Shown: positions 1 through 64,000 of the stretch, piece by piece
How positions within the stretch are numbered: position 1 is the stretch's first letter
Layout: every line of letters starts with the position of its first letter
From: Minisyncoccota bacterium
GTDB taxonomy: Bacteria > Patescibacteriota > Minisyncoccia > Phycocordibacterales > GCA-2401445
Assembly: GCA_040879725.1 (NCBI GenBank)
Contig: JBBDJV010000018.1
Coordinates: 16,748 to 80,747 of the forward strand
DNA length: 64,000 nt
Direction of reading: 5' to 3'
Notes under the pieces: model-generated
Told to the model about the DNA's origin: nothing
The model's input: the letters and a program-made list of their open reading frames with translations, nothing else
Database searches by the model: none
Program-made: the position numbers and the translations under genes

Positions 1-150
1 AGCGTCGTATCCACCCTCGGTGCTTTTTTACAGAAACTTAAAGATCCATTATGCGTAATGTCTTATTCGGATGATTCCCATCCATCCTTTCCATTCTTGT
101 GGTGGCAATGTCCTGAAACTAGAACCGAAATAACTTGATTTCAAGTTGTC

Positions 151-384
151 TTAGCAGAAATGCCTCTTTAAAAACGCTCGTCCCGATCCTGACTTTAAAT
201 ATTTTTCGAATTCAAAGGCTTTATATTTGTCTTTGATAGCAAAATAAAATTCAAGACTTACTGGTAATCTTTGAGCTGTAGCTGGTACCTGCACTTTTGT
301 ATGGCGATCGATTCTATCTTTAAGATTGTCAGTGCAACCTATATAGAAACCATCTTTATATTTTAGACTATAAACGTAATACAT
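151..384 (-). CDS. Small GIY-YIG nuclease-domain protein (YhbQ/UPF0213-like, stand-alone catalytic domain)
   Basis: 77 aa; YYVYSL..DGFYIGCTDNLKDRIDRH and a C-terminal EFYFAIKD...KYLKSG block match the YhbQ-type GIY-YIG fold. Too short to be a homing endonuclease with a DNA-binding domain. Confidence 0.8.
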   Translation of the reverse strand: MYYVYSLKYKDGFYIGCTDNLKDRIDRHTKVQVPATAQRLPVSLEFYFAIKDKYKAFEFEKYLKSGSGRAFLKRHFC

Positions 385-394
385 ATCTTTATAT

Positions 395-560
395 ATTCCC
401 GCCTTCGCTCGGCTTCTGCGGACCTCGTCACGCCGAAGCCAAGTTACAGGTGGTGTTTTCTGCGGACTGTGTCATACCGAAGCTTTAACCTACAGGTGGT
501 GTGTTTTTGCGGACATCGTCACGCCGAAGCCGAGCTACTGCGAGGCGAAGGCGGAAGGTA
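395..560. repeat. About 2.5 tandem copies of a ~46-bp unit (tgcggacNtcgtcacgccgaagcc...acaggtggtgtttt) flanked by an imperfect inverted repeat (cgccttcgctcggcttc / gaagccgagc..gcgaggcgaaggcg)
   Basis: Direct reading: gcggacctcgtcacgccgaagcc at ~418 and gcggacatcgtcacgccgaagcc at ~509; acaggtggtgt(g)tttt at ~449 and ~491. Confidence 0.6.
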
Positions 561-729
561 GGAGATTCGGGGTCAAGTTTCTAAGCTCGAAGACTCGCTA
601 AGAACTTCCTCCCCGGACTCGGCGCCCCACATAAGAATGTGAGGACCCGCGCCTCCGTCTTTCGAATCTCCAACATTCTCGCATTGATAATTCGCTCGGA
701 TGGTTCCCATCCATCCTTGCGAATCATTG

Positions 730-814
730 CGGAAGGTAGGAGATTCGAACTCCTGGTGGGTTGCCCCACACGTCGTTTCCAACGACGCGCACTAGACCAC
801 TATGCGAACCTTCC
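730..814 (-). tRNA. tRNA-Ser (anticodon GGA), class II with long variable arm
   Basis: The reverse complement folds as acceptor GGAAGGT/ACCTTCC, D-arm GCAT-AGTGGTCTA-GTGC, anticodon stem CGTCG/CGACG with loop TTGGAAA (anticodon GGA), a 16-nt variable hairpin GTGGGGCAACCCACC, T-arm AGGAG-TTCGAAT-CTCCT and discriminator G. CCA is not encoded. Track ORFs 573-869 overlapping it are spurious. Confidence 0.9.
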
Positions 815-890
815 CTCTCCAAGCATTTCCTTGGATTTGGTACATAATAGTACAGTACACTCTGATTGAACAGACTGGTATACTATATAT

Positions 891-1205
891 ATGTCTTGCA
901 GTGGATGTCACGATGAAGGAGTTGAGAAAATGGACGAATCAGAAGTTCGTACGCGTTTATTAGTGCTACCTAAATGGATAACTCCAAACGGTTTTAGAAT
1001 AGAGAAAACTTTTTCATTTCCTGATTTTAAACAAGCGCTCGACTTCACTAACAAGGTGGGTGATATAGCTGAAAAAGAAGGTCATCATCCCGATATTTTT
1101 CTATCATGGGGAGTAGTACGAATCAGTCTTACCACTCACAGCGTCAAAGGAGTTACCGAACACGACTTCCTCCTCGCAGAAATGATTGAAAGTTTAACAT
1201 TGTAA
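891..1205 (+). CDS. Pterin-4a-carbinolamine dehydratase (PCD/DCoH, PhhB-like)
   Basis: FKQALDFTNKVGDIAEKEGHHPDIFLSWGVVRISLTTHSVKGVTEHDFLLA matches the PCD [E]-x-HHP core. An N-terminal CxxC resembles bacterial PhhB. The ATG at 891 sits 8 nt after a tggTATACT -10, so the mRNA may be leaderless; an alternative start at 927 is preceded by GAAGGAG. Confidence 0.8.
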   Translation: MSCSGCHDEGVEKMDESEVRTRLLVLPKWITPNGFRIEKTFSFPDFKQALDFTNKVGDIAEKEGHHPDIFLSWGVVRISLTTHSVKGVTEHDFLLAEMIESLTL

Positions 1206-1212
1206 TAATGTT

Positions 1213-1473
1213 ATGGAAGCACGTTTTGATGTAGCTCTTATATTACAGGAATATCCCTTCTTTGTAATTCTTATCGTTATTCTCACTATTTGGTCTTTAG
1301 TTTGGAAAGGAATTGCTCTGTGGAAAGCCGTTAAACAAAACTCTCCGTACTGGTTTGTCGCACTCCTGATAATAAACACTGTGGGTATTCTTGAAATACT
1401 CTACATTTATATTTTTAGTAAAAGAAAAAAGTTTGTGCAAAAAAGCACCGAGGAAACCCCTCTGCATTTTTAA
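1213..1473 (+). CDS. Small two-TM membrane protein, unknown function
   Basis: 86 aa with hydrophobic segments FFVILIVILTIWSLVW and WFVALLIINTVGILEILYIYIF. Confidence 0.4.
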   Translation: MEARFDVALILQEYPFFVILIVILTIWSLVWKGIALWKAVKQNSPYWFVALLIINTVGILEILYIYIFSKRKKFVQKSTEETPLHF

Positions 1474-1694
1474 TCATAAAAAATACCCTCCGTTTCCGGA
1501 GGGATTTTGTGTTCGTCTACCTAACCGGCAACGACGTAGTTCATAAGCGCCAGTGCTTCTTCTTTTGCAACAGGTCCTTGTGTTGCCTGGACCTTCACTG
1601 CGTGAAGGAAAAGTAGAACGTCTGCGCTTACCTCAGAGAGCAGTGGTTGATTTGTTGATTTATCGTCATTCATACTCATCACACAGTACCCCAA

Positions 1695-2447
1695 TCACCG
1701 TATACTGGCAAATCCAAACCTTTTGAGGAAACGCACCACTGTATACCCCCAGTCAAACTCATTCTCTTCCCTAAAAGCGAAGTTGGGTGACGAAGGTTTG
1801 CAATGATGATTATGGTGATTTGATTCACCTGCTGTGATGATACTCAACACGACACGTACCCACGATGGTCCGTTATCGAGTATGTTTCTCGAGTAATCCC
1901 GAGTATGTGCATGTGCAACATGCGCGCTGTGACCTAGTCCATTGATAATACCCGCGGCCCAAAAAGGTATCCATACAGACTGAATCAACCAAACAAATAC
2001 TCCCACCGAACCGAAAAGGAAGATGTTCAAAAGCAAGTTGAGAAACACCCCAAGATGCTTGATCACCCGCTTTGATGTAATGTCCGGCCTCGCCGAGAGT
2101 TCTGCTTGAATTTGCGGACGAAGCTTTCTCGCAGCTCGCGTATAGTAGAGGACTCCAAAGAGAACAATTCTCCACTTACCTTCATTTCGCGGACTGTGCG
2201 GATCATTCGGACCGTCCGCTGGTGCTTGGTGATGTTCTTTGTGCACCACCACCCACTCCGCGGGAACCATTCCCGTTTGAAACCAAATGATGAACTTAAA
2301 AAACGACCGTACCACTGGATGCAGGGCAATGGCGTTGTGTGTGTATTCTCGATGAAGATAAAGACTTACCGAGAGCGATGAGAGATGTGTTGTCACAAGG
2401 ACATACACGGTGAGTATAACCCACCATATGAGTGAATATTTTTCCAT
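1695..2447 (-). CDS. Membrane fatty-acid desaturase (acyl-lipid/acyl-CoA desaturase family)
   Basis: Three histidine boxes, HREYTH, HKEHH and HNHH, with N-terminal TM helices. Confidence 0.8.
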   Translation of the reverse strand: MEKYSLIWWVILTVYVLVTTHLSSLSVSLYLHREYTHNAIALHPVVRSFFKFIIWFQTGMVPAEWVVVHKEHHQAPADGPNDPHSPRNEGKWRIVLFGVLYYTRAARKLRPQIQAELSARPDITSKRVIKHLGVFLNLLLNIFLFGSVGVFVWLIQSVWIPFWAAGIINGLGHSAHVAHAHTRDYSRNILDNGPSWVRVVLSIITAGESNHHNHHCKPSSPNFAFREENEFDWGYTVVRFLKRFGFASIR

Positions 2448-2496
2448 AATAAAAAGTACAGTTGAATCTGTACTTAGTATACCTCAAAAATATATT

Positions 2497-3396
2497 CTAC
2501 TTTCCGCCCAATAATGCATTGATCCTTTCTTCAGCAGGAGGATGTGTCATAAATAGCTTTGTTAGAAAACTCGCCTTTTTAGTTCCCTTAAACGGATTAG
2601 AGATGAAAAGGTGTGCTGTCGCATGGTTAGCGCGAGTAAGCGGTATGGTAGAACCAGAAATTTTCTGCAATGCTCGCGCGAGTCCTTCAGGGTACCGTGT
2701 TAAAAGGGCACCTGAAGCATCCGCAAGAAACTCCCGCTTTCGAGACACTGCGAGTTTTATAAGAGTCGCGATAATTGGCGACAATATAACAAATATAATT
2801 CCAATAACTAGCAGTATCATTCCCATCTTGCCGTCTCCTCTGTCTCTTCCTCCATGACCGTACAAACTCATTCGAAGGAAAAAATCCGCGACAAGTGTCA
2901 CGACACCAACAAGCGTCACGACAATAGTCATGACTAGAATATCTCTGTTTCCAACATGCGCAAGCTCGTGCGCGACAACTCCCTCTAACTCACTTCTATC
3001 CAAAAGTGAAAGAAGTCCTGTTGTAACCGCAACCGCAGAATGTTCTTTATCTCTCCCTGTTGCAAAGGCATTGGGAGAAGGATCGTTGATAATATAGAGC
3101 TTTGGCATGGGAAGCCCCGCGGTAATGGAAAGATTTTCGGTAATATTCCAGAGATCAGGATACTGTTCACGTGTTACCGGTTTTGCTCCCGACATAGAGA
3201 GCACTAATTTATCCGAGTACCAGTAGCTTCCGATATTAGCAAGAACACTAAATACAACAGCAATAACTAAAATAAGATAGCTATCGTAGTAGTATGAAAG
3301 AAACCAACCAAGCGCTACTACAACAGCAAGAAAAGCCCCCATGAGTAACCACGTCTTCCTGACATTCGAATCTTGTTGTGTGTAGAGTGATGCCAT
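2497..3396 (-). CDS. htpX: M48 zinc metalloprotease HtpX
   Basis: HELAHV (HExxH) motif, four TM segments, an N-terminal helix and a C-terminal THPPxxER-like motif. Confidence 0.85.
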   Translation of the reverse strand: MASLYTQQDSNVRKTWLLMGAFLAVVVALGWFLSYYYDSYLILVIAVVFSVLANIGSYWYSDKLVLSMSGAKPVTREQYPDLWNITENLSITAGLPMPKLYIINDPSPNAFATGRDKEHSAVAVTTGLLSLLDRSELEGVVAHELAHVGNRDILVMTIVVTLVGVVTLVADFFLRMSLYGHGGRDRGDGKMGMILLVIGIIFVILSPIIATLIKLAVSRKREFLADASGALLTRYPEGLARALQKISGSTIPLTRANHATAHLFISNPFKGTKKASFLTKLFMTHPPAEERINALLGGK

Positions 3397-3950
3397 TAAA
3401 ACTTCACTTCAACATTCTCACGCTCCACTGCTTCTTCTATTTCAAAGAATTCCATTTCTTTGAAACCAAACATATTTGCAATTATATTTGCCGGAAACAC
3501 CTGAACCGCAGTGTTAAGGTCACGCACATTTGTGTTATAGAACCGACGAGCAGACTGAATCTTATTTTCAGTATCTGAAAGTTCTCGCTGAAGCTCAAGA
3601 AAATTTGTATTCGCTTTTAGATCTGGGTATGCCTCTGAAACAGCAAAGAGTGACTTCAAAGCATCTGAGAGCATATTCTCTGCTTGACCTTGTTCTGCGA
3701 CAGTACCAGCGCTGATAGCCTGTGCTCGCGCTTTGGTAACATTTTCAAACACCTGACTTTCATGCGTCGCGTATCCCTTTACGGTATTTACCAAGTTAGG
3801 GATAAGATCATATCGGCGCTTCAGCTGAACATCGATATCTGACCATGCTTCCTTGGCACGGTTTACCATGCGAATAAGTTTGTTGTACGAGAGCATTACC
3901 CAAAGTCCCGCAACAACAACAACTGCAATTACTACGTATAAAATATTCAT
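3396..3950 (-). CDS. lemA: LemA family protein
   Basis: N-terminal TM followed by the LemA signature ([32 protein letters not shown]). Its start overlaps the htpX stop, a typical lemA-htpX pairing. Confidence 0.85.
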
Positions 3951-3985
3951 ATTAATCTATTAGTTTCTAACACCTCTAAGTATAC

Positions 3986-4018
3986 AAAAAACCGCTCGCA
4001 TATGCGAGCGGTTTTTTG
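3986..4018. terminator. Bidirectional intrinsic terminator
   Basis: aaaaaACCGCTCGCAtatgCGAGCGGTtttttg hairpin with A/T tracts on both sides, between lemA and the surface-protein gene. Confidence 0.7.
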
Positions 4019-4043
4019 TTGCTTCTTTTCTAGAAAAACTACA

Positions 4044-5591
4044 TCATTCCCATTCCTCCGCCCATTCCTCTCCCCCCTGCATACTAAGCAGCTGCTCCGT
4101 CAACTCCTCCACCAACTTCAATAACTCAGCAATCTGTGTCTTAAGTACCTGTATCTGTGCTTGGGTAGCAACATCAGTTGGAGTGATACTCGGAGATGTT
4201 CCTCCTACTAACTGTTGGTTGAGATATCCTCGTGTCTGTGGTCCCACAAGTCCATAGGAAGAAGTATCGGCAAGACCGTTGTCTTGTTGGAAGCGGGTGA
4301 CGGCTGACCTTGTAGCGGGTCCAAAGTAGTCAGTCTCGTTTGAGAGTGATCCTGGTCCACTTTCTGCCACAGTGTACCCTTGTGCGTTTAGGAACTCCTG
4401 AAGAGCACGGACGTCTGGGTGGCGGGTACCGAGCTGGAGTGGTGCGGTGAAAGTATAGGAAATGGATGTGGTTGGTGGAGCGAGTGTGGGAGTGGCAGGA
4501 GATGAAGTACGTGGTGCCGTATATTTCTCTGCAATGATGCGGTTCACTGTAGCTCTCGTGCGTGACCCCACAATACCGTACCCTGTTGATGCTGGAGTAC
4601 CACTTGAAACGACTCCTTCTTTCGCTTGGAAAGAACGGACAGCGTTCTCGATAGTCTTGTCGTATAGGGTGGTGGTGTAGGTGGAAGTGAGATGACCTTC
4701 TTCCTTGAGGAAGGTGGTTAGAGTGACGAGGTCGGGAGAAGCAACACCTTCATAGAGAAAGGTGGTTAGTGGAGTGAGGGTACGAGTGGGTGTGGGTGGA
4801 AGTGGTTCGTTCTCTGTATCAGTGGTGGAAACGATACCTCCGCCCACACTTGGAACTGGTGGAGTGTATCCTCCACCAGTTCCAGACGAGACGGGAGTGG
4901 TGCCACTGCCAGAGGTGGAAGTGTTGCTTGTGGTGTTAGGTGTAGGGGTGGTGGTGAAGGAGGTAGGGGTACTGTCGGTGTTGAGAGTACAGGAAGCAGT
5001 GGTACCTCCGTTTGACCCCAGACATGACCAAAGATGGCTTGTTGTGGTGTCAATTCTGTCTGAAAGAGTTCCCGAAAGACAGATGTTGTTTTGCGTACCG
5101 CATGATCCAGAAATAGGAGGTGGTTCCGACCCACTAGTCACTCCAACCGCACAGAAACCTGTCCCTGCAGCACGAATAGCATTCCAATTATTCTCAACAG
5201 CCCAGGTAAGATATCCTGGTGTTAGCTTTACATTATCTCTTGCGGGAAAACGTCCGCAGGTCTTACCAGGCTGACAGGCAAAATCTGTAGGTGAATTGTA
5301 GTAGGCCAAGTCCTTATCTAAGATACACATCCCAGGATTATCAGGGTCAGGTCCCCAGGTTACTGTTCCAGTATTACTCAATCCATAATAACTACATCCA
5401 GTACGACGATATGCATCGCAAGAAGCAGGTTCGCGCGGATCAGGTGGAGCACAGGGATCTGGTTGAGTCTGGATTCCCTGACCTACAATACGATCCATAT
5501 ACTCTGTAAATGCCGGGTAATTTACTATCTCGCAGGCCTGAGGTATAAGAGATAAAGTTGTCATGAATCCTTTATATGGACCCGTAGTCAC
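4044..5591 (-). CDS. Cys-rich, Thr/Pro-rich surface protein with two PG_binding_1-like repeats and a C-terminal coiled coil; probably the C-terminal part of one giant gene split from 5630-8083 by a frameshift
   Basis: Peptidoglycan-binding-like repeats (YDKTIENAVRSFQ, DVRALQEFLNAQGY) and T/P/S linkers. It has no signal peptide, its start is GTG, and its frame stays open 48 codons upstream into the C-terminus of the 817-aa ORF. Confidence 0.55.
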   Translation of the reverse strand: MTTGPYKGFMTTLSLIPQACEIVNYPAFTEYMDRIVGQGIQTQPDPCAPPDPREPASCDAYRRTGCSYYGLSNTGTVTWGPDPDNPGMCILDKDLAYYNSPTDFACQPGKTCGRFPARDNVKLTPGYLTWAVENNWNAIRAAGTGFCAVGVTSGSEPPPISGSCGTQNNICLSGTLSDRIDTTTSHLWSCLGSNGGTTASCTLNTDSTPTSFTTTPTPNTTSNTSTSGSGTTPVSSGTGGGYTPPVPSVGGGIVSTTDTENEPLPPTPTRTLTPLTTFLYEGVASPDLVTLTTFLKEEGHLTSTYTTTLYDKTIENAVRSFQAKEGVVSSGTPASTGYGIVGSRTRATVNRIIAEKYTAPRTSSPATPTLAPPTTSISYTFTAPLQLGTRHPDVRALQEFLNAQGYTVAESGPGSLSNETDYFGPATRSAVTRFQQDNGLADTSSYGLVGPQTRGYLNQQLVGGTSPSITPTDVATQAQIQVLKTQIAELLKLVEELTEQLLSMQGGEEWAEEWE

Positions 5592-5629
5592 ACCTATGTA
5601 TGCCGTTCCAGGAAGATTCTCTGGCCCGT

Positions 5630-8083
5630 CTATGAATCCGTATGGATCCTGACTAGTCCTCCTACCACCACTAGTGTTGCAAGTTCCTGTCGCGCCATCG
5701 AAGCACTGTGAGCACCCTCCATCGAACCCCAGTATCTATTCAGGTCACTGCCTACACCCGTACTCGACAAGGCGTCTTTCGTTGAATCTCCCCATATCGG
5801 GCCGTTATGTCCAATATTTATCTGCTCCAATTCTTGTGGAGCGAAACCTGTCTCCAGAAGAGACAATGTAGTGTTCTTGAGGACATTAGCATAGGAATTA
5901 TCCTTCGCTAATGCAGCAAAGAAGACCACTGGCGGAAACTTGCCAGTACCCTGTCCCGCACCACCACCATAACCCCTAACCCTGGTCATATCCTCATAGA
6001 CTGCGTCATAGATATCCTTTCCGTAAACAAGCATAGCTGCCAAAGCCGCTTTCTTCTCAGAATAAGTATTTGCACTCGAAAATAGTTTCATTTGATTATC
6101 AGACCACGCACTAGCAACACCAGAAGCATAATCACTGACTACATAACTAGCACGGAAAGCACGACCGCCCTCTGAAAATGAACGACTTGTAGGGTGAAGT
6201 GGTGTTGAAATACTAAATATTTCAGTACTATGTGACCATCTCTTTCTTATGACCTCAAAACCATCAACATTGGTACCCGAGAAATAATTAACAGATGGAA
6301 GCCTGGAAAAGTCAAAATCACTCATTGACATGAGTTTTTTCAGATTCTCATCAATACTAGGACGTAAAATATCTGCGCCGTTGCCAGGTGGTATTTGCTG
6401 TAACACGGTCACTACGTGATATGCCCCGACACATGAGCCTGATATAGCTCTTGTACCACAACCTACAGTGCGCTCAGCGACAGCAACAAGTGAAATATCA
6501 GCTGGGTATACCTTGGGAAGTTGCTCTAAAATATTTTCGCTAGTGTTTTGGTTTCCGTAATTTTTTGATAGAAATCCAATAGACTCAATCCGTGGATTCT
6601 CATCTAGGTATAGATTACCGCCACCTGAAAGTGATACAGACTGCAGCCTAACACCTGACTGTCCACTAGCTGGCGAAACCCACCAGTCGCCGTTCGCAAA
6701 TTTTCCACAGTATGGGGTACCACCCGTAGTATCAAATGTCCAACTAAATGTTACCGGGTTAACAGTAGTATTAATACTAGAACACTTACCTGTCTGAGTA
6801 GACGGCACTGGTGATTGACTCACTTCTGCGGTAAATGTAGCAGTAACTGATACATTAGATGATAGTGTGATGGTGCACGCACCGGTACCAGAACATCCTC
6901 CACCAGACCAACCAGAAAAGATAGATCCTGAAGCAGGACTTGCGGTTAGAGTAGATACTGTTCCTGAAGTAACACCTGAGATTGAGCAAGATGATCCACA
7001 GTTGATAGAGCCGTTTGAAGAGGTAACAGTTCCTCCTCCGCTTCCTACTTTGGTGATACTAAGATTGTGTGATGAAGAGGTTGTCGGTGTGTCCAAAGAA
7101 CAGGAAGCAGTGGTACCGCCATTTTCACCGAGACAACTCCAGAGATACTGAGTAGGGTTCTGAGTGGTGTTAGACAAAGTGCCAAATGTGCAATTATTTT
7201 GAGTTAGACCACAAGAGCCATTGGTGGGATTAGATGTAGGTAAACCCTCGCTTGTGTATGTATATATTTCAGCAACTTCGCTTGCGGTAAGTGCTTGACG
7301 ATATATACGAACATCATCAATGATTCCGGTAAAGTAGCTACCCGGATTCTGGTATTGAAAATTACGTCGATGAGCACCAACAGAAGGTGCTGTGATAAAT
7401 TGTGGGTAATTAACAGTATCCGCCGAAGATCCGACTTCTACCCCATCTACGTACAACCTTCGAAAAGTCGATGATTCAAATACAACCACAAGATGATGCC
7501 ACAGTCCATCCGCAACAGACACACCCATAACTGTAGACTGAGACGAACCATTGCGAGTGCTCGCGAAGGCAGTTCCGTTACTTACTCCGAGCTCAAGATA
7601 GTGATCTCTATTGTTGCTACGGTAGAGACCAATGGCGACCATGGTGTTGGAGTTGGTAGCGGTTTTTACCCATGCCTGCAACGCTACGGGATAACTACCT
7701 GCTGGGATAGTAGTCATTGAAACATATGCGCTTGATTTTAACTCAATCGCCCCACTCCCAACCTTCCCACTCGTCCATGTCGGACCATTTACTAACGTAC
7801 CCGTATTACTATTACCAGAAGAGTCGTTAGCGGTCGTACCTGATCCGTCATCAAACGTATAGTGAGCAACAAGACCAGAACTAGCACCACTTACTTGTGC
7901 GAGGTTGTTTGTTTGAGTGAGGAGTGAAAGGACTTGCTGTCGGAGTGACTGAAGGAGTTCAGTCATATCAGTAAGTACGTTTGCATGAAGTACAGTAGTT
8001 GGAGAAAGGAATACAACTAGAGCACACAAACTAATAATAGAATGCCTGGAAAACGGTTTATTCATACGTAAATGATACCACAT
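5630..8083 (-). CDS. Secreted surface protein with LamG/concanavalin-like lectin domain and Cys-rich modules (N-terminal part of a split giant protein)
   Basis: Signal peptide MWYHLRMNKPFSRHSIISLCALVVFLSP. LamG-like block VAHYTFDDGSGTTANDSSGN...LWHHLVVVF...LYVDGVEVGS. The repeated Cys motif LWSCLGxNGGTTASC is also present in 4044-5591. Confidence 0.65.
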   Translation of the reverse strand: MWYHLRMNKPFSRHSIISLCALVVFLSPTTVLHANVLTDMTELLQSLRQQVLSLLTQTNNLAQVSGASSGLVAHYTFDDGSGTTANDSSGNSNTGTLVNGPTWTSGKVGSGAIELKSSAYVSMTTIPAGSYPVALQAWVKTATNSNTMVAIGLYRSNNRDHYLELGVSNGTAFASTRNGSSQSTVMGVSVADGLWHHLVVVFESSTFRRLYVDGVEVGSSADTVNYPQFITAPSVGAHRRNFQYQNPGSYFTGIIDDVRIYRQALTASEVAEIYTYTSEGLPTSNPTNGSCGLTQNNCTFGTLSNTTQNPTQYLWSCLGENGGTTASCSLDTPTTSSSHNLSITKVGSGGGTVTSSNGSINCGSSCSISGVTSGTVSTLTASPASGSIFSGWSGGGCSGTGACTITLSSNVSVTATFTAEVSQSPVPSTQTGKCSSINTTVNPVTFSWTFDTTGGTPYCGKFANGDWWVSPASGQSGVRLQSVSLSGGGNLYLDENPRIESIGFLSKNYGNQNTSENILEQLPKVYPADISLVAVAERTVGCGTRAISGSCVGAYHVVTVLQQIPPGNGADILRPSIDENLKKLMSMSDFDFSRLPSVNYFSGTNVDGFEVIRKRWSHSTEIFSISTPLHPTSRSFSEGGRAFRASYVVSDYASGVASAWSDNQMKLFSSANTYSEKKAALAAMLVYGKDIYDAVYEDMTRVRGYGGGAGQGTGKFPPVVFFAALAKDNSYANVLKNTTLSLLETGFAPQELEQINIGHNGPIWGDSTKDALSSTGVGSDLNRYWGSMEGAHSASMARQELATLVVVGGLVRIHTDS

Positions 8084-8114
8084 AAAAAAATCACCCCGAG
8101 GGGTGTTTTTTTAA

Positions 8115-9767
8115 TTACATCATTCCCATTCCTCCGCCCATACCTGATCCGCTACCAGCAGATTCTTGCTTTGGTTCTGGAATATCTGTAATTGCCACCT
8201 CGGTAGTGAGAAGGATTGCGGCAGCGCTCGATGCGCGCTCAATACCACTTCGAGTTACTTTCACCGGATCGATAATTCCAGCAGAAAGCATGTCAGCTAC
8301 CATTTCGTCTTTCAATGCATCGTACCCTATCATACCCTTTCCTTTTTGTATCTCAGAAACGATAACCGCTCCGTCTTCACGACCTCCGTTGGCAATAATC
8401 TGTCTTAGTGGTTCTTCAAGCGCGCGAAGTACTATCTCATATCCAATCTTCTCTTCATTGGTAATATTTTTCGGTATAGACTTTCGCACCAGCTCACCAG
8501 CTCTCACAAGAGCGCTTCCTCCACCAGGAACAATGCCTTCTTCAATCGCTGCCTTGGTTGCATTTACCGCATCTTCAATCTTAAGCTTAAGATATTTCAT
8601 TTCAGTTTCGGTTGTAGCTCCCACGCGAATCACCGCTACACCTCCGGAAAGTTTTGCCATTCGCTCTTCAAGCTTCTCTCTGTCGAACTTTGATTCAGTC
8701 TGTGAAATTTGCTTTCGAATTTGCTCTATTCTACTTTGAATTCCCTGCTTCTTACCTTTTCCTCCAACAATCGTTGTGGTGTTTTTAGTTGCGATAACTC
8801 GGTTAGCGTGACCCAAGAAAGCAAGTTGCGCCTGTTCAAGCTTCAACCCAACATCTTCAGAAATAACCGTTGCACCTATTGTCACCGCGATATCTTCAAG
8901 ATTCTCTTTTTTACGGTCACCATATCCGGGCGCTTTTACCGCAAGAACATTAAATCCTCCTCGCAATTTGTTCAGAACAAATGTTGTAAGCGCTTCACCA
9001 TCCACATCGTCTGCTATTATTACCAATTCCTTTGTTCCGGTTTGCGCCAGCTTCTCAAGTAGTGGCAATACGTCTTTTACTACTGAAATCTTCTTGTCGG
9101 TTACCAAAATAGGGGCATCTTTAAACTCAGCTTCCATACGTTCCGCATTGGTAATCATGTACGGAGATACATACCCCTTCTCAAACTGAAGTCCTTCCAC
9201 AATATCTGACTCAACGCCAAATGACTGAGATTCTTCAACAGTCACCACACCGTCTTTTCCGACTTTATTTATTGTTTCTGCGATTATCTCACCTATCTCA
9301 GCAGACTCCGCAGAAATAGTTGCAACATTTTTTATTTCACTCTTACTCTTTTCAGGAATTGGCTTAGCAATACTTTTAAGTGCTTCCACAACATCTCGTG
9401 ATGCACGTTCAATACCGTTTCGTACTCCCATTGCATTTACACCAATACGTGTGTGTTTCAAACCTTCACGCACTAACGCGTCTGTCAAAATAGTTGCTGT
9501 TGAAGTTCCGTCACCTGCAACATCGTTTGTTTTTGTCGCCACTTCTTTTACAATTTCCGCTCCCATATTTTCAAACCTGTCTGGAAGTGTGATGTCACGC
9601 GCGATTGAAACACCGTCGTTTGTAATCATGGGTGCTCCGTATCCTTTATCAAGGACAACATTTCTACCTCGCGGACCTATTGTTGCTCGTACCGCGTCTG
9701 CTACAATCGACACTCCTTTTGCGAGTGCTACTCGTGCATCTTCGTTAAACTTTAGTTGTTTACTCAT
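8115..9767 (-). CDS. groL: Chaperonin GroEL (Cpn60)
   Basis: 550 aa; AKGVSIVADAVRATIGPRGRNVVL near the N-terminus and GGGMGMM at the C-terminal tail. Confidence 0.97.
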   Translation of the reverse strand: MSKQLKFNEDARVALAKGVSIVADAVRATIGPRGRNVVLDKGYGAPMITNDGVSIARDITLPDRFENMGAEIVKEVATKTNDVAGDGTSTATILTDALVREGLKHTRIGVNAMGVRNGIERASRDVVEALKSIAKPIPEKSKSEIKNVATISAESAEIGEIIAETINKVGKDGVVTVEESQSFGVESDIVEGLQFEKGYVSPYMITNAERMEAEFKDAPILVTDKKISVVKDVLPLLEKLAQTGTKELVIIADDVDGEALTTFVLNKLRGGFNVLAVKAPGYGDRKKENLEDIAVTIGATVISEDVGLKLEQAQLAFLGHANRVIATKNTTTIVGGKGKKQGIQSRIEQIRKQISQTESKFDREKLEERMAKLSGGVAVIRVGATTETEMKYLKLKIEDAVNATKAAIEEGIVPGGGSALVRAGELVRKSIPKNITNEEKIGYEIVLRALEEPLRQIIANGGREDGAVIVSEIQKGKGMIGYDALKDEMVADMLSAGIIDPVKVTRSGIERASSAAAILLTTEVAITDIPEPKQESAGSGSGMGGGMGMM

Positions 9768-9795
9768 TGTTGATTTTTCTTAGCTGATAAATTAA

Positions 9796-10119
9796 TTATT
9801 CAATAATTCCCAAAATTCCACTTTCTGAAACAATTTGATACTCAACACCATCTACCTTTACTCCATCGCCCCAAGAGAAAAGCACTCTATCACCTTTCTT
9901 TACCGTGAGAGGAATCTTTGTACCGTCTTCTGTTATTCTTCCTTCTCCAACAGCAACCACGATACCTTGTTTTGCTCCACCATTCTCTTTAACCGTCTCC
10001 GGTATATATATTCCGGATGCTGTTTTTCGTCCGCTTTCTTCCTTATCTTCCGTTATAAGTACGCGGTCACCGAGTGGACGAACCTGCGGACCTTTTTGTG
10101 TTTGTTTCTTTACCATAGT
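9796..10119 (-). CDS. groS: Co-chaperonin GroES (Cpn10)
   Basis: MVKKQ...VRPLGDRVLI...GIYIPETVKENGGAKQGIVVAVGEGR...KKGDRVLFSWG. The track ORF extends upstream of the true start. Confidence 0.95.
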   Translation of the reverse strand, partial: TMVKKQTQKGPQVRPLGDRVLITEDKEESGRKTASGIYIPETVKENGGAKQGIVVAVGEGRITEDGTKIPLTVKKGDRVLFSWGDGVKVDGVEYQIVSESGILGIIE

Positions 10120-10177
10120 GTTATCAAGCAATATTATTAAGCTAATAAAGCGTAGCCATCTACGCGAAGTGCACACA

Positions 10178-10205
10178 TTATACGAGTCTGATTTTCTTGT
10201 GTCAA
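10178..10205 (-). promoter_or_regulatory. Consensus sigma-70 promoter for groES-groEL
   Basis: On the minus strand: TTGACA, a 17-nt spacer, then TATAAT, about 55 nt upstream of the groES ATG. No CIRCE inverted repeat was recognisable. Confidence 0.6.
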
Positions 10206-10279
10206 AATATCGAGTGTTTTCAAAGACCTTTTTACTATAAACTTGCAAAATTTCTCTCACTTGCTATACTCTTCTCGAT

Positions 10280-10510
10280 ATGGAAACTCTTGCAGGCATA
10301 TTGCCGTACGCGCAGATTGTGCTGTCTATACTCATGGTCTGTACGATATTGCTACAAAACACTGGTTCAGGATTAGGAGGAGCTTTCGGCGGTGGTGACG
10401 GTGGAGGATACCACAACACCAGACGAGGTTTTGAAAAATTCCTTTTCAATGTAACTATTGTTCTAGCAGTGCTTTTTGCACTTTCTTCATTTGCAGCATT
10501 GAGTATATAG
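10280..10510 (+). CDS. secG: Preprotein translocase subunit SecG
   Basis: 76 aa with two TMs; LLQNTGSGLGGAFGGG matches the SecG LLQ-x-GKGGGL-FG motif. Confidence 0.75.
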   Translation: METLAGILPYAQIVLSILMVCTILLQNTGSGLGGAFGGGDGGGYHNTRRGFEKFLFNVTIVLAVLFALSSFAALSI

Positions 10511-10574
10511 TCCATCACATCATATAGAGTAATCAATTCACACAAATTGATAACCATTTCTAGTAAATAGTTTT

Positions 10575-12311
10575 GTGGAACACACTTCATCAGAAATAGC
10601 ACCGCGTAAAAACCGGAGTATCCTATATTCTTTATATCATCGGCTCGGAATCTTTGAGCGGTTACTTTTTATTATTGCCGGACTACTTCTTACGGTAAGC
10701 TCACTTGCTCTCATGTATAGAGCCCACGGCTCTCTCCTAACAGAAACACCAACCCGTGGTGGAGAAATCACTGAAGGCATTGTTGGCTCACCGCGTTTTA
10801 TAAATCCACTTCTTGCTATTACTGATGCAGACCGAGACCTTACCGCGCTCGTATATTCAGGACTTATGAAAGAATCAGCAACCGGAACACTCATTCCCGA
10901 ACTGGCTGAATCGTATGAAATATCAGAAGATAAACTCACCTACACATTCACCATTCGTGACACCGCGGTCTTTCATGACGGAGCTCCGGTTACTGCCGAC
11001 GATGTTGTTTATACAATTCAAAAAGCACAGGACCCGAGTCTTCGCAGTCCCAAGAGAGTAAATTGGGAAGGTGTTACCGTATCTAAAATTGACACTAAAA
11101 CTGTTTCGTTTACATTGCGACAACCATACTCTCCTTTTATACAAAACATGACACTTGGTATTCTACCTTCGCACATTTGGAACACCGCAGACATTGAGCT
11201 TTTTCAATTCAGTCAGTATAACAGTGAACCGATTGGTTCAGGACCCTACAAAATTTCACGTATTCACAATGATGAATCTGGAATTCCTTCTCTCTACGAA
11301 CTGAAAGCTTTTGAAAAATATGTTTTGGGAGAACCATATATTACAAAACTTATTTTTAGGTTTTACCCTAACGAAAGCACACTACTCGACGCGTATACGC
11401 GGGGAGAAATAGAACGTATTAGCGGTGTTCAGCCGGCGCAAGCTCGAATACTTTCTGGTGGTGGAGCACGTGTATTACAAACTCCACTCCCTAGAGTGTT
11501 TGGAATATTTTTTAATCCAACACAAGCTCCACTATTTTCCGATGACTCAGTGCGAGAAGCAATCGACCTTGCACTTGATCGCGACAGAATAGTCGCTGAA
11601 GTACTTCAGGGTTACGGCACAGGCATTAACGGACCGCTTCCTCCAGATATTCTTCCAAGCACCACAACCGCCTCAACTACACCAACAAGTGAAAACATTA
11701 TAAGAGCACAAGAGTTGCTCGATGAAAATGATTGGGAGGTAAACGAAAACGGTATACGAGAGAATGATGGAGTACTACTCACCTTTACCATTTCAACATC
11801 AAACATCCCGGAATTACGTACAGCAGCAGAACTGGTGCGAGAGATGCTAGGTGAACTCAACATAGAAGTTGCGGTACAGATTTTTGATCCAAACGAGCTA
11901 ACACAAAACATCATTCGCCCTCGAAGCTATGACGCTCTGCTTTTTGGAGAAATCATTGGGCGTGACCGTGACCTCTACGCTTTCTGGCATTCTTCCCAAC
12001 GGCATGATCCAGGGTATAATATTGCTCTCTACACCAGCATACCGGTGGACCGCGCGCTCGAAGAACTTCGAACAACAGTAGATAAAGAAAGAGAACAGGA
12101 ATTATTTACTACCATTAACACTGTTATCAAAAGAGACCGTCCTGCAGTATTCCTCTACACACCTGACTTTATTTATATCGTTGACCACGACACAAAAGGA
12201 ATGAACATAGATAATATTACCGTACCATCAGAGAGATTTATCAACATTAACGAATGGTACATATACACAGAACGTATTTGGCCGTTTTTAATCAAAGAAC
12301 ATCAATTATAA
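10575..12311 (+). CDS. ABC transporter substrate-binding protein, family 5 (OppA/DppA-like), membrane-anchored
   Basis: N-terminal TM; SBP_bac_5-like region (AESYEISEDKLTYTFTIRDTAVFHDGAPVTADDVVYTIQKAQDP). GTG start. Confidence 0.8.
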   Translation: MEHTSSEIAPRKNRSILYSLYHRLGIFERLLFIIAGLLLTVSSLALMYRAHGSLLTETPTRGGEITEGIVGSPRFINPLLAITDADRDLTALVYSGLMKESATGTLIPELAESYEISEDKLTYTFTIRDTAVFHDGAPVTADDVVYTIQKAQDPSLRSPKRVNWEGVTVSKIDTKTVSFTLRQPYSPFIQNMTLGILPSHIWNTADIELFQFSQYNSEPIGSGPYKISRIHNDESGIPSLYELKAFEKYVLGEPYITKLIFRFYPNESTLLDAYTRGEIERISGVQPAQARILSGGGARVLQTPLPRVFGIFFNPTQAPLFSDDSVREAIDLALDRDRIVAEVLQGYGTGINGPLPPDILPSTTTASTTPTSENIIRAQELLDENDWEVNENGIRENDGVLLTFTISTSNIPELRTAAELVREMLGELNIEVAVQIFDPNELTQNIIRPRSYDALLFGEIIGRDRDLYAFWHSSQRHDPGYNIALYTSIPVDRALEELRTTVDKEREQELFTTINTVIKRDRPAVFLYTPDFIYIVDHDTKGMNIDNITVPSERFININEWYIYTERIWPFLIKEHQL

Positions 12312-12348
12312 ATTAGTAATTAACAATAGTTAGTACAAACATACATAC

Positions 12349-14304
12349 ATGACAGATTCAACACATCAACAAGAAGCAAAAACAGAGAGACGTCGACCCG
12401 TCCATGTCTCGCTTCCTACAAAATCAAACAAGCCCCCCTCCGGAGGAGGTGGTAGACCACACCGTCCGCCAGGCAACCGACCAAACAACAAACCAAACAG
12501 AAGCAAAGGACGTCCGCAACAGCGTCGTTCTTCTCATGGAAGACCGCACCACAACAGACGTCCACAGCAAAACAACGGTAAGCAAATTCATAGAAATAAT
12601 ACCGAACTTCCTACCCTTCCGGCTCTCGGAGATAATATCCGTATCATGCCACTTGGAGGAGTGGAAGAAGTGGGACGAAACATGACCGCTATTGAAATCG
12701 GAAACGACATCATTATCCTTGATGCAGGTTTTCAATTCAAAGAAGACGACACTCCGGGAATTGATTACATTCTTCCAAACACCGCGTACCTTGAAGCAAA
12801 CAAGGACCGTGTTCGAGGTATTATCGTCACCCACGGACACTTAGACCACATTGGAGGTATTCCTTACATAATGGAAAGAATTGGTAATCCGCCAATTTAT
12901 ACCAGAAAACTTACCTCTATCATGATTCAAAAGCGACAAGCTGAATTCCCTCAGCTTTCCCCTCTTGATATAAATGTTGTTGAGGCAAATTCTCGCGTTA
13001 CACTCGGAGCCATAAAAGTTCGCTTCTTCGCGGTGACACACACTATTCCCGACTCAATGGGAATGATACTCGAAACTCCACACGGACTTATAGTTGCACC
13101 AAGTGACTATAAACTGTCACACATGGATGGCATTCCTGATCCACACGAAGTGGAATCATATAAAATCTTCGAGAAAGAAAAGGTTATTCTCATGCTCTGT
13201 GACTCAACAAATGTTGAAAACCCAGGATTTTCAACTCCTGAAAAAATTGTTCACCAAAACTTGGATGAAATAATTAAAAACACAAAGGGACGTTTAATTC
13301 TCGGTACATTCGCATCTCAACTTGAGCGATTGATTAAAATTATCGAGAGTGCGGAACGCTACAACAAAAAAGTAATACTTGAGGGTCGTAGCATGAAAGT
13401 AAATATAGAAATTGCAGAACTTGCAGGCCTCTATACACCCAAAAAAGGAACCATTATCCCAGCACAAGAAGCTGAAAACTATCCGCCAGACAGAATACTG
13501 GTTCTGGCAACCGGAGCTCAAGGTGAAGAGTTTGCTGCGCTTATGCGTATTGCAACAAAAACGCATAAATACATTCGTCTTAATAACCGAGATACCGTAC
13601 TACTCTCTTCTTCTATCATTCCTGGAAATGAGAAAACAGTTCAAAAACTAAAAGACAATATCGCGCGACAAGAAGCGAAAATCATTCACTACAGAACAAG
13701 TGATGTGTTTATTCACGCATCAGGACACGGAAACCGAGAAGAGGTCGCATGGCTTCATAAGCAAGTTCGTCCGAAATTCTTTATCCCAATTCACGGTAAT
13801 CACTACATGCTCAGACAGCACGCGGAACTTGCTCGACAGCTAGGAATGCCGGATGATCATATTGTAGTACCGGACAATGGAAGTGTTATTGAGATCAGAG
13901 ATAAAGGGGAAAAAATAGTACACCTTAAAGAACGAGTCGCGAACGGACTTGTCATGGTGGACGGCTTCTCCGTAGGAGGACTACAAGATGTTGTTATTCG
14001 AGACAGACAAATGCTTGCAAAAGATGGTATGTTTGTAATCGTTGCAACACTAAACACAAAAACAGGAAAGCTTCGCAAGTCTCCAGACCTTATTTCACGC
14101 GGTTTCGTATACCTCCGTGAATCACAAGACCTCCTACACCAAACTCGAAATATCATCAAGAAAACAATTGAAGATTCAGCAACAGGAATGAACCCAATAA
14201 ATTTTGACTACCTAAAGGAACAAGTAACCGACCACGTAGCAAAACACCTCTTCCAAAAAACAAATAAACACCCTATCGTTATTCCGGTAATACTCGGCCT
14301 CTAA
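12349..14304 (+). CDS. rnj: Ribonuclease J (metallo-beta-lactamase / beta-CASP) with ~100-aa N-terminal Arg/Pro-rich extension
   Basis: HGHLDHIGGIPY MBL motif, beta-CASP region and C-terminal domain. The N-terminus is low-complexity (RRRPVH...GGGGRPHRPPGNRPNNKPNRSKGRPQQRR). Confidence 0.9.
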   Translation: MTDSTHQQEAKTERRRPVHVSLPTKSNKPPSGGGGRPHRPPGNRPNNKPNRSKGRPQQRRSSHGRPHHNRRPQQNNGKQIHRNNTELPTLPALGDNIRIMPLGGVEEVGRNMTAIEIGNDIIILDAGFQFKEDDTPGIDYILPNTAYLEANKDRVRGIIVTHGHLDHIGGIPYIMERIGNPPIYTRKLTSIMIQKRQAEFPQLSPLDINVVEANSRVTLGAIKVRFFAVTHTIPDSMGMILETPHGLIVAPSDYKLSHMDGIPDPHEVESYKIFEKEKVILMLCDSTNVENPGFSTPEKIVHQNLDEIIKNTKGRLILGTFASQLERLIKIIESAERYNKKVILEGRSMKVNIEIAELAGLYTPKKGTIIPAQEAENYPPDRILVLATGAQGEEFAALMRIATKTHKYIRLNNRDTVLLSSSIIPGNEKTVQKLKDNIARQEAKIIHYRTSDVFIHASGHGNREEVAWLHKQVRPKFFIPIHGNHYMLRQHAELARQLGMPDDHIVVPDNGSVIEIRDKGEKIVHLKERVANGLVMVDGFSVGGLQDVVIRDRQMLAKDGMFVIVATLNTKTGKLRKSPDLISRGFVYLRESQDLLHQTRNIIKKTIEDSATGMNPINFDYLKEQVTDHVAKHLFQKTNKHPIVIPVILGL

Positions 14305-14329
14305 GCAAAAAGTTTGTTACAATTCTTGC

Positions 14330-15508
14330 ATGAGTTCGGCTATTGAAAAAATTCGTTATAATCGAGTGCTGGTAGCACTGTATATATCGGCATTCATCTC
14401 TGCTCTCTACTTTTTCTCTTCAGCATACATAAACTCCACATTCCTTGAAGAGCTCATGACACCGCAAATGGTAAGTCTTCTTTTTGCCCTTGGTTCGATT
14501 GGTAACATAATCGCGTACATATTCGCGCCGGCAATGCTCCGAAGAGTAGGAAATTATGCTCTGACACTTTTTGTTATCACACTAGTATTCGCAATTTTTG
14601 TCGGGCTATCAGTAGCTACCACCGCACTTATCGTATCTCTTCTCTTTATCGCCTACCGTATCCTTTCGCCGATGCTTCTCTTTGCATTTGATATCTTCCT
14701 TGAAACAGTTTCAGAAAGAGAAGACGAAACTGGCGCAATACGTGGTGCATTTTTTACCTTCATAAACATTGCAACCATACTTGCTCCAGTGCTTGCCGGT
14801 ATTGTGCTTTCTCGATACGGATACTCTGGACTGTATCTATACTCTGCGCTTCACCTAATTCCCCTCTTTCTAATTATTGCGTTCAACTTTAGGAAGTTTA
14901 AAGACCCTGAATACCCAAGCATAAAAATCCCTACTCTGACACGCCAGTTTTGGAACAATCTCGACCTACGACTGATATATATCATCAGTTTTATCCTTCA
15001 GTTCTTCTATGCATGGATGATTATTTATGTACCTATCTACCTACATAAGCACATCGGATTTTCTTGGGACCAAATAGGTCTTATGCTTGCAATAGCTCTC
15101 GTTCCCTTCCTTCTTCTTGAGTTACCACTGGGTAGGCTTGCTGATAAAAAATATGGTGAAAAAGAAATGCTTATTATCGGCTTTATCATTATGGGCGTTT
15201 CAACAGCATCACTTACTTTTATCGATACCGCTTCATTCTTAGTATGGACAAGCATTCTTTTTGTTACCCGTATTGGAGCAAGTTTTGTTGAAATAATGAC
15301 TGAAAGTTACTTCTTTAAGCACATGAAAGGCTCTGACGCTGATGAAATTAGTTTCTTCCGTATTAACGCTCCTCTTGCTTATCTTTTCGGTCCTATAGTT
15401 GGAATTATCGCTCTTTCTTTTGTTGATTACCGTTTTCTGTTTCTTATCTTAGGAGTTATAGTTCTTTCAGGAATCCACTACAGTATTATGATTACTGATA
15501 CTAAATAA
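14330..15508 (+). CDS. MFS transporter
   Basis: 392 aa, about 12 predicted TM helices in two 6-helix halves. Confidence 0.7.
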   Translation: MSSAIEKIRYNRVLVALYISAFISALYFFSSAYINSTFLEELMTPQMVSLLFALGSIGNIIAYIFAPAMLRRVGNYALTLFVITLVFAIFVGLSVATTALIVSLLFIAYRILSPMLLFAFDIFLETVSEREDETGAIRGAFFTFINIATILAPVLAGIVLSRYGYSGLYLYSALHLIPLFLIIAFNFRKFKDPEYPSIKIPTLTRQFWNNLDLRLIYIISFILQFFYAWMIIYVPIYLHKHIGFSWDQIGLMLAIALVPFLLLELPLGRLADKKYGEKEMLIIGFIIMGVSTASLTFIDTASFLVWTSILFVTRIGASFVEIMTESYFFKHMKGSDADEISFFRINAPLAYLFGPIVGIIALSFVDYRFLFLILGVIVLSGIHYSIMITDTK

Positions 15509-16333
15509 TTACAGCGTATAGTATTTACCACTCTTTTTAATCAACAGCTCCTTTTGAAGACCAGAGAGTACTTCGCGCACCGAGTGTTTTTCAACTTCAT
15601 ATTTTTTAAGTTCTTCAATAGTTGCACGGCTGTTATCAAGTAAATGTTTTATTACCTTGCCACGCACCTGTCTACGCGATCCGACAAAAACACTTTGCTT
15701 AGAGTGATGCTTACTTTTCCGAGAAGGGTTCGGTAATACTTCCTTTAAGTGTGACCCATAGTCCATGAGTGCTGAATACCATTTAGCTGGATTGTCAGTA
15801 TCGAGAGTAGCGCTTATTATCGGAAGAAGCTTGGAATCAGGAACTAGATTTTGCTTATTAAAAAAATGATGTAAATAGACAGTACGAATATTTGTTTCTA
15901 TACATATCTCGGGAGAATTATAGGCAAAAATACAAATTGCACTCGCGGTATACGGACCAATCCCAGTGAGAGACTCTAGCTCTTTTTTTGTCTTTGGAAA
16001 TACTCCATCATATCGTAGAACAATTTCTTCCGCGCACTTCTTTATGTATTTTGCTCTACGGTTATAGCCCAAGCCTTGCCATACAGAGAGTACGTCTGAT
16101 AGCGAAGCTTTGGAAAGAGATGTAACTGTTGGAAATTTTTTTATAAACGCATTGAAATACCCAACAACTCGCTTTGCTTGCGTTTGTTGAAGCATTATTT
16201 CAGACACAAGCACTTTGTAAGGTGTTACCCGCACACGCCAAGGAAATGATCGTTTATATTGTGTATAGTATTCATACACCTGAGCTTTAAACGAGTTTTG
16301 TTCTCTTTTACTTGGAAATTTTTTTCTTGCCAT
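15509..16333 (-). CDS. HhH-GPD base-excision glycosylase, MutY-like (no Fe-S cluster cysteines)
   Basis: FPWR...TPYKVLVSEIMLQQTQ...LTGIGPYTASAI resembles the MutY N-terminal domain. No C-x6-C-x2-C-x5-C cluster. Confidence 0.65.
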   Translation of the reverse strand: MARKKFPSKREQNSFKAQVYEYYTQYKRSFPWRVRVTPYKVLVSEIMLQQTQAKRVVGYFNAFIKKFPTVTSLSKASLSDVLSVWQGLGYNRRAKYIKKCAEEIVLRYDGVFPKTKKELESLTGIGPYTASAICIFAYNSPEICIETNIRTVYLHHFFNKQNLVPDSKLLPIISATLDTDNPAKWYSALMDYGSHLKEVLPNPSRKSKHHSKQSVFVGSRRQVRGKVIKHLLDNSRATIEELKKYEVEKHSVREVLSGLQKELLIKKSGKYYTL

Positions 16334-16955
16334 ATACCTCTTCTAGTATTCCTCCTTCCTTTTTTCGCGCGGGGCTATATCTGCGCCCATACTCAATCAT
16401 TAAATACGTTAGTCGGAACCACTGTTCTTTTGGAAATAATTTCATGAGGTCACTCTCAATCTTTTTAGGATCCGTGTGCTGTGTTAAACCTAACCGCTGT
16501 GAGATACGGCGAACATGTGTATCTACAGCAATACCTTCTACAACACTATATGCGTTTCCAAGAACCACATTAGCGGTTTTCCTGGCAACGCCGGGAAGCT
16601 CGAGCATATCATCCATCGTGCGAGGAATAACGCCACCATGCTTCTCTTTTATTATCCTCGATGTTTCCTGGATACGTTTTGCTTTTTGTTTATAGTATCC
16701 GCACATTCGTATATCTTGCTCAAACTCATATCGGGGAGCGTTGATATAGTCATCGAGAGTTCTATATTTTTTGAAAAGTTTTTTCGTAACACGGTTAACC
16801 ATTACATCCGTGCACTGGGCGGAGAGCATCACTGAAACGAGAAGTTCGAAGTTATTTCCATACTCTAAAATCATCCCTGAGTCAGGAACTATTTTTTCAA
16901 GTGAGCGATATATTTCTTGTGCACGCTTTTGTTTTTCAGCGAGAGATTGCGTCAT
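16308..16955 (-). CDS. nth: Endonuclease III (Nth) family DNA glycosylase/lyase, Fe-S-less variant
   Basis: ELLVSVMLSAQCTDVMVN...LPGVARKTANVVL...VDTHVRRISQRLGL. Its 3' end overlaps the start of the MutY-like gene by 26 nt. Confidence 0.8.
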   Translation of the reverse strand: MTQSLAEKQKRAQEIYRSLEKIVPDSGMILEYGNNFELLVSVMLSAQCTDVMVNRVTKKLFKKYRTLDDYINAPRYEFEQDIRMCGYYKQKAKRIQETSRIIKEKHGGVIPRTMDDMLELPGVARKTANVVLGNAYSVVEGIAVDTHVRRISQRLGLTQHTDPKKIESDLMKLFPKEQWFRLTYLMIEYGRRYSPARKKEGGILEEVYGKKKISK

Positions 16956-17613
16956 TTATAAATTCTTTCATCCTTTGAGCAAGGTCGGGTTTTTCAATAC
17001 CAAACATGTCAGTTCCGTGTCCCGCATGTTCATACACAACTAGCTCCACCGTAGTGCTCTCACTTGCCTCTTCAGCAAGCACCTCAGCCATAGTTGCGCA
17101 GTTTCCATATGAACGCTCGTCATCACGAGAAGCCACAAGGAGTAAGCGCTGTTGCCCTAACTGTGGCATACAGGGTCTGGTTTCAACTCCCTTATAGTTA
17201 AAGCCTGGAGAAAGCGCTATACCGGCAGGTGTGTCAGTATGCTCTGCCATACTTTGTATTGTAAGGTTAGCGCCAATAGACGCACCACAGAGCGCAACTG
17301 AGCTACGTGCGATTCCTCGTGTTTCGAGAAAGGTAACTCCTGCTTCCACATCAAGAATACTTTTTTGATGTTCTTCGTTTTCAAATGTTTTATAGCCGTC
17401 CGGTCCACCATCAGAGTTTCCATGTCCACGCAAATCAAGCGCAACAATATCCCACCCTTCTTCCTGCATAAGACCGGCAAACTCTTTCCAAGATTCTTTT
17501 GTTTCCGGCATCATATGAAGCAGAACAAGCCCCCGAGTACCAAATCCTGGATAGTAGTCACCATTTAAACTAATACCATCAGTAGTGGTAAGTTGTATCT
17601 TTCCTTTTTCCAT
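16936..17613 (-). CDS. Alpha/beta hydrolase
   Basis: GASIG nucleophile elbow, HAGHG near the C-terminus and LDLRGHGNSDG. Confidence 0.7.
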   Translation of the reverse strand: MEKGKIQLTTTDGISLNGDYYPGFGTRGLVLLHMMPETKESWKEFAGLMQEEGWDIVALDLRGHGNSDGGPDGYKTFENEEHQKSILDVEAGVTFLETRGIARSSVALCGASIGANLTIQSMAEHTDTPAGIALSPGFNYKGVETRPCMPQLGQQRLLLVASRDDERSYGNCATMAEVLAEEASESTTVELVVYEHAGHGTDMFGIEKPDLAQRMKEFINDAISR

Positions 17614-17855
17614 TACAGTAACCCTTTTCCCTTAAGATACTCATCAAGTTCATCGGCAGAATAATCTGCCAAAACCTCTCCATCAATAACAAGCGTTGGT
17701 GCTTTTTCTTGCTTAGATATTTCAACCATTTCCTTCATATATTCAGGATTATCAGTTACATTTTTTTCGGTATATTCCATACCATTTTTTTGGAGAAAAT
17801 CGAGTGCTCCTTTACACCACGGGCAACCTGTTTTTACATAAATTGTTATAGACAT
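17613..17855 (-). CDS. Glutaredoxin-like protein (CPWC active site)
   Basis: MSITIYVKTGCPWCKGALDFL...APTLVIDGEVLADYSADELDEYL. The track ORF is extended upstream through the promoter region. Confidence 0.75.
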   Translation of the reverse strand: MSITIYVKTGCPWCKGALDFLQKNGMEYTEKNVTDNPEYMKEMVEISKQEKAPTLVIDGEVLADYSADELDEYLKGKGLL

Positions 17856-17916
17856 ATATAATGTATGCGTTATTGCTAATACTTTCATTATAACAAATAT
17901 ACACAGGGCTGGCAGT

Positions 17917-18071
17917 TTGACAGAATATATACTTGGCGCTAATATAAATATAGAGCCTACGGACGTAGGTACTATACCATCCATGCATTAAGCCTTTAGA
18001 GGCTTCGGCGTTCAATCGCCAAACAAACAAGAGCATCCACCGAAACATTGCGCTTTCGGTGGGCTTTTTTA
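17917..18071 (+). ncRNA. Candidate small RNA: consensus promoter, ~120-nt transcript, strong intrinsic terminator, no ORF
   Basis: TTGACA(17917-22), a 17-nt spacer, TAATAT(17940-45). The transcript contains the palindrome GCCTACGGACGTAGGT and ends with CCACCGAAAcattgcgcTTTCGGTGG followed by GCTTTTTT (18036-18071). No plus-strand gene lies downstream. Confidence 0.35.
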
Positions 18072-18269
18072 TTTATATCCAACAAAAAAGCGCTCTAGGC
18101 GCTTTTTTGATTTATTCAGAAGCTGAGTCAGTTGATTGCTCACTTCCTTTTCCGTGAGTACTGTCAGAGCAATCGCATGCTTGTAATTCATGATTGTGCT
18201 CGTTGCATCCTTCAGCTCCACAAGTTCCAGGAGTTTCTGAAACTCCATTACACTCTCCTTTACAGACAA
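18069..18269 (-). CDS. Small hypothetical protein (66 aa)
   Basis: ORF only. Its 3' end overlaps a terminator hairpin and there is no recognisable domain. Confidence 0.25.
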   Translation of the reverse strand: MSVKESVMEFQKLLELVELKDATSTIMNYKHAIALTVLTEKEVSNQLTQLLNKSKKRLERFFVGYK

Positions 18270-18314
18270 AATGTGTCATAACAAAATATGTTAATGAATA
18301 ACGTATTTAGTATA

Positions 18315-19016
18315 TCACTCTTCATTTCTATTAGCTATGCGTGTGCCGATATACTTTTTCCCTTCTAGAAAATTCTTTGTGTTTAAACCTTCTCTTCCAT
18401 CCATAATATACACAGGAATATTATTTTCTTTCGCCAGGCGAGACGCGACAGGATCAAACGGAGTGCTTAAACCAGGCTTCCACTCTGAAGGTATAAGTGA
18501 GAGGTATTCCTCCCAAAAAATAGATTCAAGTGGTTTTGCGTCACTATCAACTCGTGGGTCAGCGGTATATACCTGTGATGTGTTTGATAGATTTAAAACA
18601 TACTGTGCCCCCGAAAGAACCGCATACCGTACGGCGCAGTAGTCAGTACTATTCCCTGGTTTCTCTCCACTTGCAATAATGAGCGGTGTATCACCCCACT
18701 CTGAAATATCTTCGGTATTTGAAATAACCCTGAGATGAGCATTACCTCCAAAAGCAATACGAACCAACTCAGCATTGAGACGAGTTGCTGAAACACCAAT
18801 GGTATCCAAAGCAACACTGTCTGTAACAGAAAGCTCAGTAAGTGCTTTTTGATACACACGAGCCACACCGCCACCTCCGACAACAATAACAAAACGCTCT
18901 CCTTCCTCAATTCTAGCTTGTATAAGTTCTACAAATGCACGCATTGCTTCTGTGTTGGGTTTATCAGGAACAATAACCGAGCCACCGAGCGATATTACTG
19001 TTATTTTTTTACTCAT
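18315..19016 (-). CDS. pyrH: UMP kinase, archaeal-type (amino-acid kinase family)
   Basis: KITVISLGGSVI, VVGGGGVARVY, EKPGNSTD and NTSQVYTADPRVDS parallel archaeal PyrH (GGSV...VVGGG..AR.Y...THPGHTTD...VDGVYTADP), not the bacterial KRVLLKLSGE type. Confidence 0.8.
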   Translation of the reverse strand: MSKKITVISLGGSVIVPDKPNTEAMRAFVELIQARIEEGERFVIVVGGGGVARVYQKALTELSVTDSVALDTIGVSATRLNAELVRIAFGGNAHLRVISNTEDISEWGDTPLIIASGEKPGNSTDYCAVRYAVLSGAQYVLNLSNTSQVYTADPRVDSDAKPLESIFWEEYLSLIPSEWKPGLSTPFDPVASRLAKENNIPVYIMDGREGLNTKNFLEGKKYIGTRIANRNEE

Positions 19017-19033
19017 TGAAAATGAGTATACCA

Positions 19034-19669
19034 TTATTGACCCTCTTCTTGAAGCTCGCGTGTGTCTTCTGGCTCTGTTTCAATGCTCACTTCCACTTCT
19101 TCTGTAGTGGTTGCGAGTTCATCTTGGGGTACAATTTCAGCATTAGCTTGAGAGAATACTACCGGTATAGATACTTCCATAAAAAGTCCTGTTGGTGAGT
19201 ATAGCTGTAATAAACCACTTACCGTACTTGAACTGCGGTATTCAACCTCACTACGAAACGCTATCTTAGTACTCGTACTCCAGTCTCCATGAGCTTGAGC
19301 AATACCTTCACCTAAAACCTCCCCGTCGTTACTTATCACACGAACCGCAAACACTCCGTCAGAAAAAGAATCTCCATTGAGCAAGCCTAAAACAGTGATG
19401 GGTGAACTTACGATAGCATTTGCTTGTGGTTCTGTTACTTGAATTGCGTCATTAGCTCGAAGGAACGTACCGGGTAATTCGCTAAACTCTCTCCCTTTGC
19501 TCGTAACGCAAACTCGAGGAGTAGTTTTCCGTATTTCGTACCCATGTACTACACAGTCCTCAAAACTCGAAATCCTACTTTCAACATAATCAGGCGGAAT
19601 ATCAAACACAAAAGCTATCACTAAGAATCCAGCAATAACAGATAATCCTAACAGTGCTTTTTTTACCAT
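19034..19669 (-). CDS. Membrane-anchored hypothetical protein
   Basis: MVKKALLGLSVIAGFLVIAF signal anchor and acidic C-terminus. The start is inferred at an ATG downstream of the terminator hairpin. Confidence 0.5.
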   Translation of the reverse strand: MVKKALLGLSVIAGFLVIAFVFDIPPDYVESRISSFEDCVVHGYEIRKTTPRVCVTSKGREFSELPGTFLRANDAIQVTEPQANAIVSSPITVLGLLNGDSFSDGVFAVRVISNDGEVLGEGIAQAHGDWSTSTKIAFRSEVEYRSSSTVSGLLQLYSPTGLFMEVSIPVVFSQANAEIVPQDELATTTEEVEVSIETEPEDTRELQEEGQ

Positions 19670-19691
19670 AGTGGTATCATACCTCTTGTAT

Positions 19692-19724
19692 AAAAAAATA
19701 ACCACCAGTGGTGGTTATTTTTTA
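19692..19724. terminator. Bidirectional intrinsic terminator
   Basis: aaaaaaATAACCACCAgtGGTGGTTATttttt. Confidence 0.7.
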
Positions 19725-19730
19725 GCATAG

Positions 19731-20108
19731 TTATTTTTTAGCAGATGTTTTCTTTGGAGTTTTCTTCTGTTTTGTTGCTTGTTTCAAACCCTTTTCGATT
19801 CTGCTCCATGCTGATTTCAAATCACTTGCCAGCCCTTGTATTTCACTTTTATCAATATCGGGCATTTTTTCATACTTTGCAATCACTGACGAAACGATTG
19901 CATCATACTTATCCTTGCTTATATCCTTCATTTTCTCAACACGATCTAGTACATCGCCCTTGGCTTTCAAAGCCCACCCACGAACAGCCTTTCTTTTTTG
20001 CTTGCCCTGTTCGGTTCCATAGAGAAAATATGCGCCGAGTGCTCCTGCGGTTACCGCAAGAAGTGAAAAACCTAACGTGTGGTTATTTTGTTTCTTTTTA
20101 TTTGGCAT
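19731..20108 (-). CDS. YtxH-like small membrane/stress protein
   Basis: N-terminal TM, Lys-rich coiled C-terminus; adjacent to a DUF948-like gene as in Firmicutes ytxG-ytxH. Confidence 0.4.
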   Translation of the reverse strand: MPNKKKQNNHTLGFSLLAVTAGALGAYFLYGTEQGKQKRKAVRGWALKAKGDVLDRVEKMKDISKDKYDAIVSSVIAKYEKMPDIDKSEIQGLASDLKSAWSRIEKGLKQATKQKKTPKKTSAKK

Positions 20109-20112
20109 AAAA

Positions 20113-20406
20113 TTAATCTTTTTTCTTTTTCCTTTTAGTTTTGTTAGTAAATCCCCTGCGCACTACCGCTACGACTAAGGACAGCAGGTGTCGCATTTTT
20201 ATTCCTTCTGACTTCATTTTAGCATGTGCGAGCTTAATATCATAGAGCAACGCATCACCTTCTTCTTTTACCGCGCCTGCAATATGGTCAATTCTTCGAA
20301 TTATTCTAATTACATAAAACAGAATAATAAGCAGACAGATGCCCACCACTGCCACGAGTATTGAAGTTATGAAGAAGAAAATGTCTGCCTGCATCAAGTC
20401 AGTCAT
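20113..20406 (-). CDS. DUF948-like small membrane protein
   Basis: Single N-terminal TM then an amphipathic region; 97 aa. Confidence 0.4.
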   Translation of the reverse strand: MTDLMQADIFFFITSILVAVVGICLLIILFYVIRIIRRIDHIAGAVKEEGDALLYDIKLAHAKMKSEGIKMRHLLSLVVAVVRRGFTNKTKRKKKKD

Positions 20407-20409
20407 ATA

Positions 20410-20898
20410 TTATAATTTTTGCTCTGGTAGTGTTTCCACAACCTTGAATTTAACCGAAATTACACTCCCATCCTCTTGGCTGTAGGCACTGTCTACCTCA
20501 GAATCAAACACTCTGTTTCCGTTGTCTCTATGCATCACAGCAAAGTATTCACTACCAAGAAAAAGTGGTTCGCTTAACTCTATGTCACCCGGGCCCGTTC
20601 CATCTCTAAAGTATTTTGCTCCGATATTTTTTCCGAGTGATCCATTCTCGTTTGTGTATATAACCACAAACCCTCCTTCCGCAAAAGTTGCTGAAGAAAT
20701 AAATACAATAGAACCCGGAGGTTGATCGGTTATTGTAATCCTATTACCTGACGACGAAACAACCTCAGAATTATTGTTTTCTTTCTCGGGCGGAGCTTCG
20801 CTACTTGAACCACCGAAACGAACAATTGCATATACAAGTCCCGAAACAAGGAGAGCTAGAACAATAATAGTTATGATGGTATTTTTTGAGTTTTCCAT
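20410..20898 (-). CDS. Secreted hypothetical protein
   Basis: N-terminal TM/signal anchor, 162 aa. Confidence 0.5.
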   Translation of the reverse strand: MENSKNTIITIIVLALLVSGLVYAIVRFGGSSSEAPPEKENNNSEVVSSSGNRITITDQPPGSIVFISSATFAEGGFVVIYTNENGSLGKNIGAKYFRDGTGPGDIELSEPLFLGSEYFAVMHRDNGNRVFDSEVDSAYSQEDGSVISVKFKVVETLPEQKL

Positions 20899-20939
20899 AT
20901 TTCTAGTATATCACTTATATAGCTGCAGGAGTATCATCT

Positions 20940-21959
20940 TCATTTTTTTTGTTCTTCTACCGCAGGAATTTGCTTGTAGATATGCAGTAGTGCGAAAAAG
21001 AGACTCACTACCAACGGACCATACAAGAAGCCAATTGGACCAAACATGAGCAGTCCACCAAGAACTGAGAAGAGAATTATGAGTGCGTGAATTTGTTGCC
21101 CACGACCATAGAAGTAAGGAATAAGTACATTATCAACCAAACCAACAAGAACCACTCCCCATGTCAAAAGACCAAGAGGATAGATAAAACCACCTGTTTG
21201 GAAGTAAAGATATACTATCGCAGGAAGGATCACTAACCCTGTCCCAATACCCGGAATAAAAGCTGAAATACAAGCGATAGCTCCCCATAAAATTGCATTT
21301 GGTACACCGAATATAAAGAGTCCGATACCAACCAATAACCCTTGCGCTATACCAACTGCAATTGATCCTACAATAACCGCATGCACTGTTTGTCTGAGGC
21401 GTCCGATAATCTCCCTGTCGGAACCATCAGATAGAGGTGAAAGATTGATAAGGGTTTCTCTAAACTTTTCTCCGTCTCTAATGAAAAAGAAGAGAGCGAT
21501 AATTCCAAGTATAAACTGGAATACTGTGTGTGCGGTACTTGAAAAGACCGTGCCTAAACGCTCACCTATCCATACTACTGACTGCTTGGCAATTCCCTCG
21601 ACATCCAGCTCGAAATCAGGAACAAACCGAGTTAGTACTCCATTTGCATGTTCAGTAAGCTGTTTTACATATTCAAATCCCGAAGCACTCACTGAGAGAG
21701 ACTGTTCTACTAATTCTGAAATAAGAAAACCGAGCGGAACAACAACCAGTATAATAACACCAAGAACAATAAGCGCGGATGCTATATTTCGTGGAACTTT
21801 CTTATTAACCAATTTACGGTATGCGGGACGTACAAGCATCGCTAAAATTAAAGAAATAGCAATAACATTTACAAATGGCCACATGACCATTCCCGTCAAA
21901 ACAAGCACACCTATAAAAAGAACCGAGAAAAAATAAAGTTGAAATCTATTCATTTGCAT
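20940..21959 (-). CDS. AI-2E family transporter (PerM/UPF0118)
   Basis: 339 aa, 7-8 TMs with the characteristic N-terminal topology. Confidence 0.7.
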   Translation of the reverse strand: MQMNRFQLYFFSVLFIGVLVLTGMVMWPFVNVIAISLILAMLVRPAYRKLVNKKVPRNIASALIVLGVIILVVVPLGFLISELVEQSLSVSASGFEYVKQLTEHANGVLTRFVPDFELDVEGIAKQSVVWIGERLGTVFSSTAHTVFQFILGIIALFFFIRDGEKFRETLINLSPLSDGSDREIIGRLRQTVHAVIVGSIAVGIAQGLLVGIGLFIFGVPNAILWGAIACISAFIPGIGTGLVILPAIVYLYFQTGGFIYPLGLLTWGVVLVGLVDNVLIPYFYGRGQQIHALIILFSVLGGLLMFGPIGFLYGPLVVSLFFALLHIYKQIPAVEEQKK

Positions 21960-21978
21960 ACTGTAATAGTATCACATT

Positions 21979-22515
21979 TTGAGTATACTATGGTATATGA
22001 TCATAAAGAAAGCACCCCTGCTCTATATCGGTTTTTCCGTTTTATTTTTGGCAATTATTATCCTCTTTTCAACAACAAGAACCACAGAAGCTCCGGCCCT
22101 AACGGAGTCTGATGGAGCTCTGGAAACTATCCCAGAAATGGCACTTTATGATATAGAAAATGTCTTACACGAACTTACAAGTTTTATCGGTACAAAGGTA
22201 CTTATCGTGTCGTGGGCTACCTGGTCACCTTTTTCTGAAGGAGCGCTCAGTCAAGCAAGTGAGCTTCATAATTCACTCACAAATGTAACTATCGTAACCA
22301 TAAACAGAGCTGAGTCCCGCGGACGGATAAAGCAATATGTTGAACGTAGCTCGTTTAGTGGACCACTCCATCTCACAGATCCACAAGACCATTTTTTCAA
22401 AACCGTGGCAGGGTATGATGTACCTGAATTTCTTATTTATAATGAAAAAGGAGAGCTCACGCACCACCTACGCGGACCACAGGAAAAAGATTTGCTTCTT
22501 ACTTTACTTGAATAA
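21979..22515 (+). CDS. Membrane-anchored thioredoxin-fold (TlpA-like) protein lacking CxxC
   Basis: KVLIVSWATWSPFS sits where TlpA has WATWCxPC; redox-inactive variant. Confidence 0.45.
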   Translation: MSILWYMIIKKAPLLYIGFSVLFLAIIILFSTTRTTEAPALTESDGALETIPEMALYDIENVLHELTSFIGTKVLIVSWATWSPFSEGALSQASELHNSLTNVTIVTINRAESRGRIKQYVERSSFSGPLHLTDPQDHFFKTVAGYDVPEFLIYNEKGELTHHLRGPQEKDLLLTLLE

Positions 22516-22537
22516 AATAAATAGAAAAACTGTACTT

Positions 22538-23458
22538 CTATTTTTCTCTTAGTGTAGTGTTTACCACCTGCAACACTTGAGCTTTTCGAATTTCAGAAGA
22601 AGATTGACCAATATCTTCTTTAGCCAGTCCTTCTTGTAGTTGTACCTTAAGTGCGTTTACCTCTGTATCTTTCCGTGCAAATATGTGCCACCAAGGAAAC
22701 TTTACCTTAACTCTTGGCTGGTTGTTTATTTGGTTTTGAAGCTCAATGGAAATTTCTTGATTAAGTGTTATTGGAATAAAACCAAGTAGCTTAACTTGGC
22801 TCTCATAGTTAATTGCAACCCTCTTATCATTTATAACAATCGTATTAACCTTTTCATCAGTCTGAGCTACGCGTTGCGCATATTCATCGAGGTCTTCCCA
22901 GGAAGAAACCATTTCAGGTGACGGAGTTGTCGCAGTACTCTTTCTTTGAGAATTCTCCTCAGGAGAACCTGTGATTTTCATCTCTTCTACATTTTCACTT
23001 TTTTCTGTCAATTCAGATTCAGTAGTTGAAGTGCCATTTTCACTTTCAGTAGCCATCAGGGTTACTATTTCTTCACTTGTACTTGCTCCCTCCATTCGAA
23101 CAACGGAGCCGATAATAACAATCTCTCTTTCTTCTTTCTTCTGACCTTCTGTACTGCTTGCAGTAGAGGTGCTCAATTCATTTGTCGAACTTGCTGTAGA
23201 AGTAGCTACTGTAGGTAATGCTGATGTGCTTGTTGTGGTACCAGAAAAACCAACCTCAGTCGTACTTGTTGAAGTTGTTGCAACCAAACTGCCTGTTGTT
23301 GCTGATTCTTTCTCTGTTGTACTACCTACTACCACTTCACCGCCATACAATAGTGGCATGGAAACACCCTTAGAAACATTCGCTTCTTCTGCTGAAACAG
23401 CGAATGGTAGTGTAAGTACAGCGAGTACCACATATAGTGGCCACGTTGATTTTTTCAT
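22538..23458 (-). CDS. Ser/Thr-rich secreted protein with conserved C-terminal GFIP...PWW domain
   Basis: Signal peptide; low-complexity S/T/E-rich middle; the C-terminus (YESQVKLLGFIPITLNQ...VKVKFPWWHIFARKD) is paralogous to the C-terminus of 36504-37283. Confidence 0.55.
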   Translation of the reverse strand: MKKSTWPLYVVLAVLTLPFAVSAEEANVSKGVSMPLLYGGEVVVGSTTEKESATTGSLVATTSTSTTEVGFSGTTTSTSALPTVATSTASSTNELSTSTASSTEGQKKEEREIVIIGSVVRMEGASTSEEIVTLMATESENGTSTTESELTEKSENVEEMKITGSPEENSQRKSTATTPSPEMVSSWEDLDEYAQRVAQTDEKVNTIVINDKRVAINYESQVKLLGFIPITLNQEISIELQNQINNQPRVKVKFPWWHIFARKDTEVNALKVQLQEGLAKEDIGQSSSEIRKAQVLQVVNTTLREK

Positions 23459-23607
23459 AGAAAACTAAACGATAATTTGAATGTCAGATGATCCTACAAC
23501 CGAAATTTCTTACTTTCCTCTGACTAATGGATTATACCACATTTTCAAGAATATTCCAATATATTGCTCCTTTTACTGAAATACGCCTATTGCTAGGCGT
23601 ATTTAGA

Positions 23608-24144
23608 CTATTGTATATCCACAAGCTCTACATCAAAGAAAAGGGTTGCATTAGGTGGAATTGGACCTCCCGGAGTACCTGCTTCTCCATACGCAAGATC
23701 CGGTGGAATAGTAAGCTTTCTTTTTTCACCTATTTTCATTCCAACAATACCCTGATCCCAACCTTTAATCACCTGCCCAACACCTAGCGTAAATGCAATA
23801 GGTTGTTTGCGAGGGATACTTGAATCAAACACCTCTCCATTCTGAAGTGTTCCGGTATAGTGCACATGAGCAACTTCTCCATTCTTAATTTCAGCACCAT
23901 CTCCTTCTGCTATCACCTCGATAGTTAATTTTTCATCCATATTATTTTCTGATTCATTATTTGATAACTCTGATTGCTCTTCGTCTGGCACAGGGAGAGC
24001 ATCCCCTACACGTGCTTGTGAAGAATACGAAGTTTCTTCCATCTCACTATTGATATCTTCTTCGGGTCTCTCTTGCGTCATCACCACTCCAACCCCGACA
24101 AGAGCGACAATAATTACAACACCGATACTTATATGCTTTACCAT
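23608..24144 (-). CDS. FKBP-type peptidyl-prolyl cis-trans isomerase, membrane-anchored
   Basis: [21 protein letters not shown]...[36 protein letters not shown]; terminator hairpin immediately downstream. Confidence 0.9.
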
Positions 24145-24263
24145 TACAAATTCAACACAATTACTAACAATGTAACTATCCTACCATATTCATGTCTAAA
24201 ATTCAGTAGTGTACATCAACACTTTTATTCTCTTTTTTGCTATACTGTCAGTACATTTACACC

Positions 24264-24758
24264 ATGAATACTCATCGCGGATTTACACTAGTCGAAATAC
24301 TAATTACCATTGCTATTATCGGTATTCTTTCCAGTATAATTTTAGTAAATGTAACCAGCGCTCGAGAGCGTGCCATGATTGCAAAAGCAGAGCTTGAAAT
24401 TAGAAGTCTTAGAAACAGTGTTCTTCTTCTCTCCGATGACACCAGGCTGTGGCCTGGCGGACAAGATATTGATGTTGTTGCATGTAGCGGAACCGGAAAC
24501 GAGGTAATGGACCTCTCTACCGGTTCTGCTGGTATCCTCTCAAACGACGGAACATTTGGTTCTACATGGAATGGTCCTTACGCACAAGAAGTCCCAACAG
24601 ACCCATGGGGAAGAAACTATTTTTTTGACACAGATTACAGTATGGGCGGTAATAGTTGGATAGTTGCTGTTGGGTCACTCGGGCCAAACGGTGGAGACCT
24701 TGGTGACTACGACAGTGATAATATTGTATATGTTGTTGCAAGTTCTACCTGTCCGTAA
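24264..24758 (+). CDS. Type IV pilin / pseudopilin (prepilin N-methylation motif)
   Basis: MNTHRGFTLVEILITIAIIGILSSI. Confidence 0.85.
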   Translation: MNTHRGFTLVEILITIAIIGILSSIILVNVTSARERAMIAKAELEIRSLRNSVLLLSDDTRLWPGGQDIDVVACSGTGNEVMDLSTGSAGILSNDGTFGSTWNGPYAQEVPTDPWGRNYFFDTDYSMGGNSWIVAVGSLGPNGGDLGDYDSDNIVYVVASSTCP

Positions 24759-24822
24759 CATACGAATACGGGCTCTTTTTATGCTACACTGAGTATACTT
24801 ACTAGTCATAATCATTCACTCT

Positions 24823-25191
24823 ATGATTGAACATCTCCCTTTTTTACTCGGAAAATTATTATTTGGTGGTTTCTTTGTATTTTTTGGACTGCAACACTTT
24901 TTAAAACTACAGGCGATGAGCTCGTATGCGAAGTCAAAAGGTATTCCCCAACCAAAAACATCAACAATACTTTCCGGACTACTTATCATTGCCGGAGGTC
25001 TTGGTGTTATGTTTGAATACCACATGTCAGTTTCTTTGATCTTCATTGTCCTCTTTTTAATTCCAACATCAATTTTAATGCACAATTTCTGGACATGTAC
25101 GACACCTGAAGATAGGCAAACTGAGTTTACCCAATTCATGAAAAATATTGCTCTTGCTGGAGGCGCGCTAATGCTCTACTCGCTCATATAG
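24823..25191 (+). CDS. DoxX family membrane protein
   Basis: 122 aa, 4 TMs, MHNFW motif. Confidence 0.65.
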   Translation: MIEHLPFLLGKLLFGGFFVFFGLQHFLKLQAMSSYAKSKGIPQPKTSTILSGLLIIAGGLGVMFEYHMSVSLIFIVLFLIPTSILMHNFWTCTTPEDRQTEFTQFMKNIALAGGALMLYSLI

Positions 25192-25579
25192 AAACACCCC
25201 TCGAATACGCGTAGGTATCGAGGGGTGGTTGCTAGAGTTCGAAAAAAGGAGCTTGTACAACAGAAACAAGCAGAACTTCTACCACATTAAAAAGGGTGAT
25301 CAACATGGTTTCGAACTCTTTGAAAACCGGGGCCATAATCAACTTAAGTGCGATAAGTACAAGCACGAAGCCCAGAGCCCTAAAAATCTTCATACAAGCT
25401 TGAGAGAAGCTGGTGTTATTTAGGTGTGCGACTTCACACTCGGACTTAATCGTCCTACAACCCCCCTCACACCTACACAGATATCTGTGCACATGCGAAG
25501 GGGTGTTGCTTATGGCTATGTAAAAAACTCATACACCATTGGGAATATACCAAACAGATGTATCTGCTATAGTAATATC

Positions 25580-26116
25580 ATGGAATATATAAATGTGCTA
25601 GTTCGTGACACGGTAATGCTCTATTGGGGAACTTCTTTTTCTGATACCGTGGTACAGCTCAGCACTATTATAAATACCCCATTCTTCTGCGGAGTTGTCG
25701 TTCTCTATGTTCTCCTTCTTCTTGCACAAGGTAAACAAAAACAAGTACTTATAACACTCACCGCTATCGCGCTTGCATTTATTTTTGCCTATTTACTGAA
25801 AATATCGCTCGCCATACCACGACCGGAGGTATCACTTGTTTGGGAGAAAGGGTTTGGTTTTCCAAGTATGCACGCGACACTTAGTGCAACATTTCTATTT
25901 CTATTTGCGCACATTTCTATAGAGCAAATTCACAATAAATTCTGGCACACTACCCTGCTAGTGCTAAGTATTATTCTCGGATTACTAATAGGCTTTAGCA
26001 GAGTATTCCTTCAAGTTCACAGTATTGACCAAGTAATTGCAGGGTTCCTACTCGGACTTACTGTTGCTTTTTTGACAACATTTATCTTTGAGCATACGAA
26101 GAAGAAACGTCGGTAA
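25580..26116 (+). CDS. PAP2 family phosphatase (phosphatidic acid phosphatase type 2)
   Basis: KISLAIPRPE ... PSMHA ... SRVFLQVHSIDQVIAG, the KxxxxxxRP / PSGH / SRxxxxxHxxxD signature. Start chosen at MEYINV; the track ORF starts further upstream. Confidence 0.7.
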   Translation: MEYINVLVRDTVMLYWGTSFSDTVVQLSTIINTPFFCGVVVLYVLLLLAQGKQKQVLITLTAIALAFIFAYLLKISLAIPRPEVSLVWEKGFGFPSMHATLSATFLFLFAHISIEQIHNKFWHTTLLVLSIILGLLIGFSRVFLQVHSIDQVIAGFLLGLTVAFLTTFIFEHTKKKRR

Positions 26117-26130
26117 CAAAAAGTTTGCTA

Positions 26131-27294
26131 CTAGTGAGAATGGATATGCCCATGACTTATATCATCCTCCAGCTCATCTCGTTCTCCCACCCCATATCGC
26201 GTTACCCAAAAACACGCAAGGAAAGTCGAAAGAGGAACAGTAGCGATTAAGCCAACACTTCCAACAAGTGTACGCACAATCTCTGTTGCAAAGACTTCTT
26301 GGTTAATAATAGTCACAAATGATGCGCTTGAAGTACTGAAAAGAAGTAATAACGGAAGAGATACACCGGTGTATGCTAATACAAGCGTATTCACAAGCGC
26401 CGAAACGTGCTCTCGCCCAACACGAAGAGCTCGCATATACAGAGAGCGGAATGACATATTTGGAGCAACACGTGCTAATTCATACACCACCGCAACTTGC
26501 GTTATAGCAATATCATCGAGCACTCCCAAAATACCGATAATTATCCCTCCGAGAAGCAAACCCTTGAAATCTAGAGTGCCGAATGTATTGAAGTTAAGAA
26601 AGACAGCTTCTTCACTGGAGAACCCACTTAAATGACTTATATATATAGCAAATGATGCTAAAAAAGTTGTGAATATTACCGCACTCACGGTAGACACAAA
26701 TGCGAGAGTGGATTTCATTGTGACTCCATGGGTGAAAAAAAGAGCAAGAGCAAGTACGCACGCCGAAACAAGAGCACTAGCCAGTACCGGAGACATGCCC
26801 CCTCTGATCAAAGGAAGTAGTAGAAAGACAATGGCGCACAAACTCAGCGACAAACTAAGCAGTGAGCGCACTCCTTGTTTTTTTCCAAGTAATAGTACTG
26901 CGAGAATAAAAATAATAACCACCCATAGCAATCCACCTAATCGGTCAATGTCTCTCACGGTATATATTTCTTCTCCGGATATCGGTACGAGATAGTTCAG
27001 GTAAAAAACTTGCCCTTCTTTTAGTACAAGATAATCATTAATTACCTCTACAACCTCTCCCTTCTTTTCTCCATCAAGGATTTCAGCTTGGATTGTCTGT
27101 ATTGTTTGCACTCGCTCTGTACCAGGTAAAACCTCCTCGTATGCTGATGAAATTTCAACAACACGTGCCTTAAGCACTCCTTGTGTATCACGATGTAATT
27201 CCTGAGCAAAAATACTTCCCGGGAAAAGGAACAATGCCATGCAAAAAAGCACAGCGGAAATGCGGTGCTTTTTTGTAGGTACAATACTAATCAT
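26131..27294 (-). CDS. YibE/F family membrane protein
   Basis: N-terminal signal/TM, extracytoplasmic domain, then a multi-TM C-terminal half. Confidence 0.55.
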   Translation of the reverse strand: MISIVPTKKHRISAVLFCMALFLFPGSIFAQELHRDTQGVLKARVVEISSAYEEVLPGTERVQTIQTIQAEILDGEKKGEVVEVINDYLVLKEGQVFYLNYLVPISGEEIYTVRDIDRLGGLLWVVIIFILAVLLLGKKQGVRSLLSLSLSLCAIVFLLLPLIRGGMSPVLASALVSACVLALALFFTHGVTMKSTLAFVSTVSAVIFTTFLASFAIYISHLSGFSSEEAVFLNFNTFGTLDFKGLLLGGIIIGILGVLDDIAITQVAVVYELARVAPNMSFRSLYMRALRVGREHVSALVNTLVLAYTGVSLPLLLLFSTSSASFVTIINQEVFATEIVRTLVGSVGLIATVPLSTFLACFWVTRYGVGERDELEDDISHGHIHSH

Positions 27295-27302
27295 AGCGCT
27301 AC

Positions 27303-28043
27303 TTATCTTCGCTGTTTCGCAATCTCAATTATTGCTTCAATAGTTGCTTGATCTTGTGCTCCGTTAATCGGTCCCTTATCTCCATTTGGTGCAATCACAA
27401 TACTCCACGGTGTTCCTCTTCCTCCAGTACTTGCCGCTTCGTCATAGTGCGCCTGAATAAGTGCATCATGCTTTCCACTCTCGAGACACTCAGCAAAATC
27501 CTGTGCATTCAAACCTAGCTCACTAACCATTTGTGGGAAAAGTTCATCTTGATTGGTTCGGTTATTTGTTAGTGTTCGCTCATAGTACATATCGGTAAAT
27601 GCCCAGAACATATCGTCACCTCCCTGATCATACGCACACTCTGACGCTACAGAAGCGCGACGTGCTTTTACAGGATGAAGCTGTTCAAGAGGAAAGTGTC
27701 TATACACCCACGCAACTTCACCATCATACTTCTCTACTATAGCGTGCAATGTTCCGTGATGTCGCTGACAGAAAGGACATTCAAAATCAGAATACTCAAC
27801 AATTACCACATCAGCATCTCTGTTACCGAGTACATGATCTCTATCGCTGATTGGTTTTACATTATCAAGCGGGTTTGCTTCTATCGCATCATTTGCTGAT
27901 GCACTCTGGTTTCCGGCAGAATTGCCTACTTGATTATTGTATATAAGGACCCCTGAAACCATTACAAAACCGATAAGTATTGCTACCGGAGTTGAGAGGA
28001 AACTTGAAGACTGCTTTGTGTTTGTTTGTTGTTCTGTATCCAT
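27303..28043 (-). CDS. DsbA family thiol:disulfide oxidoreductase, membrane-anchored
   Basis: DFECPFCQRHH CxxC active site in a thioredoxin fold, with an N-terminal TM. Confidence 0.8.
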   Translation of the reverse strand: MDTEQQTNTKQSSSFLSTPVAILIGFVMVSGVLIYNNQVGNSAGNQSASANDAIEANPLDNVKPISDRDHVLGNRDADVVIVEYSDFECPFCQRHHGTLHAIVEKYDGEVAWVYRHFPLEQLHPVKARRASVASECAYDQGGDDMFWAFTDMYYERTLTNNRTNQDELFPQMVSELGLNAQDFAECLESGKHDALIQAHYDEAASTGGRGTPWSIVIAPNGDKGPINGAQDQATIEAIIEIAKQRR

Positions 28044-28090
28044 ATAATTTATATTTTATCTACCAATACTACCTGAAATAACTCTTTCGT

Positions 28091-29335
28091 CTAGAGTTTT
28101 GATATATCCCTAGGATAAAACAAATTTATTGTCCAGTCAAGAGCAATGCGGAGTCGCTTTCTGAATGAGTGAAATTTAAAAAGATAAATAGTTCTCCATA
28201 TATACCACGCAAATGCACCACTCAAACGCACAAAACCTATTTTACCAAGTGCATACCACTCACCCACTGAAACAAGTTCACCTTGAAGCCTGAAATCAAA
28301 AGGTAATAAGCGCTGTTTATGAATAATTCGTGCAATGGTATCCGCAGTAAACTCACCATGTCGCACCGCAACTTGCGCGAGTTGTGGCATTGCTTCCCCA
28401 CGGTCATTCTTTGATGAAGCGACATCTCCCACGACAAAAATATTCTTGTCGTTACCTGTTTGCAAAAACTCATTCACTATCACCCTCCCTCGTGGATCAC
28501 GCTCAAATGTTTCCGGAAGAAACTGTGTATTAGGCTCTACTCCAGCAGTCCACACTACCGTTCGAGCAACAATAGAGTCGCCTCCTTTTAGCTGTACGCC
28601 TTTTTTATTTATCTCCTCCACAGCGGTATTCAGCAACACAGTAACACCCTGTTTTTTAAGTCGCGCGAGCGCTTTCCCTCGAAGTTTTTTGTCGAACTGT
28701 GGTAACAGCTCTCCGCCCATATGTACAAGCGTAACTTGTAGTTTTGAAAAATCTATATCTCTTGGATAGTACTTTTTAAACGTATCTCGAATATATTCAA
28801 TCAATTCTCCTGCGTACTCAACTCCCGTTGGTCCACCTCCTACGATAACAAACGAAAGAAGTTCTTCTTTTTCTTTCTCATCATCAACACATGTCGCTTG
28901 CTCAAATTTATCAATCACATGGTTACGAAGATAAACCGCATCCTCAAGACTTTTTAGTGAATACGCATACGCGTGAGCTCCTGGCGTATTGAAGTAACAA
29001 GCTCGAGAACCAAGAGCATACACAAGATAGTCATAGGAAATATCACCATGGTTAGTTTGGACGGTTTTGTTTTCAGAATTAACACCCAGTACTTCCGCTT
29101 GATAAAAACAGTCATTGGAATCCATAATAGAACGAATAGACTCAACAACGTTTACTGGAGTAAGCGAACCGCTCGCAACTTCATGAAGAAGCGGGGTAAA
29201 TAAAAAGTGGTTTGTCTTATTTACCACTGTGATACTTGCTTCTTTTGAGCGTAATTTCCTCTTCAGCGCTCGGTACGTATACATTCCTGCGAACCCAGCA
29301 CCGAGTATTACTATCTTCTTTTTATCCATAGACAC
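28091..29335 (-). CDS. Type II NADH dehydrogenase (NDH-2) / FAD-dependent pyridine nucleotide-disulfide oxidoreductase
   Basis: Two Rossmann GxGxxG motifs (IVILGAGFAG; VIVGGGPTGVE), 414 aa. Confidence 0.8.
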   Translation of the reverse strand: MSMDKKKIVILGAGFAGMYTYRALKRKLRSKEASITVVNKTNHFLFTPLLHEVASGSLTPVNVVESIRSIMDSNDCFYQAEVLGVNSENKTVQTNHGDISYDYLVYALGSRACYFNTPGAHAYAYSLKSLEDAVYLRNHVIDKFEQATCVDDEKEKEELLSFVIVGGGPTGVEYAGELIEYIRDTFKKYYPRDIDFSKLQVTLVHMGGELLPQFDKKLRGKALARLKKQGVTVLLNTAVEEINKKGVQLKGGDSIVARTVVWTAGVEPNTQFLPETFERDPRGRVIVNEFLQTGNDKNIFVVGDVASSKNDRGEAMPQLAQVAVRHGEFTADTIARIIHKQRLLPFDFRLQGELVSVGEWYALGKIGFVRLSGAFAWYIWRTIYLFKFHSFRKRLRIALDWTINLFYPRDISKL

Positions 29336-29368
29336 TATTATACAAGCGAAATGGAATAAGAAAAAGGT

Positions 29369-30037
29369 TTACGGTTTAGTAACGTGCTTAGTGTTCCTTT
29401 TATGGGGCATTTTCGAAAGCATTTTTTCGATGAATGAAGAGAAGTCAATGTTATCAGCAACCAGCTCACCTATAATCGCAAATGGAATTGCTATCAACAC
29501 CACCAGCCATACTATTTTTAACGTTATGGGCTCTCCCGTGACCAGCCAAACCGCGAGTATGTCTTCGACGATTCCAAAAACAAGTCCAAACAACAAGAAC
29601 TCAAACATAACTTCAAGCTTCTTTGCTGTTTTTCTCCTTGTGCGCTTCTGCTTAGTAAGGAGTGTTGTATCTTCCCACAACACAAGACGGTTTGACTCAG
29701 CATCTTCAATAGTTAGAAATTTACCCGCATCTGTTTCTTCTTCTGTCACCACAGTACAGTCATTTGCTCTACACTGCTCCGTAAACTGCTTTACTGAATT
29801 AACTCTAAAAGCAGGCATCATAGCACCCTTTCCACTTCCTTCTCCTTGAACTATTTTCACAAATGAAAATAGTTCATTCTTAGAATGAATGTCATCGTAA
29901 GGAAAACGTATAATATAACCTTCCCCGTCTTTCGAAACTGAAACACCGAGGGTATTTTTATACCACTCTGAAAGGACCTCCGGATTGAGTGAGGTGATAT
30001 GTATTCCCCCTATCTGCTGAATGTGCGGATGACTCAT
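29369..30037 (-). CDS. VOC/glyoxalase-like domain fused to C-terminal membrane domain
   Basis: N-terminal beta-alpha-beta(3)-like region, then three TM helices. Confidence 0.4.
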   Translation of the reverse strand: MSHPHIQQIGGIHITSLNPEVLSEWYKNTLGVSVSKDGEGYIIRFPYDDIHSKNELFSFVKIVQGEGSGKGAMMPAFRVNSVKQFTEQCRANDCTVVTEEETDAGKFLTIEDAESNRLVLWEDTTLLTKQKRTRRKTAKKLEVMFEFLLFGLVFGIVEDILAVWLVTGEPITLKIVWLVVLIAIPFAIIGELVADNIDFSSFIEKMLSKMPHKRNTKHVTKP

Positions 30038-30075
30038 ATAACCAGTGTATCATGGCGCATAGCTGTATCCTGTGA

Positions 30076-31833
30076 CTATTCAGAACCCTCACCGTTATTT
30101 TGTATCGCCCACAACCGAGCGTACACTCCATTCTTTTGCAGTAACTCACCATGACTACCACGCTCAACAATACTTCCTCGCTCAAGAACAATAATCTCAT
30201 CAAAGTCCACGATTGTTGAAAGACGGTGCGCAATAACTACCGTTGTTCTTCCTTCTTTTGATAATTCACTGATCGCAGTCTGAATTACTTTTTCTGCTTT
30301 ACTATCAAGAGACGCTGTCGCTTCATCGAAAAGCAGTATGCGAGGATTTTTAAGAAGCATTCGTGCTATCGCAACGCGCTGTTTTTCACCACCGGACAAT
30401 TTCACTCCCCGCTCTCCCACAACAGTCTCATACCCTTGCGGTAGGTCATTCACAATAAACTCATGGATATGGGCGACTTTAGCTACTTGCTCAATTTCTT
30501 CTTTTGTCGCATTCGGTTTTCCGTAGCGAATATTTTCAAAAATAGTATCGTTAAATAAAGCAGTGTCCTGCGCCACGACTCCAATAACCCCTCTCAATGA
30601 TTCTTGAGTGACGTCTCGAATATCAATACCATCTATTTTTATAGAACCGCTTCGCACGTCATACAGACGAAGTAACAATTTACTAATTGTAGATTTTCCC
30701 GAGCCGGAGTAACCGACAAGCGCTACTCGTTTCTTTTCAGGGACTGAAAACGAAATATGCGAGAGCACTTCTCTCTCATTACTATACGCAAAACTTACAT
30801 CATCAAAACGAATCTCACCCTTTATATCTGTTAAGACTTTTGCGTCATCCTTATCCTTAATCGTATTTGGTACATCGAGCAATTTAAACATCTCATCCAT
30901 GTCAGCGATTGATTCTTTCAAGCGACGGTAGATAAACCCAAGGAAGGACAACGGAATGGAAATTTGCCCAAGATATGTCGTAACTAAAATCATATCTCCG
31001 ATAGTCATGCCACCTTGCAGATACTCACGCACAGCCAAAGAAAGTAGTGCGGTTAACCCAATAGCGATAATAATACCTTGCCCGCGATATATATACGCCT
31101 CCATTTTCGAAGAAGCAATGTCGCTTGTCACCCACCTCGAAAGAAAACTTCCGTATCTCTCGTGCTCATAATTCTCATTGGTAAAATATTTTACCGTTTC
31201 GTAATTTAAAAGCGCGTCGATTGACTTTCCGCTCGCTTCATCATCATACTTATTTGCAGTAAGGAGTATTTCCTGCCTTTTCTCTACCGCCCACATCGTA
31301 TACGCAACGAAAGATATGACGAATCCGAGCAGAACTGCTGTAAATGTCCAAGGAAACAAAGAAATAAACACAACAGTGATAAAGATAAGCTGGATAAGTG
31401 TTGGGACTATATTACCAGTAACAAAAAAGAGCATGGTCTCGAGACCATTTGCACCACGAGTTACCTTGCGTGATATACCACCAGTTGAACGGTCAGTGTG
31501 GAAAGAAACAGGAAGATTAATTAAATATTTAAAAATATCTAATGCAACCAAACGCTTAATATTTGTCTCAGCTGGAGCAAATATCCACGTTCGGATACCT
31601 TCCATAAACTCAGCTCCACTCTGCAAAAGAAAATACAATGCGATAAGAACAATAAGTGTTGGGATGAGTGCCTCTTTATTTTCTACAAGCGCATCAATTA
31701 TCAGCTTAAGAATATAGGGATCCGCGACAGCAATAGCTTTACCTAGTATCAAAATCAGCACGGAAAACAGTATCCGCCACTTATATACCATGACATATGG
31801 CATCAAACGCTTTACGAGACTCTTCTTATTCAT
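30076..31833 (-). CDS. ABC exporter, fused permease-ATPase (MsbA/multidrug type)
   Basis: 6-TM domain followed by Walker A GYSGSGKST, signature LSGGEKQRVAIARM and Walker B ILLFDEATASLD. Confidence 0.9.
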   Translation of the reverse strand: MNKKSLVKRLMPYVMVYKWRILFSVLILILGKAIAVADPYILKLIIDALVENKEALIPTLIVLIALYFLLQSGAEFMEGIRTWIFAPAETNIKRLVALDIFKYLINLPVSFHTDRSTGGISRKVTRGANGLETMLFFVTGNIVPTLIQLIFITVVFISLFPWTFTAVLLGFVISFVAYTMWAVEKRQEILLTANKYDDEASGKSIDALLNYETVKYFTNENYEHERYGSFLSRWVTSDIASSKMEAYIYRGQGIIIAIGLTALLSLAVREYLQGGMTIGDMILVTTYLGQISIPLSFLGFIYRRLKESIADMDEMFKLLDVPNTIKDKDDAKVLTDIKGEIRFDDVSFAYSNEREVLSHISFSVPEKKRVALVGYSGSGKSTISKLLLRLYDVRSGSIKIDGIDIRDVTQESLRGVIGVVAQDTALFNDTIFENIRYGKPNATKEEIEQVAKVAHIHEFIVNDLPQGYETVVGERGVKLSGGEKQRVAIARMLLKNPRILLFDEATASLDSKAEKVIQTAISELSKEGRTTVVIAHRLSTIVDFDEIIVLERGSIVERGSHGELLQKNGVYARLWAIQNNGEGSE

Positions 31834-31965
31834 GCGAACTATTCTAGCACACCTTAATCCAAACATTTTAGAAACGGGCTAAGCTACTAGCGAAAAGGGG
31901 CACGGATATTTCGCACTTCATCACCTCTTTGCATTTATCTAACTTCATGCTATTATGCAAACCAC

Positions 31966-32310
31966 TTGCATATTATGAGAACAAACGTATACAGACAACA
32001 TATTTTGCAATTGCTCGGAGAAAACCATCTCATGAGCATGACAGAAATACAAAACGCTATTCCCAAAGCGGACTTTTCTACTATTTTCCGGAACATAGAA
32101 ACTATGGTTAAAAATGGTGAGATTAAAAAAATCTTTATTAACCACAAAGAAACGCGCTATGAATTAGCAGACCACGCACACAATCATTTTATTTGTAACG
32201 ATTGTGGTGATATTGAGTCACTTCACATTACCCTCTCCAAAACTGAATTACGCGCAAAAAATGTTTCTGACATTACCGTCCGAGGCACCTGTAATAACTG
32301 CACTAATTAA
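31966..32310 (+). CDS. fur: Fur family transcriptional regulator
   Basis: Winged-helix N-terminus (LMSMTEIQNAIPK...STIFRNIETMVKNGEI) and metal-site residues HAHNHFICNDCGD. Confidence 0.8.
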   Translation: MHIMRTNVYRQHILQLLGENHLMSMTEIQNAIPKADFSTIFRNIETMVKNGEIKKIFINHKETRYELADHAHNHFICNDCGDIESLHITLSKTELRAKNVSDITVRGTCNNCTN

Positions 32311-32313
32311 AGT

Positions 32314-33134
32314 ATGATTATTGGATTTTTAGGAAAAGGCGGAAGTGGAAAATCAACAGCAAGCTCGCTGTTTGCTCAAATGTTGCACTCACAAAAGCAA
32401 ACGGTTCTAGCTATTGACGCTGACTACAACATGGACATGACCTATAATCTTTTAGGTACAACTTCTCACCCAAGCCTTTTTGTGATTCTCTAAATCACCT
32501 CAAAAAAATTAATAACCTTTCGCCAGATACAGATTATCGAGAATTTTTTAATGACAAAAATCATCCGTGCTTTTCACTCTCACCAGTAGACCCGTACACA
32601 AAAAAATACTCAACAGAAACTTCATCAGGTATACGCGTTATGACTGCCGGTTCGCATACTGAGGACATACTTCATGACAAGATATGCAGTCACTCCCTTT
32701 CGACAACACTTAAGGTGTACTTGCCATTTTTAAAACTCAATAAAAATGAGTGGGTGGTTGTTGATGAAAAAGCCGGTGCTGACGCGGTAACAACGGGAAT
32801 ACCTAGTGGTTTTGATTATGCAGTTATTGTGGTTGAACCACGACCGCAAAGTATTGCGGTAGCAAAAAATATTGCGAAGTTACTTTCGTTTTACGAAACG
32901 CCAGTGCGCTACCTAGGAAATAAAATTAACACCCCTCAAGAAAAAAACGAAATAGAAAATGAAATAAACGCCAAACTTTCTGCATGCATTCCTTTTCACT
33001 CAGAGTTCCACCCGGAGTTACTAAATGACTTATCTTCACTTCTCGACACATTTACTCAAGAACCTTCTCCTTTAACAAGAAAAGAAAGAAGCTTATTGAA
33101 AGTAAAAAGAAATAAAGAATATTCAAATTATTAG
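32314..33134 (+). pseudogene. CooC/MinD-family P-loop ATPase interrupted by a frameshift in a T5 run
   Basis: MIIGFLGKGGSGKST...AIDAD stops at 32491 (TAA). The next frame continues ...GIRVMTAGSHTEDIL...VVVDEKAGADAV...VIVVEPRPQSIAVA...YLGNKI, colinear with CooC. Adding one T to ccttttt (~32476-32480) restores a ~273-aa ORF. Confidence 0.6.
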
Positions 33135-33238
33135 CACTTGTTTTTTAGACTGAAATTATTCAATCTAAAAAACAGTTGCAAATAAAACAACATTTCTGCT
33201 TTTGCAACTGGGAGCAGAGTTCCTTACACAAACACATT

Positions 33239-33889
33239 ATGTCATACGGTACCAAACACGAAACATACAAACCTGTAGAAGCGCACATGCTTCACACCCT
33301 CCACAAATCATACTGGCAAAATCTTGAACCAGATGAAATCCGTGCCATCTTTGATGTCATGACGGAAGGTCTTCATACCGAAACCCTTCTTTTCACTTTC
33401 ATCATTGACGCTCTGGCTCGTTTTGAATCAGGCGCAAAAGACCACGCATCGTATGGTTTTGGTGCAGGAATTCGCCTTTCAGCAGTATGTAAGAACGGAA
33501 AAGGGAAATTTCAAACCACGGAGTTGAAACTACTTCATGATGTCATTGTTGAAATGCAAATGGCAGGACGCAACTTTTTCGAACTGCAAAAGTTACTCCG
33601 AACACGATACGGCGCCACCTTTGTGCACTACCACTCATGTGGAAGTGCCATCATTTCACTTGAGCAAGTGAAAGAATTCTATGAAGTGTCTTCCTCCGAT
33701 CAGCTACTACGTACCAAGCTGGACTGGAGTGGCGCACACAATATTGTGTCATGGCAGAAACTGCTTCAGTTTGCTACCTACACCGAAGAGGAAATGGAGA
33801 TCGTGCAATCTGTATTTGCAAATGCGAAACAATGTATCGGACGACATCAGTCTCGACTAATCCAGCCGCCCACGCTTACGTACGCGTAA
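33239..33889 (+). CDS. Hypothetical protein
   Basis: ORF with terminator downstream; no recognised domain. Confidence 0.4.
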   Translation: MSYGTKHETYKPVEAHMLHTLHKSYWQNLEPDEIRAIFDVMTEGLHTETLLFTFIIDALARFESGAKDHASYGFGAGIRLSAVCKNGKGKFQTTELKLLHDVIVEMQMAGRNFFELQKLLRTRYGATFVHYHSCGSAIISLEQVKEFYEVSSSDQLLRTKLDWSGAHNIVSWQKLLQFATYTEEEMEIVQSVFANAKQCIGRHQSRLIQPPTLTYA

Positions 33890-33906
33890 GCAGGACATGG
33901 TTCATG

Positions 33907-33934
33907 CACCCCCAATTCTTTGGGGGTGTTTTTT
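33907..33934 (+). terminator. Intrinsic terminator
   Basis: CACCCCCAAttctTTGGGGGTG followed by TTTTTT. Confidence 0.7.
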
Positions 33935-35630
33935 AACCCAAAAATAATCTCGCAATGCGCAGTTCTTCAAACGTGTATTCCCCTTTCAGCATTTTGTGTA
34001 CGGGAGTGAGTTTTCCATCCTTGGATTCTGAAAATGCTTTTTTTATTTTTTTCATATCGGATGCTTTTGGTTTAATACGCTTGATGTCAATTTCATGTCC
34101 TTCTTCTTTCATCTTTTCAATGTGAGTAACAATCGTTCCCATAGTCACACCACGCAATTTCGCAATATCTGCAAGTGGTAACCCCTGTTCGTACAAAGCT
34201 TTTGTCTGAAGATGTGTAGGTATTTTTTGCGGAGCTTCTTCCACAACCTTGTTTTTATTTTTCTGAATTTCCTTCTCATCCACCGTACCGCCCGAACGTT
34301 GTATAAACTCTCGATGCATTGCTTCCATTTCGTCACTCTCAAACCTTTCAATAACCTTTCTCCACTTTACCGACTCTCGCTTGAGCCAAGCGTCCACCGT
34401 TATCACTTCTTGGTTTACCTGAAGCGCCATTGTATTTATACCGGTTAATACCAACCCTTCCATAGAACGAACCCGTGACAGTGCGACATACCCTTGTCCC
34501 GGAATAAATGCCTTTGATAAATCTATCTCCGCGGCATCGAGTGTCATTCCTTGGCTTTTGTGGACAGTGATAGCCCATGCGAGTCTGAGGGGTAGTTGCG
34601 CGACCTGTGCGAGAATTTTCCCATCTTCTTCAATATTCCATGTTTCTGGATACACGGTAATTTTTTTCCCTGAAAGTGTCCGTACTATCGGCTGTCCCTC
34701 CATATTGAAATCTTCCACTATCCCAAGAGTTCCGTTCACATACCCTGCTTCAAAATTATTCTTCACAAACATAACCTGTGCATCTTTTTTCAAGAGTAGT
34801 TCCTCAGGAGCAAGTATTCCTTTTTGCAAAGCGGTTACCAGTGCCGCCTTCCCTTTTGTCTGTGCATGAAATACTTTTCCATTCCCCGGTAACTTTTCAA
34901 TCTCTTTTTCATTCAACGCATCTACGTCTATATTGTGCGTATATAGTCGAGTAGGTGTAATATCATCGGTAAATGTTTTTTTATGTTCTTGAAGAACAAC
35001 GTACGTTTCTTCTTCAATTTCCCCTTTACGCATTTCACTCAAAATCTGCCCGAGCATATCATCGCGTTCCTGACGAAACTGTTCTTCCAAATAACACACA
35101 CGCACATCCATTTTCCGCCACGCTTCCGAGTGGAAAATAAATTCCACCCGGCTCGTACCGCGAGTAATAGGAGGAAGCTGGAAAAAATCTCCTGACAACA
35201 CAACCTGCATTCCCCCGAACGGAGCTTCAGTACCACGCATTTCCCGAGCAAGCCAATCGAGAGAATTGAAAAACCGTGGAGTTATCATAGACACTTCATC
35301 TATGATCAATACCGGTGTTTCCTTAAAACGTTTTACCAGCTTTTCTTTCTGCGTTAACGCATCAATATCATACTCAGTAAGTTCTTCTTTAATCCCGATA
35401 CCTGACCATGAGTGTATAGTCATGCCTCCGATATGCGTGGCAGCAATTCCTGTTGACGCGGTAAGCCCTACTGAAACCCCTCTGTCTTTCAGGTAGTCTA
35501 TGTAGCTCTTTAAAGTATGCGTTTTACCACTTCCGGCGGGTCCGGTAAGATACACGTTCCTTCCCGCTTTTAGTATTGTAAGTGCATCATCTTGGTTCAT
35601 GTAATCGCATTTTACCACAGAAGTACCCAC
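33933..35630 (-). CDS. Pif1/RecD-like superfamily-1 DNA helicase with C-terminal HTH domain
   Basis: Walker A LTGPAGSGKTH, Walker B IIDEVSM, helicase motifs, and a C-terminal ~100-aa helix-turn-helix tail (LADIAKLRGVTMGTIVTHIEK). Confidence 0.85.
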   Translation of the reverse strand: MGTSVVKCDYMNQDDALTILKAGRNVYLTGPAGSGKTHTLKSYIDYLKDRGVSVGLTASTGIAATHIGGMTIHSWSGIGIKEELTEYDIDALTQKEKLVKRFKETPVLIIDEVSMITPRFFNSLDWLAREMRGTEAPFGGMQVVLSGDFFQLPPITRGTSRVEFIFHSEAWRKMDVRVCYLEEQFRQERDDMLGQILSEMRKGEIEEETYVVLQEHKKTFTDDITPTRLYTHNIDVDALNEKEIEKLPGNGKVFHAQTKGKAALVTALQKGILAPEELLLKKDAQVMFVKNNFEAGYVNGTLGIVEDFNMEGQPIVRTLSGKKITVYPETWNIEEDGKILAQVAQLPLRLAWAITVHKSQGMTLDAAEIDLSKAFIPGQGYVALSRVRSMEGLVLTGINTMALQVNQEVITVDAWLKRESVKWRKVIERFESDEMEAMHREFIQRSGGTVDEKEIQKNKNKVVEEAPQKIPTHLQTKALYEQGLPLADIAKLRGVTMGTIVTHIEKMKEEGHEIDIKRIKPKASDMKKIKKAFSESKDGKLTPVHKMLKGEYTFEELRIARLFLG

Positions 35631-35704
35631 CTCTGCTCGGTTTTAGTTTTGCCAAATAAAAAGCCACTTTCGTGGCTTTTTATTACCTGTGTATTCTGTT
35701 GTTT

Positions 35705-36379
35705 CTACTGCGCCGTTCTAAAAGTCCTTGGAGATGTCCACATTATGTTACCTGCGGAATCAATTGATTCTCGAACATAGTAATATGTCGTGTTCGGAAG
35801 CAATCCTTGCATAGCAACGGTGTGGTTTGTCTGATACAAAAATCCATTCCCCGCAGTTTGTGCAGAACTGTAGAGAAATGGATACGTAAGTCCATACATT
35901 ACGGTAGACCGGGAAGACTCACTGGTACCCCATGTAATTGTTGCTGAATTAGTTGTTGTACCAACTGATTCAACTGATTGAACTGGAGCATGAACGTCGT
36001 GTGTTACCCCACCAGTTTGCGAAACATTCGCCTCTCCATTAAGTCCTGAAAGCGTTTGAGGTCCGACTCTTCCATAGCCATTTGTCGTTGGGCTTCCGCT
36101 ACAGACAATGTTCATTGAGCACTGAAATCTTTCAACTGCTCGAGTGGTAAGTGAACCGTAATATCCCGTTACTAAACCTTCTGGATATAGCGACGGTTGA
36201 CTTGCAAGAAAATCTTGCAACCTGCGAACGTCATTTCCACTATCACCGCGATCCATAGATTCAGAAAACGCGACTGATTGAGCTTGTGTTGTGAGTGGCT
36301 GTAACACAAAAAGGAGAGCAACCAATGAGAGAACTAGCACCGCACCATACACAGGTATATGTGTTTGAGTACGTGTCAT
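35705..36379 (-). CDS. Secreted peptidoglycan-binding (PG_binding_1) protein with FN3-like C-terminal domain
   Basis: Signal peptide; DVRRLQDFLASQ...GYYGSLTTRAVERFQ; terminator hairpin after the stop. Confidence 0.6.
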   Translation of the reverse strand: MTRTQTHIPVYGAVLVLSLVALLFVLQPLTTQAQSVAFSESMDRGDSGNDVRRLQDFLASQPSLYPEGLVTGYYGSLTTRAVERFQCSMNIVCSGSPTTNGYGRVGPQTLSGLNGEANVSQTGGVTHDVHAPVQSVESVGTTTNSATITWGTSESSRSTVMYGLTYPFLYSSAQTAGNGFLYQTNHTVAMQGLLPNTTYYYVRESIDSAGNIMWTSPRTFRTAQ

Positions 36380-36451
36380 ATATTTTTTTGTTAACTAATA
36401 ATCAAACCTACTATTCCAGACGCGTGAGCTCCGCAAATATTACAGACAAAA

Positions 36452-36485
36452 TAAAAAAGCGGTAGTAATACCGCTTTTTTATTTT
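36452..36485. terminator. Bidirectional intrinsic terminator
   Basis: aaaaaAGCGGTAgtaaTACCGCTtttttatttt. Confidence 0.7.
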
Positions 36486-36503
36486 GTCTGTTCTGTGTCA
36501 AAT

Positions 36504-37283
36504 CTATAAATCTGTTTCTGCTTCTGATTCTGTCCGAGCTTCCATGTTTGCTTTAACCTGGGCTTGGATTGCTGTTTCGATTGACTCAAGAACCTTTGCA
36601 TATACGGAAGCATCTACTTGCGCATTCGTATTAAGTGCTGTATCAATTTTTTGTTTTAAAAGAACTTCTGACTCATCAGTAGATGCTTCTGACTTAGCGA
36701 GAAACTTCCACCATGGTCGCTTGATACGTACTTCTGACTCAACATCAGTGCCTGTTCTGTTTTCAAACATCACTTCTGCTCTACTCTTGTGTGATACCGG
36801 TATAAAACCAAATAGTTTTGATCTTTCACGGAATGTTACCACAACCTCATCTTCTTCAGCGTCAACTTCCTCTACTACTTCGTTTGAATTTACTACAAAC
36901 TGAGCGTATGCCTGGAAGTCTGCCTGTGAACGAACAGATGTACTGTTTCGTACCTCCGCGCGATTTTCCATTTCAACTCTTGTCTTATCTGAGACATTAA
37001 AACGAATCATTGAGTTTCCTCTTGTCTCTGCTTCCGTCTCAGACCGAGACTCAACTCCTGTGTTTACGTCCGCATCAATCGTTGCATCTAGACCAACCCC
37101 GTCGTTTGTTGCTGTTGCACGCGTATTGGAATTTGCATTTGTTGAAGCGCGCGTTGCAGTGCTAAGTGATGCGTCAATCGCACCATCTGCCTCTGAGACT
37201 GCATTTACCCCAATCTGCGCTGAAGCAATATTCGCGGTAAATATAAACGCACATACACCCATTATTACTGTTACTTTTTTCAT
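36504..37283 (-). CDS. Secreted protein with C-terminal GFIP...PWW domain, downstream of ECF sigma/anti-sigma pair
   Basis: Signal peptide MKKVTVIMGVCAFIFTANIASA; the C-terminus (RSKLFGFIPVSHKS...RIKRPWWKFLAKSE) is paralogous to 22538-23458. Confidence 0.55.
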   Translation of the reverse strand: MKKVTVIMGVCAFIFTANIASAQIGVNAVSEADGAIDASLSTATRASTNANSNTRATATNDGVGLDATIDADVNTGVESRSETEAETRGNSMIRFNVSDKTRVEMENRAEVRNSTSVRSQADFQAYAQFVVNSNEVVEEVDAEEDEVVVTFRERSKLFGFIPVSHKSRAEVMFENRTGTDVESEVRIKRPWWKFLAKSEASTDESEVLLKQKIDTALNTNAQVDASVYAKVLESIETAIQAQVKANMEARTESEAETDL

Positions 37284-37354
37284 GTTACTTTTAATTCAAC
37301 TACTTAATAAAACCCTTTTCGGGTATTCTCCATGACGTGTTAAGTAAAAAAATA

Positions 37355-38329
37355 TTACAAGCTCAATTCTTCCAAAGGAATATCAGTTACAGGGGACTTG
37401 GACTCATCCGACTGAACATCAACCGGGACTTCAATAATCGCTTCCCCGCCACCTTCTTGCTCTTTAGGTTCACTAGGTTCATCTTCTTTTTTGTTTGGCA
37501 TCTCAACCTCAATTTCTACACTGTTTTCATTACCATCCTCCTTTTCGGCTACATCTCTACTTTCGCTGTTTTTCGGTTTTTCATCTTTATTTACATCCCC
37601 CTCTTCTCTGAGTACATTGTCTTCTTTTTCACCTTCTTCGTCATTGTGAAGACGAGGAAGCGTTATTGAAATTTCTTTTTCATACAATACAGCTAGCTCC
37701 GGAACCTTCATTACCACTTCGTGGTATCCCTCAATCGCATCTTGTGTTTTTTTATTCCGCACTCGAATCCCTGAAGAAGTTTCCACGAACACCTTTTCTT
37801 TTTTATCAGTTTCAGTGTATTCAGGATCACTTTCCACATGTTCATAATCAGATCCCTCTAAGTTTTGCTCGATGCGCTCTATGTGGGAAACAAACAAATC
37901 AAAATTATGCTGAACGTTCTTCTCCTCGGCAACCTTTCTCTCAACCAATATTTTTAGCTCCTCTAACCTTCGCTCCACCAATTCAAGCTCATAAGCTATT
38001 TTTGCTTGCTTTGAAACCTTTGTTAGCCTGAGAGCTGGCTCGGTAAAATTAGTTTTTACTCCATAGAGCATATCCCCCGGTAAACTCGCCTGAGCGGCGT
38101 ACGTTGTCGCTCCCGTTATAAAGAAAAGTATCAATAGAGAAACAGCAAACACTTTCCTATAAGAAAATACGCTATGCACGTACGGACTTTGTATTGCGGG
38201 CGAACCTGCAGGATGTTTATCAGCATAGGCAAAAAGCTTACCCCGTATTCTTTCTCGGGCAGATGAAGAAAGGGTGACTTTTTTATAATCCTTCCCTTCA
38301 GTATTAAATTGTTCGCTGTGTTTATTCAT
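37355..38329 (-). CDS. Membrane protein, probable anti-sigma factor partner
   Basis: Overlaps the sigma factor stop by 8 nt. One TM (VFAVSLLILFFITGATTYAAQA); the periplasmic part is a coiled coil with an acidic tail. Confidence 0.45.
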   Translation of the reverse strand: MNKHSEQFNTEGKDYKKVTLSSSARERIRGKLFAYADKHPAGSPAIQSPYVHSVFSYRKVFAVSLLILFFITGATTYAAQASLPGDMLYGVKTNFTEPALRLTKVSKQAKIAYELELVERRLEELKILVERKVAEEKNVQHNFDLFVSHIERIEQNLEGSDYEHVESDPEYTETDKKEKVFVETSSGIRVRNKKTQDAIEGYHEVVMKVPELAVLYEKEISITLPRLHNDEEGEKEDNVLREEGDVNKDEKPKNSESRDVAEKEDGNENSVEIEVEMPNKKEDEPSEPKEQEGGGEAIIEVPVDVQSDESKSPVTDIPLEELSL

Positions 38330-38822
38330 GATGGTATATTTTTCTTAATTCTCGTATACCCCTGTGACACCTCACAGCCACATTCGCCGCACTTATATTT
38401 AACAGTTTTGCAATCTCTTTCATAGAATACTCTTCAACTATTCTTAAGTATACCACTTCCTGATACTTATCTTGAAGTTTCTTAACGCATTTAAGTACTT
38501 CATTCTTTTCACTCGTGGCATATATTTCTGAATGTTCATTTCCTGAGGGCATAAATCCTTCTTCCTCTAGATAGTCAAGAGATATTGATTTTTTCTTACA
38601 GTAAAAATCGATGATAAGATTTCGAGCAATCTGAAACAAAAAGCTCTTTGTCTTATCAACCTTTTTTCCAGATGCCGTATAGTCCCAGTATTTTATGAAA
38701 ACCGTTTGTACTAAATCTTCCGCCTGTTCGATACTACCCGTCTTGAAATAGCACAATCGATATATTGTGTCAGCATGTTCAGTATATGCTTCTTCCAAAT
38801 ATTTTTTATAATCTTCTACCAT
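38322..38822 (-). CDS. ECF-type RNA polymerase sigma factor (sigma-70 regions 2 and 4)
   Basis: Region 2 (IYRLCYFKTGSIEQAEDLVQTVFIKYW) and region 4 HTH (YSMKEIAKLLNISAANVAVRCHRGIRELRK). Confidence 0.85.
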   Translation of the reverse strand: MVEDYKKYLEEAYTEHADTIYRLCYFKTGSIEQAEDLVQTVFIKYWDYTASGKKVDKTKSFLFQIARNLIIDFYCKKKSISLDYLEEEGFMPSGNEHSEIYATSEKNEVLKCVKKLQDKYQEVVYLRIVEEYSMKEIAKLLNISAANVAVRCHRGIRELRKIYHHE

Positions 38823-38936
38823 TTATGACGTTTATATAATAAATATATAACAAAAACTCCTTATTTCATACTATTTCCCCATCTCGAAAATAAGCTTTTC
38901 GAGCACAGAACGGTCAATATCATCAAGAGTTTTAAC

Positions 38937-39272
38937 TTAAAGACAGCCGACACCCAGTTTGTGTTTTCCGAGCTTCTTTAGCAAAGGGTTTTTCGCTAAC
39001 CCATACGCAAGCAAATACAAGGTCAGAGCATTTTTGCGTGAAGAAAACCCAATTTTAAACCACTCTCCAACAGCTCCATTTGAACGTGTATATATAGTAT
39101 CACCAAAACCCACAATGTCATTTCCCCACATTACTGGCTTTACCCCAACCGCTTCTTTCATTACCTTCATTACCCACCTACACTCTTCCCTTCGCTTAGG
39201 ACTCTCAATCCCCGAAAGGTATTCGGAGACAGAGTTTGTGTTTTTCTTGGTTTTAATTACGACCTTTTTCAT
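38937..39272 (-). CDS. DUF1801/YdhG-like protein
   Basis: VSEYLSGIESPKRREE...VKPVMWGNDIVGFG resembles the YdhG family; weak. Confidence 0.35.
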   Translation of the reverse strand: MKKVVIKTKKNTNSVSEYLSGIESPKRREECRWVMKVMKEAVGVKPVMWGNDIVGFGDTIYTRSNGAVGEWFKIGFSSRKNALTLYLLAYGLAKNPLLKKLGKHKLGVGCL

Positions 39273-39321
39273 GTATTTATTATAACAAAACCCAAATCAG
39301 TATGATTTGGGTTTTGTTACT

Positions 39322-39522
39322 TTATTTAGCGGTGTGGTACAAACAACGAATACAGGTTTCCTGTCCTTCTCGTGTTTTTAAATACTTATCTCCACACGGA
39401 CACTCAAGGATTTCTGATTTTGTTTTCTTGAAAACATACTTTCCGTAATTTGATGCGTTCCGTGATGCGGAAGACTTTACGTTCGCTTTTGTGGTTGTTT
39501 TTTTAGTAGTCATATTATTCAA
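39322..39522 (-). CDS. Small basic zinc-ribbon protein
   Basis: CPCG...CIRC pair of CxxC with a Lys-rich N-terminus; overlaps the stop of the DEAD-box gene. Confidence 0.35.
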   Translation of the reverse strand: MNNMTTKKTTTKANVKSSASRNASNYGKYVFKKTKSEILECPCGDKYLKTREGQETCIRCLYHTAK

Positions 39523-40795
39523 TGAATGTTAATGCCTTACCCTTTTTCCCTCCACGGCCAGTTCGTCCGATACGGTGAACATAGTCATCATAGGTAGAAG
39601 GCACATCGTAATTAATAACATGAGAAATATCTGAGATGTCTAAACCTCGAGCTGCAACGTCTGTCGCAACAAGAATGTTATTTTGGTTCTTCTTGAAAGA
39701 ATCAAGCGCACGCTGTCTCTGAAACTGGTTTTTATCTCCATGAATAGAAACGGCCTTGAATCCTCTTCCAACCAAATCAACAGAGAGTCTTTCCACTCCA
39801 TGCTTTGTCTTACCGAATACAAGCACGCGCTCAAACTCCGGTTGAATAAGCAGGTTATGCAGTGCCTCTGACTTTGACTCGCCTCGATTTACACGCACAA
39901 TATCTTGCTCAACACTACTTGAAGTTTCCTGAGTCTTCACTGAAACAGTAGTTGGGTTCGTGAGAAAATCTTTAATAAGCTTTTCAATTTCCCGTGATAG
40001 TGTCGCTGAGAAAAACAATGTATGTCGTTCTTTTGGCATACCCGCAATCATAAATTTCATGTCTTGCAAGAATCCCATATCGAGCATTCGGTCTGCCTCA
40101 TCAAGAACAATAGTACTAAACTGAGAGAGATTGATACACTTTCTCACCACTAAGTCCTTTAGTCTTCCCGGTGTTCCGATAATAAAATTATTCTTATGTC
40201 GAAGGTCTCTCATTTGCTTTCCAATATTCGCTCCTCCTACGCAAACAACAGAAAATAGACCGAGTGTCTTTGAGAAATCTCTCCACTCTTGCTCAATTTG
40301 TACTGCGAGTTCGCGTGTTGGAACAATTATCAATACCTGTTCCTTCGGGTCTTTCAATACTTTGTTTATAAGAGGAACAAGAAAAGCTCCTGTCTTCCCA
40401 GTTCCAGTGTTTGCAATTCCAACCACATCTTCATTTCGCAAAATGTGTGGAATGATACGATCCTGAATAGGAGTCGGCTCAACATATCCCTTAGTGATAA
40501 TGTTTTTCTTCAAACGTTCATCAATATTAAAATCAACAAACCGGTGTTCCGGAATATAGATTGGTGTTTCTTCGGTAATTATCGCTTTGTTAATAAAGCG
40601 AGAAATGTCTATTTTCTTACCGGCAAATCCACCTCTTCCACCACCCCCTCTTCGGGAAGTATTACCACCTCTTCCACCACCACCAAACCGTCTACGCTGT
40701 GGTGCTCCAAAACCGCCTCTTGATGGACCTCGTCGTGAAAACGAACGTCCGCTACTTGCTCCCCCACTTCGGGTTCGCGTATTACCTTGATTCAT
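39515..40795 (-). CDS. DEAD-box ATP-dependent RNA helicase with N-terminal RGG-rich extension
   Basis: Q motif, AxTGTGKT, PTRELA, VLDEADRML (DEAD), SAT, HRIGRTGRGG. The N-terminal 60 aa are R/G-rich (GGGRGGNTSRRGGGGRGGF). Confidence 0.95.
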   Translation of the reverse strand: MNQGNTRTRSGGASSGRSFSRRGPSRGGFGAPQRRRFGGGGRGGNTSRRGGGGRGGFAGKKIDISRFINKAIITEETPIYIPEHRFVDFNIDERLKKNIITKGYVEPTPIQDRIIPHILRNEDVVGIANTGTGKTGAFLVPLINKVLKDPKEQVLIIVPTRELAVQIEQEWRDFSKTLGLFSVVCVGGANIGKQMRDLRHKNNFIIGTPGRLKDLVVRKCINLSQFSTIVLDEADRMLDMGFLQDMKFMIAGMPKERHTLFFSATLSREIEKLIKDFLTNPTTVSVKTQETSSSVEQDIVRVNRGESKSEALHNLLIQPEFERVLVFGKTKHGVERLSVDLVGRGFKAVSIHGDKNQFQRQRALDSFKKNQNNILVATDVAARGLDISDISHVINYDVPSTYDDYVHRIGRTGRGGKKGKALTFIE

Positions 40796-40931
40796 ACGTT
40801 AAACTAATGCACCAAAAAAGTGCAAATTATAAATGCGCTTTCGAAACGCATGTGACTAAATGTGCAAGTAAAAAGCGTCATTTCGCTTATCTATCTCATA
40901 CAAAGTCACAAGACGCTTCCCATCTGGCTCT

Positions 40932-40949
40932 TTTGAACACATGTGTTCA
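40932..40949. promoter_or_regulatory. Perfect 18-bp palindrome TTGAACACATGTGTTCAA in the upstream region of the DEAD-box helicase gene
   Basis: Direct reading. A second near-palindrome ATGCGcTTTCGAAAcGCAT lies at ~40842-40860, immediately upstream of a TTATAAT -10 (minus strand). Confidence 0.4.
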
Positions 40950-41046
40950 ACTGCCTAACTTCGGTAGGAGAAAAACTTACCGAGGTATTATATATTAGTT
41001 GAAAGAATATGTCAACCTTACTGAGGGTCCTACTCCATTCCGCACT

Positions 41047-41805
41047 CTACCGCTTTGTTACTTCAAAAACAAACCGATACTCTCTTTCGGAGATGGTTTC
41101 TCCTGACACATTCTCAGGAAAAACCTCTATAAGAGTGACATTCTCTGCTTCAGTAGTAATTGTTTTTCGTAATTCAAATATTTGGTTTGCGGTACCCAAC
41201 CCACTCTTCAGGGTTGCGGAAACTTTTGTTGTCCCTGCGTGAACACAGTTTGCATTAGGTGGACACCTACTGTCTTCCACTACCTCAAACGGAGTTATAG
41301 TTACTCCGAGAGCCCCTCCTTCCTCACCAATACTCAACGTCACCCTGTCGCCTGTATTTACCTGTGCAATAAGCGCATCTACATCACCTTTAGTCATTGT
41401 TGGAAAAGATAATCGAAGTGAAAGGTTTTCGAGTAGTGTTGCGTACCCTTCACTTGAAATAGCGCCATTGGCTGATGTCTGCGGACGAGAAGCGTCCGGT
41501 ACTAAAACAACATTTTCATCATCCACACGATACACTCCCCCTACTGCTTCAATATCTATAAAATCAATAGGAATAATATCGGGATACGCAGCCATTAGTA
41601 ACTGTGGATCAAACCCTTCTATGGGCTGACCGACATCTTTGACGCCAAGCGCGATTATTTGCTCTTCAAAATAAGGAGACAAATCAACACTGTCACTGTC
41701 TGCCTGTTTTGCATTGTAAATAAAAGCGTTAAATGTATAAAAGCCCGCCACAATACCGCCTAAAACAATACCTAAAATTAAAAATATTTTTTGATTCTTA
41801 TTCAT
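41047..41805 (-). CDS. Membrane-anchored hypothetical protein
   Basis: N-terminal TM, 252 aa, no known domain. Confidence 0.5.
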   Translation of the reverse strand: MNKNQKIFLILGIVLGGIVAGFYTFNAFIYNAKQADSDSVDLSPYFEEQIIALGVKDVGQPIEGFDPQLLMAAYPDIIPIDFIDIEAVGGVYRVDDENVVLVPDASRPQTSANGAISSEGYATLLENLSLRLSFPTMTKGDVDALIAQVNTGDRVTLSIGEEGGALGVTITPFEVVEDSRCPPNANCVHAGTTKVSATLKSGLGTANQIFELRKTITTEAENVTLIEVFPENVSGETISEREYRFVFEVTKR

Positions 41806-41846
41806 ATATATAGTATACGTTTTTCTGAAGGAAAAGTAATTAAAAA

Positions 41847-42863
41847 TTATCGACCGCGTAACTGCGTTTCAATATTTTCCAAATGTTCTTCGTACGTAAC
41901 TGAGCAAAATATATCTCCGTCACTGTTATGCAGATAAAACAAACAATCCGTAACTTCAGGAAACAGAACTGCCCGAAGAGCATCTCTACCAGGATTTGCT
42001 ATCGGGTAAGGCGGAAGTCCGGAGTTAGCGTAGGTATTAAAAGGTGAATCAATAAACTTATCCTCGGAACGCGCTATTGCCCACCACCCATTTTCTTTTG
42101 TTCCTCGAATATATTGCAATGTCGCATCTACCTGCAGTCGCATACCCACATCAAGCCGGTTCCACAGCACTCCAGCAATCAGTGACATGTCGTGCACTCC
42201 CCCGGCTTCTCTCTGTATGAGTGACGCAAGCTTAACCACCGTGGTCCATTTTATATTTTGCTGGAGTGCCTCTTCTGAAAATTCTCCATACACTTCATTG
42301 AACCTTCTTCGCAAACGCTCTGCGACATCACTTGGTGATTCATCGAGTGGGATTAAATACGTATCGGGGTAGTACACACCTTCTCGATACTCCTCGCTTG
42401 TATTTGTATCAACAGTCAGCCACCTTGAAACCTCACTGTCGCTCCACCCGAGTATTTCTTGCATCTGTTCCGCTATCTGCTCTTTGCGATACCCTTCAGG
42501 GATAAAAACCCATTTCATATAAGGCTCACCCTCGAGTGTTTTTGCTATTTCTTTTGTATTCATTGCTTTTGATATTCGGTACGCTCCTGGCTCCACCTGC
42601 TCTAAATCAATACGTTCCCGCAAGAGTGTCATTCTAAACCCGAGCTCACTTCTGATAAACCCTGCGTACTTCAAGTTTAGAATAAGCGTGTCTTCATCAT
42701 ACGAATTAAACGGCACGGTAAACCGCTCCACTTCCGCCCCACGATCTACCGGAGCAAACAACAGCGTATTACCGAGTAACACCAAAAAGCCAAGGATTAA
42801 CAGCACTCCAAATATACTCGCGAGTAGTGTTCTGTGTTTAGAGCGATGCATGAGAGCTAACAT
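41847..42863 (-). CDS. mltG: Endolytic murein transglycosylase MltG (YceG family)
   Basis: N-terminal TM, YceG-like core (PEGYRKEQIAEQM...LQVDATLQYI...YNTYANSGLPPYPIANPG). Confidence 0.8.
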   Translation of the reverse strand: MLALMHRSKHRTLLASIFGVLLILGFLVLLGNTLLFAPVDRGAEVERFTVPFNSYDEDTLILNLKYAGFIRSELGFRMTLLRERIDLEQVEPGAYRISKAMNTKEIAKTLEGEPYMKWVFIPEGYRKEQIAEQMQEILGWSDSEVSRWLTVDTNTSEEYREGVYYPDTYLIPLDESPSDVAERLRRRFNEVYGEFSEEALQQNIKWTTVVKLASLIQREAGGVHDMSLIAGVLWNRLDVGMRLQVDATLQYIRGTKENGWWAIARSEDKFIDSPFNTYANSGLPPYPIANPGRDALRAVLFPEVTDCLFYLHNSDGDIFCSVTYEEHLENIETQLRGR

Positions 42864-42972
42864 ATCACTGACTTAGGAAAATGAAAACTCTCTGTGTATT
42901 CCCACGAGTAAAACAGAAGCGCGCACCTTTGTATACTTTTTCATGTATACAGTATAGCAAATAGCAACAAGA

Positions 42973-43839
42973 CTAACCCTTACTTGGCGTAAAGCTAACA
43001 GTTTCTATAAGTGCTTTGAAATCGAGATGGATTGTAGAGTTAACCTCCGGGTACATCACAGAAAATACGTATACGTATTGCCCTTCTACCACAACATACG
43101 TTTCATTTGGGTACAAACCATCTGCGGTATAGCGTACTGCTTCTTTTCCATCAAGAGTTGTTTCTTCCACGGTTCCTACAATAAGAGGATAGTTTGATTC
43201 TCGTGTATTATTTTGAACCCATGCCTTAGGACTAACTGAAGTAGAAGTGTTTTTGTACACTCTAACCTGAATTGCAGGTGGACCTTCACGAGGCTCGGTG
43301 CTGTTCATTAGTTCCTGATACTCAGCTCGGTCAAACAAGGTTATTCCTGATACAAACGTGTTACTTGAGCTTTCAGTCGTATCAACCACTATGTAACCAT
43401 TAGGACCTTTTCGGTACGTAAACGAATACCCCAATGTCTCATCTTGAACAATAGACTCCGCACGCAAGTAGTGTTCGCTGCTTATACAAGGAACCACCTC
43501 ATTCTCTTCGGAAACTTCCCCTCTTACAAACACGTAGTCTCCCACTTCAATATCAAAGGGTGATGCAATACTTTCATACGCTTCACATAACCGAATTCCC
43601 ATTGACGGTACCGCAATACGTACACGTTCATTTCCTTTAGTTTGTATAACCACCACAGCAGGACCGTCAAACGCTACCGCGTCCAGATTTACGTTCGTCA
43701 CTTTACCTTCTGCGGTTTTTGTTGAACCGATAGTTTCATTTTCGGTTTCATTTGGCTCACTAGCCGGCTCTCTAAGGAAAAAGAAAAGTCCTCCAATTAC
43801 CACGACAGCGAGCAAGCTTATAATTACAATTTTTTTCAT
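42973..43839 (-). CDS. Secreted hypothetical protein
   Basis: Signal peptide MKKIVIISLLAVVVIGGLFF; 288 aa. Confidence 0.5.
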   Translation of the reverse strand: MKKIVIISLLAVVVIGGLFFFLREPASEPNETENETIGSTKTAEGKVTNVNLDAVAFDGPAVVVIQTKGNERVRIAVPSMGIRLCEAYESIASPFDIEVGDYVFVRGEVSEENEVVPCISSEHYLRAESIVQDETLGYSFTYRKGPNGYIVVDTTESSSNTFVSGITLFDRAEYQELMNSTEPREGPPAIQVRVYKNTSTSVSPKAWVQNNTRESNYPLIVGTVEETTLDGKEAVRYTADGLYPNETYVVVEGQYVYVFSVMYPEVNSTIHLDFKALIETVSFTPSKG

Positions 43840-43899
43840 ACTATTTTTTGATTATAGTATACAAGACGTTCCACACCTCGTATTGTAACAATACGTATA

Positions 43900-44772
43900 C
43901 TACTTTGCGTAGTATTCAAACAACGCTTTTATACCACGAAGATTTTGTTCCCACTCCACTGTCTCATGTGTTTTCAGCTCTACGGTAACTGCTGGAATAC
44001 CTATTGAAGCAAGCCATCCCTCCGCATCTCCGGTTATAGGATACGCGTCAAACGCCTCTACTTTGTTGTACCCCGCCGCGTCTGCGTACGCATTCATAAT
44101 ATCGAGTGTTTCGGGAATAATTCCGTCCTCACACTCAGAAGCATAAACCGTGTTTGCTTGACTATGCCAAAACACAACCGCGCTCGGACTTGTTTTTTCA
44201 ACAAAACCTCTGAGTGCCTGTGCTTCAGGTTCAGAGAAAGGAGCGTCACCAGCACTCACCACAGCCCCCCTCCATGAACTCTCCGGAGCCCACTTACAAT
44301 CGAAGTTTCGGTTTAGGTCTACATCATTTGCGTTAAAGCGACCAACAGCATCTGAGTCACTATTTTGCGCATCGGCATAGGTGAACCTTCCCTCTTTTTC
44401 AATCACTGCGTATGTTCCGTCTGGATTAAGTGACGGGATCACTGAAATAGTAAGATACTCCGGCAGTGTATCTATATTTGCATCTAGATAATCTTTAAAC
44501 TCGTACGCAAGTAATATACTGTTCCACTCATATCCGCCGTGAATACCTCCGACAAAAAGAAGGTGTGTATCTCCTGTACCGTATGTATACACTTCTATAT
44601 CTCTCCCCTCGACAGAAGTACCGATTACTTCATGCACGGGATTTTCTTCTTCCACTATTGGCTCAGAGATAATTACTTCTTGCTCTTCACTCTTATTATT
44701 TAGAAGAACGAGCGCGAGCACTACAGCAAGTAGCCCTACCCCTAACCATAGAAATTTACTTTTCATTTTCAC
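43900..44772 (-). CDS. Secreted M14-family zinc carboxypeptidase-like protein (paralog 1)
   Basis: GGIHGGYEWN (H..E zinc ligands), NPDG, DLNRNFDC (substrate Arg/Asn) and a second His in WHSQ; signal peptide. Confidence 0.7.
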   Translation of the reverse strand: MKMKSKFLWLGVGLLAVVLALVLLNNKSEEQEVIISEPIVEEENPVHEVIGTSVEGRDIEVYTYGTGDTHLLFVGGIHGGYEWNSILLAYEFKDYLDANIDTLPEYLTISVIPSLNPDGTYAVIEKEGRFTYADAQNSDSDAVGRFNANDVDLNRNFDCKWAPESSWRGAVVSAGDAPFSEPEAQALRGFVEKTSPSAVVFWHSQANTVYASECEDGIIPETLDIMNAYADAAGYNKVEAFDAYPITGDAEGWLASIGIPAVTVELKTHETVEWEQNLRGIKALFEYYAK

Positions 44773-45707
44773 TATTTAGAAAGATGCGTAAAGAGCGCTT
44801 CTATTCCAGCTCGGTTCTTTGACCATTCCACATCAGTATGGTTCGTGAGTAGTACACTTATCGCAGGAATATTTTCTTTTGCAAGCCAGTTCACCATATC
44901 ACCCGTAATCTCGTAGAAATCAAACTCCTCGTATGCAGGATATCCGGAAGCCTTCGCGTACACTTGTGTCAGTGCGCGCGTTTCGCTCGATACTCCGTTG
45001 TGACAACTTGAAGAGAACACTCCTCCCGCCGCACTATAGTAGACCACCACCGCATCTGGTGTATTTGACTCAATATATGTTTTTATCGCAAGACTTTCTG
45101 GTTCTGAAAACGCACTACTACCACCACTCACCGTGCGGGACTGCCATGTCGCGCTAGACTGCCAATCACAATCAAAGTTTCGGTTGAGGTCTACAGTATT
45201 TCCATTAAACCGCCCAGATACCTTCACACTCTCAGAGCTTGAAACATCTCCGACGGTAAAGCTCCCGGTAGTACCCACTACTTTCTCGAGTCCATCAGGA
45301 TTCATAACAGGAATAACCGTAACTCGTACATTATTTGGAATACTGTTTGGATTTGCTTCAAGATAGTCCATCAAGTTGTATGCCACGAGTGATGTATTCC
45401 ATGAATACCCACCGTGAATACCTCCGACAAAAAGAATATCTCTGTCGCCGTTACCATAGTGATACGCGGTTATGTCGTTCCCGAGTGCAGATGCTCCTAT
45501 GACGGTTTTTGTATCATCGACAACAACATCAGGTGTAGTGGTAGCCCCTTCGTCCGTACCTGGAGTTGTGGTTGTATTGTCCTCTCCGTTTACAACTCCC
45601 TCTTGTGGCGTTGTTCCCTCGATAGTAACCGATGAACCTTTAGTAAGAAAATAAATCCCTCCGATAATAATAGCCCCAATAATAATGATAGTTATAATTT
45701 TTTTCAT
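44772..45707 (-). CDS. Secreted M14-family zinc carboxypeptidase-like protein (paralog 2)
   Basis: Same motif set (GGIHGGYSWN, NPDG, DLNRNFDCDW); a tandem duplicate of 43900-44772. Confidence 0.7.
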   Translation of the reverse strand: MKKIITIIIIGAIIIGGIYFLTKGSSVTIEGTTPQEGVVNGEDNTTTTPGTDEGATTTPDVVVDDTKTVIGASALGNDITAYHYGNGDRDILFVGGIHGGYSWNTSLVAYNLMDYLEANPNSIPNNVRVTVIPVMNPDGLEKVVGTTGSFTVGDVSSSESVKVSGRFNGNTVDLNRNFDCDWQSSATWQSRTVSGGSSAFSEPESLAIKTYIESNTPDAVVVYYSAAGGVFSSSCHNGVSSETRALTQVYAKASGYPAYEEFDFYEITGDMVNWLAKENIPAISVLLTNHTDVEWSKNRAGIEALFTHLSK

Positions 45708-45780
45708 ATTCTTATTTTAACACACTTTAAACGTCTTGTTTTTCAAGCCATTTTTAGCCCTTATAGAGGGTATGCGAGGG

Positions 45781-47511
45781 CTACTTCTTTTCTTTTGCAC
45801 GCTTAAATATGGAAATGCTCATCGGAGGCATAGTAACAAGCGCAGACGTTCTTCCTCCTTGAGAAAGAGTTAGTAAAGTATTTTTTTTATTTAGTGCATC
45901 AACCAACAGTGTTCCAGGTGGTGTGATTTCATTATCAATGGTTATGTAATTTGCCTCAGCGTGATCACGTATATTTATAACCACGAGCACTTCATCGCTA
46001 TCATGTATTCGAGAAAAAGCTAGCAGACCATTCCCTCCGTCAGGGTACCAGAAATGCTGACCGTCTTCCGACACATCCCTGAAGTAAAACCTACCGTATC
46101 GAAGCGCTGGTTCTTCAGCTCGCACTTCCGCGATTTTCGAAATTTCTTTGTAGAGAGGATTCTCCGTATCAAAAAAATGCATACCACTTGTACCAAAAGC
46201 TCCCCAGTCTCCGCCAAACATACATTCACGGATTTGATTATCCTGAAATGGCATACGCATATCCCCTCCACCATCAAAACCTTGCTCGGTACCGTAGTAG
46301 ATTGCCGGTATCCCTGGGGTTGTTAGTAAATACCCAACACCGAGTATCGCAAGTTGCTTGTCCTGTGATCCGTAAAGGAAACGATAGAACTGACGAGAGG
46401 TTTGATCGTGATTATCCAGAAACGTAACAAGGCAATCACTTCCGTCACTATGAAGGTACGTTTGTTGTGCGCTTGTGTACCTGTCGCGAAGCTGTGACAT
46501 GCTCTTTGTGCCTTTCAACACTTCATCAAGAACGAAGTACAGAGGGAAATCAAGTGCCGCATCAAGCGCCTGAATACGGTCACCGTTTGGGTTCTGATGT
46601 CCAACATATTTTGTAATTGCTGCATCGTCTCCGACAATTTCTCCAAAGAGTAGAAAGTTTTTCTTTCCGATACTTTCCGCATACTCTTTTATTGAGTTAA
46701 AGAACACCACTATCGCATTTGTGTCGACATGCTTTACAGTATCTATTCGGTATCCATCGATATCTGTTTCCGCAATCCAATACTTATGTATCGCAACCAT
46801 TGTCTCAAGTACCTTTGGGTTATTTAGATCGAGGTCTTTTAATACAAAGAAGTCACCCTGTTTTGACTGTTCTTCATTGTTCCAGTCAGTAATAACCCCT
46901 CGTCTAGAGTAACAGTCCGGGTCTTGTAGTTCGAGAGGCCATACAGCATCATCTCCATCAAACTCCTCTGGTAGAGAATGTTTTGACCGCCAGTATCCGA
47001 AAGGAAACCGAGTTCCATTTTGGTCGAACGCCGGATACATATCGTTTTCATACCCCCAATTATCTGCAGTGTGGTTTATGACAATATCAAGTACGATTCG
47101 CATATCGAGCTTGTGAGCGGAATCCACCAAATCTTTAAACTCCTCCAGTGTTCCAAAGTGAGGATCAACTGAAAGAAAATCTTGAATCGCATACCCATGT
47201 ATAGAACCCCTCTCTGCCCTGTTTTTGAAAATTGGACTGAGCCACAAAGTGGTAACCCCAAGATTTTTTAAGTACTTCAATCGGCGTTTAATACCCTTTA
47301 TCGTTCCACCGTGAATCTGGTCTCCGAGCCGTGCATCTCTGTTTCGGTCGCCCATACTTCCGTCATACGGTGGATTTCGTTTTCCATTATCAAAACGGTC
47401 AACCAACAAAAAATAGATGACATGGTCGCGCCAGTCTTCCGGAGATGGGTGTACCGTCTTTGCAACAGAAAAATCGAGTTCGGAAATTGATCTAATCCTT
47501 TCTTCCGCCAT
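45781..47511 (-). CDS. GH13 alpha-amylase family glycosidase
   Basis: LGVTTLWLSPIF (region I), GYRIDTVKHV (region II, catalytic Asp), EIVGD (region III Glu) and FLDNHDQ (region IV). Confidence 0.9.
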   Translation of the reverse strand: MAEERIRSISELDFSVAKTVHPSPEDWRDHVIYFLLVDRFDNGKRNPPYDGSMGDRNRDARLGDQIHGGTIKGIKRRLKYLKNLGVTTLWLSPIFKNRAERGSIHGYAIQDFLSVDPHFGTLEEFKDLVDSAHKLDMRIVLDIVINHTADNWGYENDMYPAFDQNGTRFPFGYWRSKHSLPEEFDGDDAVWPLELQDPDCYSRRGVITDWNNEEQSKQGDFFVLKDLDLNNPKVLETMVAIHKYWIAETDIDGYRIDTVKHVDTNAIVVFFNSIKEYAESIGKKNFLLFGEIVGDDAAITKYVGHQNPNGDRIQALDAALDFPLYFVLDEVLKGTKSMSQLRDRYTSAQQTYLHSDGSDCLVTFLDNHDQTSRQFYRFLYGSQDKQLAILGVGYLLTTPGIPAIYYGTEQGFDGGGDMRMPFQDNQIRECMFGGDWGAFGTSGMHFFDTENPLYKEISKIAEVRAEEPALRYGRFYFRDVSEDGQHFWYPDGGNGLLAFSRIHDSDEVLVVINIRDHAEANYITIDNEITPPGTLLVDALNKKNTLLTLSQGGRTSALVTMPPMSISIFKRAKEKK

Positions 47512-47625
47512 TATGTAAAGTATAGCATGTGCCTACAAACTTTTTTCTCGATACCTGCATTCTGTGTATAAAAATTCCGACAATTCCTACCCTCCTCTGA
47601 GAAAATATCTCGCATATTGTGTAAA

Positions 47626-47654
47626 TTGATTATCATCACAATAGTAGCTATACT
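47626..47654 (+). promoter_or_regulatory. Sigma-70 promoter (TTGATT, 17-nt spacer, TATACT)
   Basis: Direct reading. The TSS is predicted just upstream of AGGAGG at 47661-47666. Confidence 0.6.
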
Positions 47655-47671
47655 GAAAAGAGGAGGCTGTT

Positions 47672-47761
47672 ATGAAAAAACAAAAAAGAATCAAGTTCGG
47701 TTCGTCAAGCTTGATCCTGAAGCAGTTGCAGATTTTCGGGCAAAATTTGCCGCGCGTGTAG
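47672..47761 (+). CDS. Short ORF (29 aa) behind strong RBS; probably a frameshifted 62-aa gene
   Basis: AGGAGG-ctgtt-ATG. The ORF reads MKKQKRIKFGS...PRV*. One extra A in the A6 run after ATG gives MKKTKKNQVRFVKLDPEAVADFRAKFAARVAGIDKQDQAEYRARALADARIKRKTADLHGDL, ending at 47859 just before the terminator. The ATG of track ORF 47617 lies in the -35 element. Confidence 0.3.
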   Translation: MKKQKRIKFGSSSLILKQLQIFGQNLPRV

Positions 47762-47876
47762 CAGGGATAGATAAGCAAGATCAGGCTGAATATCGTGCTC
47801 GCGCTTTGGCTGACGCTCGCATTAAACGCAAAACCGCTGATCTTCATGGTGACCTTTAGTCACTCAAAGCAACACA

Positions 47877-47908
47877 GGCGGTCGCATTTCATGCGACCGC
47901 CCTTTTTA
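47877..47908 (+). terminator. Intrinsic terminator
   Basis: GGCGGTCGCatttcatGCGACCGCC followed by CTTTTTATTT. Confidence 0.8.
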
Positions 47909-48070
47909 TTTAGTATTCTGTTTTTCCTCCTATTTTAGTACTCAGCGAGGCCGTCCATTAGTACCTTGCAAAACCCGATCTAATAATTAACCCAATTAAA
48001 AAGCATCTCTTACGATATATAGTAAGAGATGCTTTTTAAAATTGTATTTTACACTACTACTTCTGCAGTT

Positions 48071-48562
48071 TTATTTTTTTCTAAACTCAAATTCCATAAC
48101 ACCATAATCTCGGTTGAGCATTAGTGTGAGTGTGTCACCTTTGATAGCGTATGAATTTGCGAGCATGAGCTGTTGTGAGTAAGTACTTTCAAGTGACCCT
48201 TCACAATACATCATGGTTGAAATGAATTGACTAAAACTTATAACCTCCCCATCAACAACATAGTTTCCTCCAAGACCGTTACAGTCAGTACTGCTTCCCA
48301 CCTCTCCCTTTTTATTAAAGGTAAGTACAAAACGCTCACCACTTGGAGCCACTACCTCTGAACCATCGAGAAGACGTGTAGACTTCCACACCCACTCTCC
48401 TTCTGTAAGGGTACGCTTGCTTTGTTCAGCACCTTTATTTTCTCCGAGCGCGTCTGCCTGCTTTGCATGATACACATAACTATTAACAGTAAAGAACACC
48501 GCAAAAAGAAACATAATTCCTACACTCGCTATTACTACTTTGTTTTTATTTTTCATATACAT
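48071..48562 (-). CDS. Secreted META/HslJ-like domain protein
   Basis: Signal anchor; FVLTFNKKGEVGSSTDCNGLGGNYVVDGEVISFSQFISTMMYCEGSLESTYSQQLMLANSYAIKGDTLTLML is a META (DUF306)-like pattern. Confidence 0.45.
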   Translation of the reverse strand: MYMKNKNKVVIASVGIMFLFAVFFTVNSYVYHAKQADALGENKGAEQSKRTLTEGEWVWKSTRLLDGSEVVAPSGERFVLTFNKKGEVGSSTDCNGLGGNYVVDGEVISFSQFISTMMYCEGSLESTYSQQLMLANSYAIKGDTLTLMLNRDYGVMEFEFRKK

Positions 48563-48612
48563 ACTAATACGAACAAGTTTCCCAAAAGAAACAAAACCAC
48601 CCGTAGGTGGTT

Positions 48613-48678
48613 TTACTTCTTCTTTTCCTTCTTTGGCTTTTTCTTCTCTTTGCTTCGAGCGTTATTTCCTTTTGCCAT
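48613..48678 (-). CDS. Possible Lys-rich leader peptide (21 aa) ending inside a terminator hairpin
   Basis: MAKGNNARSKEKKKPKKEKKK*. The stop lies within AAAACCACCtacgGGTGGTTTT, 30 nt upstream of the META gene start. A TATAAT-like box is upstream but there is no SD. Confidence 0.2.
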   Translation of the reverse strand: MAKGNNARSKEKKKPKKEKKK

Positions 48679-48781
48679 ACGTATTATTGTTTGTTGGTAA
48701 TAACTGTATTATACCGCCAAGTAGAATATGTAGTATGTGAATAGTGCGCAAATGCGCACGCCGGCGGGGGCATTTAGACCC

Positions 48782-49093
48782 TTATTTTAAGCGGTATAAT
48801 ACACCCCTTCCCGCGTCACCTATCTGCTCAACCCTCCCTTCTTTTTCCAATTCATTCATATATTTAACTACGGTTCTGCGCGCAACACCCAAATGGCTTC
48901 TTATTTCTTCATTCGAAACACTTCCTCGCTCTTGAATAAAAATAAATGCCTTTTCTTTATTCTCATTCTTTCGTGTTATTTGGTTATACACTTTTCGGCA
49001 GATACCTCCTACTGTTTCTCTATTCTTTTTAGGGATTAAAAATAGTGCTAAAACCGCTACTACGCAAAGTAAAATTACAAATACTGTATTCAT
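48782..49093 (-). CDS. Membrane-anchored winged-helix DNA-binding protein
   Basis: N-terminal TM then an HTH (ERGSVSNEEIRSHLGVARRTVVKYMNELEKEGRV). Confidence 0.45.
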   Translation of the reverse strand: MNTVFVILLCVVAVLALFLIPKKNRETVGGICRKVYNQITRKNENKEKAFIFIQERGSVSNEEIRSHLGVARRTVVKYMNELEKEGRVEQIGDAGRGVLYRLK

Positions 49094-49237
49094 GCTATGT
49101 ATTATAACAATTATCGCTCAGCAGAAAATAGTATGGAACTATTTTGCAAAAACTGGGGTATCGAGGTGTTAACAACCGCCACCTTTCACCGACAATTTGT
49201 TGTATACTTTATTTATTGCTAATAACACTACATACAT

Positions 49238-49615
49238 ATGGACGAGCTACAACTTAACACTAAGATACCTTGGTATCGCACCCGAAAATTCTGGGCAATT
49301 ATCTTCGGACTACTATTTGCGTGGGGGATATTCTTTTATTTCTTCATAGGTGCTCCTGGGAGGTCGTTTGGTGGTATTTTTTACTACCTCACATCATCAC
49401 TTGGGGGTGCAATATTCGGAATAATTGGAAACAAAATTATTCCAAGCGATGCAGGTAGAATGCTAGATTCGCTAGTATACTTATTATTTGCTTTTTTCTT
49501 AACATACAAAACATTTGATAAAAAAGCAGTACAATTATTTTACCCCTTACTCTTCACCATTAATTTTCTGGTGAGTGCAATAGTAATTATTCTTCTTCTT
49601 GGCGCTGCGGGATAA
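49238..49615 (+). CDS. Small polytopic membrane protein
   Basis: Four hydrophobic segments; 125 aa. Confidence 0.45.
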   Translation: MDELQLNTKIPWYRTRKFWAIIFGLLFAWGIFFYFFIGAPGRSFGGIFYYLTSSLGGAIFGIIGNKIIPSDAGRMLDSLVYLLFAFFLTYKTFDKKAVQLFYPLLFTINFLVSAIVIILLLGAAG

Positions 49616-49616
49616 A

Positions 49617-51761
49617 TTAAAACTCAACCTCTCGCAAAACACCAATAGTAAACTCAAAGTTTGTAAACTGCGGAACATATGTTTTCTTACCTTTCTTTCC
49701 TTTTGGACCAATAATCTTTTTAGGCGGAACGATAAATTCCAAAGCAACTTCTGTTTGCCCCAAACTCATTCCTTCTTCTATATCAATATAGGGATATCCT
49801 TCTGTTGTAGTACCAGTATTATTCACCAGATACACACCCTCCCTGTTAATGTCAGTCACTATAAGACGAACTCGCTCATCAATTCCTTCAGTAGCATGTA
49901 TCCGAACCTTGCTCTCACGCACACCTTCTTTAGGACGATACGCTCCCCACCGTTTTTTAATATCCAGAAAATCAGTTATTGGCTCCCATACAAATGACCC
50001 AATAGCAAAACGAGAAAAGTGATCAGTGGTGAAGGTTAGTGTCTTTAAATCAGTATCAAGTACTGAATCAATAACTCTCCACTCACTATCGATCGTATTA
50101 TAGTGAAAAACTCTCAAATCTTCCTCTGTTACATTTCCTTCAACGAGCAATGCCGGATCATACGTAAAGGTAACATCCACTAGGAAAGACTCGTTTGGAA
50201 TGCTTGATTCTATATCCCAAAATTCAGGTGTGAAATTTATTTTATCTGTATTGTTTCCGAAAGAAATATATTCACTATGTTTATCGACAGACAATGTTTC
50301 TCCCGGTGGCACATTCCCATGATAACTAAACTGCGTTGACTGGTTTTGGAATCCGTACACAATACGGTTTAATTCCAAAACTTTTTCAGTATAGTTGTCT
50401 ATTCCCGCCCATTCTATGGGATGATGAAAGCGTTCAATGCCTGAAACATCAAGGAAATAAGGACCACGAGGACCACTGTCTGAGTTGAGAAAATCAGTAA
50501 AGTCATGACCCCACTGACCTTTGTACTGCGTAAGCCAACCCACTTCATCTACCGTTGTGATATCTATTCTATAACCCAAGATATCTGAAGATATACTAAA
50601 CCCAAGTGATGAAGTAAGGTCATCTCTTATACCATCATCATGTACCCCATCATTGCCATTATTTGGATAATTTGCATGTGCTCCGAGCGCCACATAGCTC
50701 TTTACTTGTGTACCTTCTTTTTCTATTTCAGAGCTATTCCACTTTCTTCTCACAGAACCGTACGATTTGACTAACGTCTCTTCCCCCCTGTTATGATGCT
50801 GTGAATACGCTACAAACTTAGGTTTCTCAGTATCCTTTTCTAAAAATATGAATACCGATTCCCAATCGCCCTCATGATTGTTAAAACCACCGTGTTCCTT
50901 CCAATCATTAAATGCGTAGAAATACCAGTACTGAAGTACTATATATTCATGCTTAGTGCCTTCCCCATCAACAAAAGAATCCTCCATTTTGTACACATAG
51001 TACGTTGTAGTTGCGTACTCTTCCTCCACCAATGTTTGATACTTCGTTAAAGCATTGACAACATCTCCGTCCGCAAACGACAAATACCACTTTTCTGAAT
51101 TTTCTTCATCAGCAATACTCTCCATAGTCACCTCTCCCTCATTCAAAACAATTTCATTTATTGCTGTTCTGTCCCAGAGAGTACTCGTCGCCACAAACGC
51201 CTCTACATTCATAGGGAAAAAACGTTCATCCGGATGCATGAGTAAAATAGGTTCATATTTTAAAATGAGTGGATCAATCTCTGGCTCAGGTGGAGCATTG
51301 ATATCTTTTATCGTAAAGCGGATAGTTTGTATAGAATCCTCTTCCGCATGAGCTGTTTTTATTCCGAGCAAACGAGCGATATAGTATCGCGCATTCTTTT
51401 CTACCAGCACCGGTACATAACCTTCGTAAATATCAAGCTCGTATACACCCTCTTTATCCCAAGTAACCCATGTACCATCGTAGGCAACTATTTCCTTAGT
51501 AAACTCTCGGTTATTTGGGTTTGTATTGGGTTCTGGCAAGAAATATAAATCAGCTTTTACTGGACTACCGCTTTCGACGGCATACATTTCTCTTTCTTCA
51601 TTAAATGGAACCGAATACGTGCCATTATCCTCTATGACAATTCCTATTTCGGGGTTTTCTCCCCAGACTGCGTACGTGCTCGGAAACTGAGCGGAAACAA
51701 AAGCGATAGGAGTAAAAAAGAGGACTAAAAGTGCAAGGTATTCTATAGAAAATAAACGCAT
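49617..51761 (-). CDS. Large secreted protein with Vps62/DUF946-like domain
   Basis: Signal peptide; YWYFYAFNDWKEHGGFNNHEGDWESVFIF matches the Vps62 HxGDWE core. Confidence 0.5.
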   Translation of the reverse strand: MRLFSIEYLALLVLFFTPIAFVSAQFPSTYAVWGENPEIGIVIEDNGTYSVPFNEEREMYAVESGSPVKADLYFLPEPNTNPNNREFTKEIVAYDGTWVTWDKEGVYELDIYEGYVPVLVEKNARYYIARLLGIKTAHAEEDSIQTIRFTIKDINAPPEPEIDPLILKYEPILLMHPDERFFPMNVEAFVATSTLWDRTAINEIVLNEGEVTMESIADEENSEKWYLSFADGDVVNALTKYQTLVEEEYATTTYYVYKMEDSFVDGEGTKHEYIVLQYWYFYAFNDWKEHGGFNNHEGDWESVFIFLEKDTEKPKFVAYSQHHNRGEETLVKSYGSVRRKWNSSEIEKEGTQVKSYVALGAHANYPNNGNDGVHDDGIRDDLTSSLGFSISSDILGYRIDITTVDEVGWLTQYKGQWGHDFTDFLNSDSGPRGPYFLDVSGIERFHHPIEWAGIDNYTEKVLELNRIVYGFQNQSTQFSYHGNVPPGETLSVDKHSEYISFGNNTDKINFTPEFWDIESSIPNESFLVDVTFTYDPALLVEGNVTEEDLRVFHYNTIDSEWRVIDSVLDTDLKTLTFTTDHFSRFAIGSFVWEPITDFLDIKKRWGAYRPKEGVRESKVRIHATEGIDERVRLIVTDINREGVYLVNNTGTTTEGYPYIDIEEGMSLGQTEVALEFIVPPKKIIGPKGKKGKKTYVPQFTNFEFTIGVLREVEF

Positions 51762-51872
51762 GAAAAGTAGTATTAAGGGTAATATTTAAAATGTACTATA
51801 TTAGAGAGGTATTGCAACCCAAAGTATACACAGTGTATTTATTTTAAATTTTTAACCCTTAGAAGAACTCCC

Positions 51873-52436
51873 CTACAGCACAACGAGCGCAATAGATACA
51901 ACCGCGAGGATACCGAGGAAGTGGGAAATGAAAAATATTAGTGGAAGAAATCGAGGACTCACTTTAGATATACCGATGAGAAATAGTCCGAATTCATCGG
52001 GAAGAGGTGTCGCAACAAGAAACAAACCAAATGCAAATGCTACCCACTTTAGAAAACCATATTCAAACACTTTTATAATAGCCGTCCGAAACACTCTTTT
52101 TACAAAACCATCAATATATACCGTCAAATCTTTTCGTACGAAATGTATAATCAGCATATCAATAAGCATTGCACCGAGTGCACCAAAGAACGCCACATAT
52201 AGAGGGCTAAGCGACTGACTTATAGCAATGAGCGCCACTCCCGCGGGAGCAACAGTAAACACCGAGGTAAAGAATACTCCTGAAACAAAACTCGCAATAA
52301 CGAGCGAAAGAAATGACTCTCCGATAAATGATTCTATGATCCCCAGACGAACGAGAAGAATGGTAGCAACAATACTTGCTGTTACTATAAAAACATTCCG
52401 TACAAATCTTCCTAGGGAGAAATGATATAACTGCAT
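51873..52436 (-). CDS. Polytopic membrane protein, unknown function
   Basis: 187 aa, 5-6 TM helices. Confidence 0.5.
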   Translation of the reverse strand: MQLYHFSLGRFVRNVFIVTASIVATILLVRLGIIESFIGESFLSLVIASFVSGVFFTSVFTVAPAGVALIAISQSLSPLYVAFFGALGAMLIDMLIIHFVRKDLTVYIDGFVKRVFRTAIIKVFEYGFLKWVAFAFGLFLVATPLPDEFGLFLIGISKVSPRFLPLIFFISHFLGILAVVSIALVVL

Positions 52437-52471
52437 CAGTTTATTTTATCACAGCGCACTACCTCCATTCA

Positions 52472-52507
52472 TAAAAAACACCCAAGGCAAACCTTGGGTG
52501 TTTTTTA
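52472..52507. terminator. Bidirectional intrinsic terminator
   Basis: aaaaaaCACCCAAGGcaaaCCTTGGGTGtttttt. Confidence 0.7.
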
Positions 52508-52723
52508 TGAATAATGAGATAAGAAGTGTTTCTACTTTTTAACCTCCTCGATAATTTCTTTTGCGCCATCTACCCCACTTTCAAGTGAGCGAGTTACCGC
52601 TTCTACTGCGTCCTCTCCGACATCCTGTGCCGCGTCGAGTGCGGAGTCACTTGAATAAAAGCTCATTTTCTAGTATTTTAGTAGAACGTTTTTCCTTCGC
52701 ATATTCGGCGGGAGGAGGCGCAA

Positions 52724-52794
52724 TGCCGGTTCGTCTAATGGTAGGACACGCCCCTCTGGAGGGTGTAATTGGGGTTCGAGTCCCTGACCGGCAG
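52724..52794 (+). tRNA. tRNA-Gln (anticodon CTG)
   Basis: Acceptor TGCCGGT/ACCGGCA with a U1:A72 pair as in bacterial tRNA-Gln, D-arm GTC-TAATGGTAG-GAC, anticodon stem CGCCC/GGGTG with loop CTCTGGA, T-arm TGGGG-TTCGAGT-CCCTG, discriminator G. CCA is not encoded. Track ORF 52561-53022 spanning it is spurious. Confidence 0.85.
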
Positions 52795-52845
52795 CTAGAG
52801 CAGTTTCGGCTTCGGTGCGAAGCGCCGAAACGCAACTGGTCTTTG

Positions 52846-53129
52846 CCGTCAGGGACTCGAACCGAGGGCGCGCGAAGCCGGACAACGTCCGAGCGCCCGA
52901 GTGGGGGTCGAGCGAATGAGGTTTTTATGAGTACGCAGGACGAAATAAAAACCCATGAGAGTGACCGAGTCCCTGACCTAAAAGATTTGGGTTTCCAAGT
53001 ATCTGTTCGGCAGACATCTTGAGCTTGTCGAAAGAGAAATAAAAAACTTAGTAACTCGTGACCGAGTCCCTGACCAGAAGATTAAGAACGAGAAGTTTAC
53101 CCTGAGCTTACCGAAGGGAGTCCCTGACC
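52846..53129. repeat. GC-rich block with one inverted and three direct partial copies of the tRNA-Gln 3' end
   Basis: Inverted copy CCGTCAGGGACTCGAACC at 52846-52863. Direct copies GTGACCGAGTCCCTGACC at 52961-52978 and 53058-53075, and GAGTCCCTGACC at 53118-53129. Also a nested hairpin GTTTCGGC-ttcggtgcgaagc-GCCGAAAC at ~52804-52832. Confidence 0.7.
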
Positions 53130-53233
53130 GTCAACCAGTTCGCGCAAACTCGAAGAGTATGGCGGTCTCATGTGTTCAAAGAGGGCTGTAGGAAACTGCT
53201 TCAATAAGTTGTATTATTTGCGATATAATAAAA

Positions 53234-53658
53234 TTATGAGATTAATTCAAAAAACACTTCTTATTTCGACTGGACTTTTTGTGGTTGTTGTTATTGGTCT
53301 TCTTGTTTATTTTGAAAATAATAAAGAGTTCGAGCCAACAATATCTATAGATGATGTCGAGATAAGAAACGAGTACCTAAAATTAAGGGAGTTTCCTTAT
53401 TGGACTTTTGTTGGAGAAGCAAAAAATAATTCCTCCACTACTGTAGACTCTCTATCCTTTAAGATTAGGGCCTATGATTGCCCGACCGATACAGTAGGAC
53501 CTGATTGTGAAATTATTGGTGAGGAAGTTGTGAACACATATGTAACTATACCAGAAGGACAGGTAAGGCGTTTTGTAGATATGGTAACTTTTACTGATAT
53601 GCCAGTGCCCAAGAACGAATTTAAATGGGCATATGAACTTATTAATATTGGGCTCTAA
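53234..53658 (+). CDS. Membrane-anchored hypothetical protein
   Basis: Start taken at MRLIQKTLLISTGLFVVVVIGLLVY; no domain recognised. Confidence 0.45.
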
Positions 53659-53670
53659 TAATTCTTTACC

Positions 53671-53898
53671 ATGAAATCTAAAAGACTATTTATCTTTATC
53701 ATAATCAGTATTTTGTTAATTATGACAGGCGTTATTTATTTTAGAGAACCAGCTGTAGATAACTCATCAGATGATTTTGACCCATCAATTTATTTTGAGG
53801 GTGAACCAGTAACTCAAGAGGAGATAGACAGCGTTCTTTCTCCAGAAGAACAACAAGAGATTGAGCGAATTTACAATGAAACAAATGTATCCGAGTAA
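53671..53898 (+). CDS. Small membrane-anchored acidic protein
   Basis: 75 aa with an N-terminal TM. Confidence 0.4.
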   Translation: MKSKRLFIFIIISILLIMTGVIYFREPAVDNSSDDFDPSIYFEGEPVTQEEIDSVLSPEEQQEIERIYNETNVSE

Positions 53899-53909
53899 AC
53901 CTTTGTGTT

Positions 53910-54182
53910 ATGGCCTTAGATATAAATAGAATTACAGAGCAGTATAATTTCTCAGAAAACGAAAAGAAAATCATGAGTGATTCGGGAACAGCTAATACTG
54001 CTGCCATGAATCAATCGCGCATAGTTTCTGAGTTTATTTTGGCAAAGAAAATTGATATAGCTACAGATAGAATGATTGAGTCTAACAAAAAATTGTCGGA
54101 GTCTAATGAGAAATATTCTAAGGCGATGCTGTATCTCACTGGTGCGTTAGTATTTGTAGGAATTGTTCAGATTTTCTTTTAG
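53910..54182 (+). CDS. Small tail-anchored hypothetical protein
   Basis: 90 aa with a C-terminal TM. Confidence 0.4.
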   Translation: MALDINRITEQYNFSENEKKIMSDSGTANTAAMNQSRIVSEFILAKKIDIATDRMIESNKKLSESNEKYSKAMLYLTGALVFVGIVQIFF

Positions 54183-54251
54183 GTATTGGTTCTTGCAAGT
54201 ATTTAATACTAGGTGAGATTGCTTTATTATTTAATTCAATAAAATAAATAC

Positions 54252-54770
54252 ATGAGAGTAGCAATCGGCACAACAAGTGAACTAAAAATTAGATCTTTAG
54301 AGAATGCTTTGTATAAACTCCAAATTAAAGCGGAGATACACTCTATAAAAACAGACTCTGGTGTTTCTAATCAACCATTTGGTTATAAAGAAACTACCCA
54401 AGGTGCGAAAAATAGAGCAAAGCATGCACTTGAGAGTGATAGTTTCGATATTGGTTTTGGTATTGAAAATGGACTTATTGAAATAGAAGGAAACTTTTTT
54501 GATATTGCCTGTGTTTGTATAAAAACAAAAGAAGGAGAAGAATCTATATCATACAGCTCAGGATATTTCACTCCACAATGGATTGTAGAAGAGATAAAAG
54601 AGAAACACACTGATTATGGACACATAACACAGAGATTATCTGGTGACACAGACAAAGATCCAATCAAATATTTTTCTGGAGGAAAAGTTAAAAGAGAGGA
54701 ATTGTTATCACAGGCAATAGAAATTGCTCTGATAAAAATACTTAATAAGGCTAGGTATGCAAAACAATGA
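54252..54770 (+). CDS. Inosine/xanthosine triphosphatase (YjjX / DUF84, Maf-Ham1 superfamily)
   Basis: MRVAIGTT...SGVSNQPFGYKETTQGAKNRAKHA parallels E. coli YjjX [24 protein letters not shown]. Confidence 0.8.
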   Translation: MRVAIGTTSELKIRSLENALYKLQIKAEIHSIKTDSGVSNQPFGYKETTQGAKNRAKHALESDSFDIGFGIENGLIEIEGNFFDIACVCIKTKEGEESISYSSGYFTPQWIVEEIKEKHTDYGHITQRLSGDTDKDPIKYFSGGKVKREELLSQAIEIALIKILNKARYAKQ

Positions 54771-54868
54771 AAATGAAACACAAAAAATTTACCCCCCCCT
54801 TTTTGAAATTAAAAGTTGCCAACCCAACTCCCCTATACTACACTTAGAAATATAAATAATTTCGTTAT

Positions 54869-55105
54869 ATGGATCTGGATATTTTATTCAATATATTTCC
54901 AAGAATTTTCGCAGTAATAGTTATTGGAGTTATTTTTTTCCTCATCTTTCGAGAACTTGTGACGTGGTATTGGAAATTAAACAGAATAATTGAGTTATTA
55001 GAAGAAATAAAAGAAAACACGAGACCGAAAGAAAAAAACCCTCCTAACACTGAGTTAGATAACGATACTCCCACTGATACCAAGACTAAGCAAAAATGGT
55101 GGTAA
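54869..55105 (+). CDS. Small membrane protein
   Basis: 78 aa, one TM and a Lys/Glu-rich tail. Confidence 0.35.
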   Translation: MDLDILFNIFPRIFAVIVIGVIFFLIFRELVTWYWKLNRIIELLEEIKENTRPKEKNPPNTELDNDTPTDTKTKQKWW

Positions 55106-55175
55106 GCACATCTTTTGAGATATCGCTTCTATTATAGAAAACATTCAACTAAGCTACTCGTGCTAAAATTCAAGC

Positions 55176-55916
55176 ATGGAAAGATATACGAAATTCAAAA
55201 CAAAAGACGATCATGTTATTTATGGGATTTTAAATACTTCAAATAGAAGCTCAGAAACGCTCGCTATTTTTGTTCACGGGCTAACAGGACACCCAAATGA
55301 ACACACCTTTTTCAACGCTTCACGTCTGTTTCCCAAAAAAGGAATAGATGTTTTTCGTTTTTATCTTTACGCTGGGGAAAAAGGAGGACGGAAACTAAGT
55401 GAATGTACTATTGCAACCCACGCAAAAGATTTAGACACGGTAATTTCACATTTTAGAAAAAAATATAAAACTATCGCGGTCATTGGTCATAGTTTAGGTG
55501 GTCCGACTATTCTTAAATCGGATTTTTTAAGAGTAGATAACATCATCTTGTGGGATCCGTCCTGTCACACTCAGAGTAAAAAATATCTGCCCAAAAAAGT
55601 AAGAATGGATAATCGAGAGGTGTGTATAGACGAATGGGGAACGGAATTTTTAGTTAATCCAAAAATGTTTGAGGAATTGTTTTGGTTTAATGGAAAAAAC
55701 GAAATCGATCTGATACGAAAGATACGTGTTCCATTCAAAGTTATTGTTGCAGGTAAAACAGCATCCTTAAACAAAGGAGGTAAAATATATTGCGATAATG
55801 CAAATGGACCAAAAGAGCTTGTGGTAATCAAAAAAGCCGGACACACTTTCGATGAAGAAGGAGTTGAAGAAAATCTTTTGAGTGAAACCTTGAGCTGGAT
55901 AAAGAAATATTCTTAA
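55176..55916 (+). CDS. Alpha/beta hydrolase (esterase/lipase-like)
   Basis: GHSLGG nucleophile elbow and GHTFDEE near the C-terminus. Confidence 0.7.
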   Translation: MERYTKFKTKDDHVIYGILNTSNRSSETLAIFVHGLTGHPNEHTFFNASRLFPKKGIDVFRFYLYAGEKGGRKLSECTIATHAKDLDTVISHFRKKYKTIAVIGHSLGGPTILKSDFLRVDNIILWDPSCHTQSKKYLPKKVRMDNREVCIDEWGTEFLVNPKMFEELFWFNGKNEIDLIRKIRVPFKVIVAGKTASLNKGGKIYCDNANGPKELVVIKKAGHTFDEEGVEENLLSETLSWIKKYS

Positions 55917-56093
55917 CACCTTCCTCTTTACCATTTCCCTTACTCCCCTAGTTTTTTAGATAGGTATCTATGCCCCAAAGCTGGGAATTTTAAGATGTGC
56001 TGACAACACCGTTGTAATATATTTATCCCATGAACGTCTTGTATATATAGGTACGTAGGTACGGAAAATTATTATTATTAAAAAAACATAGAT

Positions 56094-56225
56094 ATGCTTT
56101 GGACAATTACAATAATACTCCTTATTTTGTGGCTTCTCGGTTTCAGCTTCAATGTAGGTGGAAATCTTATTCATACACTCTTGGTAATAGCGCTCATTTT
56201 GTTTATCGTGCGGCTACTAACATAA
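56094..56225 (+). CDS. lmo0937-family small hydrophobic protein (43 aa)
   Basis: MLWTITIILLILWLLGFSFNVGGNLIHTLLVIALILFIVRLLT matches the conserved lmo0937 family pattern (MLWTI..ILLILWLLG...GG.LIH.LLV). Below the track's length cutoff. Confidence 0.7.
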   Translation: MLWTITIILLILWLLGFSFNVGGNLIHTLLVIALILFIVRLLT

Positions 56226-56281
56226 GAATGCGTACAAAGAATAATTAGTTGAAACAATAATTACAATAATACAAAAAACAT

Positions 56282-56641
56282 ATGGACTCTTACAATTCAC
56301 ACTCAACAAAACCAATCTACCGAGGCACACAAATTGTGTGGTATGTACTTGGTTTTCTGGAAATTCTCTTAGCCTTTAGATTTATACTTAAAGCAATGGG
56401 GGCAAACGCAACTGCTGGTTTTTCAAATTTCATTTATACAGTGACCTCATTCTTCACCGCCCCATTTTCAGCTGTTTTTGGAACAAGTGGCACTCAAGGA
56501 AACATCTTTGAATGGACAACTCTTTTGGCAATGCTCGTCTATTGGGTTATCGCCATCGGTATCATCCGCATCTTCCTTATGAGCAGGTCTGTGTCTACGA
56601 GAGAAGCTGCCACAAACCTCGACAATGGAGATACTGTCTAA
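56282..56641 (+). CDS. YggT-like membrane protein
   Basis: 119 aa, two TMs with the inter-helix pattern LEILLAFRFILKAMGAN. Confidence 0.4.
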   Translation: MDSYNSHSTKPIYRGTQIVWYVLGFLEILLAFRFILKAMGANATAGFSNFIYTVTSFFTAPFSAVFGTSGTQGNIFEWTTLLAMLVYWVIAIGIIRIFLMSRSVSTREAATNLDNGDTV

Positions 56642-56745
56642 GGTACTTCTGTACATTTGGTTATAAAGTCAGATGTTGTGATACTCTATAGGTACAAAAT
56701 ACTTCGACCCGACTCTGTCGAAAGGCAGAGGTAACAAGAAAAATT

Positions 56746-56772
56746 CAAGGTAACAACACCTTGATTTTTTTT
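56746..56772 (+). terminator. Intrinsic terminator
   Basis: CAAGGtaacaacaCCTTG followed by ATTTTTTTT. Confidence 0.6.
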
Positions 56773-56981
56773 GTTAGGGTAGCAAAGTCTTTTTACTTAC
56801 ATTAATTTCGAGCTTGTGACTCAGGCGTCTTGCATCTAGCGGAATAAATTGTACTTAGAGAAAGAGCAGTCTTCCCCTTTTCCTCTTCCTTGGTCGCCTA
56901 AAATCCTTCAGGAAGATATCGGGATGTTCAGGTAAGTAGCGGTGTATACTATACAAATGGTGAACGGTATTCTACAAAAAT

Positions 56982-57836
56982 ATGATAAGTAAGAAATTAC
57001 TCCTGAGTATTGGAGGATTCATAGTATTTATTGGTATTTTAATTACATCAGGTAGTCAGTCTAAATTCGTTGTGACTGAAGTTCCTAACGAAAGTATTAA
57101 AGAAGATTCTATGTCTGAACCTGTTACAGAAGTAGAGATCGCACAATCTGTAGAGCAAAAAGAGACCGCCCAAGAAACAGAAGTAAAAAAGGAAGAAACA
57201 TACAAGGTTATAAAAGTTGTTGATGGAGATACGTTGGCGGTTAGCATTGAGGGTATTTCAACAACCATACGCCTTATCGGACTAGACACACCAGAGACGG
57301 TAGATCCAAGAAAACCCGTACAGTGCTTTGGAGTTGAAGCATCAAATAAAGCAAAGGAGTTGCTTACCGGTCAGAATGTAAAACTAGAGTATGATACTTC
57401 TCAGGGAACGTATGACAAATACGATAGATTACTTACGTACGTATACTTACCCGACGGAAGGTTATTTAATAAACTCATGATTGCTGAGGGGTACGGATAT
57501 GAATACACCTATGCTATTCCATACAAATATCAAAAGGAGTTTAAGGAAGCTGAGTTATTCGCACAAGAAAACAAAAAAGGACTGTGGGCGGAGGGTGTTT
57601 GTGAAGAGGAGACTTTAGAGGTATCACCCCCTACCCCAGCCCAAGCACAAGAGACTTCAGGTAGTTCATATGGCGAAGAGTATACCTGCTCATCAAATGC
57701 ATACAATTGCACAGATTTTTCTACACACAGCGAAGCACAACATGTCTACCAACTATGTGGAGGAATAACTAATGATATTCACAGACTTGACCGAGACAAA
57801 GATGGTGATGCGTGTGAAAGCTTACCGCAATTCTGA
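56982..57836 (+). CDS. Secreted thermonuclease (SNase/micrococcal nuclease family) fused to C-terminal Excalibur Ca-binding domain
   Basis: Signal anchor; SNase core (VIKVVDGDTLAV...IRLIGLDTPET...YDRLLTYVYLPDGRLFNKLMIAEGYGY); Excalibur CTDFSTHSEAQHVYQLCGG...DRDKDGDACESL. Confidence 0.85.
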   Translation: MISKKLLLSIGGFIVFIGILITSGSQSKFVVTEVPNESIKEDSMSEPVTEVEIAQSVEQKETAQETEVKKEETYKVIKVVDGDTLAVSIEGISTTIRLIGLDTPETVDPRKPVQCFGVEASNKAKELLTGQNVKLEYDTSQGTYDKYDRLLTYVYLPDGRLFNKLMIAEGYGYEYTYAIPYKYQKEFKEAELFAQENKKGLWAEGVCEEETLEVSPPTPAQAQETSGSSYGEEYTCSSNAYNCTDFSTHSEAQHVYQLCGGITNDIHRLDRDKDGDACESLPQF

Positions 57837-57910
57837 AATTCAAAAGAAAATGGAACCAACAGAAATTACCTAGGTACAAAAACCTGGTAAAAAGATATAA
57901 TCATTAGGTA

Positions 57911-58609
57911 ATGTCTGAAGAACACTCAAAGCAGAAAAAATCAGAACTTTACTCGGCACTAGTTTGGATACTCGGTGGTTTATCTCTGGTTGCGTATTGT
58001 ATCATTGGACTTTTAAATGCTTCGATTCCCGGAGTCGAAGACCTTGTCACTTTTTTATCTACAGTAGAAGGAAAGCATATATACGTTGCTGCATTTATTT
58101 CAATTTTTGTTGAGGGACTTTATTTTATCGGAAGTTTCTTTCCTGGATCAACATTGGTTGTTATTCTCGTGGTCCTTTCTCAACTAGGAGGAATACCAGT
58201 ATTTATTGGAACAATTCTCGCTGTTTTTACAGGATGGTGCGTTGCGGGTATTGTTAATATTTGGCTAGCAAAAACATATCGTTTAAAGATTGCCCGTCTT
58301 CAAGAAAATGATACATATAAAATTAAGGATAATTTACCAACAACATGGTTCCCTGCATTCCGAGCAAACTACGAAGTAGCGCAGATAACTTATGGCGGAA
58401 ACCCATTTAAAGTCTTTCTTTCTTCAGTCCGAGTAAAACTCTGGTCCACTCTCGTTGCAACACTATGTATTCTTAGCATCTCATTATTTATAAGTATTGA
58501 AGATATAAGCAATGAAGAAGGATTTGCTACAGTTATACTGGTTGCGATAATTAATTTTATAGTTGGTGGCGTTAAGTTAAAAAACTATTTTAGAGATACG
58601 AATACCTAA
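57911..58609 (+). CDS. DedA/VTT-domain-like membrane protein
   Basis: IYVAAFISIFVEGLYFIGSFFPGSTLVVILVVLSQLGG resembles the VTT/DedA core. Confidence 0.45.
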   Translation: MSEEHSKQKKSELYSALVWILGGLSLVAYCIIGLLNASIPGVEDLVTFLSTVEGKHIYVAAFISIFVEGLYFIGSFFPGSTLVVILVVLSQLGGIPVFIGTILAVFTGWCVAGIVNIWLAKTYRLKIARLQENDTYKIKDNLPTTWFPAFRANYEVAQITYGGNPFKVFLSSVRVKLWSTLVATLCILSISLFISIEDISNEEGFATVILVAIINFIVGGVKLKNYFRDTNT

Positions 58610-58721
58610 ACTCACTTCTTCATCAATTTTCTTTTGTATGTATTCTAGTGAATGAAAATAATTTTTCCAAAGAAAAAGGACCCAACCGCAGAGCTGGGTC
58701 CTTGTAAGCAAGATTCCTGTG

Positions 58722-60395
58722 TTAAGGAACTTGTTGAATTCGATAAAATCGTTTTGACTCTCCGATTCCTGTAACATCAAAATATAACTGAGGGTTTGTC
58801 TCAATGGTGACAATAGCCAACGTATGCCACGCACCTTCCTCACTCAAGACATCCTTGTATTCAACAGCACACCGTGAACCGATTGCGCCATAAATGACGA
58901 CAGATGGTGTCATTGTCATGTCCGCAACAAGCGTTGTGTTGGGTGGTCCATCTCCCACAAAAAACGTTTGTGGTATTGTTGGTCTGCTGTAGAGACTTTG
59001 ATCTCGAAGCATTACCCGCCACTGATAGGCGCCACTTGGTAAGGGTGTCTGCGTGGTGAACTCTGCGGTATCGCCGGATTCATACGCAACTTTATTCCAC
59101 CCTGTAAATGTTTCAACATGATCAAACGTATGACTGACTGTTTTGAAACCGTCGGTACTCAGCTCAATACGTGGTGACAATACATCTGCACGCTCATCAA
59201 GCGTAGCACTTAAATCAAGCATGCTGAAACTAAAAGCTACTGTTCCGTTTGGAAGTGTTTCTCCTACAACAGGTGTAATAAGACTTTCAACCTTGGGGAT
59301 ATAATCGCGATACACACTTCCTTTTCCTCCGTTTTGTGTATTCAGATATCCTCCTTTCTTTCCACCCGTAGAACTTGTACGCTCATCGAGATTGCCCATC
59401 GTTGCATTTCCATAGAACACCTTGATTGCTCCACCTCCACCCCCGCCCCCATGGTAACCTCCATCTCCACCATTCGCAGAGAGTGTGCCACTAATGGAAA
59501 TATTGGCACTTCGCAAGAGAACAGTACCACCAGCTCCTCCGCCGTGTGAACTATTTACTCCATCCCGTCCATCGGCGCTGATAGTTCCATTCACAGTAAG
59601 TGAATATTCTGCTTCAATCAGTATCCCAGCACCACCGTTACTAAGACCAGATCTTCTACCACTGGCGCCACCCATGTACGCTTCGTACGTAAATGGCGAA
59701 CCAAAGGACTGACCTCTGTTTACACCACTAGATGAAGTCCAATACCCACGGCCCCCGGTACCAATATGCCCACCAGCAGAAGCGCTTGTATACCAATCAT
59801 TCCCTTGCCCCCGCAGGTCATTACCTGCACCTAAGCCATCGATAATGCCTCCCTCTTCAATGAGTACATTGTTTGCAAGGATAGTTACTGTCCCTGATTG
59901 TGGAAGGTTGCCATCCACGCGATGTACCCGGAGTTTCCCTTCATTAATAACTGTTAGGTTGTTGATATTCCAAAAACCCAGCACAACCAACTCTCCTCCA
60001 ACTATCGTAAGTGGAGCAAAGTTATTTGTTCCGAGGACAGTACTGACACCGCCAGCAATGGTGAGTCGCTCGCAGTTGAGATTACCTGAAACTAAAAGAG
60101 CGCCATCAACATCCAATGTAGCGGACTGTATATTTTCACGTACAGTTAGTGCTCCATTCGTCTCAAGGTAAATTTCCTGAGCTTCTAGCGTACCATCAAT
60201 GATAAGCGAACCGCTGTTTTTAACCAGTACCATCCGGTATGTTCCTCCTGGAATGGTTGTAGTAACTCCATCAATGACGAGATCATCGTCAGCATGTGCT
60301 ACCTGTATGCTGAATACAAGCGTTACTATCGTAAGCATCAAGATGCTTTGAGTTAACCTTCTGGCAAGTAGCCAGTCATTATTTTTTGTTTGCAT
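58722..60395 (-). CDS. Secreted beta-helix/Gly-rich repeat surface protein
   Basis: Signal peptide, repeated G-rich beta-helix-like segments (GGAGGTVLLRSANISISGTLSANGGDGG...) and a C-terminal Ig-like region. Confidence 0.5.
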   Translation of the reverse strand: MQTKNNDWLLARRLTQSILMLTIVTLVFSIQVAHADDDLVIDGVTTTIPGGTYRMVLVKNSGSLIIDGTLEAQEIYLETNGALTVRENIQSATLDVDGALLVSGNLNCERLTIAGGVSTVLGTNNFAPLTIVGGELVVLGFWNINNLTVINEGKLRVHRVDGNLPQSGTVTILANNVLIEEGGIIDGLGAGNDLRGQGNDWYTSASAGGHIGTGGRGYWTSSSGVNRGQSFGSPFTYEAYMGGASGRRSGLSNGGAGILIEAEYSLTVNGTISADGRDGVNSSHGGGAGGTVLLRSANISISGTLSANGGDGGYHGGGGGGGAIKVFYGNATMGNLDERTSSTGGKKGGYLNTQNGGKGSVYRDYIPKVESLITPVVGETLPNGTVAFSFSMLDLSATLDERADVLSPRIELSTDGFKTVSHTFDHVETFTGWNKVAYESGDTAEFTTQTPLPSGAYQWRVMLRDQSLYSRPTIPQTFFVGDGPPNTTLVADMTMTPSVVIYGAIGSRCAVEYKDVLSEEGAWHTLAIVTIETNPQLYFDVTGIGESKRFYRIQQVP

Positions 60396-60815
60396 TTTGT
60401 CCTTTCAATGAACTATCGTTCTTGTTGTTGTTTTTAGAGGAATCCTCTACCTAAACATCATATTCCATATTTTTTACGAATATGTCAATACTCATAGCTA
60501 GAGTACCATTCAATCCGATTTCGAGGATGAATCACGATAAAAAGCTACCTTGTAAAATAACAGCCCCGTACCTAAGGTACGGGGCTGTTATTATTCATGC
60601 TGTTTAACCTATTAAACTATAATTTTTTGCAACTTCTTTTAGTTTCAACCCCTAAAAATAGCAAAACTTAACATCCATAAGAATGCCTTTGTATTAAACT
60701 GATTTTCTGCTATGGTGTTTATTAGGGTCGATTTATTTCGACAGGCTAATGTGTTGCCTTAAAACATAATTTTGGACTTTGAAAAGATATAAAAAAATAA
60801 AAGAAGGAGGTTGCA

Positions 60816-61817
60816 ATGATTAGAGCACTTATTGTTTCCAGCTTGAGCGAACGCTATTACTACGATGCATTTGTGGAAGAATCCAAAAAACTTGGTGTTG
60901 AAATAGTTATTCTAGATCCAGAATATTTTATTTCTCAGAATCATACACTGGATATCCATCTTGACTCGGTCAATCTTTCTGGAAAAATTGAAGTAATTGA
61001 ACTTGGCAACGACAAGAATAAAACAAAACTTGTTGATATTAATACCATAAAGGTAGCGTGGTATCTACGTGTAAAACGAACACTCCGTACATCTGAAATC
61101 GATAATGTTGAAAAACGATTCAAATGGAGCGAAACTTTGTGGTCACTTGACTCTCTCCTTCACCTACTTCCCTGCAAATGGATAAATACTCTTGATGATA
61201 TCGAGCGTCTAAACTGCAACAAATTACTACAACAAATGCACGCGGCACGCGCTGGCTTAGCAACACCCAGAACCTCTGTCAGTAACTCACCAGAGTCAGT
61301 AATTGGTTTTTGCGCAAAACACAGTAACCGACTACTACTCAAATTAATTGGATATACCAAACTTGATCCAAACGACATGATGGTGGTTTACTCAGAACTA
61401 TTTGAACTAAATGAATTAAAAGGAAGCGCAGACTCAATCCATTATTGTCCTATATTCGCACAAGAATACATATCAAAACAATACGAATACCGAGTAATGG
61501 TAATTGGAGACGAAGTACACGCGTGTCGTATTGACTCTCAGGCGAGTAAAAAAACTCAAATTGATTGGAGGCACTATGATTTTGAAAATGTTGCACACAC
61601 AAAAGCAGATTTACCGCCAGAAATATCAATGCAATTGATCACCCTAATGAATTCACTTGGACTCAAGTATGGTGCAATAGATATGATAGAAACGCCTGGT
61701 GACGATTTTGTTTTTCTTGAAGTTAATCCATCAGGTCAATGGGATTGGATTGCTAAACTCAGCGGTCTACCTATCGCAAGAAGTGTTGCACGTATGTTAA
61801 AAAAATCTGCAACCTAG
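60816..61817 (+). CDS. ATP-grasp ribosomal peptide maturase, MvdD/MvdC (microviridin/graspetide) type
   Basis: C-terminal ...IDWRHYDF...LKYGAIDMIETPGDDFVFLEVNPSGQWDWI matches the MvdD-family signature (DWR...YGAIDMIxTPD..Y.FLEINPxGEFxW). The N-terminus MIRALIVSS and VAWYLR also fit. Strong RBS AAGGAGG 7 nt upstream. Confidence 0.8.
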   Translation: MIRALIVSSLSERYYYDAFVEESKKLGVEIVILDPEYFISQNHTLDIHLDSVNLSGKIEVIELGNDKNKTKLVDINTIKVAWYLRVKRTLRTSEIDNVEKRFKWSETLWSLDSLLHLLPCKWINTLDDIERLNCNKLLQQMHAARAGLATPRTSVSNSPESVIGFCAKHSNRLLLKLIGYTKLDPNDMMVVYSELFELNELKGSADSIHYCPIFAQEYISKQYEYRVMVIGDEVHACRIDSQASKKTQIDWRHYDFENVAHTKADLPPEISMQLITLMNSLGLKYGAIDMIETPGDDFVFLEVNPSGQWDWIAKLSGLPIARSVARMLKKSAT

Positions 61818-61818
61818 A

Positions 61819-62340
61819 CTAAACATCAATCCTCGCCCTCGTGCGAGGATTTTCATTAAAAACTCCTTTTTTATATTCATCTAAAAGATGCTTTGCATAC
61901 TCTTTCTCAACCTCACCAACTTCAACTTCACTCCATTTGTGTGCACCATCTATATCATGATGCAATAACATATCAATCATGGGTGTAATTTTATTTGGAT
62001 GCGTAGGATACAGATATTGTAATGCTTTTTTACATAGTTCCCGAGCATGATTAAGATTATGCTTTTTCCAAATTGAAACTGTGGTGGCATGATGATGCCA
62101 CATCCATAATATATTTTGGACCGCCTTTCTCTCGTGTTTATCTAACTTATCAATATCAACTTCTAAAAGTGCATTCTTAATTTGATTAATTAATAATGAG
62201 TCATTATTCTCATCAAAAAAACCTTCTTTAATTGCTTTTTGCTCATGCTCCAACTGCAATTCATGAAGACCATATACATCTCCAACATTAAAATTATGAC
62301 ATACTCGCTCAAGAGATATTTGATCATTTTTCTTTTGCAT
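61819..62340 (-). CDS. His-rich hypothetical protein (possible metal-dependent hydrolase) downstream of candidate precursor
   Basis: Start taken at MQKKNDQ, after the terminator and a TATACT box. Contains WMWHHHATT and LLHHDIDGAHKW. Confidence 0.4.
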   Translation of the reverse strand: MQKKNDQISLERVCHNFNVGDVYGLHELQLEHEQKAIKEGFFDENNDSLLINQIKNALLEVDIDKLDKHERKAVQNILWMWHHHATTVSIWKKHNLNHARELCKKALQYLYPTHPNKITPMIDMLLHHDIDGAHKWSEVEVGEVEKEYAKHLLDEYKKGVFNENPRTRARIDV

Positions 62341-62351
62341 ATATTCTAGTA

Positions 62352-62387
62352 TAGCAATAAAAAAGAAGGGTTGTGACACCCTTCTTT
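62352..62387 (-). terminator. Intrinsic terminator between candidate precursor ORF and downstream gene
   Basis: Minus strand: AAGAAGGGTgtcacaACCCTTCTT followed by TTTTATTGC. Confidence 0.6.
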
Positions 62388-62401
62388 GATGAACTGAATA
62401 A

Positions 62402-62581
62402 TCAATCTCTCCGTGGAGCGGTTGGGTCATCGACTTGGTCATGCATCTCAGGAGAATTCCCTTGCGTTGTGACCACAGTCATATTTGCGACAATGTTTGG
62501 TACACTTGGACGAGCTCTCATACGCCGAAGTAACAACGGACCATTTTGAGGATTGATTTCTTCTACAGTATCTTCTTTCAT
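62402..62581 (-). CDS. Candidate graspetide precursor peptide (59 aa)
   Basis: GGAG 7 nt upstream of the ATG. Leader-like MKEDTVEEINPQNGPLLLRRMRARPSVPNIVANM and core-like TVVTTQGNSPEMHDQVDDPTAPRRD (Thr cluster followed by Asp/Glu). Intrinsic terminator immediately downstream. Confidence 0.4.
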   Translation of the reverse strand: MKEDTVEEINPQNGPLLLRRMRARPSVPNIVANMTVVTTQGNSPEMHDQVDDPTAPRRD

Positions 62582-62730
62582 AAACAAACTCCATGTAATA
62601 AGTTAAAACTCAGTACAACCTAATTAAAGAATACCATCTACGAATAAATTGCTCAAATACCTTATTACAGTATGGTATTATGCATAGATGCTCAATGCTG
62701 TACTATTTCTAAAAGCTAGCACAATACAAC

Positions 62731-63033
62731 ATGACTAAATACACCAAACTCGTACGTGACAAAATTCCTGAAATACTTGATGCGAAAAAAGTACCCTACA
62801 CAAAAAGAGTCGCGAATGAAACAGAGTACAAGGAAGCGCTAGTGGAAAAACTCCTCGAAGAAGTACGGGAATTCTCTCAAACTCCCACAGAAGAAGAACT
62901 CGCTGACGTGCTTGAAGTGGTGAATGCGCTCACAAAACTCCCCGAATATCGCGCAACGGAAACTGCACGAAAAATAAAACACGAAGAAAGAGGAGGTTTT
63001 GAAAAAAGAATAATTCTTTCCGGAGAAAAATAA
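62731..63033 (+). CDS. MazG-like all-alpha nucleoside triphosphate pyrophosphohydrolase
   Basis: YTKLVRDKIPEIL...EELADVLEVV is the typical small MazG/YpjD-type signature. Confidence 0.7.
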   Translation: MTKYTKLVRDKIPEILDAKKVPYTKRVANETEYKEALVEKLLEEVREFSQTPTEEELADVLEVVNALTKLPEYRATETARKIKHEERGGFEKRIILSGEK

Positions 63034-63065
63034 TACCGTACCAGGCATCGTACGGTATTATTTTT

Positions 63066-64000
63066 TTACTTCTTTGCTTTGAGTGAGGCTTTAATAAATG
63101 CGCTGAAAAGTGGGTGAGGATTAAGCGGATGCGCTTTGAATTCGGGATGAAATTGAGTTCCCAAGAAAAACGGATGCTTACTCTGTGGCAACTCGGCTAT
63201 TTCAACCAAGTACCCGTCTGGTGATGTGCCAGAAAATATAAGCCCTGCCTCTTCTATCTGTTTTCGGAATTCATTGTTTACCTCGTAGCGGTGTCGGTGA
63301 CGCTCAATCACTTCTTCTGTTTTATACGCTTTATGCGCCACTGTCCCCTTTAAGATTTTTGCCGGATAGGCACCAAGTCGCATGGTTCCGCCGTAACGCC
63401 CCTCTTCCACATGCTTTCTCTGATGCTCCATGATATCGATTACAAGGTTTTCTCCTTTTGGATTTATCTCACGAGTATTCGCATCCTTAATTCCTAAAAC
63501 ATTCCGTGCGTATTCAATAACCGCAAGTTGCATACCGTAGCATATTCCAAAATAAGGTATCTTCTGTTCTCGTGCATACTTAATAACATGCAACTTCCCT
63601 TCAATGCCTGTTTCTCCAAACCCACCAGGAACGAGAACTCCATCATATTTTTTAAGCTCAACCACCTTCTTTGGGTCTTTTTCAAACTGCTTCGAATCAA
63701 GCCAGTGAATAAGCGGAACCGCTCCTTGTTCGTACGCAGACATTTTAATCGCTTCAATAACTGAGATGTAAGCATCGGACAACACAAAGTCTCCTGAATC
63801 AAAGTATTTACCCACTATCGCGATATTTACTTCCTTCTTCGCGTTATTCATTTTCTTTACCATTCCCCGCCACTCAACTAAATCTTTCTTGCGTGGTTTT
63901 AAGCTAAGCGCATCTAGTACATGGTTTGAGAGACCGTCATTTTCAAAATTTACCGGCACTTCGTAAATACTTTTTATATCAGGAGCAGAAATTACGTGGT
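63066..64000 (-). CDS. pyrG: CTP synthase, C-terminal glutamine amidotransferase half (gene continues past window end)
   Basis: GICYGMQ catalytic Cys, HPEF, and overall PyrG GATase similarity; the N-terminal synthetase domain lies beyond 64000. Confidence 0.9.
   Translation of the reverse strand, partial: HVISAPDIKSIYEVPVNFENDGLSNHVLDALSLKPRKKDLVEWRGMVKKMNNAKKEVNIAIVGKYFDSGDFVLSDAYISVIEAIKMSAYEQGAVPLIHWLDSKQFEKDPKKVVELKKYDGVLVPGGFGETGIEGKLHVIKYAREQKIPYFGICYGMQLAVIEYARNVLGIKDANTREINPKGENLVIDIMEHQRKHVEEGRYGGTMRLGAYPAKILKGTVAHKAYKTEEVIERHRHRYEVNNEFRKQIEEAGLIFSGTSPDGYLVEIAELPQSKHPFFLGTQFHPEFKAHPLNPHPLFSAFIKASLKAKK

Follow-up and report, generated by a model that had tools for sequence, protein, structure and literature searches.

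The question raised by this locus is whether an ATP-grasp gene, a small open reading frame facing it and a neighbouring gene for a His-rich protein together encode a graspetide pathway. The window, by which we mean the whole 64,000-nucleotide stretch that was analysed, carries the three genes within ~1.8 kb: an ATP-grasp ligase on the plus strand and, on the minus strand, a 59-aa precursor and a 173-aa partner protein. The three genes very likely form a module for a graspetide (an omega-ester-containing RiPP) in a genome of Candidatus Paceibacterota (CPR/Patescibacteria), and the cluster very probably makes a small ring-locked peptide, as judged from sequence comparisons. The ATP-grasp gene, the 59-aa frame with its Shine-Dalgarno sequence, the terminator and the 173-aa gene that the earlier note had described are all present where it had placed them:

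60804-60810, plus strand: Shine-Dalgarno sequence AAGGAGG of the ATP-grasp gene, read from the sequence.
60816-61817, plus strand: predicted graspetide-type ATP-grasp macrocyclase of 333 aa (WDZ88_03875), with an ATG start; NCBIfam and PDB profile matches.
61819-62340, minus strand: His-rich, all-helical, TPR-like partner protein of 173 aa (WDZ88_03880), the next minus-strand gene after the precursor.
61828-61851, no strand assigned: hairpin where the ATP-grasp and 173-aa genes converge, likely a bidirectional terminator; terminator scan.
62362-62387, minus strand: intrinsic terminator or attenuator hairpin with a 10-bp stem and T-run, separating the precursor from the TPR-like gene and directly 3' of the precursor stop; terminator scan.
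62405-62581 (stop codon 62402-62404), minus strand: putative precursor peptide gene of 59 aa (WDZ88_03885), MKEDTVEEINPQNGPLLLRRMRARPSVPNIVANMTVVTTQGNSPEMHDQVDDPTAPRRD; also called by NCBI.
62426-62482, minus strand: predicted core, M34-D52, MTVVTTQGNSPEMHDQVDD; column conservation.
62522-62539, minus strand: putative leader recognition motif P15-L-L-L-R-R20; alignment of 20 precursors.
62589-62592, minus strand: GGAG Shine-Dalgarno sequence of the precursor, 7 nt 5' of its ATG, read from the sequence.

To which family the ligase belongs is answered consistently by two kinds of profile search. Among the NCBIfam models, MvdC (2e-54, residues 6-328), the SAV_5884 maturase (5e-53) and MvdD (4e-49) far outscored the RimK family (2e-16); the maturase models reached 167-185 bits, against 60.5 for the RimK family (cut-off 143.4), 38 for LysX and 24 for S6-glutamate ligase. 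The protein nevertheless reaches none of the curated cut-offs set for the NCBIfam maturase models, the MvdC/MvdD equivalog cut-offs included, and therefore forms a distinct subfamily rather than an equivalog of a characterised enzyme. A profile search of the PDB returned microviridin and chryseoviridin ligases over residues ~4-327 (MdnB 2e-47, MdnC 4e-45, CdnC 3e-42, with AMdnB also matched), whereas LysX reached 1e-4 and RimK structures were absent from the matches at E<=1e-3. K176, E224, D289, the E302-x-N304 pair and the DWRHYD motif are invariant in 20 family members, and EVNPSGQW is present; we take K176, E224, D289, E302 and N304 to be the ATP/Mg-binding residues of the ATP-grasp fold.

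These results bear directly on the possibility that the enzyme is a RimK/LysX-type amino-acid ligase that extends a protein C-terminus, with no RiPP cluster involved. The sole Pfam match of the ligase is indeed the generic RimK ATP-grasp domain PF08443 (2e-06), which it has in common with the RimK/LysX alpha-L-glutamate ligases, as it does the ATP-grasp fold, and JGI labels its homologues as 'glutathione synthase/RimK-type ligase-like'. This explanation is nonetheless extremely unlikely, given the margin of the maturase models, the PDB matches and an N-terminal pre-ATP-grasp region that aligns with MdnB/MdnC along its full length. The products of RimK/LysX enzymes are alpha-amide extensions of the backbone rather than side-chain rings, and these enzymes act without a leader-bearing precursor gene. 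A grouping of the ligase with the graspetide maturases rather than with RimK is strongly supported by the sequence comparison, in agreement with the MvdD-like assignment first proposed.

A chance origin of the 59-aa frame is ruled out because all 18 distinct related loci keep it next to the ligase, across ~42-63% ligase identity. The earlier note had staked its reading on the small frame and its T...D/E core being conserved in homologous loci, and both are found in all 18. Homologous precursors were recovered with HMM E-values of 3e-21 to 2e-27 against 15,706 six-frame ORFs, and a search of 1.84 billion representatives added 19 further called small homologues. Three long matches in the latter search were rejected as multi-stretch scores: P0375 and P0386 are tandem-repeat proteins unrelated to the precursor, and P0369 contains no matched stretch. 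Within the conserved blocks, differences at codon positions 1, 2 and 3 number 1320, 768 and 2693, and the invariant P, R, T and V residues are encoded by all of their synonymous codons. At the level of these alignments, the pattern shows purifying selection on the precursor as a protein. Most homologous precursors also have AAGGAG or GGAGG at an equal distance from the start codon.

The precursor is nearly always convergent with the ligase and lies <1 kb from the ligase 3' end, and some copies were missed by gene callers. A convergent arrangement of precursor and ligase is unusual for RiPP clusters, and the absence of a shared operon was counted against the graspetide reading. It also favours the idea that the ATP-grasp enzyme acts on another substrate, such as the TPR-like protein or a distant peptide, and that the small frame is functionally unrelated, all the more as precursors can lie far from the ligase in some CPR loci (PMC8939145). 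We regard this as very unlikely: only the small frame and a TPR-like protein accompany the ligase in 18/18 loci, the small frame has exactly the graspetide organisation of a leader followed by a Thr/acid core, and the flanking intergenic DNA contains no other conserved ORF or sequence. A precursor upstream of the ligase was considered and rejected, since the 420-bp intergenic region at 60396-60815 carries only short non-conserved ORFs; tblastx and blastn of this region against 88 related loci gave nothing significant.

The organisation of the peptide supports its role as the substrate of the graspetide module. The earlier note had seen a leader-like half followed by a Thr-rich and then Asp/Glu-rich core, and both parts proved to be conserved when homologous precursors were aligned. 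The leader follows the consensus (T/A)P(L/I/V)(L/M)L(R/T)R, with a conserved Pro (P25) five residues on. The core consensus, M-T-V-V-T-T-x-G-x-x-P-E-M-x-D-Q-x-x-D, contains three conserved hydroxyl and three invariant carboxyl residues, so that the candidate ester acceptors are T35 (invariant), T38 and T39 (T/S) and the candidate donors are the invariant E45, D48 and D52. It has no conserved Lys and no KYPSD motif.

In the proposed pathway, the product of the 59-aa gene would serve as the precursor, and its N-terminal leader (G/T-P-L-L-L-R-R...P, residues 14-25) would provide the docking site for the ATP-grasp ligase, much as PFFARFL in the leader of microviridin precursors does for MdnC. With ATP and Mg2+, the ligase would activate core carboxylates, of which E45, D48 and D52 are the candidates, as acyl phosphates, and the hydroxyls of T35, T38 and T39 would attack them to form an estimated two to three macrolactone rings, with a predicted loss of 18 Da for each. 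No lactam is expected, because the core has no conserved Lys and the locus has a single ATP-grasp gene. No single beta-hairpin register fits the spacing of the Thr and acidic residues, and the ring connectivity is consequently not predictable. The 173-aa protein would most likely be a peptide-binding accessory subunit that presents or holds the precursor or product, or that stabilises the ligase.

The layout of the locus is compatible with unequal expression of these components. The terminator that had been proposed after the precursor stands, with its 10-bp stem and T-run, and RNAfold predicts a strong GC-rich hairpin just 3' of the precursor stop, mostly followed by a T-run, in nearly all 18 loci. 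Since the precursor has its own Shine-Dalgarno sequence and a terminator behind it, more precursor than partner transcript would be expected. The terminator scan of 60300-63100 gave 7 sites, compared with 1.4 +/- 1.2 in shuffles, and an Rfam scan of 60300-62800 gave no match at gathering score. We found no leader peptidase, GG cleavage site or exporter linked to the window locus. The proposed accessory region starting from tRNA-Gln is not established: the stretch from 52.8 to 60.4 kb shows no integrase or mobile-element gene and no more than a slight dip in GC and a change of strand. A genomic island starting from the tRNA was left unsupported because the ORFs from 53 to 58 kb include neither an integrase nor a transposase. 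As a separate observation, the same module adjoins integrases in MAGs from outside the CPR.

What the third gene contributes is a harder question. The partner contains 14 His in 173 residues, and its family is marked by the motifs E-D-Q, W-x-W-(Y/H)-H-H-A and (H/N)-P-N-K-I-T, with D33, Q34, H83, H84, N116 and T119 as invariant polar residues. A 207-aa reading from 62442 was rejected as an over-extension because homologues and the NCBI annotation begin at the Met of the 173-aa protein. Pfam and NCBIfam searches with the 173-aa protein and the peptide gave no significant family, the only match being DUF7096 in one member, under the cut-off (E 0.004-0.006). None of the 120 listed homologues of the 173-aa protein has a precomputed Pfam domain, and none of 14 members of the family matched PF20329 (DUF6624) at E<=1. 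The predicted fold is a plain TPR-like helical repeat. Each of the 18 loci encodes one TPR-like helical protein: 12 have a member of the 173-aa family, 4 a DUF6624 relative and 2 a classical TPR protein. The 173-aa family and the DUF6624 relatives both have TPR-like folds, and their motifs line up in hhalign, though not significantly (probability 0.5% in one comparison, and 1.9% with E 0.027 in another); a distant kinship between them, on these models, may exist.

Because every locus carries one such protein, the distribution suggests that it is an obligatory peptide-binding partner. We tentatively extend this to a possible, though less than probable, proposal: that the TPR-like protein is an obligatory third component of the pathway, interchangeable in evolution across three families, and that it binds the leader or core as a subunit on which the ATP-grasp enzyme depends. 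If true, it would represent a new type of recognition or partner element for RiPPs, and DUF6624 and its like, found repeatedly among several graspetide groups, would gain a function; the integrase-adjacent modules of MAGs outside the CPR would in that case suggest that a self-contained three-gene cassette is exchanged between CPR and other bacteria, possibly including their hosts.

Two other roles for the partner were weighed against this proposal. The precursor and the TPR-like protein might form a peptide/receptor pair for signalling or for immunity and sequestration, in which the partner binds the finished product. This explanation overlaps with the main one and differs in the partner's role alone. 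It is unlikely, considering that the ~170-aa protein lacks a signal peptide and any domain for DNA binding, phosphatase activity or membrane insertion, that no exporter is available for a secreted signal, and that in three loci (L015, L016 and L018) the partner gene lies directly 5' of the ligase on the same strand. An enzymatic role for the 173-aa protein, for example as a leader peptidase, an esterase or some other tailoring enzyme working through the invariant His-His and Asp/Asn residues, is more doubtful still. The six invariant polar positions and the lack of any other peptidase in the locus would suit such a role, and both PMC8939145 and PMC13097080 speculate that cluster 23/DUF6624 proteins may be enzymes; however, the plain helical-repeat fold gave no hydrolase-fold match, and the protein is replaced elsewhere by classical TPR proteins that lack those motifs. 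An accessory, peptide-binding role for the partner is the reading that we carry forward.

The earlier note was wrong to consider graspetide clusters undescribed in CPR-like genomes. Two CPR branches of graspetide loci had been described computationally by Makarova et al. 2022 (Biol Direct 17:7; PMC8939145), whose supplement lists the window's precursor family as clusters 1871 and 4012. That study was the sole match in the literature on graspetides, RiPPs or ATP-grasp enzymes in Patescibacteria/CPR, where no experimental study was found. It defines a Branch-1 core, TxxxTx(6-10)Dx(1-4)D, and, for the leader, Phhx(1,2)h among residues 1-30. The window precursor matches the core signature (T35-VVT-T39, eight residues, D48, QVD, D52), while its leader, P15-L-L-L-R-R-M, reads P-h-h-x(3)-h and is one residue off the published motif; clusters 1871 and 4012, which the study counts as precursors all the same, have the same PLLLRR. 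The likeness to Branch 1 rests on this core signature, the available part of PMC8939145 giving no branch for clusters 1871 and 4012. The source genomes of the clusters, GW2011_GWF2_44_8b, GWA1_47_8 and GWA2_44_13, hold ligase matches P0095, P0081 and P0109, and these ligases are 45-47% identical to that of the window. PMC8939145 also reported neighbouring TPR-repeat and/or 'cluster 23' proteins, and TPR or TPR-like neighbours occur in all loci of the window clade; the description of cluster 23, with its conserved His and Arg, is matched better by the DUF6624 relatives, and the motifs of the 173-aa family did not appear in the available portion of the supplement text.

The locus is thus a solid new example of a class whose phylum association and precursor family had been predicted before, and no earlier view is overturned by it. 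CPR/Patescibacteria combine minimal genomes with a life attached to other microbes, so any dedicated secondary-metabolite cassette retained in them is a candidate for mediating this way of living, a point already made in PMC8939145. With its compact size, well-defined precursor and two to three predicted ester rings, the locus is a practical target for heterologous expression. The presence of a TPR-like protein from one of three families at every locus raises a testable hypothesis, and it fits the partner-dependent synthetases reported in 2026 (PMC13097080).

Comparison with known systems places the window locus most closely beside the CPR loci of PMC8939145, with which it shares the phylum-level group and similar neighbours (TPR proteins and an uncharacterised conserved family). 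Cluster 1871 (MTTTLADGMKINERTPLLLRRMEDKPEISSYPLASHMTVVTTPGMETEMHDQQEDANR) has the leader motif and core signature in common with the window precursor, and clusters 1871 and 4012 both align with it and both carry PLLLRR; at ~60-80% identity in the conserved blocks, the window precursor is a new, divergent member. PMC8939145 regards its Branch-1 precursor clusters as unlike one another; in the present alignment a single family covers the whole ligase clade. Many uncalled members, the convergent layout, the terminator and the universal TPR-like partner are added to the published description.

The ligases that act on the microviridin precursor MdnA (MdnC for the ester, MdnB for the amide; PDB 5IG9, 5IG8) are full-length homologues of the window enzyme, with profile E-values of 1e-45 to 1e-47. 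The leaders follow an analogous P-h-h-x-R-x-h pattern, PFFARFL in microviridin and PLLLRRM in the window, and Thr and Asp/Glu side chains, the ring partners in microviridin, are predicted to act likewise here. In contrast, microviridin clusters have two ligases (MdnB, MdnC) rather than one, a core of the TxKYPSDWEEY type with a Lys for the lactam, and a GNAT acetyltransferase and an ABC transporter that are absent from the window locus, which differs further in its convergent precursor and extra TPR-like protein.

Graspetide group 42 of Carter et al. 2026 (PMC13097080), defined with RODEO in Candidatus Komeilibacteria and associated with DUF6624, offers a second parallel from a CPR host. Its leader, KPLILDRLRQP, resembles GPLLLRRMRARP of the window, and both cores have TT-x-G...D...D, although the core sequence of group 42 (GFTTHGTPNDPDSGGTD) differs from the window's. 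Its cluster encodes a DUF6624 protein, as do 4 of the 18 related loci, where the window has the 173-aa family instead; strings of the window family did not appear in the supplements of PMC13097080, one of which was available in part. The same study reported that the synthetase of rosaritide (mir cluster) needs the PpiC-like protein MirC, which co-purifies with it, for activity and stability. MirC has a PPIase-like fold, unlike the TPR-like partner of the window, and dependence on the partner has been demonstrated for rosaritide and is hypothesised here; in both systems, a small non-ligase protein strictly co-occurs beside the graspetide synthetase.

The earlier note read this locus as a graspetide-type RiPP cluster, and the four features on which it drew (333-aa ORF, 59-aa ORF, terminator and His-rich 173-aa gene) are all present as described, the three genes, which come from a Candidatus Paceibacterota MAG, being annotated by NCBI as consecutive hypothetical proteins:

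60816-61817, + strand: ATP-grasp ORF of 333 aa (the ligase, WDZ88_03875), with AAGGAGG 6 nt upstream
62581-62405, - strand: small ORF of 59 aa (the precursor, WDZ88_03885), stop codon at 62404-62402, with GGAG 7 nt upstream of the ATG
62387-62362, - strand: intrinsic-terminator hairpin directly after the small-ORF stop
61819-62340, - strand: third gene, 173 aa with 14 His (WDZ88_03880), starting at the Met at 62340

The start of the third gene is supported by 14 homologues, which align from it, and by the NCBI annotation of 173 aa; a 207-aa ORF from 62442 was rejected as an over-extension.

The ligase had been assigned to the MvdD-like maturases and set apart from RimK, and this placement held, since clustering with RimK was not seen and maturase models and structures far outscored RimK. 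Pfam recognised only a generic RimK-type ATP-grasp domain (2e-06). Among the NCBIfam models, the best matches were MvdC (2e-54, 185 bits, residues 6-328), the SAV_5884-type maturase (5e-53), MvdD (4e-49) and grasp-with-spasm (6e-32), compared with 2e-16 (60 bits) for the RimK family, 1e-09 for LysX and 3e-05 for S6-glutamate ligase. Because every one of these scores falls below the equivalog cut-off, the ligase is, judged on its sequence, placed in a distinct subfamily, with no characterised enzyme as its orthologue. A profile built from 20 ligase-family members, when searched against solved structures, matched MdnB (2e-47), AMdnB (1e-45), MdnC (4e-45), CdnC (3e-42), an MvdD-like protein (3e-22), PsnB (1e-06) and LysX (1e-04), with no RimK structure among its matches. 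Every family member retains the nucleotide and Mg motifs (K176, E224, D289 and E302-x-N304) unchanged, together with DWRHYD and EVNPSGQW. Relatives in the databases number at least 239 and are nearly all from Patescibacteria.

The small ORF proved to be a conserved gene. Using the 59-aa peptide in tblastn, a homologue was found beside the ligase in all of the first three genomic contexts, two of which lacked a gene call at that place; a wider scan, limited to one genome per species, added 80 loci, and an HMM was iterated over all six-frame ORFs. The peptide was present in every one of the 18 distinct loci of the close clade (E 3e-21 to 2e-27), within which ligase identity is 42-63%, and its leader and T...D/E core were conserved throughout; the earlier note had proposed conservation of the small ORF and this core as a check. 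The leader follows (T/A)-P-(L/I/V)-(L/M)-L-(R/T)-R and has a Pro at the fifth residue beyond this motif; it is joined by a variable spacer of 10-30 residues to the core, (H/N)-(M/F)-T-(V/I/M)-V-(T/S)-(T/S)-x-G-x-x-P-E-M-x-D-Q-x-x-D. Residues P15, R20, T35, V37, E45, D48 and D52 are invariant, and positions 38 and 39 (T38 and T39 in the window peptide) are Thr or Ser in all members. This conservation acts at the protein level, because pairwise differences in the conserved blocks number 1320, 768 and 2693 at codon positions 1, 2 and 3, respectively, and all synonymous codons are in use for the invariant Pro, Arg, Thr and Val. Most homologues have a properly spaced AAGGAG or GGAGG before the ATG, and another 19 small homologues, 55-83 aa long, came from 1.84 billion representative proteins. 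Three long multi-stretch matches were also returned, of which the two inspected were spurious tandem-repeat proteins. The 420 bp preceding the ligase gene contain no conserved alternative precursor. Some members carry a tail after the core, TAPR(N/R)D (62405-62425 in the window) or TRYD(K/R)D, and others have none; these tails add Thr and Asp and might allow an extra ring. In at least two fetched loci, L004 (6615-6791, - strand) and L007 (6057-6266, - strand), the precursor has no gene call despite a good SD site and conservation, so published counts of the family are probably underestimates.

Precursor and ligase genes converge in 17 of the 18 loci, their stop codons lying 8-80 bp apart, or about 600-800 bp apart with one gene between; the sole exception is L016, in which the precursor lies upstream of the ligase and divergent from it. 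Genes beyond this module vary between loci, and no protease or exporter gene is linked to it. Around the locus, seven terminator-like sites were counted against 1.4 expected from shuffled sequence. In almost every one of the 18 loci the precursor stop is succeeded by a strong, GC-rich hairpin, in most cases with a T-run after it, regardless of whether the partner gene or the ligase gene's end comes next. This recurrence supports the earlier suggestion that transcription of the precursor is largely kept separate from that of the gene downstream. The 173-aa gene may be transcribed by terminator read-through or from a separate promoter. A promoter-like site at 62348-62377 (- strand) combines a -35 GTCACA within the terminator hairpin with an extended -10 TGcTATACT (62348-62356) ending 7 nt before the 173-aa ATG, which has no SD site, and this candidate could yield a leaderless mRNA; the evidence is weak, since consensus-level promoter matches are no commoner here than in shuffled sequence. 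Separately, a near-perfect 47-nt palindrome (60551-60597; 23-nt arms, 91% complementary, 1 nt apart) with the perfect core AACAGCCCCGTACCT-A-AGGTACGGGGCTGTT lies in the 420-bp divergent promoter region between the gene for a 557-aa protein and the ATP-grasp gene. It has no second copy in the window, is not conserved in related loci, and could serve as an operator for a dimeric regulator or form a hairpin.

Each of the 18 loci holds a ligase, a precursor and one TPR-like protein. The 173-aa family, which numbers at least 265 proteins, occurs in 12 of them; its 120 listed members are all without a Pfam domain and have locus tags next to those of the ligase. Its invariant residues include D33, Q34, W79, W81, H83, H84, N116 and T119, and the 173-aa protein matched Sec72 (10.2), LGN (9.6), the FKBP52 TPR (9.1), PlcR (8.7) and the Rap and AimR receptors (8.0-8.3). 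In three loci the family is duplicated, with paralogues on either side of the precursor:

L004, 6040-6528 and 6872-7420: paralogues with about 30% identity
L016, 765-1307 and 1660-2214: paralogues
L022, 987-1637 and 1849-2343: paralogues

In the six loci without this family, its place is taken by a classical TPR protein (L001 and L012) or there is a 175-200-aa protein (L014, L019, L021 and L023) whose wider family includes members with recognised domains of the uncharacterised DUF6624 family (PF20329). DQ, aromatic-His and D-x-K-x-A...K-A motifs line up between the 173-aa family and these DUF6624 relatives; a shared fold class is claimed and homology is not, because the profile-profile comparison was not significant (probability 1.9%, E 0.027). 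The structure model of one DUF6624 relative (L019, 3364-3909) has a predicted five-helix TPR-like repeat and a beta-hairpin, and in one database protein (P0358, 297 aa) classical TPR repeats and DUF6624 are fused in a single chain. The most likely role of the TPR-like protein is to bind the precursor or the product, or to stabilise the ligase; it may instead be an enzyme, or act as a receptor or in immunity.

Taken together, the ligase placement and the conserved precursor support the graspetide-type reading, and we consider it very likely that the ligase macrocyclises the 59-aa peptide. The MdnC/MdnB system of homologous ligases is the model for the proposed steps, and from this analogy we infer ring number, connectivity and every binding step. 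The ligase would bind the PLLLRR leader, activate E45, D48 and D52 by turning their side-chain carboxylates into acyl phosphates, and join these to T35, T38 and T39 in two or three macrolactone rings. With neither a conserved Lys nor a second ligase present, no lactam would be expected.

That an accessory region begins at tRNA-Gln is unproven: in the stretch 52724-60400, GC falls to 0.34 at 54-56 kb and the coding strand changes, with nothing further in favour of an island and no integrase or transposase. The stretch encodes a DUF84 NTPase, an alpha/beta hydrolase, a YGGT protein and a secreted SNase/Excalibur nuclease. The Gly-rich 557-aa protein (58722-60395, - strand), divergent from the ATP-grasp gene, has an N-terminal hydrophobic segment, no Pfam family and only a weak AgmC_N match (E 0.001), and it did not accompany the ligase in other loci. 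Elsewhere, in MAGs labelled Bryobacteraceae (L014, 2333-5848) and Alphaproteobacteria (L023, 1676-5216), a module of ligase, precursor and DUF6624-like protein directly adjoins a P4-type tyrosine integrase (Arm-DNA-bind_3 and Phage_integrase), L014 additionally carrying a ParB_N protein. The adjoining integrase and the module GC below that of the flanks (0.49 versus 0.57-0.63 in L023) suggest carriage on an integrative element outside CPR, the alternative being mis-binning.

The belief that graspetide clusters were undescribed in CPR-like genomes is refuted, because this precursor family had already been predicted: Makarova et al. 2022 (PMC8939145) reported such clusters from two branches that CPR bacteria form in the ATP-grasp tree, with a Branch 1 leader motif Phhx(1,2)h, a core signature TxxxTx(6-10)Dx(1-4)D, and TPR and 'cluster 23' proteins as frequent neighbours. 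Precursor clusters 1871 and 4012 of its supplement align plainly as the same family as the window peptide, and the ligases of their source genomes are among the database matches of the window ligase. Literature searches turned up no experimental work on CPR graspetides; the locus is thus a new member of a family predicted but not characterised, and its main appeal lies in the universal TPR-like partner and in a compact system as an experimental target. RODEO group 42 of Carter et al. 2026 (PMC13097080), from CPR bacteria and with DUF6624, has a related leader but a different core. That study also found DUF6624 recurring across several graspetide groups and described the first partner-protein-dependent graspetide synthetases, whose partner is PPIase-like.
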